Shown here piece by piece: positions 1-64,000 of a DNA stretch of 64,000 bases. How positions within the stretch are numbered: position 1 is the stretch's first letter; the number at the start of each line of letters is the position of its first letter. Where the stretch lies: positions 186,001 through 250,000 of the forward strand of contig JAPETS010000016.1 in assembly GCA_026023565.1 (NCBI GenBank), written 5' to 3'. The notes beneath the pieces were generated by a model. That model was not told the origin of the DNA. It saw nothing but the letters and a program-made list of their open reading frames with translations, and searched no databases. Origin of the DNA: Cirrosporium novae-zelandiae. Its lineage: Eukaryota. A program made the translations under genes and the position numbers.

Positions 1-619
1 GTATTGTTTTTGAAGGTTAATAAATCGAGGTCCAAGGAGAAGAATAGCGAGAGCCTGTTTCTGAGATGAACTGATTGTTGAAAGCGAAATAGCGTGGGTA
101 TATTGAACTTGAGGAGCTTTTAATATGAAAAGGTTGGATGATTAGTTTTTTTGGGAAGTGAATTGATGAATGACACAGTGTATTAAAGTAATTTAGTAGA
201 CTCGGGTTATATGAAGCATACCAAGCAAAGTTAGAGGCAACTAATCACGCACTGTCAGGCGTCTGTTGCGTCTGTCAAAGCCGCCAGCATCTAATTAGCG
301 CGTGTCAAATGACCCGGTAGCCCGAAGCGCTGAATCTCCGACCTTCCGTGGGACTCTACTATAGGACTCTATTGTAGGACTCTACTACCAATTATTATTA
401 CTGCTATTTCTGTGACTGCGACTGCGGGATTACTGCAATTCCAAACTCCAATTATTTGGGTATTTTGATTTTTAGAATAGGTTTAATAAACTCCCCATCG
501 CAAAGCGCCTATTCCGGTTACCAACATTCTGATCATCATTTCAATCCATCATTCATCCTCAAAAGTTCCTCCATTATAGGTTCCATCATAAGGGCTGTTG
601 ATGACAGAATCGTATTCCT

Positions 620-1027
620 CTAGGCTTTCAGACCGTCTCCCACAGCAGTAACAATTTGATCCTCTTCTACCATCGGTGGGAACTTTTCACCCATTGCTTT
701 GACGGCTTCCAAAGCCTTGACAGAACATGTAGCTGCGAACCCTTTGAGGAGCGTATATTCATGAGTTATAATACCGCCCTAGATGGAGCAAAGAATTAGC
801 TTCTATGAATCCACACGCACTCAAAGGCGAACAGATGTAGAGTAGTCTTGTAGTAAGATGACTTGACATACGGCTTTGATGATGGCCTCCTTCGCATCAC
901 TGATCAGATAGTTCGGGGTCTCGGGCGGGTATGTAACGATGACGGACTTCTCTGGTTGCGCCACAGCAAGGACGGCTGTAACCATCAAGAGCAGGGCAAA
1001 GAACAAAGTAAAGATGTTGAACTTCAT
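620..1027 (-). CDS. Small secreted peptidase inhibitor I9 / subtilisin-propeptide-like protein (2 exons: 1027-872, 778-620)
   Basis: Signal peptide MKFNIFTLFFALLLMVTAVLA. GTATGT..TAG intron at 871-779. The spliced product reads SVIVTYP..AKEAIIKA-GGIITHEY..LKGFAA..VEEDQIVTA, typical of I9 proteins. TAG stop at 620-622. Confidence 0.8.
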
Positions 1028-1703
1028 TTTTTGCTAATGGTTCTTTTCTTCAACAATAAAATTATATTTTGGATTTGATGTGAGTAGACTGTAGGATATT
1101 TTCTGTTTGTAGGTAGTCAGTGGGATAAGTTATTGTTCAGGCAGACATATTCTACGGTATGTAGACTAACGATGGAACTCTTTGGTTCCGAAACCAGAAG
1201 CGATGAAGTAAGGTTCACGTGAGAAGATTAGTCTGTCACGTGCCACTCCGCAACTACATTGCCATTATTGATTATTGATTATTGTACCCCGGTTATCAAT
1301 TCTGATAACCATCACCCTCGGCGCGTATGCTGATATCACAACGATAGTGGTTTGCGTTCATTGCCACCTTGACCTATGTAAAGTAGACAGTGGAGTTCAA
1401 GCTAAAGAATGCCATGCAAAACCTTCACCAACGACTAACGACAACTCTCATAAGAAGCATGTCCCCGGTCAAGTTCAAACTATCTATGGATAAGTGGCCA
1501 AGGAAAATAAATGTAGTGAGAGGCTTGTGGAGAGATCATGCCAATATCCTGGGATATTACGACATGCAAATAATAATAAACTTGGATCTTCCTTACCCTT
1601 GTTGCAAATTATATATACCCCTTCTTTTGCACAACTCCTTTTAACAAAAAATTCCTTTTTAAACACAAAACTCCCAAAAATGCCCCTAAGAATCCTAAAT
1701 CGT

Positions 1704-3660
1704 TTATATTCCTGAGTCTATTTGATCGGGAATATGGTTTCCGGTATAGGCCGACCAATCGCGACAAGTCTGCGCCATGACATAAGGGATTTGATAATTT
1801 TTCCTAATATCTTCAGGTCGTTCTAGCACGTTAAAGGCCATACCGCCAGAAAGATGCCCTGCGATATGGCAGTGAAGAGACCAAAGACCAGGATTATCGG
1901 CGTCCATTTGAATAACGAGATAACCATTTGCTAGTACATCCTGAACATCCCGGCGTTGAGGATTTGAAGGATTGATAATGGTGCCATCCCAGGTACCCGG
2001 GCCTTCGTTCAAGACATATACATTATGGCCGTGCAAATGCATAGGATGACTAATGGGTGAATTGTTCTGGATGATGAAACGTATGCTTGAATTGGTGCCA
2101 TAGTTGATGGTGTTCCATTCAGGTGGGTAGGAATAGTTGCCTTGGTTGGCGAGGAGGAGAACAGGGCTATTATAATCGGCACGGAATGTAATTCCGTCCA
2201 TGAGCCAATTCCAGGATCCGGTAGAATTTTGCTCATAAGTCATGACCATGGTGGTGGTGGTGTCAGGTTCTGGTGGAGTAAGGGGATATGATGGAACTGT
2301 TTCGTTGAGGGGGTCCTGTGGAATATGTTAGTGGTAGGAGGCGAGCTATCCGTTTTAGATACATACGTTGTCACAATTCGAGAGATCGATGTTATAGCTT
2401 GACGTGTTTGGTTTGTAGTTGGTGTCAGCGTCCTCGTAGTAGACCACAGCCAAGGCGCCTTTATTGGTGGGTGCCGGAGTGCTATTCAACTGTGAGCAAA
2501 GACCTTTAGCTATTTGGAAATGAGATGGAGCACCTGCAAGCGCTACTGAGATTAGCTCTCATCCAGTAAGCGGCCGAAGGATCCCCGCTTCCATATACGA
2601 GAATGTCTGTTCGCTGGCCAACAGCAAGAGTGATAACAGTAGTATTGTAGGGATTAATGGGAACAAAATCGTTGGCGATAACTTGTAGGATATGGTCGTC
2701 AATGCTGAACTTTAGGATAGCCTCGCTGCCAGAATTAATCAACCGCAAACGGTGGACCTTTCCAGACGTGAATTGAAATTTACTAAGACCAGCGTCGTTG
2801 GTGCAAGAAGTACCATTCGCCGCAGCTGAGCAGTTGAAGTACATTTTCCCGTTGATGAGCGTGTTGTCAGACTTGGGGAGGGTTGGAAATTGCCCTTGTG
2901 GGTACGACTGGACAAGCTGCTTAACGATGGAGAAGTAATCATTGTGATACCAATCAAAGAGCATAACTGGGCCAAGATCGATATCGTATCCCATTGTATT
3001 ATCCCAGGGACCATGGATTATCAGGGGACCAAATATTCCATCGGCATATTGTGAGCTATAATGAGAATGATACCAAGTAGTGCCGTAAAGATCTGCCTGA
3101 AATTGGTATGTGAAAGACTTCCCAGGCGCAATAGGACATTGTTGACCTCCCGGTGTTCCATCCATCCAAGGAGTCGTTTTCTGAAGGATACCATGCCAAT
3201 GTATAGTGGTTCCTTCTTCGGGTCCTTCGATATTGTTCTTCACTGTGACTTGAATCGTGTCCCCCCAATTGGCTTCGATAGTAGGACCCGGGAATTGGTC
3301 ATTAATGATCATGCCACTTTTCAGATAGCCATCTGGAGCTATCATTCCTCGAGATATATTAAAGGTATAACTCCGAATTACCCCAGTAATTGGAGGTTGA
3401 GTATATGGATCGGTATTCTTGGTCGTCGCAAGACCCCAGGGAAGTCCACTCACCATAGGCCCATCAAGGTAGTGAGGAAGCTTTGGGGCCTGGAGAGTAC
3501 CAAGGAGTGAATTGCCTGTGTCCTGTTACCAACTTATCCTACAAAGATGGATTCTTGGGAACATACCATTCGTCATGCGCTGTGGAAGACTTGGGGGAAG
3601 GATGCCTCCTGTGGTAGCGAGCCAGCCGGCGACGGCTTTCGTCCAGTTCCCAATTGCCAT
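1704..3660 (-). CDS. Laccase-like multicopper oxidase (AA1), multi-exon
   Basis: All four Cu-binding motifs are present: HWHG, WYHSH, HPMHLHGH, HCHIAGHLSGGM. Ascomycete-type C-terminus DSGI. ATG at 3660 with a GTATGT intron joining to ..NSLLGTLQAP..PWG. Two more introns near 2530-2500 and 2365-2318. Confidence 0.93.
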
Positions 3661-4596
3661 GTTGCATTAATGAGTGAGTATTTTGAAGAATCTAAACGAG
3701 AGACTAAAGAAGAGAGAATGAAAAAGGATTGATGGTTTGAATGAATGAGCAAGAATGAGTGAATTATGTGGGAATATATAAAACCTCTGACTGGAGGTTG
3801 CCGTAGAAAAAAAGAGAAAAACGAGAGTAGGGTTGACGATTGGAAGTGCCCTCCACATTCAGATCCACAATGATTCACGCGCACGACACAGATAAATACG
3901 GTGGATGATTCAAAGAAAAATGTCTCGTCCTGGCAACAGAAAGCTGTCCCATTAGAAAATAGCTGTGCCGAAAGCTAGCTAGTCCTATCCAGGTAGGACC
4001 AGGTAAGACATCTCCTGTTCGGGTTCCCAGAAGACGCCATCAAACGCGGTAGGACGGGGCCGAGAAGGAGGCTTTTGATACCCACATTCACATCCACATC
4101 ATCTATAGCAAACAACGTATCAAAGCCAAATGGAGGCTCTGAGCGATGAGCTCTCGGAAGCCACCGCGTCAAAGTTACAATATGCTTGTTTTGTTCTAAG
4201 CTCCAGGGGTAATGACTGAACTTCACCAGAACTAGATTGGGTGTGGATGTTGTGCTTCTGTTATGTTCTATATGTTTTATTACCAGTTTAAGTTGAGGTT
4301 GCTGCATAGTGATATAAAACCAGATGACGATCTCCGGTTGTCATCGTTTTCAGACAATGTGAATGGATGATAAGAGAGTCGAGTACCGTCAGTCAACTGC
4401 AAGCCCAAAAGGAGTTGGGAGGGAGATAGAGATGATGTGAAATTACCTAGGCAAACGGTAACAAATTTGGGCCATGAAAGATCTACAGCCATGTATCAAT
4501 GCTTCTAAAAGTCTATTAGCTTTCTTTATCCGACACCCTGGAAACCAAGAACGGCCAATACAAGGAATACGCCATTGTAATGTAGTGTGACTTGAT

Positions 4597-4645
4597 GGGG
4601 TTGGGGAATTGGGAATTGGGGAATTGGGGAATTGGGGAATTGGGA
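4597..4645 (+). repeat. Tandem G3-4AATT repeat (G-quadruplex-capable)
   Basis: GGGGTT followed by several GGG(G)AATT units and a final GGG run, read directly. Confidence 0.85.
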
Positions 4646-7600
4646 ACAGTGCTCAACCACTCAACCACAAAATGCTAAAGAATGGATCCGTCAAGCCCTA
4701 TCTCTTGTCAGACCAGTGGGAGAATTGATGAATGTCAGTGAAGGGCAGAGGTTTAAACAAACTTCAAATTCAGAACCCCCCAAAGTAGTTAGACGTGTGA
4801 GGGTGATATCTGAGCCCCCACCAGGTCCCTGCGTTAGATGCCCTCGTCCGAGGAATCCTTGACTTTATTTAGACCTTTCTATTTTGTCTCAGAATCTCAT
4901 TCCATGGCTTCATTATTTTCTTCATCTTTAGCAAATAATTATATATCGTAATATCAGTTTTCTCCAGTTCCTTCCAATTCCCCATCCTAGAGCCCCTACC
5001 CCGGTTCATCCAACCCCAAGATCGCTAAGTTAATTCATCCTCTCCTTACTGCTAACTTACTCCCTTCCTGACTTGGAGACTAGAGGCGACTTATTTTACT
5101 TTCGGGGTATTTTCATAGCCATTTTTCGGTCGCCGAATGGCTACGCTTGACTGTTTGATGTCAAGTGCTTAAAATTTTCCGACACGAACAAATACTACCA
5201 AAAAAATAAGATTGCAACGGCATATCTACCTTGGTACCGAGGTAGGTACTTACCAGGCAATAAGGCAACAAGGCAACGAGGCTGTTGGCTTGCCTGAGGC
5301 TGTGGTACTAGTTCGTGTTCTTAACCGTTATTTTCGAACAGCATGAAACGTTCATGTGGGACGCTCATAAGATCTTCCTTGTCCATGGTCCCTTTTTAAT
5401 TGAATCTTCGATGGATGCAGCCCATTTGCAGCCCCTTTCGATGAACAAGGATCAGACACAAACATAAGGATAGTTAAGCATGGGAATAAGCATATTCATA
5501 TCCATGGCATCTGACCCTAGAATTCATAAATGCCACCTGGTATTACCAACTCTCTACCTTCCACCTCATGTGCATTTATCAATTTTGGCTTTCCTGCCTC
5601 GTCAACACTCTTCCTACACATTCTTGTTGCCGCCCACTTCAAATATTCCGCGTGACCAAAAAAAAAAAAAACTTATAACTCATCTCAGTCCAAGATAAAA
5701 ACGACAGCTCATGCTATTAAAATTTTTCTTAGAATTAACCTTTCCTCCTGCATGAATTTTATTAATGATTTCCACCCTTGCACTATGCATATCTACCAAC
5801 TAGTCGCCGCCTCTCCTACTAGTGTTTTACAACGCGCCTATAACCTTCAGTTTATCTCATGCTATCCTTTCCGCTCATCGTCGATCAACAAATTCCCTCA
5901 ATTCCGCATCGTCCTATTCTGGTATATCGGTGCATCCGAGAGGAAACACGGAGCCACATATTACATGCCGTAATAGCCGCCAACCAGCCAGCTATCCAGC
6001 CATCCAGGAAACGTACATATGCAAAGTAAATCTGAAACTCGGAATGGTTACACAAAACGAATACATCTAGTGAGCGTCATGAATCATCCTGTCACGCCCT
6101 GCTTACCTAGGCAGTTATCATCACCTATCAAGCAAAGACCCACCAATTTATCCATCTTCATAAAACTTTTCCTGCCGCAATAACATCATTTCTTCATAAA
6201 CTTGATGACCTTCTTAACCCTGGAAAGCAAAAATCCCATTTTAGATGAATTTTAAAAGACCTTTTCTATAAACCTCGGCCTCGATTTCGGATAAATTGTT
6301 AAGCCAGTAGTTGAAATTAATATCCGGATCGTTGCTTTGATTTATACGCATTGTAAATAGGTAGAGTGCACGCAACCTGCATTCGCACCTCAGGCACCAC
6401 GCTAGTATGTCATATGGTGATTACTCATAAATGAGTAATTCAGCGCACACAAAAAAGGGGTAAGGCCTTAGAGTGCCTAGGTATTCGAGTAGAATTCTCC
6501 GAGTCACCCAAGTTTCACAAGAATATAATATGATCTACATTAAGTAAAATATGGAGTTTGGATAATATATATTATACATTTTGTCTAACACGAGATGCCA
6601 AAGGTCACTAGGAATAGCCCTTCTAGACATCCTTCTAGACTCTACAAATTGGAGTCGACATGGATATATTGTATCACTGCTGAGATGAGTAGCCCAGCCT
6701 TGTGACAGCAACAAACAACTACTAATATACCAACGAATCCACATATTTATCTTATTCTTTATTACCGCCGATATCTTTCTATATCCCTTCCCATAATTGC
6801 GGTTAATATATTAAGCTGTTCCTTGCATTGATAGGAGATAGATGCCTTGTTTCGTATCAATTATCAGTCCAAGCTTTCAACCTCTTATCAGGTAATCGCG
6901 AGAAAAAGAAAAACAAGTCAACGTGTCTTCGACGTCACCAACTCCGAAAGCAGGTCCTGAAGGATCTTCTGATTCTCCAAATTTAGCTGACTCACGATCC
7001 ACAGATCGCCTTGGGACTTTGTCTCATAATACTTCAAGGTTTCTCCGTCGAAGCATATTGGGGGTGGATCCCCGCTTAGGGAAAGAAGTTGACTCTGTTC
7101 CTAGACCTCCAACGCATCCCTGTAGGCTTCCACCCAACAGATTTAAAATTTCATGTTCCCTAGTCGATAAAGCCGTCTGCAGGTTGTTCTGGATAACAGT
7201 GACCAAGATCTTCTTAATCGACGATGAGGGTGATGATAAAAAGGAAAATGGCAAAATCCATGAGATCATTTATAGTCTCAAGGATCCCGAGGATATTTTA
7301 TCAATGGTACCATCTCCCTGTAATAATGTGAGTTTTAAACCTCTAATTTGTGTACGACAGTGAGATCTGACCAAATTAATGGATGGTTTGGGTTGAAGCA
7401 TACATTCCACAGTGATGCTATCTAGGACCACTTCTTTAAATCGGGTTTTGGGGATTTTGAAGAGACAGTACTGTAACGGTAGTTTGCCGCATAGTGGCTG
7501 CATTAGTCCACATGCTACAATATGGCACGCTAACAAACAGCATATCGAGTATCCTAGGCTGGCTATTTCCGCATGTCTCTCGTGGCCATACAAGTCATAA

Positions 7601-9122
7601 GTCTAATTAGTTTTTCGTCAGAAGTCGTACTTGAGTTGCGAAATGAAGAGCCAATTCAGGATCACGACTCACTCCGGCTACTTCAATCAATCCTCCGAAA
7701 ACTCTATTGGAAAGGCCACGAGTCTCCCAAAATGCCACTCCTAGGTGCGTAGGAAGTGAATAGGCAAAGGTCCGAACAAGGAAATAAAGAAATTGAATTG
7801 TTTATGGAATTTGGAGAAGACCTGGAGATGTTATAGACACCAAATAAAAGATAAAGACTTCCAAAAAAGAAAAGAAAAAAAATGAAAAAAATGATCGTCT
7901 AGATAGGTATCTGAATACCAGAAAAAGAGATTGAGCTTCTCCAGGAGATCAAAGACAATGCTAGTGAGATAAAAAATATATATCTTCAACCTGAGAGGCG
8001 CAGAATATCAATTATCCAGTCGCCCAAACAAGGATCCTTCGATACAACGACGAGGATGTCGCTCCTCTCAGGGCATACCACGCTGTGTGGAGGCCGAGCA
8101 CATGATTGAAGATCGCCTTTGAGATTTTTTTAAAAAAAAGGAAGAAATGTGATACCCGTGAAAGTGAATGATGCGGTTAGGCCCTACCTACCTACCTACC
8201 TACTTGTATTGAACAATGTTTCGTGGCTTGAGCCAATATAAAGCAGCTCACGGGGCCTGGAATTATAAGAGGTGGCACATACGTTGTCTTGCTTGGCCGT
8301 TTCTTGGGCTTCCTTACATGCTGAATGAGGCTCCCACAACGTTGCCATGCTGCTGTTTAAGATCCAGGAGGTGATTGAGCTCTACGTTGATTGCTTCCTA
8401 ACTTTATTAGGTATGCCTGTCTTCACCATCATCACCTATTACCTCTATCAGCCTCATTTGGTCACCAGGAATCCCCCCCCCCCCCAACAAGTGCTCACGT
8501 AGCTACCCATATCATTATTCTTTGCACTAGGTATCACCCACCATCTAAAAGACCTTAACTCTAACTCTAATACTACTAGTACGGTACAAACAAGCCATTG
8601 AGCTATTGGAGCAGATAGATGCGACAAACTTGTGGATTCTTTGTGTGGGAATAGCTAACTAAATAGTGGGTGTTACGTGACCGGTTTACTACCTCAACAT
8701 GAACCTCATCTCCAATTATCCCTATTAATATCAATGCCCTTTTTAATATCTACTTCACCCTTTCTCTACCAAGTCCACTCTATATATAAAAAATATACAA
8801 AATATACAAAATATACACAAGACCCCCTACCCATCCTAAGGAGTCGGCAGGCATATCATCCACCATACTCATTCCCCAACCCAACCAACCCCCCTGGGGA
8901 GTAAGTCGTTGTTTAATTCTAGGTTATGTTATGTTCGGTTAGGTATGTAAATAAGTACGTAAGAGGGTAAATAAGAGATGGATACCCAAACCCAAACTAC
9001 GTCCTACCTATTGTGGAGACGTGAAGGGTCTTCTACTTCACTCTGCTTATCCAAAAGAGTTATCTATAAACTAGAAGAAGAAGAAGAAGAAGAAAAATAA
9101 TTTCACTCGAGTCAACTAACAT

Positions 9123-9124
<2 letters not shown>

Positions 9125-9193
<69 letters not shown>
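9125..9193 (+). repeat. (AAT)23 microsatellite within a low-complexity island (~8740-10460)
   Basis: Perfect AAT run. Nearby are a (GAA)n run at ~9074-9094, (CT)n and poly-G tracts. Confidence 0.97.
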
Positions 9194-10468
9194 CATTGAC
9201 CTACTCTTCAATAACGAATGATCTTGAACCTCAGGCCTCCTCCCTCATTCGAAGCTTGAGGTATGAATATAGGGATATAAATACATGTCCCATCTACGTA
9301 TATGGTATATGGTACTGTAGGAAAGACTGAAGTTAAATCATTCCCTTCCAATGCCTTAGATATCAAATACTCTCTCTCTCTCTTTTTTTCTCTCTCTCAT
9401 ATATATATAAAAAAATAAAAATAAAGAATAAATATCTATCTATTTATCCATCTATTCATCCAACATACCAAACCAAAACCAAAAACCAACAAATATAATT
9501 AATAAAATAATAAAATAAATAAAAAAAAAATGGCTACGATACGATACGATTAGGGTCTAATTACCAATTATCAATTAACTCTTAGTATTAGACCAACCCT
9601 TTGGTATTAAAACCACGACCCACATCTCTTTCGTTTTTCGCTTTTCGTCTTTCGTCTTTCACCCCAAAGGACAAAGGGATAGGTTAGGTTGTGTGAGTAG
9701 TGTGAGTAGTGTAGTGTCCTTAATGGTTGGTTAGTTGGTGTGACAAGGGGGGGGGGGGGGTTGTCGGCGCGGCGGGGACTGGAAGAGTAGAAGAGAGAGA
9801 GGGGGGGGGGGAGGGAAATTTATAAAGAAAGAAAGAGAAAGAGAAAGAGATGGTTGTAGGTGAATGAATTCAATTGATATTAACTGTATTTGTTTATTTA
9901 TTTACTTGATCTTGAATGACTTGTGAGTTTGTGATTTTGGATTCTTCTTTTTTTAGAATAGTCTACTACATGTACAGTAGATGAAAGGGACAGGCGAAAG
10001 AGCTAAACGACGACGACGTTTTTGGCTTACTTAACCAAACTAACTAATTATAGCGAAACCAATCGAACTGTGAAGGTTAGATTGAGTTATGTAATGTACT
10101 GTATATATATATGCTTGATACCCGCTTATCTTATCTAGATAGAGATGGGGAAGGATTTAGTTATGCTTGATATGATTTGATTCGACTTGACATATAGAGA
10201 GTGCTGTGTGCTGTGTGCTGTGTGTGGTGGGAATATAGCAAAGGTGATTAAGGTGATAAATAGTAAGGATTTTATCAGCTGGGAAGTTTGAGACTTAAGA
10301 AAATCCTTTTATAATAACCTAGATAACTATGGAGGGGGGGGGGGGGTTCTGGCTTGAATATCTGAAGAGATAGAGTAGAGTTGGATGATAGATTCCATGA
10401 TAGCAAACAACATGATTTGCTATGATTGTTGAAAGGGAAAGAAATGAAAAAAAAAATACATTAGAAGG

Positions 10469-12527
10469 CTAGGTTGGGTTTTGTGGGTCGTATGGCAGCT
10501 CCATAGTCATATCAACTTCGGCGTCTTCTATTGTTGGGAGCGGGAATGAAAATGGTAGTGGGTATTGTTGAAAGTCGGGGTCGCCTGCGTAGATGGGTGG
10601 TAAAGTGGTGGTATACATGGGAAGCTGGCTGCTGGTCAGGGTGATGGGAGTATAGCCGGCTGGGAGGTTGAAGCCCTGAAAAGCTGGTCCTGGTTGTGGC
10701 ATTTGGTAATAGGCGTAATTGTTCGGGTCGTTCCATGCCTGCGAATTATTGTGTCCTTCAACTTCCATATTAATAATGAAGGGATAGCTGGAATTACCCC
10801 CATAGGCTGTGTATACCCCCTCCTGTTGATGCGAATTCACCTGGGCCAAATTTCCTATTTCTTCGACTTCCATTTCTTCCTCTTCCATGTCTTCCTCTTC
10901 CATGCTTTCCTCTTCCATGTCTTCCTTCTCTATGTTTCTGCATTCTATACATCCTAAAAGCTCACAAAGACCGACCTTGTGTTGCGTTGTTGTAACGTGA
11001 GCCGCCATAAGACAGTTTTTAAGCCCAAATAACAGTTGTTCGGGCGTACTCAAACGGGGAACAGTTTCGACTTCGAAATTTTTCTTTTCCAATCGGTGTG
11101 ATTCGCATCTATCTGTAACCCCAAATATTGCGCCCTTATTTTGATCCATATTCTAGTCCAATAATCTTTTTGATTCTTTGTGTTTTCCACATGCGGCATA
11201 AGGTTCAACTAGAGCTTAGTTTGCTGCTGTGAAACTATAGGGACATATATCTTTATTCTTTAAGCCAGAAAGAACAGATTTGAGAATCATTTCGGCTTGT
11301 CCGAGCCTTTTAGCCCTAATGAAGGCTTCGACCACATCAATGGCAACAACTCGCAACGTGTGGTCTAGTCGTGGAGCTTCGTGGACAATGATGGCACCAG
11401 CCAGTTGTTCCAGAATTTTGTATCCTTTTGCGTCCTTGGGTAGGCGGCATATGCTTTGTAGTATTCTACAATCATAGCAATCGAAGGTAAAGTTGAGTGT
11501 TTTAATCACGCGTATATAGCCACTTTGGTCTTGATAATTGCCTGGCACATCGATTGTACTAAGGAGTATATTATGAAGGCTAGAGCCTTGCAGATTAGGA
11601 TCCATGGTGCCTGATCTGAAGAATGTAAGGAATGTACTAATCCAATCAAATGGGGCGAGCGGAGGACTAGATGGGATTGGGGATTGCTGAATGTATTTTT
11701 CACGGTCAAAAGAAGTTGGAGGGATCCAGTAATCCTTAGGGCTAATACCATGTTCTCGAAGTCGATCTTTCATCCAACTATATATTGAATCTGAAGGACT
11801 GGATGACCTTGAACCTTGCTGGATGTTGTTATCGGGGTTAGAAGTAGGAAGGATCCTACCGCCAGGTATAGGGTAAAAACTATCCCTCCGGCAGGGAGGA
11901 CCGTAATTTTTGGATAGATTGACGTAAAAAGACTCAGCTGTCCCATCTGTAGTTCTAGGGGCGTTTCGTGGTGTGGAGTAGCTAAGATCTGGGGGCGTCG
12001 CCACTTAAAATAAAAGTTAGCAACACAATTGATTTCAGACGTACAGTACATAGAAAGAGTTATTACCAGTATTAGAAGCGACATTTTCTTCGCTGATCTT
12101 ATTCCTCTTTCTGTATCGATTGATATCCTTCTTATCGACCTCTTTGCCTCGGAGAATAAATTCGGTCTCTTTCCCATCGTCCTGTTTACGTTTTTTCTCT
12201 ATCCGGTCCATGCACATATACTCATCGCCATTGATACGTTTGTGATTTAGGCCCCACTTGTGTAGCTGCTTCTTGTACTGATTTTCCCTGAAATAGAATT
12301 AGAATTCTTATAGCGATAGTGGTAACCTCTTAAACAAAATTAAATATATTGACATACGTGGCCTTGAACTTGTATTTCTCTTTCATCTCTTTCATCACTT
12401 CTGTAAGCGTTTTCACTGGATAGAGTTCTGCAATTGTTGCCTTATATGGTTCCCAATCATCGGGGCCATTTGGGACGTAAGGTTGCGAGTGAAGCGGCTA
12501 GAAGGCGACCATGCTGGAAGACTCCAT
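10469..12527 (-). pseudogene. Clr5-domain protein, probably disabled
   Basis: Exons give DDWEPYKATIAELY..LTEVMKEMKEKYKFKAT / ENQYKKQLHKWGLNHKRI..KETEFILRGKEV, the Clr5 domain pattern, then ATPPDLSYSTP. In-frame TAGs at 12498-12500 (codon 10 after ATG 12527) and at 11153-11155. Confidence 0.7.
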
Positions 12528-13254
12528 TGTGAATAATAGATAGGAAAGGTAAAGGGAAGCTAGATGTAGAACTGGAAAGTATATATGAAGAGTGAATTGT
12601 GGTGGTAATTGATCAACAACATAGGGAATCTGGGCTCTATTTATTTTCCATATCGAGAAACTTAGTTAGGACTATCATCGGGAAACCTTGGCAATGATGC
12701 CAGCAACTGATGATGAGAAAAAGAAGCAGGGGCATAAGTTCCATGCATACACTATCATCATACCCGAGCCTTAAAGGTTCAAGTTTAGCAGGCCAATAGC
12801 CGGGGTACGCAGCCCATAACTAAGGCATTGGTTTGGTGGGTTGCCAAAGGTAGAACTTCTGGCGTCAGCACAACACATGTAACCAATCCAAGCAAGAATA
12901 CACAAGTTTCTTGCATGAAATGGAACCCAATTAAATGCTAGCTTCTCAAACTCATGTGAACGTGATAAACGTGTCTGTCTATCCCCTAAACTAACCACTA
13001 ACGGCCCTAGCAAAGAAGGGGGGGGGGTAATGCTTAAAGGTTTATTTGTCCAATGACAAGATCTTTAGGCTCAGTGTTATTCATCAAAGAAGTTGATGCC
13101 TACCTCTACCTGGGAATAGGTTATCTGACCTGTCATAATCCTTACATGATACCCCCCCTAGGTAGGTACATGAATCTTTCATCATTCATATCATCATCCC
13201 CATCTTCTAAGTCACACCAAACTACCGTCATGTCATATTGGACATTGAATCGGA

Positions 13255-16002
13255 TCAATACTCCAACCCCAAAACCTCCTTAGCACCCTTACTCTCCCTC
13301 TCGAACCCCTCGACCCTTTCCTGGTTCGCGCGAATCTTCCCCAGCAGCCACTGAATCCTCCCGTTCAACTCCGACGGCGTCTTCGGCAGCTTCCCCAGCA
13401 ACCTCAGCTCATCCTCGTACTTGGCGATATCCGCATTCGCTAGCTTGATAAGCTGCAGCGCGAGCGCGAGGTCCAGCCTCGCCGCCAACACGCGGTCCTC
13501 GACTAGCCGCTTGAAGGCGGCTGCGTAGACTGGTTTTCCGGGACGGATCGCACTGGGGCGTCCGTTGGGGCCTAGGACTACTGAGATTAGTTCGGCTTGC
13601 TCTAGGGATTGGATCGTGCTGTCGTTGTTGCCGGGGCCGCCGGCTCGGTAGGTGTCTTCGAGCCAGTTTTTGTGGTATGGGATTGTGGTGTCTGGGGATG
13701 AGGCGAGCTGTTTTATTAGGAGCCAGGCTTGCTCTGGGGTCCACGGGCGGGAGGAGGTCGAGGGGTCTGTGTCCAGGATGTGCATTTTTAGAATTTCCGA
13801 GGCTGATTGGGATATTATTTCTTGGACGGCTTCTGTGAGGTGGGGATTGGGATTAGTCAATATAGGTAGTAGATGGATGGGTGAGGGTTAAGGGGGCTGA
13901 TCCAAAAATGGCATTTTGGAATGCCGTCTCGTCTTGCCTGGGCTGCATCAAGGGTCAACTCACTGCTAGGCGTCTCTCCAGACTTGATCCTCCTTGCCAA
14001 AAATTCCAAATCCGTTAACCTTCCCCCGAGCACCTCAATACAACCATCCAACTCCTCTAGGTCTTTTCTTCTTTGGCTTAGGGTGAGCTTGGTCTCACCT
14101 TCTCCAGCTACTGGCTCATCGTCAGCATCTGCATCTAGGTGATTTATTACGAATCGCTTCGCCACTTCTGTTGAACAGTCTCCCAAGGAAATTGTTCTGA
14201 ATAGGTGGTTTGGAAGCGCTTTATCTAGTGATTTCGAGAATGAGCCGTCGCGAGTCAGGAATATGACATGGGCTATATCTCCCGCGGAAAGAGTAGCAGC
14301 CCATTCTGCAATCTTGTCGTAAACAATACTGCCTTCGTTGCTTTTATGAAGAAAGTTGTCGACGACCACAACGGGACGGCGTTCTGGGTGCGCCTCGAGC
14401 CATTCGTCGTCGCTAAGATCGGCATCTTTATCGCTCTTTTTACGACTTGCGAGCGCGATGCGTTTCAGGGCTGTAGATGTGCTTTGGAATATTTTGGCCA
14501 ATTGACTATCGACCGTCTCGGAGAAGCCTGTCTTGGCACCAATAGTCGCTTGCGCGGCGAGATCAAACATACTGTTGATGCTGTTCAACCAAGAAAATAT
14601 AGGGCGATATCCAACTTCTTTAGCAGCAGCTGAAATGGTAGCAGAGTCCCCTCTTGCTTCTTGAATGGGTTTGCAATCGATAACAAGCTTATGCCTTCGG
14701 CCTTCGAGTGCCTGATCAAGAACAAGCTCTTTCTTTCCGGAGCCACGGGGTCCATGAACAACAATAAATGTATCTGCACTTTCCATAAGCCACGAGTGGA
14801 TTCTCTCAATATCGGCTTTTCGATCATCCCATATTGCTCTCAACCCAGCTTCATCGGGCTTCTGCGGACGTAACGTTAAATAACTCGCTCGTTCTCTCAG
14901 CCAACGCCAGATTCTATTATCGGAGACATGAAAAAATTGGGTAATATGCATTTCGATAAAGAAAGTACGGATTGGATCGAAGACGGCAACAGAGATTCCA
15001 GCTACGAGGGCAGCAATTGCAGGGATAACAATTCTTGGGTGGTTCGCCAGCCAGTCTCTTATCCAATGTGCTTTGATCTTTTCCTCATAGGCAAGTTTGA
15101 TGATGGTACTGGCCTGACCCCCTTCTGCTCCTCTGACCACAAACCCATGTAGGCAATTCTTTGCCATAACGGCATGTCGTATTTTACTAAAATCGAGCAA
15201 TGTGTATTTGGGTAGTACCTTTGAGTCGGCGGGCTGTGGTATGATATCAGCCAGCTTACCGTATTTACGGAATAAGGAGTAGAGGGTTTCCTGTGTCAGT
15301 TCGCCAGCTATTTCTCCCCGTTCAGCTGGCAGAAACTCAACCCTCAACCGTGAGCTAGGAAAGCGGTATAAATCTTCAATCCAGGGTTTCCCTTGAACCA
15401 GGGAGGCCTTTACTCGACTAAATGGATTGAACCATGGAGTAATTGGGTTCTGCTTTAGGTGTTCCTTCAATGAACTCTCGATATCTTTTAGTGTGGTACT
15501 CGAGGGGTATGAAAATTTGACAAATGCACCCCCTTCTTTGAGCCTAGGCATAACCTCTGTGACCTTGAGAGGGATTTCGGGAGGTATAGCTCGTTGAACA
15601 ATGCTTGCCGGATCTGCCGCTGCTATCCCTGGGCTGTTAAGACGAGACATTAGGTTTTCGAGGGCTCGGTCGGCTTTGAATGGGAGGCGTAATGCCCAAG
15701 TGAGTCTGAGAGGGGTGACATCTATATCGAATAACTTAGTAATTCAGAAATCCTTGATTATACTTCACGTAACAAGAGAACATACCGTCAAAGAACAATA
15801 TGCCCTCACCGGGACCAGCTTTAATATGCCCTGACTTTTCTTCCCCCGCTTCAAAAGATGCGGTGCCTTTTCTCCTGAGATTATACTGATAATTATGGCG
15901 CCAGAACCCTTGGTTCTGCAAACAACTCAATCGAAGGTTGGGTGCAAAAACCGACGGGTAGGTGACATGGGTTCTGGACCGAAATGTGAGAAGCCCAGAC
16001 AT
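13255..16002 (-). CDS. YME2: Mitochondrial escape protein 2 (Yme2/Rna12), RRM plus AAA-like domain, 3 exons
   Basis: Motifs PRLKEGGAFVKF, LVQGKPWIEDLYRFPS, GPRGSGKKELV, RPVVVVDNF, LGGRLTDL, GRPSAIRPGKPVY. Basic N-terminal presequence. Confidence 0.92.
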
Positions 16003-16342
16003 GACGTTTTTGGGAGGTCTTCAACGACTATTATGGGAATAATGAAGACATTAGGGGGGAGTAATGGGAGTAAAAAACGCCATTACACATATTCATCAAT
16101 TGATTTATGGACATACAGACATGATGCAAAAGACGTGTATCTGCCAAGTGTTGTTATAGTGGGCTGGCTGTTCAACCCTGTTCTGCAAGGTCCAACGCCA
16201 AAGGCCATGACGTCCCCAGTCAATCGGGGAAAATCGCGACGAACAACAGAACAACCTGCCAACTACTTTCAAAAGTACTAAACGAACTTTAAAATAATTA
16301 TTCGACAAATCCAACCTCTCCGCTCTAGCAGATATTTACAAA

Positions 16343-16960
16343 ATGGGTTCCCTGCCATCCAAACAATTACCAACTGCAGCATCCAATGACTCGACAACAT
16401 TCGGCAGCAATCAAGAGGCGCCAGCATCGAAGAAGCGCAGGTTGACACGGGACGAACAAGCAGACGCAGAATTGTACTCTTTTCTCTCCGAACTTCAGGC
16501 TGAGCGCTCTCGAAGTCGAAATCGAGATCCACCATCCCCCACCCCCCCCGCAACCCAATCCGGCACCCCCGCTACCGATGATGATACCTCCGCATCCTTA
16601 TACCCAGACACAATGGTCTGTTCTCAGGTCTTGAATATGGCCTATGACTGTCAATCGGTGGGGGGCCAATTCATCAACATCTATCGTTACGGCAAGCTGC
16701 GGAACTGTTCTCCGCTATGGGCCCAATGGCGTCTTTGTATGAGATCCAAATCTTACTCTGATGAAGAAAGGAGAAAGATGGTTCAGGAATACTATAGGGA
16801 GAAGGCTGCCAAGTACAAGGTCGGGCCGAGCAGTGAGGATATATGGGAGACCCGGACGGAGAGCATCGAGGGAGCGTTTCAAGGGGATTTTGAAGGCGTG
16901 GAAAGGGCCTGGAAGGAACAGGAAGAGAAACAGGGGAAAAGCGGGAAACCTTTGTTTTAG
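16343..16960 (+). CDS. Emi1/DUF3128-family protein
   Basis: Single-exon ORF with CSQVLNMAYDCQSVGGQFINIYRYGKLRNCSPLWAQWRLCM (twin CX9C) and GPSSEDIWETR. Confidence 0.8.
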   Translation: MGSLPSKQLPTAASNDSTTFGSNQEAPASKKRRLTRDEQADAELYSFLSELQAERSRSRNRDPPSPTPPATQSGTPATDDDTSASLYPDTMVCSQVLNMAYDCQSVGGQFINIYRYGKLRNCSPLWAQWRLCMRSKSYSDEERRKMVQEYYREKAAKYKVGPSSEDIWETRTESIEGAFQGDFEGVERAWKEQEEKQGKSGKPLF

Positions 16961-17428
16961 GTTAATGTCCTGCCATGAAAATACCCAGGAGTTTGGGAGG
17001 AATAAATTACATACATAGTGGTGGCGTTAACAGCTTGCAACTGGGAGCTTCTCAGTGCGCTGTTGTCGTCTATGATATCTTTGGATGCACTAAAAATGAA
17101 TTCGAAGTATATAACTATTCTACAACTCTACAACATCAGGGAACAGGGAACAGATGGTTGAATTAGAATTAGGAATTTTTCATTTATTGCTTCAGCACAA
17201 GTCGCTTATTGTGACTACCTATTCTAGGTGCCAAAACCTCTTCCTAACTAGAAAAACAGAAAACCTTTTGTCCTTTCATCATGCATTCCACCATAATTAG
17301 AAAACGCCGCCGGAAACTGCCTTGTATACAAGCACGGAGTGAACTCTATTACCGTCATGTCACGTCAAGTAAACAGGTCGAGGGTATAGAAGTTGTGTTG
17401 AGGTATCGTAGAAAGGGAAACGATGCAT

Positions 17429-18734
17429 TTAGTCGACCTCTTCGACGGTTGGGCCGTCGTCTCCGCCTTGGTGACCAGCAGCACCGCCAGGCATTCCGCC
17501 ACCCATGCCACCAGGCATGCCACCTGGCATTCCACCCTCGCCACCAGCACCGTAGAACTTCATCATGATTGGGTTGGCAACACCTTCCAGTTCCTTTTGC
17601 TTAGCCTCATACTCGTCGGTGGTGGCTTGCATGTTCGAGTCGAGCCATTCAACCGTCTTCTCGATCTCCGACTTCAGCTTCTCCTTATCAGCGGCATCAA
17701 GCTTCTCGTCAACCTTTGAGTCGGAGAGGGTGTTCTTTAGGGAGTAGGCATATGATTCAAGAGCGTTCTTGGCAGAGATACGGGCAGCCTCGGCTTCATC
17801 CTCAGCCTTGTACTTCTCGGCCTCAGCCAACATGCGCTCAATTTCTTCCTTGGACAGACGGCCCTTGTCGTTTGTGATGGTGATCTTGTTGGACTTGCCA
17901 GTTCCCTTTTCAACGGCAGAGACGTTCATGATGCCGTTGGCATCAACATCGAAGGTGACCTCAATTTGAGGAACACCACGTGGGGCAGGTGGGATGCCAG
18001 TAAGTTCGAACTTGCCGAGCAAGTTGTTGTCCTTAGTGCGAGCACGCTCACCCTCGTAGACTTGGATAAGCACACCAGGTTGGTTATCTGAGAAGGTAGA
18101 GAAGACCTCTGACTTCTTGGTTGGGATAGTAGTGTTACGCTTGATCAGAGGAGTCATGACACCACCAGCGGTTTCAATACCCGAAGAGAGTGGAGCAACG
18201 TCAAGAAGAAGGATTTCGTTGGTGGACTTGGAAGAAGTGTCACCAGAAAGGATGGCAGCTTGGACAGCAGCACCATAGGCAACAGCCTCATCGGGGTTGA
18301 TGGATTTGTTGGGCTCCTTGCCGTTGAAGAAGTCCGAGACGAGTTTCTGGATTCTTGGGATACGAGTGGATCCACCGACGAGAACGATTTCGTGGACACT
18401 GCTCTTGTCGATCTTGGCGTCACGCAAGACACGCTCGACGGGTTCCATGGTGGACCGGAAGAGATCCTGGCAGAGCTCCTCGAAACGAGCACGGGTGATG
18501 GAGGTGTAGAAGTCAATACCCTCGAAGAGAGAGTCGATTTCAATGGAGGTCTGAGCAGAAGAGGAAAGAGTACGCTTAGCACGTTCGCAAGCAGTACGAA
18601 GACGTCGGAGAGCACGAGCATTGGAAGAGAGATCCTTCTTGTGCTTGCGCTTGAACTCATTGACAAAGTGGTTGACTAGACGGTTGTCAAAGTCCTCACC
18701 GCCCAAGTGAGTATCACCAGCAGTAGACTTGACT

Positions 18735-18766
<32 letters not shown>

Positions 18767-19529
18767 GACATCGAAAGTTCCACCACCGAGATCGAAGATC
18801 AGAACATTACGCTCACCCTCAGCCTTCTTGTCAAGACCATAGGCGATAGCAGCTGCTGTGGGCTCGTTGATGATACGGAGAACGTTCAAGCCTGCAATGA
18901 GACCAGCATCCTTGGTAGCTTGACGTTGGGAGTCATTGAAGTAAGCTGGGACAGTGATGACAGCGTTGTTGACAGTTCCACCCAAGTATGATTCTGCAGT
19001 CTCACGCATCTTGGTCAAGACCATGGATGAGATCTCTTCTGGTGTGAATTGCTTCTGCTCTCCCTTGAATTCAATCTGAACAACAGGCTTGCCTCCCTTG
19101 TCAATAATAGTGAAGGGGAAATGCTTCATGTCTGCTTGAACTTCTTGATCGGCGAACTGTACCCAAGTTAGTCTACCGAAGGTCAAAGAGCAGGAGGGGA
19201 AAATAAGCTCAACTAACCTTTCTTCCAATCAACCGCTTTGCATCAAAGACGGTGTTTTGGGGGTTCATGGCTACTTGATTTTTGGCGGCATCACCGATCA
19301 GACGTTCGGTGTCTGTGAAAGCGACAAAGGAAGGTGTGGTTCGGTTTCCCTGGTCATTGGCGATGATTTCGATCCGATCATCTCGGAAAACACCAACACA
19401 TGAGTAGGTGGTACCCAGATCTGTGATTAAACCATGTTAGTATTTGATCTTGACAGCAAGGGAGAAGAGATCTCAGGCGAGAAAAGAAGAGGTCAGGATC
19501 TACATACCAATGCCGATTGCTGGGGCCAT
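17429..19529 (-). CDS. HSP70: Cytosolic Hsp70 (SSA type), 3 exons
   Basis: [34 protein letters not shown] repeats, C-terminal GPTVEEVD. Confidence 0.99.
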
Positions 19530-19734
19530 ATTGCCTGTTATATGTGTGTGTATGCAAAGGAATTCGTGGATGTCGTGAAGAAGAAAAGCAGTTGTTTCAA
19601 AGAAAAAGAAAAGTGGTGATTTTTTTCCTTGTTTGTGTGAAGGGATGATGAGGAGAGAAGAAAGGTTGGTACCTCAAAGAAGTTGTGTCGCTTTTAAGCA
19701 GGTGGGTGGATTCTATGAGATTCGCTCAAATTCC

Positions 19735-19749
19735 ATTCGAGAAAGTTCC
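19735..19749. promoter_or_regulatory. Heat shock element (nTTCnnGAAnnTTCn)
   Basis: aTTCgaGAAagTTCc, about 200 bp upstream of the HSP70 ATG. Confidence 0.8.
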
Positions 19750-20659
19750 ACACCCAAAGCAATTAGCCTCTGGGACTGGATGAGTTGCGAGTTTGGTGAA
19801 AGGCTGGAAAAAGCTAAATCATTCAAAGCCAGTCAGACAGTGAAGTCCAACTAATCATCATCATGGAACTTGACAGTAGTGTCTAGTCCCAGGTAGAAAT
19901 TTCGAATCGAATTCATTCACTTCAAATTTTTTACCCGTCTAAACTAAATAGATAAGATAAGATTGATTCCTTTCCCACCTTTTTGTTGTTGCCCCTCCAT
20001 CACAATTGATGCCTAAGGACCTAAGGAAGGAGTTGGGAAACATTGGTTAGTTAGATTCAGGTTGAAATTTTCACTCCCCACACTTGCCATCGCAGAAGAT
20101 TCCATGGGAGATTGTGGAGATGAAAAGAAGATTCCTGTCCATCCCTCTGACGTCTTCATTCTTCATCGGGCTGTGTCAGGCTATCGGTGATCCTATCCAT
20201 GGCCAGTACAGCCCACTACAGTCCAGTACAATTCCATTCATTTCCACTCTACTCGTACATTTACCTGATCTTTTAATTAATTATGAGATTACATCAGCCT
20301 TTATTTGACCTGAAAACTCAAAATCAGGTTTCATGGAAAATGAATTCCAATCATCAAGTTTTCATTGCGCCTCATCGCCAACAGCTACCCCGAATTACAA
20401 GTGACGGTTGCCCTGAGAATTTTAAAGTAAATAGACTCTTGCTTGACCAACTATCTCAATATTTTTAATCCCAATACATTTATAAAACATCCAAATCGAT
20501 CAAGATGTTACTCCGAACAAAATACTTAAGTAGTATTGTATAATAAATCACTGTAATCTCCTCCATCCATCGAACCAATCAATCAAACCATCTCCCACCC
20601 CTGCCCTACGCAACCAGCTCAATCCCGCAAGATAATTTAATTATATTTACTTTAATTCT

Positions 20660-22847
20660 TTACATACTCTGAAAATAATCCCTTCGGTCACGGCCATAGC
20701 TTCCACTCACGCTTACTTCACCCTTCTTTCCATCTTCCTCCTCTCCTACCACTAATACATCAGGAACATCTCGAACGTCCACACTCTCTCCCGTATTGAG
20801 ATCAACCACTCGAACAGCATCGATTCTCAAGGGACCTTTAGATAGGGGAAGGAATGTTAAGGCCGTCACGTGGCAACTTGAGGGGTATAATGGGCTGGGA
20901 GCAATTTGTTAGAAGAGGTAGAAAATATCCATATATCCATATATCATCTGACCGAGACACGATATACGGCCACACGGACACTTTGACAAAAGTAGGATTC
21001 AAAAGAAAATCTATCATTAGCTTACCCGACTTTGACTTCCGGAGTCAAGCACACTAGATCTGCTGGTTCGGCTACCGAATTCCTCTGTACCGCAAATACA
21101 ATATTCTCATCTACGACTGGCTCCGCCAAATCTATGATTTCCTTCTTCCCTCCATCGCTTTTGTTCGATCCCGTTGACTGCTGCTTTGGTCTGTGGAAGC
21201 TCTTGACTTTGATACTACCTTTTTTCCGGTGTGCTATCGGTAGTAGGGCTATCTTCTGTGATTCGGAGGATCGATTCGTGATCGTTACTGTCCATTGGAA
21301 TGGTTGGGCTACAGAGACGGTGGCGCGTGAGGCAAAGGTGATCGTGAGGGCTGTGGATAGATATGGGGAAAAACTGCCGGTGGCTCCTGGTGTGAAGGAG
21401 GCAGAGGCGCGGGTGGAACCGGGGATGAAATGTGTGGAGTCGAAGGATGTGTTGGCGGTGCCGTCCATTGGAGGGGCGGCCGACACTGGGAGGGAGGCTG
21501 GACGATGGGGGCGCTGGAGGGGTTGCGTCGAGAGTGGAAAATTGGGATTGAGTTGGGTGGAAAAGTCCACCGGAGATAGCCAGTGGAGGGTTAATTTTGG
21601 ATGGCAGCTTGGCGTGAGATGGGCGGTACAGGTGAGTGTGAGTGATAGCGTGGAAAGGAGGGAGGGGGATGTCGTGGCATTCGCAGGTATGATTTTGCTG
21701 TTAGCGACTGGAGAGGGAACGAGGCGATAGAGGAAGGTAGTTTCGTCTCGAGTTTGGCATAACAATGGAGGTTTCAAGTCAGGCGTATCGGTAAGGTCGG
21801 TTATCACGCCTGAGGGAAATTGAATTTCAATGGATTCAAGTGTGACGGAGCATCGACCGAAAGGGAGGACTTCAAAGTCCATTGAAGCAACCGTTGTAGG
21901 CCGTGCGGCATAAGTGTTTATTCGAGAATAGCGAACTCTTGCGCTCACAGCAGGGACGATCTTAATTTCTCGTGGGGGGCATGGCCGTATGTGACGGGAC
22001 GATTCTCTTATAGTAGGGCTTGCAGGGAGAACTCTCGATACACGTAAAGCAGACAAACGAGGTTCAGTCCCTTTAAACGCAGGGTCGTTCTTTAAAGCTC
22101 CCAAAATGTTGACGCTTGCTGGTACGAGAGGTTGCATGTACTCGCCCTGTCCAGCTTCGCCTCTGGATACAGGTCCAGGCCCACACGTCCCATATACTCT
22201 GAAAACAACGGCTGGGGGCTGAATCCGTGTGCGAGGACGACCTGTCGTCGTTAGTAGCTCCAAGCAAGATGATAGTTGAAAGAGTCTTGGTCATACTTAA
22301 CAAGGTGTCTACTTTCCATAAAGCGTAGATTAGATGGGTGTGCTTCTCATCTTCGTCGTCGTCATTTCCACGCACGATGACTATTGGCTCCTCAGATCCG
22401 TTGATATCTGTATGGAAAATAACCTCTTTCAGTCTAGGGAGTGGATCCTTTGGCCGTCCATCTCTGTCAAGAACGGGCCTTGGAGGTTGGGCAGGCTGGA
22501 CTTGAACAATTTGAACTTCAACAGTCAAAGTTACCCTGTTCAAAAATGATTTCAAGACATCTTCCTCAACATAGGGCAGCCTAAGGACAACATATACTAA
22601 GAGATGCTCATCTATATTATTGAAATAAGTTACGTGATGGGAGGATTTGCCAGCTTCAAGACTTACCATAGAATAATAACTTCCTTTGAGCTACTGATTG
22701 GAGGAGACCAGCCGCCCCATCTTCAACGTCATCAAGTGAGCTCAAGGCATGTTCAAAATCCAAGTTTTCGCTATCTCCAGGTACGATAACATCCAAATAC
22801 ACATCATCCACAGATATAGCTGCTCTTCGCTGTTCTTGTTCAGACAT
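20660..22847 (-). CDS. TRS65: TRAPPII complex subunit Trs65, multi-exon
   Basis: QRKLLFY/DEHLLVYVVLR, WKVDTLL/RPRTRIQPP, VNILGALKNDP, FQWTVTITNRS, LVCLTPEVKVG, FLPLSKGPLRIDAVRVVDL. Confidence 0.82.
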
Positions 22848-23739
22848 GGTGAAACTGAATTAAATCGCTGGCTGAAAAAGAACATGGGTGTGTTTTAGTG
22901 AAAAAATTACGTGGTGACCGACTCTAGGTAACTTACGTTATAAGACCATGATTCTGTAATTAGGAATTAGACGAAGAAGAACATTAAGCTTATTTCATAG
23001 CCAAAACTCAGAACATTGATGCTTGAAAAGCTGATTGCAACAAGGTTGTTGTGTGCATAATATGCTAGTGGACAAAAGTTAATAAGAAAGGAGTTGAAAT
23101 GTAGATGATAGGCTTTTTGGAAACCTCAGGCAGAAAACTTTATTTGGACTTGGTAGGATGGGCCAATTGACTTTATTAGTTGCAATACTTAGTGGATTCT
23201 GGTTAAAATTTCATTTTACCGGAAGGCCTCTTCAGTGACCGATTGAATATTTAGTCAGTTATCGCCAGTTAATACGCTTAACAATACGGATACGCCTTAC
23301 AATACGGGTACGATATATAATACGGACACGATACATTCATCAATATGTCATTTCTCAATTTCATAGCCTATCAAATATACATCATGCGTAACAAAAAGAA
23401 AAATCCCACCGTAGCACAAATGTCGTAAAATGCCATAACACAGTTGCCAACCCCCCCCTCCCCCCATATCAACCGTGAAAGAACGAGGCAAAATAACATT
23501 GACCCACCGAAATATAACCGACCCTGTAAAACATGCCGCAAAGCGAAGGGTATTGAATCACAGATATTCATAGCATGCCTGCTCCTGGAATAGCCAATTT
23601 TCCAACTCGTTTTTGGTTTTTTATTTCGCACTCATAAGAATACAGCAGGATGACGAGTCTCATCCTAGTCACTGCCAATACCATGTCCTTCATTCTCGTT
23701 CTTAAAGAGTAATGAAAATATTAGATGGCCTAGTCGAAT

Positions 23740-26700
23740 CTATGCCGCAACCAAGGCTTCTTTGAGTGGACGATCAGCCTGGTTCATTATTTCATAAGGA
23801 GCGCGTTTGACAATTCCTCCAGCAACCGGAAGCTTTGTTGGGACACCCATGAGGTAAGCATCAACCTCACGAGCAGCTTGACGGCCTTCATTGATTCCCC
23901 TATTCAGAATATATTAATATCATTAGTTATAAATGGGTTAGGAGACTTGTTCTTACCATACGATTAGTGACTGACCACGACGGCAATCACCAGCGGCAAA
24001 AACTCCAGCGATATTCGTCTTGTAATGACCAGGAGGAGTCTTGATGTTCTTTCTGGCATCCTTTTCGATATCTGTGCCGAGCAACCGATCCTCAGGACCC
24101 AAGAAACCCATAGAAAGCAATACTAATTCAGCGGGGAAGAACTCATCACTGCCTTCAATAGGTTTCATTTCCCAGCCACCACCAGCATTCTTCGTCCATT
24201 CAACGCGATGGATGTTGATACCTGTGACGTGACCATCTTCACCTACGAATTCTTTGGACATGACACAGTATTCTCTAGGGTCTCTTCCCATATGAGCCTT
24301 TACTTCTGAATGGCCATAGTCAATGCGATAGATACGGGGCCATTGTGGCCATGGGTTATCTCGAGCACGCTCCGGTGGTGGCTGAGGTAGCAGCTCAAAG
24401 TTGATGACACTCTTCGCACCATGACGGACTGAGGTACCGATACAATCGTTTCCGGTATCACCTCCACCAATGACAATAACATTTTTGCCTTTGGCAGAGA
24501 TATATTCTCCATCCGAAAGCCCAGAGTCAAGGAGAGACTTGGTGTTACGGTGGAGGAACTGCATTGCGAAATGGATACCTTCAAGGTTGCGGCCTGGGAT
24601 CGGAAGGTCTCTAGCAACCGTGGCACCTGTGGCGATGACAACGGAATCAAAGTCCTTGCGAAGAGAATCGAGAGAAACGTCACTATCTGGGCCAACGGAA
24701 ACGCCAGTAACAAAATTGACGCCCTCTGCTGCTATGAAATCTACCCGGCGTTGAACGACCTTCTTATCGAGTTTCATATTGGGGATGCCGTACATCAATA
24801 GGCCACCAACACGATCTGCACGTTCATAGACAGTGACTGAGTGGCCAGCACGGTTGAGTTGATCGGCAGCAGCCATTCCAGCTGGGCCCGATCCAATGAC
24901 AGCTACCGTCTTTCCTGTTCGGACTTGGGGTGGATTTGGAATCATCCAACCCATTTCAAAGCCCCTGTCAATGATTGCGCATTCGATAGACTTGATACCA
25001 ACCGGATCTTCATTGATCCCAAGTGTGCAGGCTCCCTCACAAGGAGCAGGGCATACTCGGCCGGTGAATTCGGGAAAGTTATTGGTCATGAGAAGTCGAT
25101 TTAAGGCATCTTGCCATTGGTTCTGGAACACAAGTTCATTCCACTTTGGAATGATATTAGAAATCGGGCAACCAGTATCAGATTGGCAGAAAGGAACACC
25201 ACAGTCCATGCATCGGGCTGATTGGTATTTGAGCTCATCTTCATTGAGACGTTGAGAGAGCTCAGCCCAATCACGAGTTCGTGTTCTGGGGTTTCGATAC
25301 TTCTCACTGCGGCGTTGATATTTCATGAATCCCTTTGTCTTGTCGAGTACGAGGGTAGTACGTTTCTTTTCGGCCTTGGCATCTCCGACACTTTCCTCAA
25401 TGTCTAGTAAATCACTTTTCTTTTCCTTGCCTCCGTTTTTAGTCTCGTGCTTCTTGGACTCCTCGTGAAGTTTTCTGACGGCATTTCCTGGAAGCAGTGG
25501 AAGGGAGTACTCTGCTCTCTTAGCAGCCTCGGCTTTCTTGGCCTCCTCTTCCATGATGCGCTTGTAGTCAGTTGGCAAGACCTTGACAAAACGAGGTAAG
25601 GCATGATTGAAATCAACCAGTATACGTGCTGCAAGCTCTGATCCTGTATAATGGTGATGATCCTCAATTAAACCCCGAACAAAAGCAATCTCAGCAGGAT
25701 CCTCGATTCCAGAAACTTGCACCATCTCCATGTTTATTTTGCTCTCAAAGTCTTGGTTCATATCAAGGACATAAGCAATACCCCCGGACATACCAGCGGC
25801 AAAATTACGGCCAGTGCTACCGAGAACGACAACCCGACCGCCGGTCATGTATTCACATCCATGGTCACCGACGCCTTCGACTACGGCAGTGGCACCAGAA
25901 TTTCGAACCGCAAATCGTTCTGCGGCTACGCCTCTGAAGTAGCAAGTGCCTGAAGTTGCACCATAAAGACAAACATTGCCGATAAGCATGTTTTCTTCCG
26001 CTTTAAACACGGCAAGACGTGGTGGGTAGACAATTAGACGTCCGCCAGAAAGACCCTTCCCGACATAATCATTGGCATCGCCTTCAAGCTCAAGAGTAAT
26101 ACCCGGAGCAAGGTATGCACCAAAAGACTGTCCAGCAGAACCTTTAATATATGCATGAATAGTATCTTTGGGTAATCCCGCTTCACCGTACCGTCGACTG
26201 ACTTCATAGGAGAGTGTGGCACCCATAGCCCGATCAGTGTTGATAATATCACACTCAATACGGCTGGGTCGGCCTTTCTCAAGTGCTTGCTCGGATTCCA
26301 TAATGAGCTTATTATCTAGTCGTTTATAAATGTCGTGGTCTTGTTTACGAACATTGAAGGTGGCAACACCCGGACGTAACGTGTGAGCAGGAGTCAAGAT
26401 CAAAGAGAGGTCGAGATTCTCCGTCTTAAGAGTCCGAAGGTTGTCGCGAACGCGGAGACATTCGGCATGGCCGACCATCTCGTTGATGTTACGGAATCCA
26501 AGCTTCGCCATGATAGCTCTCATCTCATTGGCAATGTAATAGAAGAAATTGATGACATGTTCAGGTGTTCCTTCGAATTTCTTCCGTAATTCTGGATCTT
26601 GAGTAGCAATACCAACTGGGCAAGTGTTTAAATGGCAATTTTCGACGACAAGGCGGTTGGCGAGTTGGAATTGGCCTCCACTGACCTCAATTGCCCTGAA

Positions 26701-29700
26701 TTCCCCTGGATCCACATCCGTAATAGTAAAAGGGCGAGCATCATGATTGTTATATGTCTTGTTAAAATTCATTCTCTTCCGGGGCATAAGTAGATGGTGC
26801 TGGAATTTGGCTGAACCCTTGCCAAGGTAGATAATGTACGCTGTGCTAAGAGGAGCACCGGGAAACGAAGGTCTTGGCACTCCTTCATCAACTCCTGTGA
26901 CAGAAATGCCACAACTCAAAGCCAGTTCCTTCAGGTCAGTTACAATCTTTTTATGCTGTTCAGTCATCTGGATAAACCGATAGGTATTATGAGACTTGAC
27001 GTAGGTACCATCACTATCAATTAGACCGGCAATGACAGCAAGGCGTGAGTCCTCATCAGCCTGCATATATGCCGCAGGAATCCCATGGCTTTTGTTTTCA
27101 AGAACCCCAAGGTTCCGGAGACCATCTAGGACAGGATTTGCCCAGTAGCCCTCTCCATGCTGAGGGCACACTATCTTGTATTCATAGACATCAACATTTT
27201 GTGCATACCCATTCCTCAGAACCGTACCAGCTGGATATATTAGACGTTCAGACATTTGGAGGGCGCGAGCACCTGGTGGCCTGTTGCTATTAAGTCGATT
27301 AAGGTATGAATGCAACCAGACGGCAACCTCGCGATCAGAGCTGGAAATCCCAGTATTACCAGCATAGCCGTCACCAAGCCATAACCCCAAGAAATATGGA
27401 TCAACCAGGAGAGAGCGCTGTGGAGAGATTATAGTAGGGTTGAAGGCAGGCTTTGCGCGATAGAGCTTTATATGCGTGCGTTTGACCTCCTTACTGCACA
27501 TTTTCTCGTACTCCTCAACAGTCATCCTATATTCGTCCCCGTTACGAACAATGAAGGGATCAATGAGATAGTGATGGTCTCCAAGGAGAATTGAATGTGC
27601 AAGTTGAGCTTGCTCAGCTGTTTTGAAAGTGCGGAAAACTTTACGAAAGCCACTACATTGACAATCGGTGTTCAGGGATGCCTGAACAGCAGCAAAGCGG
27701 TTCTCGGCTGGAATTCCCATGTCCAATGATGAAGAATCAACGAAGGAAGTATCTAGCATGGAAGTGTCAATCAAAGATGTATTCGGAGAAGTAGAATCAT
27801 CTAGGATATCCTGAACCGCGGCCGCGATCTTCGGACTAGCAGGGGGAGAACTTGGCAGCACTGGTGAAGAAGGACGCCAAAGACCAGGCTGAGAACTTGA
27901 ACTTGGCAACTTCAAGTCCACAAAAGGCCTTGGTAGATCAATATCGAAGACTTCGGTTGTAGTATCAGCACCGTCAATGTTGATAGAATCGAGTTCCTCG
28001 ATCTGGCTGCCTAGAGTAGGCATCTGCTCTAGATAACGATCCATAGCGGCGTGCATAGCCTCTCGAACCAACCCAGGCGCGTTAGCAAGCTCTCGATCAG
28101 CAGTAACCCTAAGATATTCATCGATACGATCTGAATAATCCAGGTGACCACGGTGATAATGCTGGTCAAGGATAGTCTCGATGTGGCTGTGAACAGCCTC
28201 ATAATCAGGATGATCGTCACCATCAACAAGATCATGATAGAACGAGTCACTTAGCATGTCCAAGTGAAGGTCAATTGCTTCTCTCATTGTGTGCTTTCGG
28301 TCACACTGGGTAAGCCAGGTGACACTGTTCCGGCTCAGTGATGGTTGTACGCCGGCGGCGATAAGTGTAAGTTGATGATCTGGAGTACACTTGAAAGATA
28401 CACTTTGACGGGAATCAAATTCCTGATATTTAATCTCCTTCAAATTCCCAGTCTCCGGTGGAGAAACACCAATGCAAATTACAGGATGGTCGGCCGCATT
28501 ATAAAGGATATCGCCGATGTTGATATCTGCAACAGACTTAACACCAATACTCGTGCGTACAGGCGTGCCTGAACTTAAACACTTCCTCATCATGATGCAG
28601 CCCATGGCAATCAACGGAGTGGTCGCGAAGCCCCACTCCTCAGCTCCGAGTAGGCATGCAATAGCAACATCACGGCCGGTTCGAATCTGTCCATCCGTCT
28701 GTACAACAACACGTCCTCGAAGATCGTTTAAAACAAGAGTCTGGTGGGTTTCGGCAAGACCTAGCTCCCAAGGGAGGCCGGCGTACTTGATACCGGTCCA
28801 TCGAGATGCGCCAGTACCTCCATCATGACCAGAAATCAATATGTGATCAGCTTTGGCTTTTGCAACACCAGAGGCAACAATGCCAACACCAGTCTCGGAT
28901 ACAAGTTTGACAGATACACGAGCCCGAGGATTAGAGCACTTGAGGTCATAAATGAGTTGCTTTAAATCTTCAATGGAATAGATGTCGTGGTGGGGAGGGG
29001 GGGAGATGAGACCAACACCCGGAGTGGAATGTCGGGTATGAGCAATTGGTCCAGACACCTTATGCCCTGGAAGCTCTCCACCTTCGCCTGGCTTAGCCCC
29101 CTGTGCCATCTTGATTTGAAGTTCATCTGCATCTGCAAGATAGTTTGAAGTAACACCAAAGCGACCAGACGCAATTTGTTTGATCGAGGAACGCATTGTG
29201 TCACCATTGTCTAGGATAGCACTTCGTTCTGAGTCTTCACCCCCTTCTCCAGTGTTTGATTTTCCACCCAGCCTGTTCATTGCTAAAGCGAGAGTTGAAT
29301 GTGATTCCATTGAGATAGAACCATAGGACATAGCACCGGTTACGAACCGACGAACAATTTCTGTCCAGGGTTCAACTTGCTCGATGGGGACAGGCGTCGC
29401 CCTGTCAAAATCAAAGTCAAGCAGACCTCGAAGAGTACAGTCTTTGATTCGCTCATATTCAACGAGAGAATAAGCCTCGTATGATTTGTCATTTTTCGTT
29501 CGAACTGCGTCTTGGATGTTGGCAATGGCCGCTGGGTCATTGATGTGTGGTTCACCACCATCCCGCCAATGGTATTCTCCTGTCTCCGCAAGGCCTGGAA
29601 CTTCCCAAATTTTCCTTGATGGGAAGCCATTCTCATGGAATGCTAAGGCATCTTGGGCAATTAGTTCGAAAGTCAAACCTCGAACACGGGTAGCAGTTCC

Positions 29701-32264
29701 GGTAAAACATCTATCAACAACACTGTTGTCTACACCAAGTGCTTCGAAGATTTGCGCTCCCTTGTAGCTTTGCAAGGTCGAGATACCCATCTTGCTCATG
29801 ACTTTCAAGATCCCGCCATCGCAAGAGTACTTATAATTCTGGATAACTTGTTCGTCAGATAAACGCTTTCTAATGAGTTTTTCACGATTCATCTTGAGGA
29901 TACACTCCATGGCCAGGTATGGGCAAATACCATCTGCGCCATAGCCTAGAAGAACACACATATGGTGCACTTCTCGAGCTTCGCCAGTTTCGACGATCAA
30001 TGCAGCAAGCGATCGCCATTTATTACGAACCATGTGGTGATGAACCAGGCCAGTGGCGAGGAGAGCAGAAACAGGAACACGATCAGCACAAATTGCACGA
30101 TCAGAGAGTACGAGAATCTTATCGCCTGCTTCAATACCGGCTGTTACCTCATCGCATATCCGATCGAGGGCATTCATGTACCCGTCAATGCCTTCAGATT
30201 TAGGGAATGTGATATCAATGATCTTTACAGCCCAGTCAGAGTACAAAGAGGAGACATTAATCAGAGCATTGAACTCGTCAATAGCAAGTATTGGGGAGGG
30301 TAACAGTAGACGGTTGCATTGCGAAGGGTCCATCTCGAGTAGATTTCCTTGAGGACCGACATAGCACTCCAGAGACATGACAATGGCTTCTCGAATAGGG
30401 TCAATTGGTGGGTTTGTCACCTGGGCGAAAAGCTGTCTAAAATATTCATAGAGCAATCTCGGTTGTTGGGCTAAACAGGCTAGAGGAGCATCATTACCCA
30501 TAGAACCTAACGCCTCCTTTGAGTCTGCGGCCATTGGGCCAAGTAGGAGACTGACTTGCTCAAACGAATAACCGAAAGCTTTGAGCAATGGATCTGATTG
30601 GAGGTTGACGTCGTCTAGCTTCCAGGCGAGGTTCATGCCTTGCTCTGTTAGCTGTTGGTAAACCCCTGGGAGAGTGACAAGTTGGTTCATCACCCATGAT
30701 TGGAAAGGATGGCGATGTGCAATGGTTGTTTTGAGCTCAGCATCATCTACAATACGGCCTTCTAGGGTATCAACCAATAGCATCTTTCCAGGCTGTAGGC
30801 GACCTTTTTGGACGACTCGTTCCGGATCAATATGGATCGTGCCAACCTCAGACGCGCATACAATTCTATCGTCATCGGTAACATAGTAACGGCAAGGTCT
30901 CAGTCCATTTCTATCGAGATTTGCGCCACAGTACCTACCATCAGCAAACGTGAAGAGAGCTGGGCCATCCCAAGGTTCCATCTGGCATGCTGCCCATTCA
31001 TAAAATGCGGCTTTTGCTGGATCCATGGCAGTATTTCCTTGCCAAGCCTCTGGGACCAACAGCATAACTGCTTCTGGCAAGGAGAGAACGCCGTTAATAA
31101 CTAAGAGTTCCAAAACGTTATCAAAGGCTGCGGAGTCTGATCCACCATCTTCAATGATGGGATACATTGAGTCTAAATCCTCCCCAAAATATTTTGATTT
31201 CATCACACCTTCACGTGCTCTCATCCAATTTTTATTCCCCCGCAGGGTGTTAATTTCTCCATTATGAGCGGCCCACCGTAACGGTTGTGCACGATCCCAA
31301 CTAGGGAATGTATTGGTAGAGAACCGTGAGTGTACGAGAGCAAAGTGACCCTCATAGTCGGCATTAACGAGATCATAGTAATAATCATAAACCTGTGAAG
31401 GAGACAATTGACCTTTATATACAATGTTCTTGTTGCTTAGGGAGCAAAGGTAGAACCAATTGTGAAGACCAATTTGATGCGTGGCACGTTTTCTAAGGAC
31501 ATATAATTGACGTTCAAAGGCAGTTTCGTCAAAGTTTTCGGGATCGATGGATTCAGGTTTGTTACCATTGCCGTACGCAGAACGCAACACCACAAATGGC
31601 TGCAGGATGATGGGTTCCCGCGATAGGGCGGCAGGGCCTAAAAGAGTAGAATCACGGGGAACTTCTCTCCAGCCAAGCACTCTGAGACCAATCGATGTAG
31701 CAATTTCCCCGAATTTGTCGAGCGAATCTTGAAGGGCTTCGGTATCTGGTTTGAAAAACAAATTTCCAGCCGCATACTGCCCCAGAGGTGGCAATTCTAC
31801 ATCATTCTCCCGTGCAAAATTCTTTACAAAGAACTTGTGGGGGATCGAGGTCATGACACCAGCACCATCGCCATCTCTTGCATCCGATCCAACCGCCCCA
31901 CGATGGGTCATATTACAGAGGAGATTCCGTGCTAGGAATCTTGGTTAGTTTATACTCGAGTAATGGGAGCAAACCATATACTTACCATCTTTAACGATCT
32001 TGTGGCTTACCTTGCCCTTGATATGACTATCACCAATGTCAGTGTTTTGAGATGGGTTTCTGAACCGGAACTTGAGATGACTCACGCAGCGAAACCTACA
32101 CCACAGGCATCTTTCTCATATTCAGGATCATAGAGACCCTGCTTCACCGGGAGGGCTCCAGCCCACGACTTGTTAGCGGGAGTCTCATTATAGTTGTAAA
32201 TATTGACAGGTTCATCCTCAGTCTGTTCGGGGCGTGGTCCATAAATGTTCTCCAAGAGACCCAT
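23740..32264 (-). CDS. GLT1: NADH-dependent glutamate synthase (fused alpha/beta), 4 exons (32264-32086, 32026-31986, ~31932-23957, ~23899-23740); precursor contains an intein
   Basis: EKDACGVGF (Ntn Cys), HRGA, HSRFSTNT, QGAKPGEGG, GCIMMRK..CHLNTC, RCMDCGVPFC, GSGPAG, GGGDTG, GDCRRGQSLIVW/GINEGRQAA. Confidence 0.99.
26638..28581 (-). mobile_element. GLT1 intein (648 aa) with LAGLIDADG homing endonuclease
   Basis: In-frame 1944-nt insert between ..GCIMMRK and CHLNTCPVG. Block A CLSSGT, block B FKCTPDHQL, block C PYFLGLWLGDG (27367-27399), block E IAGLIDSDG (27007-27033), block H DLKELALSCGI, block G LANRLVVEN/C. Confidence 0.97.
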
Positions 32265-34564
32265 CCTACGGTCAGAAGCCGAAGGAAGGATACTTGAGGA
32301 GAGATTTCGAAAGCTGTTAAACAAGTTTGATTTCGGTTGCAAACGCGATGGCTCGCTGAATTTTCTTTGTTGGATTTTTGAGTCGGAGAGTAATTTTCTG
32401 GAAATTGGTCAATTGTGTGGGGGGGTTTTTTTTTCAGTGGGAAGTAGAAAGGAAAAAGAGAGGAGAAGATCAGAAGCAAGCGGCAAAGAAAAAGACGTTT
32501 CGGTAGTGTAAAGTCTGGTTCGATAGGTGGGGAGGAGAGAGTCTACACAGTACTGGATACTGGGAAATTCAATGATTAGGAATTTAGTAAATGCTCTGAT
32601 AAGAGAGGCCGCCCAATCATAGTGGGGGCTTTGTTATTTTACATTTCCGCTTTTTCCAATCCACCCACGCTGAGTGACTGGAATAACGAACGGATCATAG
32701 ATGGGCCTTTTTCTTGACCAAAATAACCTCTTCCCCGTGTCAGTCATACATCGTTTTAACTTTCGCTGTTTTCCCTTCCTTTGACCCCATACATAGTAAT
32801 CATCTGGTACAAAATAAATACTTGTAATTAAATCATTCAGCTCCCATTCGGGCGGATGCGGCCTTGACTCTGGAAATCATCGGCAAATGTCGGAGGGAGG
32901 AAAGGTGGGAAGGCCTCCCCAAGGACCCAAGGACCCAAGGACTCAAGGACTGAAGGACTGAAGGGATCCCTGAGTGCCTGAGTCCCTGGGTTGTCGGGTT
33001 TTACGGGTTTCGAGATCTTCCCCACGCTTTAATGAACTGCGATTTCGGATTCAGACCTTGTTAAGGCCCGTGAAACCCGTAAGACCCACTCATGGCGCTG
33101 TTAGCTCACCAGCTCCGCGGGTTTCTACTACGCACACCGTACACTAATTGGAAACCTTGAAATCTAGGAATCCAAGACCCTATTCCCCCGATGTCGGATG
33201 GATTGTTCATGTATTTCCAATACCTCAATACCAAAAGGCCACGAAGACTTTTTTTTTTCATCAGACTCCACTTGACAAAAACTAATCATCATCTGCGCCC
33301 TCCTCTCGCCCTTTTCAGGTTGCATCTAAGTTACTGAGTATCACAAATTGATAGGTATTCCTTTACTGAAACGGGGTTAATGTTCCCCATATTGATTGCC
33401 TTATCCACCAAACCTATTTTGGAACCCTCTGCAGTAAGTTTCTTCTAATCGGCCTTGCAAAATTGAAATAAAATCCAATTAGGCTATAAAATTCATCTTT
33501 ATTTTCCATCGCCCTCCCTCACCATTTCCAGTCGAAGGCCATGTCAAAACTACATATAGTTTTCGCCAGCTTATTATGACGATCTTAAGAAAGCTTGTGC
33601 TGATGCTTCTCCGCAACCGTCCAAGCCCTTTGCATATTCTGTCCATCAAATACATTTCACTAGGTGATTGACAATATGCTCGAATATTAATTGTAGAGGA
33701 GGGTCGGCAAAGTTTCTGGGAACGTGGAGGGGAAAGATAAAATCGATCAAAAGGAAATCCATTCATTGAAATATGCTTTAGAAAGAACTGGAGAAAGTGT
33801 TTGATCTACAAGCACACCATCCATGCAATCCTCATAGGCGAACCCTGGAGGTCAATTACATCATCATTATCACCATCCTGTACCTTTGCGATAAGAAGGT
33901 GAGAAGGTACGGAAGGACAAGGCACAGAAACACAGAAAGTAGCTTCTGCCCTATCCCTGTGTAGTATAATCTCATGTCCTTTGTATATCATGTACTTTGA
34001 TGGGTAGAGAGAAAGCGACCGGATCCAGAAGAACCGAACAGTGATCCTCGGGAGGTCTTCAAACAAAATCAGGTTATAATTCAAATCAATTTTCATTCAA
34101 AGCTGATTTTGCTAGAAGGCCTCCCGAGATTCTTCTCTGATCCTACTTTTTGGGTGTAGAGTTGAGGTCTGATCTCTTTCATTTCTACTTCCAAAGTACC
34201 CATAGAAAAATAGAGATAGGTTTTTTGCCATCTATGTTTATTTCATTACTTTCTCCCTCTAATCGAATACGTTCAATAACGGTACAAAAGTATGAAGGAT
34301 CTAACGACTCACGCTGTCATGCATGTTTATTCGATCAATACACAATAACGCAATTCTAAGGAATTCGACGCGAACTGCCAAACAAGACCACAATTGCTGG
34401 GATGGGTTTATGTGTGCCTTGTGAGTTCCTGGGCGTCGTGATTTTGGTCTCGGCATTGCCGTTTAGATTTTGGTGTGTCTGGGCAAGCCTGTACCTTGCA
34501 TCTTATTCGTGGTTGGAACGGAATTTCTGGGCGCCGAGGTGGAGATAGCAAAGCCGCCCAGCGC

Positions 34565-34704
34565 GCCAAGCCATCTTTTGCCATCCCGCTCCGCTCCTCC
34601 CTAAGACTAACACCAATGCCAAGAGTAAATAATGAATCCTGACCAGTCATTTCGGCCTTTGTACATTTATTCATAAGATACAAGTCATGCGTCACTCAGC
34701 CAAG
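34565..34704 (+). promoter_or_regulatory. Cluster of three PacC/Rim101 consensus sites (GCCAAG)
   Basis: GCCAAG at 34565, 34618 and 34699, about 240-380 bp upstream of the ENA-type ATPase ATG. Confidence 0.65.
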
Positions 34705-34944
34705 CTTGATGATGGCTGCCTTCAGTATCAGTGCGTATCAGCGGTCGATAAGGGTGGGCTGTTCCAACGTTGATCATGGATTCGGATCATTTCACATGCT
34801 TATAAAAGACATGCTCTTCCATTTTCATTCTAGGGTTGTTCTATGGATCTATAGATTCAATTGATGAGATGAAATCATAAACTTGATGATATTTTCTTCT
34901 TTGTTTATTACCCCGCATCTATCTACCAACATTATATGTACACA

Positions 34945-37900
34945 ATGGGTACGAATGATGAGAAGAACCAACTTGCTGTCCAGAGCAACGACAGCAGGTC
35001 TATTCTCTCTGCTCCAGCATATGCCTTACCCTATGATCGAGTTGTTCGACAGCTATCTACTAATGTAGATGATGGCCTTCACAATGCTGAGGCTGAAGGG
35101 CGCCTCCAAAAGTATGGAACAAATGAACTTGAAGGTGGCTCGGGTGTTCAGCTTTGGAAGGTCATCCTAGAGCAAATTTTCAATGCCATGGTCCTAGTTC
35201 TCATTGTTTCTATGATCGTCTCATTTGCTATTCAATCATGGATTGAAGGGGGGGTTATTACGACTGTGATAGCTCTCAATGTTATTGTTGGGTCTTATCA
35301 GGAGTATGGTGCTGAGAAGACTATGGATTCGTTGAGATCCTTGAGCTCCCCCTCTGCAACCGTTGTCAGGGATGGCAAATCCTTTGTAATTCCCAGCATG
35401 AAACTGGTTCCTGGAGACCTGATTGAACTTAAAATGGGTGATACTATTCCAGCCGACGTTAGGTACATATCTATTCCTAGGACTTAGACTTGACAGGATC
35501 AACTAATATTGAAGAATTATATAGGCTTGTTGAAGCAAAGAACTTTGAAGCAGACGAAGCTCTGCTCACTGGCGAATCGCTTCCAGTTGCAAAATCGGCC
35601 GACTCTATATTCGACGAAGATACCGGACCTGGTGATCGCTTGAACATGGCTTACTCCCCAACAACCGTCACAAAAGGACGAGCCCTTGGGGTTGTCATTG
35701 CAACCGTAGGACAATGCCACCGTTTATGCAGCACAGTGCTAACAGAAGCAGGGTATGATGACTGAAATCGGACAAATCGCAAAAGCCCTTCAAGGCAAAG
35801 AATCCCGTCGACGTCCTGTTAAACGTGCATCTAACGGTAAAGCCAAACTGCATCAATATGTTCGAGCATATATCCTGACTGTTTGGGATATGATCAATCG
35901 CTTCCTTGGAACGAGTGGTGGAACCCCCCTGCAACAGAAGCTTGCTCGTTTGGCCTTGCTTCTATTCGTTGTTGCTGTCGTCTTTGCAATCATCGTCGAG
36001 GCAAGCAATAGATTTTCAAATAACCCAGAGGTTATTATATATGCAGTTGCTACGGGTCTTAGCATGATACCTGCTTCATTGGTCGTTGTGTTGACTATCA
36101 CAATGGCTGTAGGGACAAGAATTATGGTCCAGAGAAATGTCATTGTCAGAAAGCTCGATTCACTAGAAGCACTAGGTGCTGTGACAAATATTTGCTCGGA
36201 CAAAACCGGAACTATTACTCAGGGTATGTATCACTCATCTTTAGGCGAAGACTTCACTAAATCATCGACAGGCAAGATGGTCGTCAAAAGAGCATGGATT
36301 CCCGCTCACGGTACTTATTCCGTCGGTCAATCTTCCGACCCCTTGAACCCTGATGAAGGCAGCCTCCTCTTCGCCCCCGAGGAACCTTCTAAACTGAAAG
36401 GTGATTGGGAAGCTGACACAAAACCTCAACACTACTCTGACCTGCTCTCCAACAATAACACGCTAAAGAACTTTCTCAACGTCGCATCCCTTGCAAATGT
36501 TTCCAAGTTACATCAAAACGCTGGAGGGGAATGGACAGCTCAAGGTGACCCAACAGAAATCGGATTCATGGTCTTCGCGAGTCGATTTGACTGGAACCAA
36601 GAACGCTGGGTCAAAGGGGAAAACCCCACCTGGCAGTCAATTTACGAATTTCCCTTTGATTCCGACATCAAGAAAATGTCTGTCGTCTTCAGAAATTTAA
36701 CCAAGGATTCGGAGAGCTCCAAAGAATGGGTCTTTAGTAAAGGTGCAGTGGAGCGAATCTTGGCCTCGTGCGATTCAATCGCTATGCATGAAGACGAAGA
36801 GGCCATTCCACTCACAGATGAAATAAAGGAGAGAATTCTTACCAATATGGAAGCTCTGGCCGCTGGCGGCCTCCGTGTCCTCTCCCTAGCCTACAAGCCC
36901 TGGACTTCAACCTCCACCTCTACCGAAATTCCCCGCTCCGAAGTCGAATGTGATCTGACCTTTCTCGGGCTCATCGGACTGTACGATCCTCCGCGTCCTG
37001 AATCTGCCGGAGCCGTAGCTTCTTGCCATACAGCCGGGATAAACGTGCACATGGTAACAGGCGACCACCCGGCAACCGCACAAGCTATTGCAAAGCAAGT
37101 TGGGATCCTTCCGGCAAACATGCATCTACTCGCTGCCGATGTCTCAACCTCCCTCGTGATGACGGCAAGCCAATTCGATAGACTCTCAGACGACGAAATC
37201 GACGCCCTGCCTTCTTTACCCTTGGTAATAGCACGCTGTGCACCCAACACCAAAGTAAGAATGATCAGCGCACTACACCGGCGGCGAGCATTCAGTGCCA
37301 TGACGGGCGATGGGGTGAACGACTCCCCCTCCCTAAAGGCAGCCGACGTCTCCATCGGAATGGGGTCGGGCAGTGACGTAGCCAAATCAGCCTCGGCCAT
37401 CATCCTAACGGACAACAACTTCGCCAGCATCCTCAACGCCATCGAAGAAGGGCGACGGATCTTCTCCAACATCCAAAAATTCGTCCTGCACCTCCTCACG
37501 CAAAATATCGGTCAGGCGTGCACGCTGCTCATCGGTCTTGCCTTCAAAGATGAAGTCGACATGTCCGTGTTCCCCCTCAGCCCCGTCGAGATCCTCTGGA
37601 TCATCATGATCGCCTCGTCCTTCCCAGCCATGGGTCTCGGCATGGAACCTGCCGCCCCGGACAGCATGACGCGACCGCCCCATTCACTGAAAGCGGGCGT
37701 CTTCACCTGGGAAGTCGTACTGGACATGCTCGTGTACGGCGCCTGGATGGCGGTCTTGTGTCTGTCCTCGTTCATCCTCGTGATCTGGGGCTGGTCCAAC
37801 GGCGACCTAGGCGTCAACTGCAACGACGCGTACTCGGCTCGTTGTGACGACGTCTTCGGCGCCCGCGCCACCGGTTTCGTCTGCATGACGTGGTTTTCCC

Positions 37901-38250
37901 TACTCCTCGCCTGGGAGGTCGTCCACCTACGCCGCAGCTTCTTCCTCCTCCACCCATCCCCCTCCTTCCGCCACAACCTAACCCAGTGGACCCGCGACGT
38001 CTGGGCCAATCGCTTCCTGTTCTGGGCCGTGGTCGCTGGATTCATCACCGTGTTTCCCGTGCTGTATATTCCGGTCATCAACCGCAAGGTGTTTAAGCAC
38101 GAAAGTATCGATTGGGAATGGGGTATCGTGTTTATTGAATCTGTTCTGTTTGTCATGGGGATCGAAACGTGGAAGTGGGCGAAGCGAGTTTATTTCCGGA
38201 GGAGGGGTGGTGATCGGGCGAGGGATCCGGAGGAGGGTGTTGCGAATTGA
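34945..38250 (+). CDS. ENA1: ENA-type (P2D) Na+/K+-efflux P-type ATPase; introns ~35463-35524, 35706-35751, 36224-36271
   Basis: QEYGAEKTMDSLRSLSSP, TGES, SMIPASL, CSDKTGT, EFPFDSDIKKMS, KGAVERI, DPPR, TGDGVNDSPSL. Confidence 0.93.
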
Positions 38251-39741
38251 ATTGAGATGAGGATTGATTTTCCTAATCAAGACTATCCTATTCCAAAGCC
38301 CAGTTATCCAAGGATCTAAAAACCAGGCTTCTTTTCACCCCCCATCAACCAATCAACCAATACAACACACCCACGAGGCACGAAAAGAAACAAAACCCAT
38401 CCAAACCATCCATCCATCTCATCCATCCATCTCATCCACCCATCTACATACCTCAGACGAAAACAAGATTCATACCACCTCTTAAACCCTGAGATTAGGA
38501 TGGGAATGGGAGGGTTAAAGGACATTTCCTAGGAGCTATATGGGATGGGATGGGTTGGTGCATATGGAGACGTATACTCTGATGGAAAAACGGGATAGGA
38601 CAGGGATGGGATGGGATGAACGGAACCGGTAAATCGACAAGTATGCGAACCGATAAATAGGCGATAACCATACAATCCAACACCGACACACACACAGCCC
38701 GAAAAACCCGAAAAACAGACCGATGACCCCTTCTCCCCCAAATCCAAGTCCTTACGAACAACCACCTCCACGATACCTCCATGATACCAAAACCACTACT
38801 ATTTATCCAAATAGATTTTTTTTTTTAGATTTAAATTATATAGATTTCTTTACCTTTAGGGATTTATACATTACAACTTCCACAGTATCCTATCCTATCC
38901 CATCCTATCCTATTATTTATATGTCATATCTACATATAACCAGAGCATACCAGATCAGAGTAGAAAAGATGCTCTCACCCCCCAAAAACCCCATCATAAA
39001 TCTTCCATCTCTCCTCCTCCTCTCCTCTCCTCTCCTCTCCTCTAGGCCAAAAAGACCAAGGGCCAAGTAAGTTATAAGTAAGGTACCTCTCTAAGGGGCC
39101 TGCTAAAGAGAGGTTTAAAATGTAAAGGGGGAAAGGGTAAAGGGTAAAGAAAGGAGAAAGAGTAAAGAGCAAAGGGCAAAGGTAAGGGTATATGTATAGG
39201 CATGTAGGCATGTAGGTATAGATATCCCCTAACTCGAGTTTGGATTTGGATTGTGGATGGTGGATTGTGGATTGAGGATTTGGCTTGAATGGAACCCACA
39301 TCCATCTATCCATCTATCTATCCGTTCCCTTATTTACTTATTGGTTGATTTATTCACTTAATCATCCGAGGAAGATGTGCTGTACTATACTAACCTCCAA
39401 CCCCCCCCCCCCTTGGTTTAGTTTAGTTTATAGGCATAGATATAGACATTATATATCCCTAGCGATTTGGATTGTGGATTAAGGATTGGGAACCCCACAT
39501 CCACTTATTCATTCATCCCGTCCATCCCACCCATTCATTCATTCGTTTATTTACTTATTTATTCATTTAACTCATCCTCCTTGGATGTGCCATACTGTAC
39601 TTATACTGTACTGTACTAATCTCTAACCCCCCCTCAATCCACTAATCATGGATTACGGACCCCCCCTATTCCTATCTCCTATCTCCTATCTCCTCAATAC
39701 CATACCTATAATCCATAATCCCAAATAAATACCCCCCCCCC

Positions 39742-41529
39742 TCATTCCACCTCCTCTCCCTCCCCACCCTCCACCTCCATTTCCCTTTCCATCTCCAATT
39801 CAACCCCCCTCCTCACCCCCCCCAAAAACCCCCCAACCCCGCCCCCATCCACCTCCTCCTGAACCTCCACCCCAAGCGCCCCCGCCACCCCCTCCAATCC
39901 CCCCTCTCTCAACGCCATCGTCAAAGCCCCACACGCCTGACTAAACTGAGGACTACGCAAAACCTTTTCCAGGATTTGTTGTTCTTGTTTGGTTGTTAAA
40001 GAAGATGTGGTGGTGAGGTGGGGGAAGGCGAGGAGGGGGAGATTGGGGGGAAGGTGGTTGGATAGGAGGGAGTGGATTTGGGAGGCGGGGAGGGAGGAGA
40101 GGGTGGGTAGGGTTGTTGGGGGGGAGAGGAGGGTTGGGAGGGTTAGGTAGGTTTGGGGGGTTTGGGTGGTGGATGGGGTGGAGAGGGATTGGAGGAAGGA
40201 TTGGACGAGAGCGTGGGTTGATTGGTTTGTTGAGGCCGAGGCTCTATTTGGGTGAGTTAGCTTGGGTGGAGTTGTCATTCGGGGTTTTTGGTTTTGGTTT
40301 TAGTGGGGGTTGGTAATAGGAGAGAGAGAGAACAAACGGAAAGAAGAGATGGAATATGGGACCCGGTTTGTGTTTTGGATGAGATGATTGTTTTCTAATA
40401 CGGGTAAGGGAGGTGTAGAATCCATAAGATTCCCCTCCCGCGTATACACTGTTGCCAAGCAAAACAGCAAACGCCTTTAGATCTCATCCCCTTTCTTGTG
40501 GTCCTATCGGCATAACATAAACGCCAGATACTCTCTCTCTTTTGCCGCTTTTTGAGAATCTTCCCCACATCCGAAAATGCATGGAAATGAAATGTAAAAT
40601 CTTCTCAGCGCCCCCACTGTGTGTGTGTATGCCATGATATATTTCCCGTCTTCGTGTAACAAGGGCTCCCCGAAAACTGCCAGGAATGAAAGAATGGATA
40701 ACACCTACGCTCTTGCTCCATCAGCTCCTCCCTCTCGGCTTTCTTCTCCCTCCTCTCGAATATCTCCACCTGTAGCCCCAGGCCCGGCTCCACCACTACC
40801 ACCTCTTGGCCCACGTCCACTCCTTGTTGCCGTTTCGGCATCCTCCATCGTAGCATCCCCATCATCATCTCCATCGGATGGTCCAGATCCAGCAGTCGCC
40901 AGTTCCTCTGCCACATTGACCTCTTCACCCTGCAGCAGTTGATTGACGATTTGACCTAGTTTCAGATCACGAGGGCTGAACCAAGACGGATTGCCTGATG
41001 GGTGTTGCGATTTTGATTGGAGCCAGAAGAGGTGACGTTGAGAGCTGGATAGAAACTTCAGCACGTAGATGCGACCATTAGTCGGAGGAGAGTTGTTGTT
41101 TGTGGAGGGGTTTGGAGTTGGCTCGTAGGGGACAAAGGCACCATCACCAGGGACCATTACAAGATCCACATGTGCTTCGGACACGGGGAGTACGCGGGGC
41201 CTCCAGCAAAAGTGGATGAGTTCATCTTCTTCATAGAGGTAGAGGTAGCCTGGGGTAAGGCGAGGTACGACTTTCGGAGGCGTGGCGGTATTCTGAGGGG
41301 AACAAGTTAGCATAGGGCCCAAAATGATTGCGCAAAGGGTTGCGGTTATTTCAAAAAAAACAAAATCGACTCTTTTGCTGACATTCTATTTATTTATTGC
41401 TATCCTTCTATATAGGTAAGAAGACAGTGTAATAGATTATCAATATAAATGCGGAAAAGTAGAAGTGCGGCGACTTACGTCCATGTTACAGACACCAGCC
41501 TTGAAAGTAATTATAGGGATGATAGACAT
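39742..41529 (-). CDS. RPN13: Proteasome ubiquitin receptor Rpn13/ADRM1 (exons 41529-41479, ~41293-40709, 40243-39742)
   Basis: Pru domain MSIIPIITFKAG, PGYLYLYEEDELIHFCWRPR, TNGRIYVLKFLSSSQRHLFWLQ. C-terminal DEUBAD-like VLRSPQFSQACGALTMALREGGL. Confidence 0.9.
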
Positions 41530-41892
41530 GTTTGAAAAAGTCTCGGGAAGTCCAAAAGACTTCTTGTATGGATAAACTATGAGATCAAGACTGAAGGTGA
41601 AGGCAAGATGAAAGAGAAGCTCCAAGTGATCCGTGATGATGTTCCTCTAAGTAATTACAGCTTCTTCGGAAAGCTATCAATCAATCTTGAGCTAATCCAG
41701 ATTTGGTCTAGTGTTCTCGCCTAATCAACTAGGGCTGCCAAACTCCCACAAACTTGATAGAACAGCCCATTGAAAGAGAAAGAGTCAACTTAGCGACGAC
41801 AAACTTGACCTCAACTAACATTACAGGATTTAACAATCTCTCCCTCTTTCTAATTTCCATCTCTTTTCTTCGTCCTCAGACTTTTGCCCATA

Positions 41893-42756
41893 ATGTCGGC
41901 TGCTGCCCCCGAGACGAAGAAGTTTGGAAAGGGTGAGAGGACGGTCCCACACAACTCTCAAAAGGCGAGCAAGTGGTATCCGGCCGAGGACATTACCCTG
42001 CCAAAAAAGGTCAGTTGGATATATTTGCAGTTTTATATTTCCATTGGATGGATCGCTAGTTACAAGCTCGAGGCTTCAGATCGCATCTGGAGAAAGCGGC
42101 GGTCATCTTTAAATTATACGGCATATGCGACTCGGAATTTCTACATCTTGTTCATGGCTATTCCAGGATTGTCATTGACCCTTATAATTTATAGGTCCGC
42201 AAATCCATCCGTCCAGCCAAACCCCGTGCCTCTCTCCAGCCTGGTACCGTTCTTATCCTCCTCGCTGGCCGCTTCCGGGGCAAGCGTGTCATCCTCCTCA
42301 AACATCTTCCCCAAGGTGTCCTCCTCGTTACCGGTCCATTCAAGATCAACGGTGTCCCTCTCCGCCGTGTCAACGCCAGATATGTAATTGCTACAAGCGC
42401 AAAAGTAGAACTCAAGGGTATCGACGAGGAGACGCTCAAGAAGGTTGGAGATGAGAGTTACTTTGATCACGAAAAGAGCGAAAAGGATCAGAAGTCGGAA
42501 GAAGCTTTCTTCAAACAAGGAGAGAAGCCCGAGGTACGTGATATCAGAACAGAATTGTTGACTGGGGCCATATAAACGGAAACTGATATGGACCAATTTA
42601 CAGAAAAAGACAATTGCATCGGGCCGAGCAAACGATCAAAAGGCCATCGATAAGGCTCTTCTTGCCAACATCAAGACCGAGCCTTTCCTCGCACAATACT
42701 TAGCTACCAGCTTCAGCCTACGGAACGGCGATAAGCCCCACGAAATGAAGTGGTGA
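41893..42756 (+). CDS. RPL6: 60S ribosomal protein L6 (eL6), 3 exons
   Basis: [70 protein letters not shown]. Confidence 0.97.
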
Positions 42757-43969
42757 TTTTTACCTGGGGAAGGAAATGAACGGACCTTATGTTGCGGGCC
42801 ACATGGATATGATATTATGAGGCAGCAACATGGGGAGAGGGAACAATGTTAGATGGAAGGAAACAAAGCTTTGTGTGATGATGCGTGCGAAAGGCATGCA
42901 TAGATGACTACCTATTTTACTGCTACTACGATTATATTACTTGAGCAGGGGTCTTTCTACAAGTGTTCTTAGATGGACAAGCCAGGGTTCGCCGCGTCTT
43001 CTACTACCCAGTTGAGGATATGTTTAGTGAGCTTTTACCTGAATTCGTCATGGAATCGGAATATGGAATTTCAAATGCTAAAAAGTCATGATCGCCAATT
43101 TTTTGTGTTTTGCGTGTATAATGTTACTAAAGAAATCAATAGCACGAGTCATAAGACATTGTCATGTTAGGGGTGGCAGAAGGAATATAACAAATACAGC
43201 GACCCATTATGCAAGCTAATGAAACAGAAGATTCGAGTATTCAGGAATGGTCGGGGGGTACCTAGGTTGTCCCACCAATTTCTGTTTCTAGGCATCTACA
43301 AACCTCAAGGGGACAAGAATTCCCAATCGGCCTCCTTAGACACATAGCCACTAGATATTTACGCACTTTCTTTTTTTATTTCAAACATTTTTTTATTCAC
43401 ATCCAGCGGCCGCATCTCAAACATATGCTCCATGGCGATTTGCTCAAACAATATTCTACATATTCATCCAAGAAAGGACCTGCAGTAATAAAGCCCAAAT
43501 GAGGAATAAAAATACCGATCCAGCCAATACGCATTATGTAACGAAAATAAGGATCCGTATATTTAGGCTCTCGCTCAACACCAACAGTACTGTTCCTTAT
43601 AACATGTCTGTCACTCCACGCCACTCCGGGTATCTAACACTTTGACTGAGACATATCTAATCTCCATGCGACTGTGTGCTGCTTTTTTGTTATGGCACTT
43701 ACAAGCGAGAGAAAAAGAAATGACACTCGACAATATTGTATGGACCATGGAGAGTTCGGCATCCAGATCTATTCATTCCTTTATCTTCAGTTGGATTATG
43801 TTTCCCCTGGTGGTGAGCGCCTTTTGAAAAGTAAAATTGGTCGATTCCCGAGCTATATAATCCTCATTATTTCCATGATGTTATAATATCATTTTTATTA
43901 GACGGTCTTTTCATTCCGCTATCTTTTATTCCATATCCTATCACTGCAGCTCCTAACAACCAAATTAAC

Positions 43970-44621
43970 ATGCTCTCGATCTTTCTCAAATTGGTGTCGT
44001 TGGCCTTCCTGACTATCCCGGCCTCGGCCCAAACGGTCGCCCCCTTATGCGATTCCACCATGTTCAATCAAACCCTAGCCTATTTTGACACGGTGCTGAT
44101 GCCCTGCAATACCTCCACATCAACAGCCAGTAAGCGAAATTCCCATCTAGTTCATCAAAGACCGATCCAAACTAACCCCCCTCCCAGTGACATATCTCCC
44201 CCCAATCCTGGGCCTGACCCCAAACCTCCCTAGCTCCCCAGCCTACCTCGGCCTCATGGGCGACCTCTCCCACAAACTCGCCAACGGCTCCTATTCTACC
44301 CTTCTCCTCTGGGTCCAATCCAACTTGAAATCCTTTGGCCAGGGCTTCCTGGTCCCCACTGCCGCTGAGGACGTACCCTACATGCCCCCGAACCCTCCGT
44401 GCGGCGAAACGCATTACTACGTGATAGTAGCGTATCCGGAACCGGAGGATTTCAGCATACCTTCTGATTATATTCAGTATTTTGCAAATGTTAGAGCTGA
44501 TCCTGGTAACGTTGAGGTAAGGCTTAATTCTGATATTCCGAAGCTGCTTGAGGACGCGGGGTTGGGGGTGGATGGGTTGGGAGGGCATGGTTTGATTAGG
44601 GTTACTGGGGACTGCTGGTAG
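43970..44621 (+). CDS. Secreted PEBP-like protein (intron 44130-44187)
   Basis: Signal peptide. GTAAGC..CTAAC..CAG intron joins the exons in frame. PEBP-like motifs YLGLMGDL, LLWVQSNL, YMPPNPPCGETHYY. Confidence 0.7.
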
Positions 44622-45452
44622 CGAGGGGGGTTTGGACATGATGAAGTACTAGATAACCATGTGGAGGATACTAAGATTCCTTGAATTCCAACTACACATT
44701 ACTTCTTGCTTGAGACTTTATCCCAACACTCGAGGACAGCTTATCCCCTTAAATATCCCCTAAGCTATACGGTAACATTCATCACCATCATCTACAGGAG
44801 CATTCATTTCCAACCCTTGCTTATACAAGCCTTCGACTCTCCATACACAGTACAGTACGATACCAGTAATAATAGGATAATTGCACAAAGTATCGTGCAT
44901 GAGCCTATAATTATGCATAGTACTTACGACTTGGTAACGAAGTCGTCATAGGGCAGGGCTTGGGATGCCAAGAATCTAAATGAGCGATTAAATTGCCATC
45001 CTTACAGGTTGCAACACCCAACTTCTTCCAACTATAACTACATGGTATTTCACCATTTATAAATCAAGTCTATCTTGGTTTTTTTCAAAGGGCTCACTTA
45101 TATGTCTTTTTCTTAGTAATTACTGAGCAATGCTTTATTGGAAAAACAATATGCCTATCCTTGGACCTTGGACAACGTTATCATCCACGTCTACTGTGGT
45201 TATATTTTAGTCGCCCCAGCAAAGCGGACACCTGATAGTCCGGGTAATCGGCCCAAGTACGGTAACCAGGATGACTCGTAGGGAAACGAGTCCCATAAAA
45301 ATGATGCTTTGCGCTGGCCTTTCTGTCTTTACATTCATGTTTCTATAATCACGTTGCCATGGTTAAGCTTTTTCTTGTGTTTAGTTTGCCTTCCTTCGTC
45401 CATCCCCTTTCACCAGTTCGGAGCTCTGCCAACGTTTTGGAATTCCATACGT

Positions 45453-47084
45453 ATGGCTGAAAAATCCCTGGATCCCGAGTCTGGACGCGGGCCCAAGCAT
45501 CTGTCGTTCCCGCACTGGCGGCTTATTTTTGACCAGGCTCCCATCTCGCCGGAGATACAAGAGTGGCCATATGAGGGATCTGGAACGGATACGGATCCAT
45601 ATATCATCTGCTGGATTAGCCATGACCCTCGAGATCCCAAGACCTTCTCCAAGTGGAGGAAATGGGTGCTTACGATTCTGGTCACCTTCATGACTCTAAC
45701 CACAGCATTTGGATCCTCCACCTATGCCGGTAGTATCGACCAAACCGTCGAAGACCTCCATGTTAGTGAGGAGGTCGCCACGTTGGGACTTGCTTTGTAT
45801 GTCTTGGGTTTCGTGCCTGGCACCTTGTTCTGGGCTCCGCTGAGCGAGTCCAACGGTCGCCAGTTGATATTTTTCTGGTCGTATGCTTTGTTCACCATAT
45901 TTAATATTGCTGGAACCGTCGCACCCAATATTCAATCACTTTTGGTTTTCCGATTTCTAGCTGGAACGTTAGGATCGTCACCATATACCAATTCTGGAGG
46001 CGTGATTGCGGATATATTCCCGGCATCAGAACGAGGTATTCCCATGACATTTTTTGGGACGGCACCATTCTTGGGTCCGGTTTTGGGACCGGTCGTTGGT
46101 GGATTTCTCGGAGAAACAAAAGGGTGGAGATGGGTCCAGGGGGTCTTTACAATTCTCGCAGGAGTTCTCTGGATACTGAGTACGTTTTTGATTCCCGAAA
46201 CGTATGCGCCATATCTGCTTCACAAAAGGGCGGAGAAACTTTCAAAAATCACCGGAAAAGTATATCGGACTAGCATTGAGGTCGATCAGGGGAAGACACC
46301 CACAATCCAGCTCCTCAAAGCTGCTCTTTTGCGACCATGGATCCTCCTACTCAAAGAACCGATTGTACTTTTCTTGTCTATTTGGATGTCAATTAGCTAC
46401 GGCACCCTCTACCTTCTCTTTGCCGCATACCCAATCGTATACCAAGCCCGAGGTTGGAATGAAGGCCTTAGCAATCTCCCTTTTCTGGGTATCACGATTG
46501 GCATGGTAGCCGCAATCTTCTACAACGTCTTCGACAACCGTCGTTACCATGGACTCGTTTGTAAATTGGGTGGTGGTGGACTTCCACCAGAAGCACGTCT
46601 CCCATCGGCCATGGTTGGGGGTGTCGTTTTACCAATCGGCCTTTTCTGGTTTGCCTGGACCAATAGCCCCTCTGTCCCCTGGCCCGCGAGTGTCGCCGCA
46701 GGTATCCCATTTGGCTTCGGTATGGTATTAACATTTGTGGCCATTAAAAGTTATCTCGTTGACGCGTACACAATCTTCGCGGCATCTGCATTGGCTGCGA
46801 CGGTAGTGTTGCGTTCCTTTTTCGGTGCTGGATTTCCAATGTTTACTACTTATATGTATCACAACTTGGGCGTACACTGGGCGTCATCGATTACGGCATT
46901 TCTAGCCCTAATGTGTACGCCATTACCGTTTGTGTTTTATAAATATGGCGCGCAGATTAGACTGAGATGCAAATACGCGGCCCAGGCGGCGGCGGCGATG
47001 AAGAAGTTGAGGGGAGAGGGAGAAAGTGAGGATGAGATGGATAAGGGGTTACGGAAGAAGGGGGATGAAGAGGACCAACAATAA
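45453..47084 (+). CDS. MFS drug:H+ antiporter (DHA1 family), intronless
   Basis: DPRDPKTFSKWRKW, WAPLSESNGR, GPVLGPVVGG, PETY, PPEARL, YLVDAYTIFAASALAA. About 12 hydrophobic segments. Confidence 0.93.
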   Translation: MAEKSLDPESGRGPKHLSFPHWRLIFDQAPISPEIQEWPYEGSGTDTDPYIICWISHDPRDPKTFSKWRKWVLTILVTFMTLTTAFGSSTYAGSIDQTVEDLHVSEEVATLGLALYVLGFVPGTLFWAPLSESNGRQLIFFWSYALFTIFNIAGTVAPNIQSLLVFRFLAGTLGSSPYTNSGGVIADIFPASERGIPMTFFGTAPFLGPVLGPVVGGFLGETKGWRWVQGVFTILAGVLWILSTFLIPETYAPYLLHKRAEKLSKITGKVYRTSIEVDQGKTPTIQLLKAALLRPWILLLKEPIVLFLSIWMSISYGTLYLLFAAYPIVYQARGWNEGLSNLPFLGITIGMVAAIFYNVFDNRRYHGLVCKLGGGGLPPEARLPSAMVGGVVLPIGLFWFAWTNSPSVPWPASVAAGIPFGFGMVLTFVAIKSYLVDAYTIFAASALAATVVLRSFFGAGFPMFTTYMYHNLGVHWASSITAFLALMCTPLPFVFYKYGAQIRLRCKYAAQAAAAMKKLRGEGESEDEMDKGLRKKGDEEDQQ

Positions 47085-47760
47085 TGATGATCGACAAAGG
47101 AAGCTGAGATGAAGTAATGGAGATATGAACATTTGATGAATGGAAAGGCAAGCAAAGATGGTCTCATGGTAAGTTGAGCCAAGCCTGGACCTAAGCTAAT
47201 GTTTTGAAAGGACTGTGATAAATTTCAGTTTTACTATCTCATGACGGCTTGGAAGGCAAAGGCTTGAAATATGATGATAAAGCCTCGAATATACATTCGA
47301 ATGTAGTAGTCTACAGTACAAAATAGACCGAAAAGGCTCGACGGTTGCGAGGGCGATTGATAGCTATCTAAATTAAAACAGGTCGACGTCATAGGGGGTC
47401 ATGGGTCTTAAAGCCGACCGACGGAAGACGGAGGACGGAGGAGTGCTACTCTGATTAGTCACAACATGGCAACTTCGAGATCCTGACAAATCCAACTCTC
47501 CCCAAGCCTCAACACTGCCTCTTTTGTATATTGGATGTTACTACACTTAGCTAATTAATAACTATCTGAACAAAGGCTTTGGAAATAATTTGTATATAAT
47601 AAATAATCCCAGTCATATTCTTTTTTTTTTTTTTTTCGTCTGCTCATTCTCCAGCAACAGTATTAACACCAACGTCAATATATTAATACCAACACCATCA
47701 CCGACGCCAATACCAATACATCATCACCAACACCAACACATCACCCCCTTTCCCAACCTG

Positions 47761-48948
47761 ATGGTCGAAATCCCAGACTACCGCCACGCCATGGCCGACT
47801 CAACCTGCGACCACACCGACACGCCCGCAACCCCCAACCAAAACCAAAACCACAACCTCTCCACCACCACCATCACCATAACCCTAACTCACCACGGCAT
47901 AAAACACACCTTCAACCTACCCGCAACATCCACACTCGCAGACCTCTCCCCCCTAATATCAACCCACCTCTCCGTACCCGCCCAAAACCAAAAACTCCTC
48001 ATAACGCCAAAACCAGGTCTACTCAAACCTCCATTTCCTCAGACGCCTCTGCATACTTTTATCTCCTCCGACCCGCAGCAGCAGCAGCAGCAAAAGCAAA
48101 AGCAAAAAATAACAGTTCTGGGTAGTACGGCCTCGGAAATAACTGCGCTCAATACTACCTCTGCGGAAACCAAAGCCCGTAGTGCACGTCGCAGTGCGGC
48201 GCTGCAAAAAGCCAAAGCCACCACCACCTCCTCCCACAAATCCAAACCCTCACCAACAACCCCCTACACCTTCCACACCCTCCTCCCCCTCCCCCACCTC
48301 CCCGACCCCTCCAAAAGCCTCTCTCTCCTTTCCCGCCTCCGCTCCGACCCCGGCATAACCAGCACGATGCGCACCCACAAATTCTCCGTCTCCCTCCTCA
48401 CAGAAATGGATCCCGCCGCCCACACCACTCACACCTCAAAAACCCTGGGCCTAAACCGAAACAAAGGCGAGGTGATCGAGTTGAGGCTGCGCACCGATGC
48501 GTACGATGGGTATCGGGATTATAAGAGTATTAGGAGGACGCTGTGTCATGAGCTGGCGCATAATGTGTGGGGGGAACATGGGAAGGAGTTTTGGGGGTTG
48601 TGTAGACAGATTGAGAAGGAGGTTGAGAGGGGGGATTGGTGGGGGGGGAGGGGGAGGGCGGTGAGTTCCGAAGAGTTTTATGATGGTGGGGATGGGGAGG
48701 GGGGTGAGGAGGAGGAGGAGGGGGCGGTGGATGAAGGCGGTTGGACTGGGGGGGAGTTTGTTCTTGGTTCTTCTTCTTCTTCGAATTCGGCTGAGTCTTC
48801 TTCAAATTCGGGTTTAAGTCGGAGGGAAATCCTTGCTAGGGCCGCGGAGGAGAGGATTAGGAAACTACGGGGGGGGAAAGAAGAAAAAGAAAAAGAAAAA
48901 GAAAAAGAAAAAGAAGAAGAAGGAGGGGGTCTGGAAGAGAAGGAATAA
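47761..48948 (+). CDS. Ubiquitin-like plus WLM (Wss1-like) zinc metalloprotease
   Basis: N-terminal Ubl-like segment (LSVPAQNQKLL). WLM motifs LGLNRNKGEVIELRLRTD and TLCHELAHNVWGEH (HExxH). C-terminal SRREILARAAEER. Start codon is uncertain. Confidence 0.88.
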   Translation: MVEIPDYRHAMADSTCDHTDTPATPNQNQNHNLSTTTITITLTHHGIKHTFNLPATSTLADLSPLISTHLSVPAQNQKLLITPKPGLLKPPFPQTPLHTFISSDPQQQQQQKQKQKITVLGSTASEITALNTTSAETKARSARRSAALQKAKATTTSSHKSKPSPTTPYTFHTLLPLPHLPDPSKSLSLLSRLRSDPGITSTMRTHKFSVSLLTEMDPAAHTTHTSKTLGLNRNKGEVIELRLRTDAYDGYRDYKSIRRTLCHELAHNVWGEHGKEFWGLCRQIEKEVERGDWWGGRGRAVSSEEFYDGGDGEGGEEEEEGAVDEGGWTGGEFVLGSSSSSNSAESSSNSGLSRREILARAAEERIRKLRGGKEEKEKEKEKEKEEEGGGLEEKE

Positions 48949-49890
48949 ATAACGGAACCATAGTCATGGCTAACTACAAATAATGGAATGGAATAGAATG
49001 TAAATATATAATAATATAATTAATAGAGTCGGGATTTACGATACGATACAATACGATACGATTATCCATATGCCTTCCCCCGCAAATCCCTAACCCCCAA
49101 TTGTATAATCCACCTACTTTACCTTACCTATCAACCAACCAACCAACCAACCAATCTACCCTACCTATATATATTATACTTACCCTAGACTTTTTTTTAT
49201 ATATATAATTCATTTTCATTTTCATTTTTAATGCAAGAGAAAAGAAAAAAGTGAAAGAATGAAAACGAATAAGGATGGGAATATATGGGTGGGATGGGAT
49301 GGGATAGAAGGGGTAGAGGAAGTTGGTTTGGTTATAGGGGTATAGGCTTGAATGGGTATTTATAGGGATTCGGGGTTTAGTGAGGAGAGAGGGGGAGGGA
49401 GGGGAAGGGAAGGGGGTTGGGGTGGAGGGCGTTATAACATAACTATTACTATTAGGGACGGTCAGGTCAGGTCAGGTTCCTGGCATGGATGATTAAATGC
49501 AAATAAAGTCTTTTATTTTAGTTTTGAATTTTATGCTAACGGGTATTTGGTGGTGAGATAAGAACATAGATACCAGTGTAACCAATCCCTAAGCGCTCTT
49601 AGAAATCGAACCCAACCTGGTATTTATGGAATCTGACGGTGAGGGGGTGAGAAGGAAAGAGTTGGGTTCGGATATTTTCTTTTGTCTGCTCTTAACACCA
49701 AGGTACCTATATATAAACACACACACCCGTCCTACGCCTAGCTCAGAAATATTGAAAGCTCCCCACTCCCCCTTCCGGTGGTATCGCCAGACAAATCAGA
49801 CTTCGTGGATAGAAAAAATTTCCCGGATATGGGGACTAATATGCATAGATTGTTGTGGAATATACAAACTTATGTCTATGTCTATTTGGA

Positions 49891-51338
49891 TTATATTTTC
49901 CAACTATATGTGATTATGGGTTAGTTTCTTGGATTGGGGTTGATGGGTTGGGGTTATCAGAGGACAAGGCTTACCTCCAAGGATGTTCCTCGTCACCGTA
50001 TTGGATTGCGTCAATCCAATTCTTCATTCTCATTGCAATCTCCCCGGCTTCTTCTCCATCCTTTAATCCACAGTTGACCAGTTTACCGTTCCAGCTGATA
50101 TTCCTAACCGGGCTGACGGTAGCAGCAGTTCCAGCACCGAATGCTTCAATCAAACGTCCTTCCTTTGCGGCCTCGGAAACTTCACTCATGGTGTACTTGC
50201 GTTCGATAATCTCCCATCCTTCGGGTGCGAGACGTTCTCTGGCAAGTCCAAGGACGGAAAGACGTGTCACACCCTCCAGGATGGTGCCGTCCAGTGGTGC
50301 TGTTAGTAATTGCTTCTTGCCAGTCTTCTTGTCCTTGATCGCAACAAAGAAATTCATGGTTCCAACTTCTGTAACATAGCCTTCTTCACCAAACAGCCAC
50401 AGGTTCTGGTGGAAGCCCCGTTTTGCAGCCTCGATTTGAGGAACCACGCAAGGGGCATAGTTGGCTCCAAGTTTCTTGTCGCCCACACCACCGGGCCAGG
50501 CTCGTACGGCGGAGGTTGTGGCTTCGAGAGAGACAGCTTTGAAACCGGTGGGATAATAAGGACCAACGGGAGAGGCGATAAGGTAGAGGAGGGCGGAACC
50601 AGAAGGACCAACACCGAGGGTCCGTTGTGTTCCAATCATGGTCGGACGGAGGTAGAGTGAGTAACCGTGGGTTCTGGAGTGGGTGATTAGCTACTTCAGG
50701 TATAAAAGTCATCTCGATTGGAACCATACGCAGGGATGAAACGCTCCTCCAGTTTAACAAAACTAGAGATGAGTTTGATGAATTGACTTCCGTCAAAGTT
50801 GGGAAGAGCTATTCTGGCAGTGGATTTGTTCATCCGCTCCATATTCTTGTCCGGTCTAAATAATCTTATACCGCCTTTCTTATCTTTGTATGCTTTCATT
50901 CCCTCAAAGCACTCGAATGCATAATGGAAGACATTTGTAGCAGGATCGAGGCTTAGGTTTTGATATGGTGTTATGCGTGGTGCTAACCATCCTTCCTTTG
51001 CAGTCCATTCTACGGAGAGCATATGATCTATCGCCGCCAGCTCTTAGATAAATGTAGCCGATCCCGGAGGAGGCCTATAGCGCACCTGTGAAATTCCTCC
51101 CGAATACCAGCTCCTGCAAAGGTTTAAGCTCTTTGGGGGATGTTGTCTTTTCTATGGTGAGCTTTGAAGGATCAAGATCTGGAAGATTTGGTGCTGTAGA
51201 GGTTTTAGGAGCGCTGTAATATCGGCGCCCTGATTCGTAGGTGGTACATGCTGTGGTACATGCTGTCCAAAACCCTGGTCTGGTCAATTGAGATGATAAT
51301 TGATGCGGCAACCGCCTGGAAAGAATAGGAGACAACAT
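49891..51338 (-). CDS. BAT1: Branched-chain amino acid aminotransferase, mitochondrial type, multi-exon
   Basis: Presequence, LVFGRNFT/DHML, FHYAFECFEGMKAY, LYLRPTMIG, PLP-Lys motif KKLGANY, EVGTMN, FGAGTAA. Terminal mini-exon ..HPWSWKI*. Confidence 0.95.
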
Positions 51339-51775
51339 TGCTGGCTGGGACTAATTGAGGTCTCCACAATACCAGAAAGTGAAGGATAGAATATGAAGTT
51401 AAAGATGACTCGGAAATGTCAGTTAACTTTGAAATACAGTCAACATAACTGAGCTCTACGAGATCTTGTACTCTAACTTTCTGGGCGATAGCGGAGGACA
51501 AGAGCCCGATAGCGGCCGGAGAATTTATTTACCGCACAACGGAGCAGCCAATGATACATGGCATAATATAATACATAGCTACTCGAGTAGAAGCAACCAA
51601 TCAATTACTTAAGGAAATAATTCAATCCACCTTGGGCTCGTTAAACAAAATCATCATAACTTAAATACCCAGGCATGCTTTGAATAAAATCCCATTTTGC
51701 TTCAGACTTTGGGCTATATCTTATCATCAATTTTATCAATTCGCTTTAATCCTCCGAACCTCGGCCAGCTAGACC

Positions 51776-53138
51776 TTAGCAACATCCCCGATGCCTCAAA
51801 TTCTGATCATCACCACCTTCCTCCTGAACAGATGACTCCTCATATTTAACCAAGCACCCTTCTTCAACCTCCTCCTCGCCAACCCACTCCATCATTATAG
51901 TGGTATCCTGAACACCCTTGTCGTAAAATATTTCCCTGACTTGCCGCTGTTGCCCTACCATCTCTTCTCCGTTTGTTGCCTTGGTTCGGATATGTAGCGT
52001 TGCAAGGAGTTTTTTGGGTGTAAGATGGCGAATATGAATATGATGAACTTTTCCTAATCCTGGAATTTGTTCAATGCGTTGTTGGATTTCTGGCCCTAAT
52101 CCGACAAACTCTTCTGGTTGACTATCAAGAAGTAATATGGTTGTGTCCCTGACCAGTGGTAGTGTCATCCAGAATATTAACACTACAGTGACTAGACTCA
52201 TTGCAGGATCCACATAATATCTTCTGTCGTCTTTGCTAAACCAGATTATAGCAGAACCAACAATGATCCCAATGCTGGATATCAGGTCACTTAGAATGTG
52301 CCGTAGTAGAACCGAGACAGAATGGTCATGCCCACCATGGGAAGTTGGTATGTTCTTTGAGTGAGAGGCGTGTTCAAGTGTAAGACCTATTCTAGAACGT
52401 TAATGGCAGAAAAAGGCAATATAATTTAAGAAAGGAATAGAGCTTGCCGTGAAAACCAACCAAGAGTATGATATTCATAGCGAGAGCGGCACAGCCTACT
52501 ATGAGCATCATTTCCGGATCTTTTATGCCTGTAGATGCTCATCAAATTAGTAGAATTCCCAACTCACACATCAAAGTACGACCACAAGACCACATCTAGC
52601 TGAAAAGGGTGATGATGCGTACGCTCAATATTTACAAATCGTCCAAGAGCTTGCACGAAAATGCTTAATCCTAGCGCTAGTAGGAATACTCCATTTATAT
52701 GTGAGCCCAAGAGATCTGCACGTTGCCAGCCAAAGGTCAGAGTTGCGGGAGGATCTTTCTCGGATATGGATAACTAAGGTTTCCTATTGTAAGAGATTAT
52801 GAAGAAAAGTCCAAGGAAGTAGGAAAACGGACAGAATGGGTAATTAGTGCAATAATGAAAGCGACGAGATCGTTGAGCTGGTTTCCTCGAATATTTTAGT
52901 TTTCAAATTCCAACTATTGAGGGAGATGAGCTCCACGCACATAGTGGAATGCATCAGCTACAAGAGAAAGGCTTCTTGTTTTAATACCGGCTGTAGTAGG
53001 CGATTGTACTAAGTATAAGCCGGCTGTTGGATTGACAGAACATGCCGACTGACCATATATTTCAGCGACGAAGAAAGTGGTGCAAAGAGCAATAGCGACG
53101 TAAAGACGCTGCTGCTTGGTAGGTCTGGGAATAGGCAT
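51776..53138 (-). CDS. Cation diffusion facilitator (Zrc1/Cot1-like zinc transporter), multi-exon
   Basis: FFVAEI, SLSLVADAFHY/LND, TFGWQRADLLG, short His-rich loop, HILSD, YVDPAMSL, VHHIHIRHL, ATLHI. Confidence 0.87.
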
Positions 53139-53803
53139 GGTCGAGTCGAAACATTATAGACGAGTTAAATGATAATGGAAAGATAGTGATACAAATCAGG
53201 CAGGTTAGCCTCGTACGAAGCTGAAGCGGATTTCAGTTGTATACCTAGGTAGATAGACAGTAAGTTCAGGAGACAGAAAATGAGATGGATTTCCAAGAAA
53301 TCATAAACTTCATGTAGAAAGAGGAGCCTTTTAAAAGAAGGAGCAGGAAACAAAGGCAAATAATAAGTAGCAAACAGATATTAATCAGGTAAGGACCACA
53401 GGTAACCACTGCCAATATGGAATTGAAATGTAACGAAGGCCTCAGCGAAATCCCCATTGGGTAAAACCTAGCCTCACCTCGGGTCCAGCATCTAGGGAAT
53501 GAGGGGTGTTAAGATAGTAAATGTAAATCTAGGTAGATGACATATGTCAAGGCCAGGAATATTTGTGTAAAGTTGCCGGGAAACTGAAAAAGATGAATAG
53601 CGATGCTGTCCAGCTGTAAAGGTCCACCTGTCTACATATTGGTCCGTGCACACTCAACCCATCATCCCAATCCAGATCTTAAACACTGGCCCTCATCGCT
53701 ATCAACTCAAATAAAGATTCCTCTGTAAAGTGCAACATTACTTTCCAATCTACAAGTATCCTAGCTTACCCTTTTTAGTCTTGCTGAAATCTCCACTCCG
53801 AAT

Positions 53804-54445
53804 ATGCCTCCAGCTTCGCAGGCCGCCAAAGCCGTCGGCCGCGTCGTTCCTGTCCACAAAGTGCGTCCTTTCAATTCTCATACATACATCTCTCTAATTT
53901 ATTTCCATGATTAGAAATATACTCTCCAATCTACTGGAATATGGGAACGATTTCGTAGGGTCTTTGTTGTCGCCCCTGAACGTTCCAATGGTGTTCCTCT
54001 AAATCCCCAATTCCGAAATCCACCTCCCGGAGCTTTGGACGCCACCACTTATCATGACCCCATAACTATCCCCGCCGGTGACATCGCCGAAAATCCATAT
54101 TGGAAACGTGATGCTCGTCGTAACTATCCTAAGCTATCAGTCATGAAGCAAGGTGATGTAGCTGGACTATTAAGTGTCGGTTCGAAAGCACTACCACGAG
54201 AAGATGTCCCCCTCGTTGGAGAAGAAGGAGCAAAACAATTGATTGCCGTAGAAAAGGAGGGTCAAGAGAAGGGTCTGGCAGCACACTTTGTAAAAGATCC
54301 TGAGAGCGTGGAACGAATACTAGGACCCGACGGATTGCCCCCACTACCGGGGAGCTGGGGAGCGAAGGAGATGAAAAAGTATGAGTTGTTGGAAGAAGAA
54401 GAACAATCATTTCCGGATACTTATCCTTGCAGGAACTTTGTCTAG
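53804..54445 (+). CDS. Complex I accessory 21.3 kDa subunit (NUZM-type); intron 53861-53913
   Basis: VVPVHK/KYTLQSTGIWERFRR..PERSNGVPLNPQFRNPPPG..PAGDIAENPYWKRDARRNYPKLS, C-terminal YPCRNF. Confidence 0.88.
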
Positions 54446-55116
54446 ATGGGAGGAAATGAAGGTGGGTGTGATTGTACATACAAGTTTCCTTGGTTGAACG
54501 GCTTACTAGATGCCGGAATTGAAATATGTTACAACATTACTGCCATCAATGTGTTGACCTTACGGTATCCAACCCTTGTTAACCTCCTCAACAGGATCAG
54601 TATAATCAAGAGTAGTATGAAGCATTAATATAGCTTTCAGAATTAGATTGGATTCTTTTGTAGTTTCTAAAATCTACAGTGCATATGCCAAGGGACCAAT
54701 GTCCGCCATTGCTTAAAAGCGACATATGGACAATAAAATGAATCATATATCAAGGGCCACATTTAGTCCCCTTTAGCTTAGGCTAGACCTTGGTACTTAG
54801 GTTGCGCCCAATAGAATCTCTTTGGTTGTATATTCGACTGATCAATAAATGGTAGATTGTGAATAGATATAAACGCTTCAATACGGAAGTTGACTATTAA
54901 TTCATATATGGGTAAAGTATCAACGCAATAGCTATGCTATTAGATCCACATCTACAACCATATCGAATGTGAATCTTGGGTATAATATATGCAAAAAGTA
55001 ATCCACCGTTTTGGTCCGAAAACCAAAAACATATCTTCGTGTGAGCATGTCATAAACAAAACCTCTGAACCAAATTGTTGCCGCCCGGGTATTTGCATCT
55101 GATCTTGAATTCGTCA

Positions 55117-56271
55117 TCACATCAACCCACCAAGCACACACTTACCTACCCCCTTTATCTCCTCTCTAACGCCTTTCCGTTCAACCTCTTCAAACTCTCG
55201 GACCACTCCGCTAACAACCGCTTTTCTGACCCTTGCGTCAGCTTTCGCGAATACCTCCCCCACTACTGGGGTACACAGTACGGGACTCGCTACCAATTGT
55301 AGTAGTCTTGTGTATGTATCTATCAGAACATCACAGAGTGTACAGAAAACTTCGTGAAATGATAATGCAAAAGGTAATGTGGGTGTGAGAAGATGTGTAT
55401 ACGATTCTCCAGGGAGGAGCGGTGTGGGGTCTGCCAGTATGCCCACAGGAAAGTTTGTGGGAGGAGAAGTTGGAATATTTGGGGTTTGAATATCAGAGGG
55501 GCTGGTAGTCATGCCACCCGACTCTGGCATGGACGACAATGGGTGATTGGATTCGGAAGAATTGATTCCATTATGGATGCTCGTTCCCGCCGAGCTTGAT
55601 CGTCTTCCAGAGGGCCCACTGCCAGAACCTGCTCTTTTAAATAGTTGTAACTTTGTGCCCGCGCTACTTGCCAACTGCCTGGCACGTTCTCCGACAGCGC
55701 TTGTACCGCTAGAATTCTGAAAAGTGCTGTGGTGTAGTGACGTGTAGGCCTCAAACTCCACGAGGAGAGCATTGAGTGTCTTGAGATAATCTAATGGGCT
55801 CGCTGCATTGAGATCGAGAATTGTTGGAAGAGAAAGACCGAGAAGGAAGAGAGAATGAGTTATTCGCGGGGCACGTTGTGCCGAGTGCGAGGGTAGGAGG
55901 GCAATTGTGGAAGAAGACAAAGTCAGAGTATTGAAGTAGTGGATGTGGCCTTCGTGACTGAATATAGCGAGCAGTTAGATACGGTAGATGGATTACGTAG
56001 GGAGCAAGACATACGCTTTACGAAGATAGTCAAGAGTGGATATCCGTTTGGAAGCCATGTCATGTATATGTTGATAAATTACATTTCCCACCGAGGAATT
56101 CCCGTTAAAATTTATTTGTGTAGCATTTGGAGGAGGTGGAGGTGGAGGTGGCAGGCCAAATGCATTACCACTTGATGTGCCTGTACCAGTAGAAGACTTG
56201 GGATGGTGGTGTGAATGGGTATGATAGGATTCGGCAGAAGAGGATTGTTTCCGTGACATAGGAAAGGACAT
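55117..56271 (-). CDS. Conserved fungal protein of unknown function (2 exons)
   Basis: Spliced reading IYQHIHDMASKRISTLDYLRKA/HEGHIHYFNT, then YTHLLTPTLPF..FCTLCDVLIDTY..FAKADARVRK. GTATGT donor and CTAAC branch point. Confidence 0.8.
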
Positions 56272-57036
56272 TATGACGGACGAGATAGAAGCAAAAGATG
56301 TCTAGAGAAAGTATTAGCGCCTAGAACCAAGAGGTTGACATGAAGAAAGCAGAGAATCTACCTAGAGCTCCCGGGAGCGAATGAGCGATTGTTTGACGAT
56401 AATGCTATGCACGAAAGGGATGATTCATAGACGATGTGGAATAAAAGAGAGACCAGGAAAGATTGGATGTAAAGGATATTCTAGAAACTGACAAAAAAAG
56501 TGATGGAAGGAAATCTGATGCGGTCAGGGTAGAGTACAAGTCCAAGTATTGGTACTTGGTGGGCCTTGAGTTTCTGATACAAGGTTACCCAGTCCTTGGA
56601 GGTTTGAAGGACCACTGGTGCTGCAGGGAAATGACCCCTGATTCTGCCTTAGGTTGTTACGGTCGTCATTTCAATCGTCACTTAAGCTTTGTCAAGTAAC
56701 TGTGACACTGTAACACTGTGACACAGTAATGACCGTACACACAACGCTAAGACCCTTAAAACTTAGAATCCCTAGACGGATCAGGAAAAGACCCAGACGA
56801 ACTCTGTCTTCATTAATATCTTTCCATCGAACAATGCATTTAGTTCTTCTTGGCCTATGAAGAATCATGACGACATTGGCTAAATTCTTGTCCTATCCAC
56901 TCTACCACAGCACCTCCATGTACTTAATACCAATTTCAATTGATAATAACATCTATCCTTTTATTCTATACACAAAGTTTCTATCAATCTTCTATCCACC
57001 AACTATACAAAAGTAGCGACCTATGAAATACCGCAG

Positions 57037-58565
57037 TTATTTGGCCGAAGCCCTCTCTTCTTCTAGCCGTTTTGCCTCTTTCTCTAGTTCCTCTCGCCTG
57101 CGAACAGCTTCCTCACCGACAGCCTTTTCGCCTTTTACTCGTTGTCGCTCTTCAAATAGCTCTCGACTCTTTAATATGCGTTGCACAATTTCCCCAGCAT
57201 TTACGTGTTGATAGGTATGTATTCCAATCTCTTGGTAGATACCCATTTCCTTGGCAGCAACGTATGGATCATACGTCAGAGGCATAAAGGAGGTGGGACC
57301 ATGGTACACTGCAGAGGGGATGCCGTAGGGTAACGCGTGGAGGTAGGGTCTCGATGGGGAGAAAGGTGCGGAAAAGACCACGGCGTGAATATACTACAGG
57401 AATAAGTATCTATTACTGTTTCAGTGGAAAATTTACTTACTCGGCATTGAAGAACACATAATCCACGTTCAAAAATATTCATGATAGGATAGTTGACTCC
57501 TTTCCAATGATTGATGACATTATCATCATGAATACCAGCAAGGACAAATGCCGGACCATAGTCTTCACCATGCTCCTGAATTCTCTTTTGCTTGGCAGAA
57601 TCTTCATACCAGCCTCGTTTCCGACCAGCGTTTTCCTCTTCTCGGATTACGAGGCGCAGAAATTCAATATGCCCAGAAGAGAACAAATCAAACCCGCCAT
57701 CAACATAGACAACATGCTGGCCAGGCTTAGGGCCTTTTCCCTCTACAAGATGTTGCAGGGAACCGGCTTCAATATCATCATTATGTCTCATTGCGGCACC
57801 AGAGGCAACCCAAGACCAGACTTCAGGACCTCGTCCAAAGCCAGTTTCATCACTAGCGTAGTCGTGAATTCTCTGGGACATAATTTCGGCCTGTTTCTTT
57901 CGTTCTTCGGGATCCTCGGGGCCTTCCTCTCCAGCTAGGGTTTTTGCCAAAGACTTGATGAAGTGACTGCGCGTACAAAGCAGCATACGTCCCACAAGAT
58001 CAGTAGTAGAGATACCAGGCGTCCTTTTAAAAACACGAAAGCGACCAGCAGCTTTAACAAATCGGTAGCAATCTTCTCCATTACTATCCGAGGTAATGTC
58101 ATCTCCATGTGCAACATAATAACAGCCATAATGCGAAACCCAAGGCAAAGACGTTACATAGGGGGCGTGAGGGACAGACATGGTGGCAAAACGACAAGCA
58201 TCAACTGCAGCAACTCTCGAAGAAGCGGAATCCGTCAGTAATTTATGCTGTAGAGAAGAATTTGCCGAGCTCACCGTTCTTCTAATGACATGACTGTAGG
58301 TCCCTTGTTCACCAAAATTTCCTCATCAGAGTGGATTCCAACTACAAGCTGCTTTCCAAGACGTCTAGCCTGCAACAACGCTCCTGCATGACCTGTAGTA
58401 GTAGATGGTGGTTAGTACTAGGACATAATCTGGAGATAGTCCTACTATACCATGATGACTGAAATCGAAGCATCCATCAACCCACATTCTATCATTTAAT
58501 ATGGTCATATCATCTTGAGGATCAACGGGCCAATTGCCCTTGGTAGGAATTTCTACTTCGGCCAT
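57037..58565 (-). CDS. ECT1: Ethanolamine-phosphate cytidylyltransferase, multi-exon
   Basis: Two cytidylyltransferase domains: WVDGCFDFSHHGH, KRTPGISTTDLVGRML, YVDGGFDLFSSGHIEFL, NYPIMNIFERGLCVLQC. Confidence 0.93.
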
Positions 58566-59473
58566 TGTAAAAGGAGAAATGATGTCACTGCCTTAAATTG
58601 TATGGGAAAAGCGGTTTAGATTGTCGTATATAGGGAGTAACACAAGAACCAAATATAGTCGTAAATAAAAAGTTCTATTCAAAATGTTCAAAACTTGTCG
58701 TTACCATTCAATTGGGGTTTCTGCAATTGTACGGAGGATGCAGCTTAAAGGAGTAAAGTACCTTGTTGGCAATTTGCAGTTCTGAACTGAAAGTGGGACG
58801 ATAGTTGGAGCCTCGGCTCACTACGTAGGTAGTTAATGCAAGTAATTTCGTAATGATTGGCTTTCTGGACTGTCGGGATTCGGTCAATATTGATCCGATA
58901 TCGATAAGAACTTGGTATTTATGACATGACATGGACCATGGAATGTTATAAGTAGGAATATCTAGGAATATCTAGGAATATCTCATATCTCCGACTAGCT
59001 CCCTCCGTACCTCGGTATCCACTCGTCATCGGACACTTGTGCAATACAAAAGAATATTCCATCTTGATTTTCTCATCACCTGATTACTCTCACATCCAGT
59101 CCGGCGAGGCTCGGTAAACTGTGTTACTGTATTTCTGATTGCTTCTACTGTGACAGTACCCAGTGAGGATTAATAATTGGTTATGCTCTGTTGACTACGT
59201 CAAAAATGAAACCATTGATACGACGAAAGAGAATCCATTACAGTAGTGGGATGAAACGAAAACAAGAACCCACTGAGGCTAATGTACGACTAGAGGGAAC
59301 TTTTTTTTAGCTCCGCTTAACTCCAGCAAGGCCGTGTTGTGCATGAGAATGATATCTGCCAATTAACCATAAATACCCCAGAATCCGTTCAAGCAATTAT
59401 GAACATTAGTTAATTAGTCATTTAAATAATCTTGAGATTTGAATCATTCACATCAATAACAACACTAACAACA

Positions 59474-60490
59474 ATGGAGGGTTATAGCAAAGCTTGCTGC
59501 ACTTTGCCAGCCATAATTACCGACGATTATGAACCAAAAGGGACATATGAGAAGATCGCTGGCTTAAATACTTGTATGATATAACTATCGGTCCGAGAAC
59601 CCCCTTTGATATCAGTCCAACTTACTGAATGGCTCTCAATGCAGACATTACAGGCGATCAGTCCTCGAAAAAGGCCATTATCGATATCTACGATGCATTC
59701 GGCATCATGTCTCAAACTCTCCAGGGAGCAGATCTACTTGCAGCTGGTCTCAAAGCCATGGTCCTCGTTCCTGACTTCTTCAAGGGCGAACCATTACCTC
59801 TCAACATGGTTCCAATGGATACAGATGAGAAGAAGGCGGCTGGAGCCAAGTTCATATCAGAAAAGGCAGGAATTCCACAGAATATTGATATGCTCCTTAA
59901 AGTTACAACTGAGGCCAAGGAGAAGTGGTCGAATGTTGAGGCGTGGGGTGTCTTTGGACTCTGCTGGGGTGGAAAGGTTGGATTCCCTGCATCGTCATTC
60001 ATGTTTTGGATGAATTACTGACTTTGGCTTAGGTGGTTGCATTAGTCTCGGGATCGGGAACTCTATTTAAGGTTTCTGGGCAGGCACATCCTGCGTAAGT
60101 TCTGTCATCAATAATTATATAACTTTATTGCACCGTTTGGTGGATATTTGACTAATACTGTTGGATATAGCCGTTTAGCCAAAGAGGATGCAGAACAGAT
60201 GACAATACCCCACATCTGTCTATTTTCCCACGATGAACCTGCTGATCTCGTCAAGGAATACTCTGATGTTCTGAGTGCTAAGGATATCAACGAATTTGAA
60301 ACATATTCTACAATGCATCACGGATGGATGGGTGCGAGAGCAGATCTCAAGAATGAGGAGAATGCGAAAGAATATGAAAGAGGGTAAGAAACCTTTCTTT
60401 CTGATACATCTATAAAGTGGTTGATCTGATTTTGACTTATTGGGATACAGATATAACCAAGTGGTAAAATTCTTTGCGAAACACCTCTGA
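59474..60490 (+). CDS. Dienelactone hydrolase family alpha/beta hydrolase, multi-exon
   Basis: SKACCTLP, YEPKG, IDIYDAFG, VPDFF, nucleophile motif GLCWGGK, HP, MHHGWMGAR. Confidence 0.92.
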
Positions 60491-61512
60491 AGGTTTTGTT
60501 AGGACTTGTCTTCTAGCTATGCTGTAGCCCCCACTTTTGGATACTTGTGTCAAGAGAAGGGCAAGCAAATACCTAGATGCTGATGTTAAGGGACGGGCAA
60601 ACTGATACCTAAATACCTATTAGTCTCGAAGAAGCCACGTTCAAACCACTCCCATTTTTAGCTAACCATGAATCACAGCCTTGGATTAACCTCTGATCAA
60701 AGCACTGATTCCTTGGAAGAATAGACACTATTATTTTTCTGTATTCCTTTTGGGGCTGACTTTGAATTGGGACCGAGAATTGCCATGACGGTGAACTACC
60801 GAAGACACTCTACCTCTCCTATGCTCGTCCTTGTTCACCCTTGAAATCATCCTAGTAATTTCGTCAAACCACCAACCCTAAAATAGTAATACTCCTTCTC
60901 GGCGTATTCCGAGTAACGGTTAATATTTTCGGCAGCCTAGTCCCCATTGGAACCACCATGGCAAATAGTCTTCCACACTCTCATATCCATAGGATATATA
61001 ATAACTTACTCTGTAGTACTTACTAGTAGCCAAAGGCATAGTTTCACTTTCAGGGGTGAAGATGTCTCCAGCTAATACCAAAGGCCCACCCCCTTAACCA
61101 AAGTTGAGTCACCAGCTTACCAGCGGCTCAAGGCGGTTCATCCTTCAGTATATCAATTCTATATCAGCATATCAGAGAGATCGGAGTAGACATAGGTGAT
61201 GTGATAGTGCGCTACCTATCCTTATATGCATTAAGGTTTGAAATCCGGCATATATATTGCTATACGGGCATATAATCCGGGGAAATATGATTCATTCCTT
61301 GTGATGATAGCTCTGACACACTTCCCCAACTCCGTGTCCGCGCTCGCTCACCATGCTTCTATCTTCTATAAATAGTCTTTTCTCTACTCGAATTTCAATT
61401 GAATTCTTCATACTATCCTTCCTCTACTTCTAGATATATATGCCAGAAACTCCTTACCCCCACCAAGCAAACCTTACTCCTAACAACAAAAACACCCCAG
61501 ACTAACCTCACA

Positions 61513-62493
61513 ATGGCCACATCTACGCCCACATCTACACCCCTAAGCGCCCTCTCCTTCTCGCGCCTCACCAAAACCCTAAAAACAACACTCGATCCCA
61601 TCCCAGAAGCCTCGGACCCCTCCATCGCCTTAAAAAACACCACCACCTCACACATGATCTCCGCCACCTGGACCCTCACCTCAGGCTGGTCGGCCCTATC
61701 CCTCCACCCCACAGCCTCCGTATTTCACTACGCGACAACCTATTTCGAAGGTCTAAAATGCTACCGCAGCCCATACGACGGGCACGTGCGCCTCTTCCGC
61801 CCTCTCCTAAACTATCAACGCATGCAGAAATCCGCCGCGCGGGTAGCCCTTCCCGCAGACTTCGAACCGGAAGAATTCTTGAAACTAATCACGGAGCTCG
61901 TTGCCACAGACACGCCGCGATGGCTTCCAAAAACCGGCACGAGAAAGTTCCTGTATATTCGTCCCACGCTGATCGGATCGGGTGCGGGTCTCGGCGTCGA
62001 TGCTCCTAAGGAGGCAACACTCTTCATAATTCTAACCCTAATACCGTAAATAGACCAGCACGCCATTAACACCACCCTAATCCCAACTCCAACTTCAACT
62101 CTCGGAGGACGACCCCAAGAAGACCCCCCCCCCCCACCACCACCACCACAACCCCAAACCGGAATCCGTCTAATAACCAGCTCCCCTAACAGCATCCGCA
62201 CCTAGCCCAACGGTTTCGGCGCCTCAAAACTAGGCGCAAACTACGGTCCCAGCCTATCCACCCAACGCTCCGCCCATCTCTCAGGCTTCGACATCGTGCT
62301 CTAGCTCCTCGGCCCCTCAAACCAAATAACCGAAGCCAGCTCCAGCAATTTCTTCCTCGTCTGGACGTCCGCCCAAACCGGGCAATTGGAACTCGTCACC
62401 GCTCCATTAACTGATGGGGTGATTTTGGATGGGATTACGAGGAGGAGTGTGTTGGAACTTGCGAGGGAGAGGTTAGGGGGGGAGGGAGGTTGA
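61513..62493 (+). pseudogene. Branched-chain aminotransferase-like pseudogene (intronless, 3'-truncated)
   Basis: One frame reads [76 protein letters not shown]. Stops at 62047, 62203, 62302, then TGA at 62491 before the EAFGAGTA region. Confidence 0.9.
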
Positions 62494-62998
62494 GGGAGGT
62501 AGGGTATGGGGAACAGAAGATACGGTAAGTAGATCACATTGCTAAACCTCTTACTTTATACCCAGCCCTTGCAATTAGCCCTCCCTCTCTTTTTTTTTTT
62601 TCTTATTAATTTAGTCTATACAATCAGTATCTTCAAAAGAATATTCCATTCCATTCCATCCCCTCCTCCTCCCTAGTGAGGGTGGGAGTGATAATATTGT
62701 AGAAAGGACGAGAAAAATAGTTAAGAGATATTATGGAGGGTGGGGGAGAAGCATGAATGGGGAGTTATGGTTGTGGTTGTGGAAAAGAAAGGGGAGGGGA
62801 AAGGGAATTGAGCGTGAGCGTGAGCGTGAGTGTGAGTGTGGGGATCTTGACTGTAAGGGGTGGAGGGTGGAAGTAAGCAGGCCAAGGAAGATAAAAAATT
62901 AACAGATCACATAGCTAAACTTTGCATCTATCTAGTTTTTTCTCTATTAATTAATTAATTAATTAAAAGATTAGAGAAGATAAAATTGGAAGGTTTTT

Positions 62999-63001
<3 letters not shown>

Positions 63002-63037
<36 letters not shown>
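63002..63037 (+). repeat. (GA)18 microsatellite in the low-complexity island 62500-64000
   Basis: Perfect GA run, with (TTAA)n, (GAGCGT)n and (AATAC)n runs nearby. Confidence 0.95.
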
Positions 63038-63041
<4 letters not shown>

Positions 63042-64000
63042 TTGTGGGAGGGTTTTATTTAGGGTTGGAGTTGGGGGTAATGGTTTACATGTTTGGGGAT
63101 GGGGAGAGGGGATGGGATAATAAGGGAGGGGGTAGGAGATAAGGTAAATAAGATCATATAATTAGTCTAGCTAAATTTTGTATCTAATTAATCCTTCTCC
63201 ATTAATTAATTAATTAATGATTCCATCATACCGTCACTGTCACTGTCACCCCCAAAAATACAAAATACAAAATCCCTACTAACATACATAACTCCTACAC
63301 TAGCTACCCCCCTACCCAAAAAGAATCCCTATCTATTATACCCCCTCCTATGACCCCTACTATCCATCCTCATCTTATATCTCATTAATTTTATATTTTA
63401 TATTTAATCTCAATTCCCCATCTTACTCACCATCCCTATCCTATCCCATCCCTCCTCCTCCTCCTCCTTTCCTTACTCTCTCCAGTCTCATATCCAGCCC
63501 TAGAATTGAGCAAAGAGAAAGGAGAAAGGAAAAAAAGGGGGGGTAAAATGTTGAGATGTTGGGGGCTTGTATATGTACGGCATTTGGTTGGAATTGGAAT
63601 TGGAATTGAGATTGGGATTTAGAATGGAGGATGGAGGATGTAGGATGGGGGTAATTAATTAGGTAGGTAGGTAAGAGAGGGAATGAGGGGATGAAGAGGT
63701 TCTTTCTCTTTCCTGATGTTCTGATGTTATTCATGTGTAGATGAGTAGTAGTATGTGAAAAGGCCGTTTAGTTTTTTTGATGGGCGGTGGGGAGTAAGTA
63801 ATTAATTGATTAACTAGTTAGGTAAGGTAGGTAGGTAGGTACCTAGATAACTTCTTTCTTTTAGGGGCTTAGGGATAATGGTTGAGGGAGGCTCTTTCCT
63901 GATGTCATGTGCAATACAATACAATACAATACAATTGTAACGAACGAACCCGAGAAGGGTGTTTGTTTACTTGTTTGGTTTTTGGTTTTTGGCTTTTTGG

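Follow-up and report, generated by a model that had tools for sequence, protein, structure and literature searches.

The window analysed here, a 64,000-nucleotide stretch of Cirrosporium novae-zelandiae contig JAPETS010000016.1, carries on its minus strand the GLT1 gene for NADH glutamate synthase (23740..32264), which was assigned by Pfam/NCBIfam domains and whose spliced CDS was identical to database protein P0089. The gene contains three introns of 54-59 bases (32027-32085, 31932-31985 and 23900-23956, all on the minus strand), and its product is a precursor of 2784 aa, or 2136 aa once the intein is removed. This intein, a full-length GLT1-a element of 648 aa, lies at 26638..28581 on the minus strand and was recognised from its stop-free reading, a comparison of insertion sites and its predicted fold. 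Its 648 codons include no stop and lie in frame within an open frame of 2663 codons; 648 stop-free codons would arise by chance with a probability of about 5e-15. The first-pass annotation had described a 648-aa in-frame insert between GCIMMRK and CHLNTC, and translation of the minus strand confirmed it. The coordinates were right, the strand, which had been left out, is minus, and the two junction 9-mers quoted at that time were identical to the DNA.

Removal of the insert as a spliceosomal intron was rejected: of 28 GT/GC-AG readings that stay in frame, with ends no further than 45 bases from the junctions, none preserved the Cys motif in which the insert lies. The real GLT1 introns are of the short size given above, one contig of run X1 (possibly the source of the assembly itself) spans the region with no differences, and 26 other proteins are split by a homologous insert at this position in GLT1. 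Against these observations, an RNA intron or an assembly artefact has a negligible chance of being the explanation. Inside the intein no nested intron was found in frame, and the one weak candidate, of 104 bases, breaks the frame. An Rfam scan of 22000-34000 gave no matches, and runs X2 and X3 yielded GLT1 pieces from other organisms only.

GLT1 (GLTi-a) inteins are described in Debaryomyces hansenii and Meyerozyma (Pichia) guilliermondii, as well as in Podospora anserina and in Phaeosphaeria nodorum, in three papers (PMC1635734, PMC5056185, PMC5784728), and a 2018 census gives five GLT intein cases (PMC5784728). The Cirrosporium intein occupies the site at which InBase lists GLT1 inteins for Debaryomyces and Meyerozyma, and the N-junction was identical in all 27 of the intein-bearing GLT1 proteins that contain it. 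Clusters with the same junctions include D. hansenii (607 aa) and M. guilliermondii (553 aa); cluster P0111 holds XP_002770648 and a record titled intein-containing glutamate synthase precursor, and P0113 contains EDK40360. The InBase comparison suggested earlier thus identified a GLT1-a allele. Host gene, junction, full length, blocks and helical insertion were all as in the fungal GLTi-a inteins, with 51% identity to the Debaryomyces-cluster representative and 44% to the Meyerozyma-cluster representative, whereas the length of 648 aa and a penultimate Glu instead of Ala set it apart from the yeast forms. The Cirrosporium intein is therefore one more member of the already known GLT1-a inteins; its host class, Xylobotryomycetes, is absent among the GLTi-a hosts named in the accessible parts of the same three papers. 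The patchy occurrence stated in the first-pass annotation was borne out by a survey of relatives, in which 105 of the 120 best-scoring GLT1 lacked the intein at the site, as did GLT1 of Xylona, the nearest named host in a quickly built host tree. The Cirrosporium element extends the little-studied GLT1 intein to many more ascomycete lineages. The GLT1 inteins, including this one, split from CHS2-type inteins with support of 100/99; two long-branch rows (P0321 and P0322) were left out of the careful tree. The CHS2 inteins of Podospora and Diaporthe (PMC5784728) are a sister family with the same insertion and 37% identity; their host is chitin synthase, and they cluster, apart from GLT1, with the sister inteins that we observed in Sel1-repeat and kinesin proteins.

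The intein splits the C-x5-C-x4-C motif of GLT1. The first Cys of the motif in the N-extein (Cys1185, 28597..28599), the +1 Cys, which is the middle one (26635..26637), and the third, at +6 (26620..26622), all on the minus strand, aligned to Cys 1102, 1108 and 1113 of the solved GltS of Azospirillum (1EA0), which we take to be the ligands of the [3Fe-4S] cluster. A literature search for a passage naming the GltS cluster ligands found none. The earlier statement that the +1 Cys is a cluster ligand agrees with its alignment to 1EA0 Cys1108. From intein chemistry and the GltS structure, we infer that this Cys serves as splicing nucleophile as well as cluster ligand. It is sound to conclude that glutamate synthase must splice before it is active, an argument that holds no less for those GLT1 inteins that were already known in 2005-2006.

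The N-terminal Hint part (residues 1-92, 28306..28581) contains Cys1 (28579-28581) and the block B TPDH (T66-P-D-H69, 28375-28386), and the C-terminal part (residues 612-648, 26638..26748) ends in Glu647-Asn648; both lie on the minus strand and were delimited by sequence, family alignment and predicted fold. Cys1, the block B TPDH, the terminal Asn648 and the +1 Cys, all listed in the first-pass annotation, were present in the translation, which thus shows the sequence features of a class 1 intein (Cys1, block B TxxH, terminal Asn, +1 Cys/Ser/Thr). The penultimate residue is Glu647, not His; a penultimate His was found in 11 of 27 GLT1 family members and Ala in the InBase yeast clusters, and block F is conserved across the family, yet without Asp/His. 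A penultimate His and a block F Asp/His are common among class 1 inteins but not obligatory. The Pfam search anticipated earlier returned LAGLIDADG_3 (5.7e-7) together with Hom_end (6.2e-6), no Hint model reaching E<=0.1, and an NCBIfam search of the intein gave no matches. The Hint domain was visible only in the predicted fold, where the model matched the Prp8 intein 6mx6 (Z 20.7, rmsd 1.6, 139 residues aligned) and PI-SceI was the best match among known folds (E 4.8e-15). That the insert is an intein is close to certain, and the model indicates a full-length, endonuclease-bearing class 1 intein with a PI-SceI-like fold that is predicted to splice itself. With PI-SceI (VDE, the VMA1 intein; PDB 1lws, 1vde, 1dfa) it shares the bipartite Hint domain and the two-motif LAGLIDADG fold, whereas PI-SceI has another host and another target.

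The precursor of 2784 aa would be translated whole. By analogy with canonical intein chemistry, Cys1 would form a thioester with the aid of the block B His, the N-extein would pass to the +1 Cys, and Asn648 would cyclise as the exteins join to give the 2136-aa enzyme, whose restored C-x5-C-x4-C loop would be free to bind [3Fe-4S]. The released 648-aa protein may be an endonuclease like PI-SceI and cleave GLT1 alleles that lack the intein at the junction, and repair would then copy the intein together with part of the downstream flank.

An insertion of 214 aa that is specific to the family and unlike PI-SceI follows block B (residues 93-306, 27664..28305, minus strand; family alignment and predicted structure); it went unmentioned in the first-pass annotation. 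It comprises four predicted helices (99-185), followed by a low-confidence acidic Ser/Pro-rich stretch (187-287). The DNA-recognition region of PI-SceI presumably occupies the same place. Comparison with 48161 structure chains gave a best Z of 6.5 and none at Z>=8, which is not proof of a new fold; Foldseek gave no matches at E<=0.001, and an Atlas comparison gave scores of 0.77, below the usable level. Cys93, Cys307 and Cys309 flank the insertion and Cys362 lies further downstream, all four being conserved throughout GLT1 inteins, and purifying selection acts on the insertion (dN/dS 0.32). Because the +1 Cys would be both nucleophile and ligand and the four conserved Cys may bind metal, the element could be a partly domesticated sensor, in which redox or metal state gates splicing and, through it, the maturation of glutamate synthase; PMC5056185 proposes that GLT1 inteins play a regulatory part. 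However, the 105 close hosts with an empty site manage without the intein, and the same cysteines and insert are present in CHS2, Sel1 and non-splicing Lipomyces relatives, so that a role in folding or DNA recognition is more likely and a sensor very improbable.

The two-motif LAGLIDADG endonuclease domain (residues 391-611, including R601/K602; 26749..27411, minus strand) was delimited by Pfam, alignment and predicted fold. As described earlier, both LAGLIDADG helices retain their acidic residues, D404 (LGLWLGDG, 27370-27372) and D524 (AGLIDSDG, 27010-27012), which aligned to PI-SceI D218 and D326. The block-D-like Lys of NKSHGIP is present as K497 (27091-27093) and invariant in 27/27 members, but the phmmer alignment placed the block D Lys of PI-SceI, K301, on H499, two residues downstream of K497. 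The domain departs from 107 conserved columns at 3 positions, compared with 20 in P0113, its terminal rate ratio is 0.87 against a median of 1.13, and its dN/dS against an Acarosporaceae-like fungus (L001) is 0.20. With both catalytic Asp kept and dN/dS near 0.2, the endonuclease looks intact, and the Cirrosporium intein is apparently an undamaged copy. Activity has been demonstrated for PI-SceI, whereas here it is predicted from sequence and model, and the chances that the intein still cuts at the present day appear evenly balanced.

Silent sites bear on how the intein was inherited. Fourfold sites identical to L001 numbered 119/213 in the intein and 234/707 in the exteins (p 3.5e-9), and those identical to L003 91/188 and 214/707 (p 5.9e-6); counting against a lateral origin, L001 and L003 also shared more in the intein (158/234) than in the exteins (388/799). 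The controls L005 and L006 showed no intein excess but are near saturation and hence of low information. Nucleotide identity was 0.727 at an amino acid identity of 0.681 in the intein, and 0.745 at 0.873 in the extein. A true intein inherited vertically for very long and often lost, its endonuclease kept for folding or long unused, without homing, would require intein silent sites evolving 2-5 times slower than those of a conserved host gene while the protein evolves faster. A five-taxon likelihood test of proportional against free branch lengths did not reject such a uniformly slower rate (p 0.08-0.10). Downstream of the intein, 50 extein codons (26488..26637, minus strand) form a candidate co-conversion tract: codon identity to L001 was 28/43 here and 480/1205 in extein far from the intein (one-sided p 0.0009, one of four flank windows tested). 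The flank signal against L003 was not significant (p 0.08), and the upstream flank showed no raised codon identity. Comparison of intein and extein phylogenies, as had been proposed, revealed conflict in part: constraining the intein tree to the host tree was rejected at AU p 0.035, and misplacement of P0093 gave p 0.009 for a group chosen after the trees were seen, but a faster tree search gave a borderline AU p of 0.052.

Vertical descent is also in keeping with the intein GC3s (0.407; exteins 0.400 and 0.413), with the catalytic residues changed to V, N or E in 3 of 27 GLT1 relatives, and with run X1, where an intein-less contig of this organism was not found, contigs dropping rare variants. 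The raised downstream identity and the endonuclease free of decay speak against it, and we regard purely vertical descent as unlikely. The equal GC3s argues against a recent arrival in the Cirrosporium lineage, and the codon-usage difference between intein and extein (chi-square p 0.003 for the whole gene, 0.07 against 800 codons) is not read as recent transfer; d4 is 0.7, so that any transfer would be old. The silent sites, as evidence of exchange with Lecanoromycetes-like fungi that sets this intein apart from the known GLTi-a inteins, point to old cross-class homing, and lateral homing somewhere in the history of the intein is fairly probable. Should this signal be borne out, a nuclear intein has passed from one fungal class to another, and the flank tract would be its homing footprint. 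We consider it quite probable that the Cirrosporium element is a GLT1-a class 1 intein cycling through homing, loss and occasional passage between fungal lineages, by which it would persist.

In Lipomyces we observed dispersed, extein-free copies, mostly without Cys1, that resemble HO and WHO. HO and WHO are extein-free, intein-derived endonuclease genes tied to VDE, with a zinc finger and without motif G (PMC7282813; bioRxiv 10.64898/2026.08.13.744650). The Cirrosporium element, embedded in GLT1 exteins, is not of this type; the precedent suits the Lipomyces copies, which differ from HO/WHO in being nested among GLT1 inteins, in lacking the zinc-finger tail and in often keeping the C-terminal block. 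A single clade of Lipomyces and CUG-yeast inteins was not rejected (AU p 0.131), so that transfer into Lipomyces is suggested only. Tentatively, and with somewhat less than an even chance, the GLT1 intein lineage to which the Cirrosporium element belongs may have homed across classes and also reached Lipomyces; there it would have departed from its host gene, lost Cys1 in most copies while keeping both nuclease Asp, and spread as a dispersed family of stand-alone endonuclease genes. Inteins of its sister clade would have settled in chitin synthase, in a Sel1-repeat protein and in a kinesin. If true, extein-free nucleases would have arisen from inteins in Lipomyces separately from HO/WHO, and the Lipomyces copies could reveal a second way in which an intein becomes a free-standing nuclease, which bears on the origin of HO.

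The 26638–28581 insert in GLT1, the NADH glutamate synthase gene, translated without stops on the minus strand as 648 residues, in frame with the surrounding fungal glutamate synthase, with GCIMMRK before it and CHLNTC after it. The splicing residues named in the first-pass annotation (Cys1, T66-x-x-H69, Asn648 and the +1 Cys) were all found. Of the domain families it had proposed for an HMM search, Pfam matched LAGLIDADG (LAGLIDADG_3) and Hom_end, but no Hint model. All five sequence relatives with solved structures were PI-SceI entries, and the AlphaFold model (pLDDT 78.8) had PI-SceI as its top Foldseek match and compared with the Prp8 mini-intein at a Z of 20.7 and an rmsd of 1.6. In sequencing run X1, one contig, possibly the source, crossed the insert region without change. 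Judged from the DNA, removal as an RNA intron was rejected: 28 in-frame GT/GC-AG combinations lay close to the junctions, and none preserved the Cys motif. By its sequence, the element is a real and apparently intact intein at the known GLT1-a site.

GLT1 inteins have been described in D. hansenii, P. guilliermondii, P. anserina and P. nodorum (accessible parts of PMC1635734, PMC1508164 and PMC5056185), and a census counted five (accessible part of PMC5784728); the window intein adds one more case. Because the supplement of the latter, in the part available, gives GLT1 inteins without exteins, site identity was taken from database clusters. The Debaryomyces and Meyerozyma clusters (representatives P0111 and P0113) contained InBase accessions, had junctions as in the window, and had inteins of 607 and 553 aa, equal to the published lengths. 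The N-junction was identical in 27 of the 27 intein-bearing GLT1 proteins possessing one.

The host gene (23740–32264, minus strand), with three short introns removed, encoded exactly P0089 (2784 aa), recorded as glutamate synthase [NADH] of Cirrosporium novae-zelandiae, class Xylobotryomycetes. Without the insert it measures 2136 aa, and empty relatives about 2110–2165 aa. Its neighbours were ordinary housekeeping genes; 15 open frames were compared with Pfam, and 12 gave a match. Upstream of GLT1 (32915–32990) lay short tandem repeats, imperfect copies of about 9 bases each, and two class IV aminotransferase frames (49974–50690, minus; 61372–62046, plus) stood about 11 kb apart on opposite strands. 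Cys54 (32103–32105, minus strand) was preceded by a 53-residue leader. Glutamate synthases require N-terminal exposure of this residue, so that leader and intein together impose two processing steps on the precursor.

The accessible part of PMC8097209 confirmed only that the glutamate synthase cluster sits in the electron path to FMN. In alignment with Azospirillum GltS, the +1 Cys fell on Cys1108 and the other two motif cysteines on Cys1102 and Cys1113. We take these three to be the [3Fe-4S] ligands; since the cluster is in the electron path, it is a good inference that GLT1 activity depends on splicing, equally so for all GLT1 inteins.

The acidic residues of the two LAGLIDADG helices, D404 and D524, aligned to PI-SceI D218 and D326, presumably the catalytic pair, and were kept in 24 and 27 of 27 family members. 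The block-D-like Lys, K497, was likewise invariant (27/27), but PI-SceI K301 aligned two residues away. At 107 conserved columns the window copy departed 3 times and the Meyerozyma-type copy 20 times. The endonuclease branch of the window copy showed no acceleration, and dN/dS against L001, an intein-bearing locus of an Acarosporaceae-like fungus, was 0.20 (splicing domain, 0.23). The first catalytic Asp was changed to Val, Asn or Glu in the inteins of P0090, P0096 (L002–L004) and P0113, which, judged from these substitutions, are natural decayed controls.

An insertion after block B (residues 93–306) comprised four predicted helices followed by about 100 low-confidence acidic residues. It was present family-wide, including yeast inteins and the sister CHS2 (chitin synthase) inteins, and was under purifying selection (dN/dS 0.32); structure comparison of this region gave no clear fold match. 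Cys93, 307, 309 and 362 were conserved, and a metal site there is a guess. The penultimate residue was Glu (His in 11 of 27 members).

The patchy distribution previously asserted was borne out: among the 120 GLT1 proteins with the highest scores, 105 had no intein at the site; the query included 52 intein residues and was thus biased toward carriers. A tree of the hosts was built from 26 carriers and 24 named empty proteins hand-chosen from the 105, and on it intein presence changed 12 times (raw count). The window protein was sister to empty Xylona, and the carrier P0091, whose intein agrees with that of L001 in length and start, to empty Pleopsidium (Lecanoromycetes). Between window and L001, fourfold-site agreement was 119/213 for the intein and 234/707 for the exteins (saturation about 0.28). 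In the 50 codons downstream, codon identity was 28/43, a level matched by 0 of 28 distant windows. In the proposed comparison of intein and host phylogenies, the AU test rejected the strong host branches for the intein (p = 0.035; with a fast search, p = 0.052). Several results speak against lateral homing: the same intein excess over exteins was seen between L001 and a second comparison locus, L003; a five-taxon test did not reject a single slower intein rate (p = 0.08–0.10); the downstream signal was weak against L003; and intein GC3s equalled that of the host. On balance, old lateral homing probably did occur in the history of the window intein. In the carriers L005, L006 and L007 an intron-like break lay a few bases past the +1 Cys. 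Run X2 record 5, from a relative lacking the intein, had some 50 additional letters at the insertion point (window 26637/28586); introns beside GLT1-a could block homing.

Nine named Lipomyces proteins (P0004–P0006, P0008, P0009, P0013, P0014, P0311, P0312) formed a single clade (100/100) that fell within the GLT1 inteins, close to that of the window (92/91); the test did not reject a tree joining them to the yeast inteins (p = 0.131). The seven compared were 50–56% identical to the window intein and 38–48% to yeast GLT1 inteins. All lacked an extein and kept both nuclease Asp residues (9/9), position 1 was Gly in 7/9, and P0014 and P0311 lacked most of the helical insertion. P0009 carries an apparent relic of the GLT1 C-extein at its C-terminal end. 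Three copies occurred in L. chichibuensis, each on its own contig, and three with distant accessions in a single L. tetrasporus assembly. These genes are extein-free, multi-copy and dispersed, apparently derive from the GLT1 intein, and possibly parallel the intein-derived endonucleases HO/WHO. They were not mentioned in the literature searched, which included accessible parts of PMC7282813 and bioRxiv 10.64898/2026.08.13.744650 and excluded most subscription journals.

Other relatives lay outside GLT1. P0316 and P0318 were full-length CHS2-clade inteins within a fungal Sel1-repeat protein, presumably resembling the chitin synthase activator Chs4/Skt5. In P0326, P0458 and P0459, a CHS2-clade intein continued into a kinesin motor domain, which we take to be BimC-like, the N-terminal part being absent from the predicted protein. 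Neither host appeared in the PMC5784728 table, in its accessible part. P0321, P0322, P0327, P0330, P0334, P0344 and P0364 were divergent, apparently extein-free members, most without Cys1 or the terminal Asn. Distant inteins (about 30%) occupied two sites in Hsp70-like genes (L008:573–1622, L009:8001–9056, L010:2305–3234), on contigs of 25–29% GC that perhaps derive from giant viruses.
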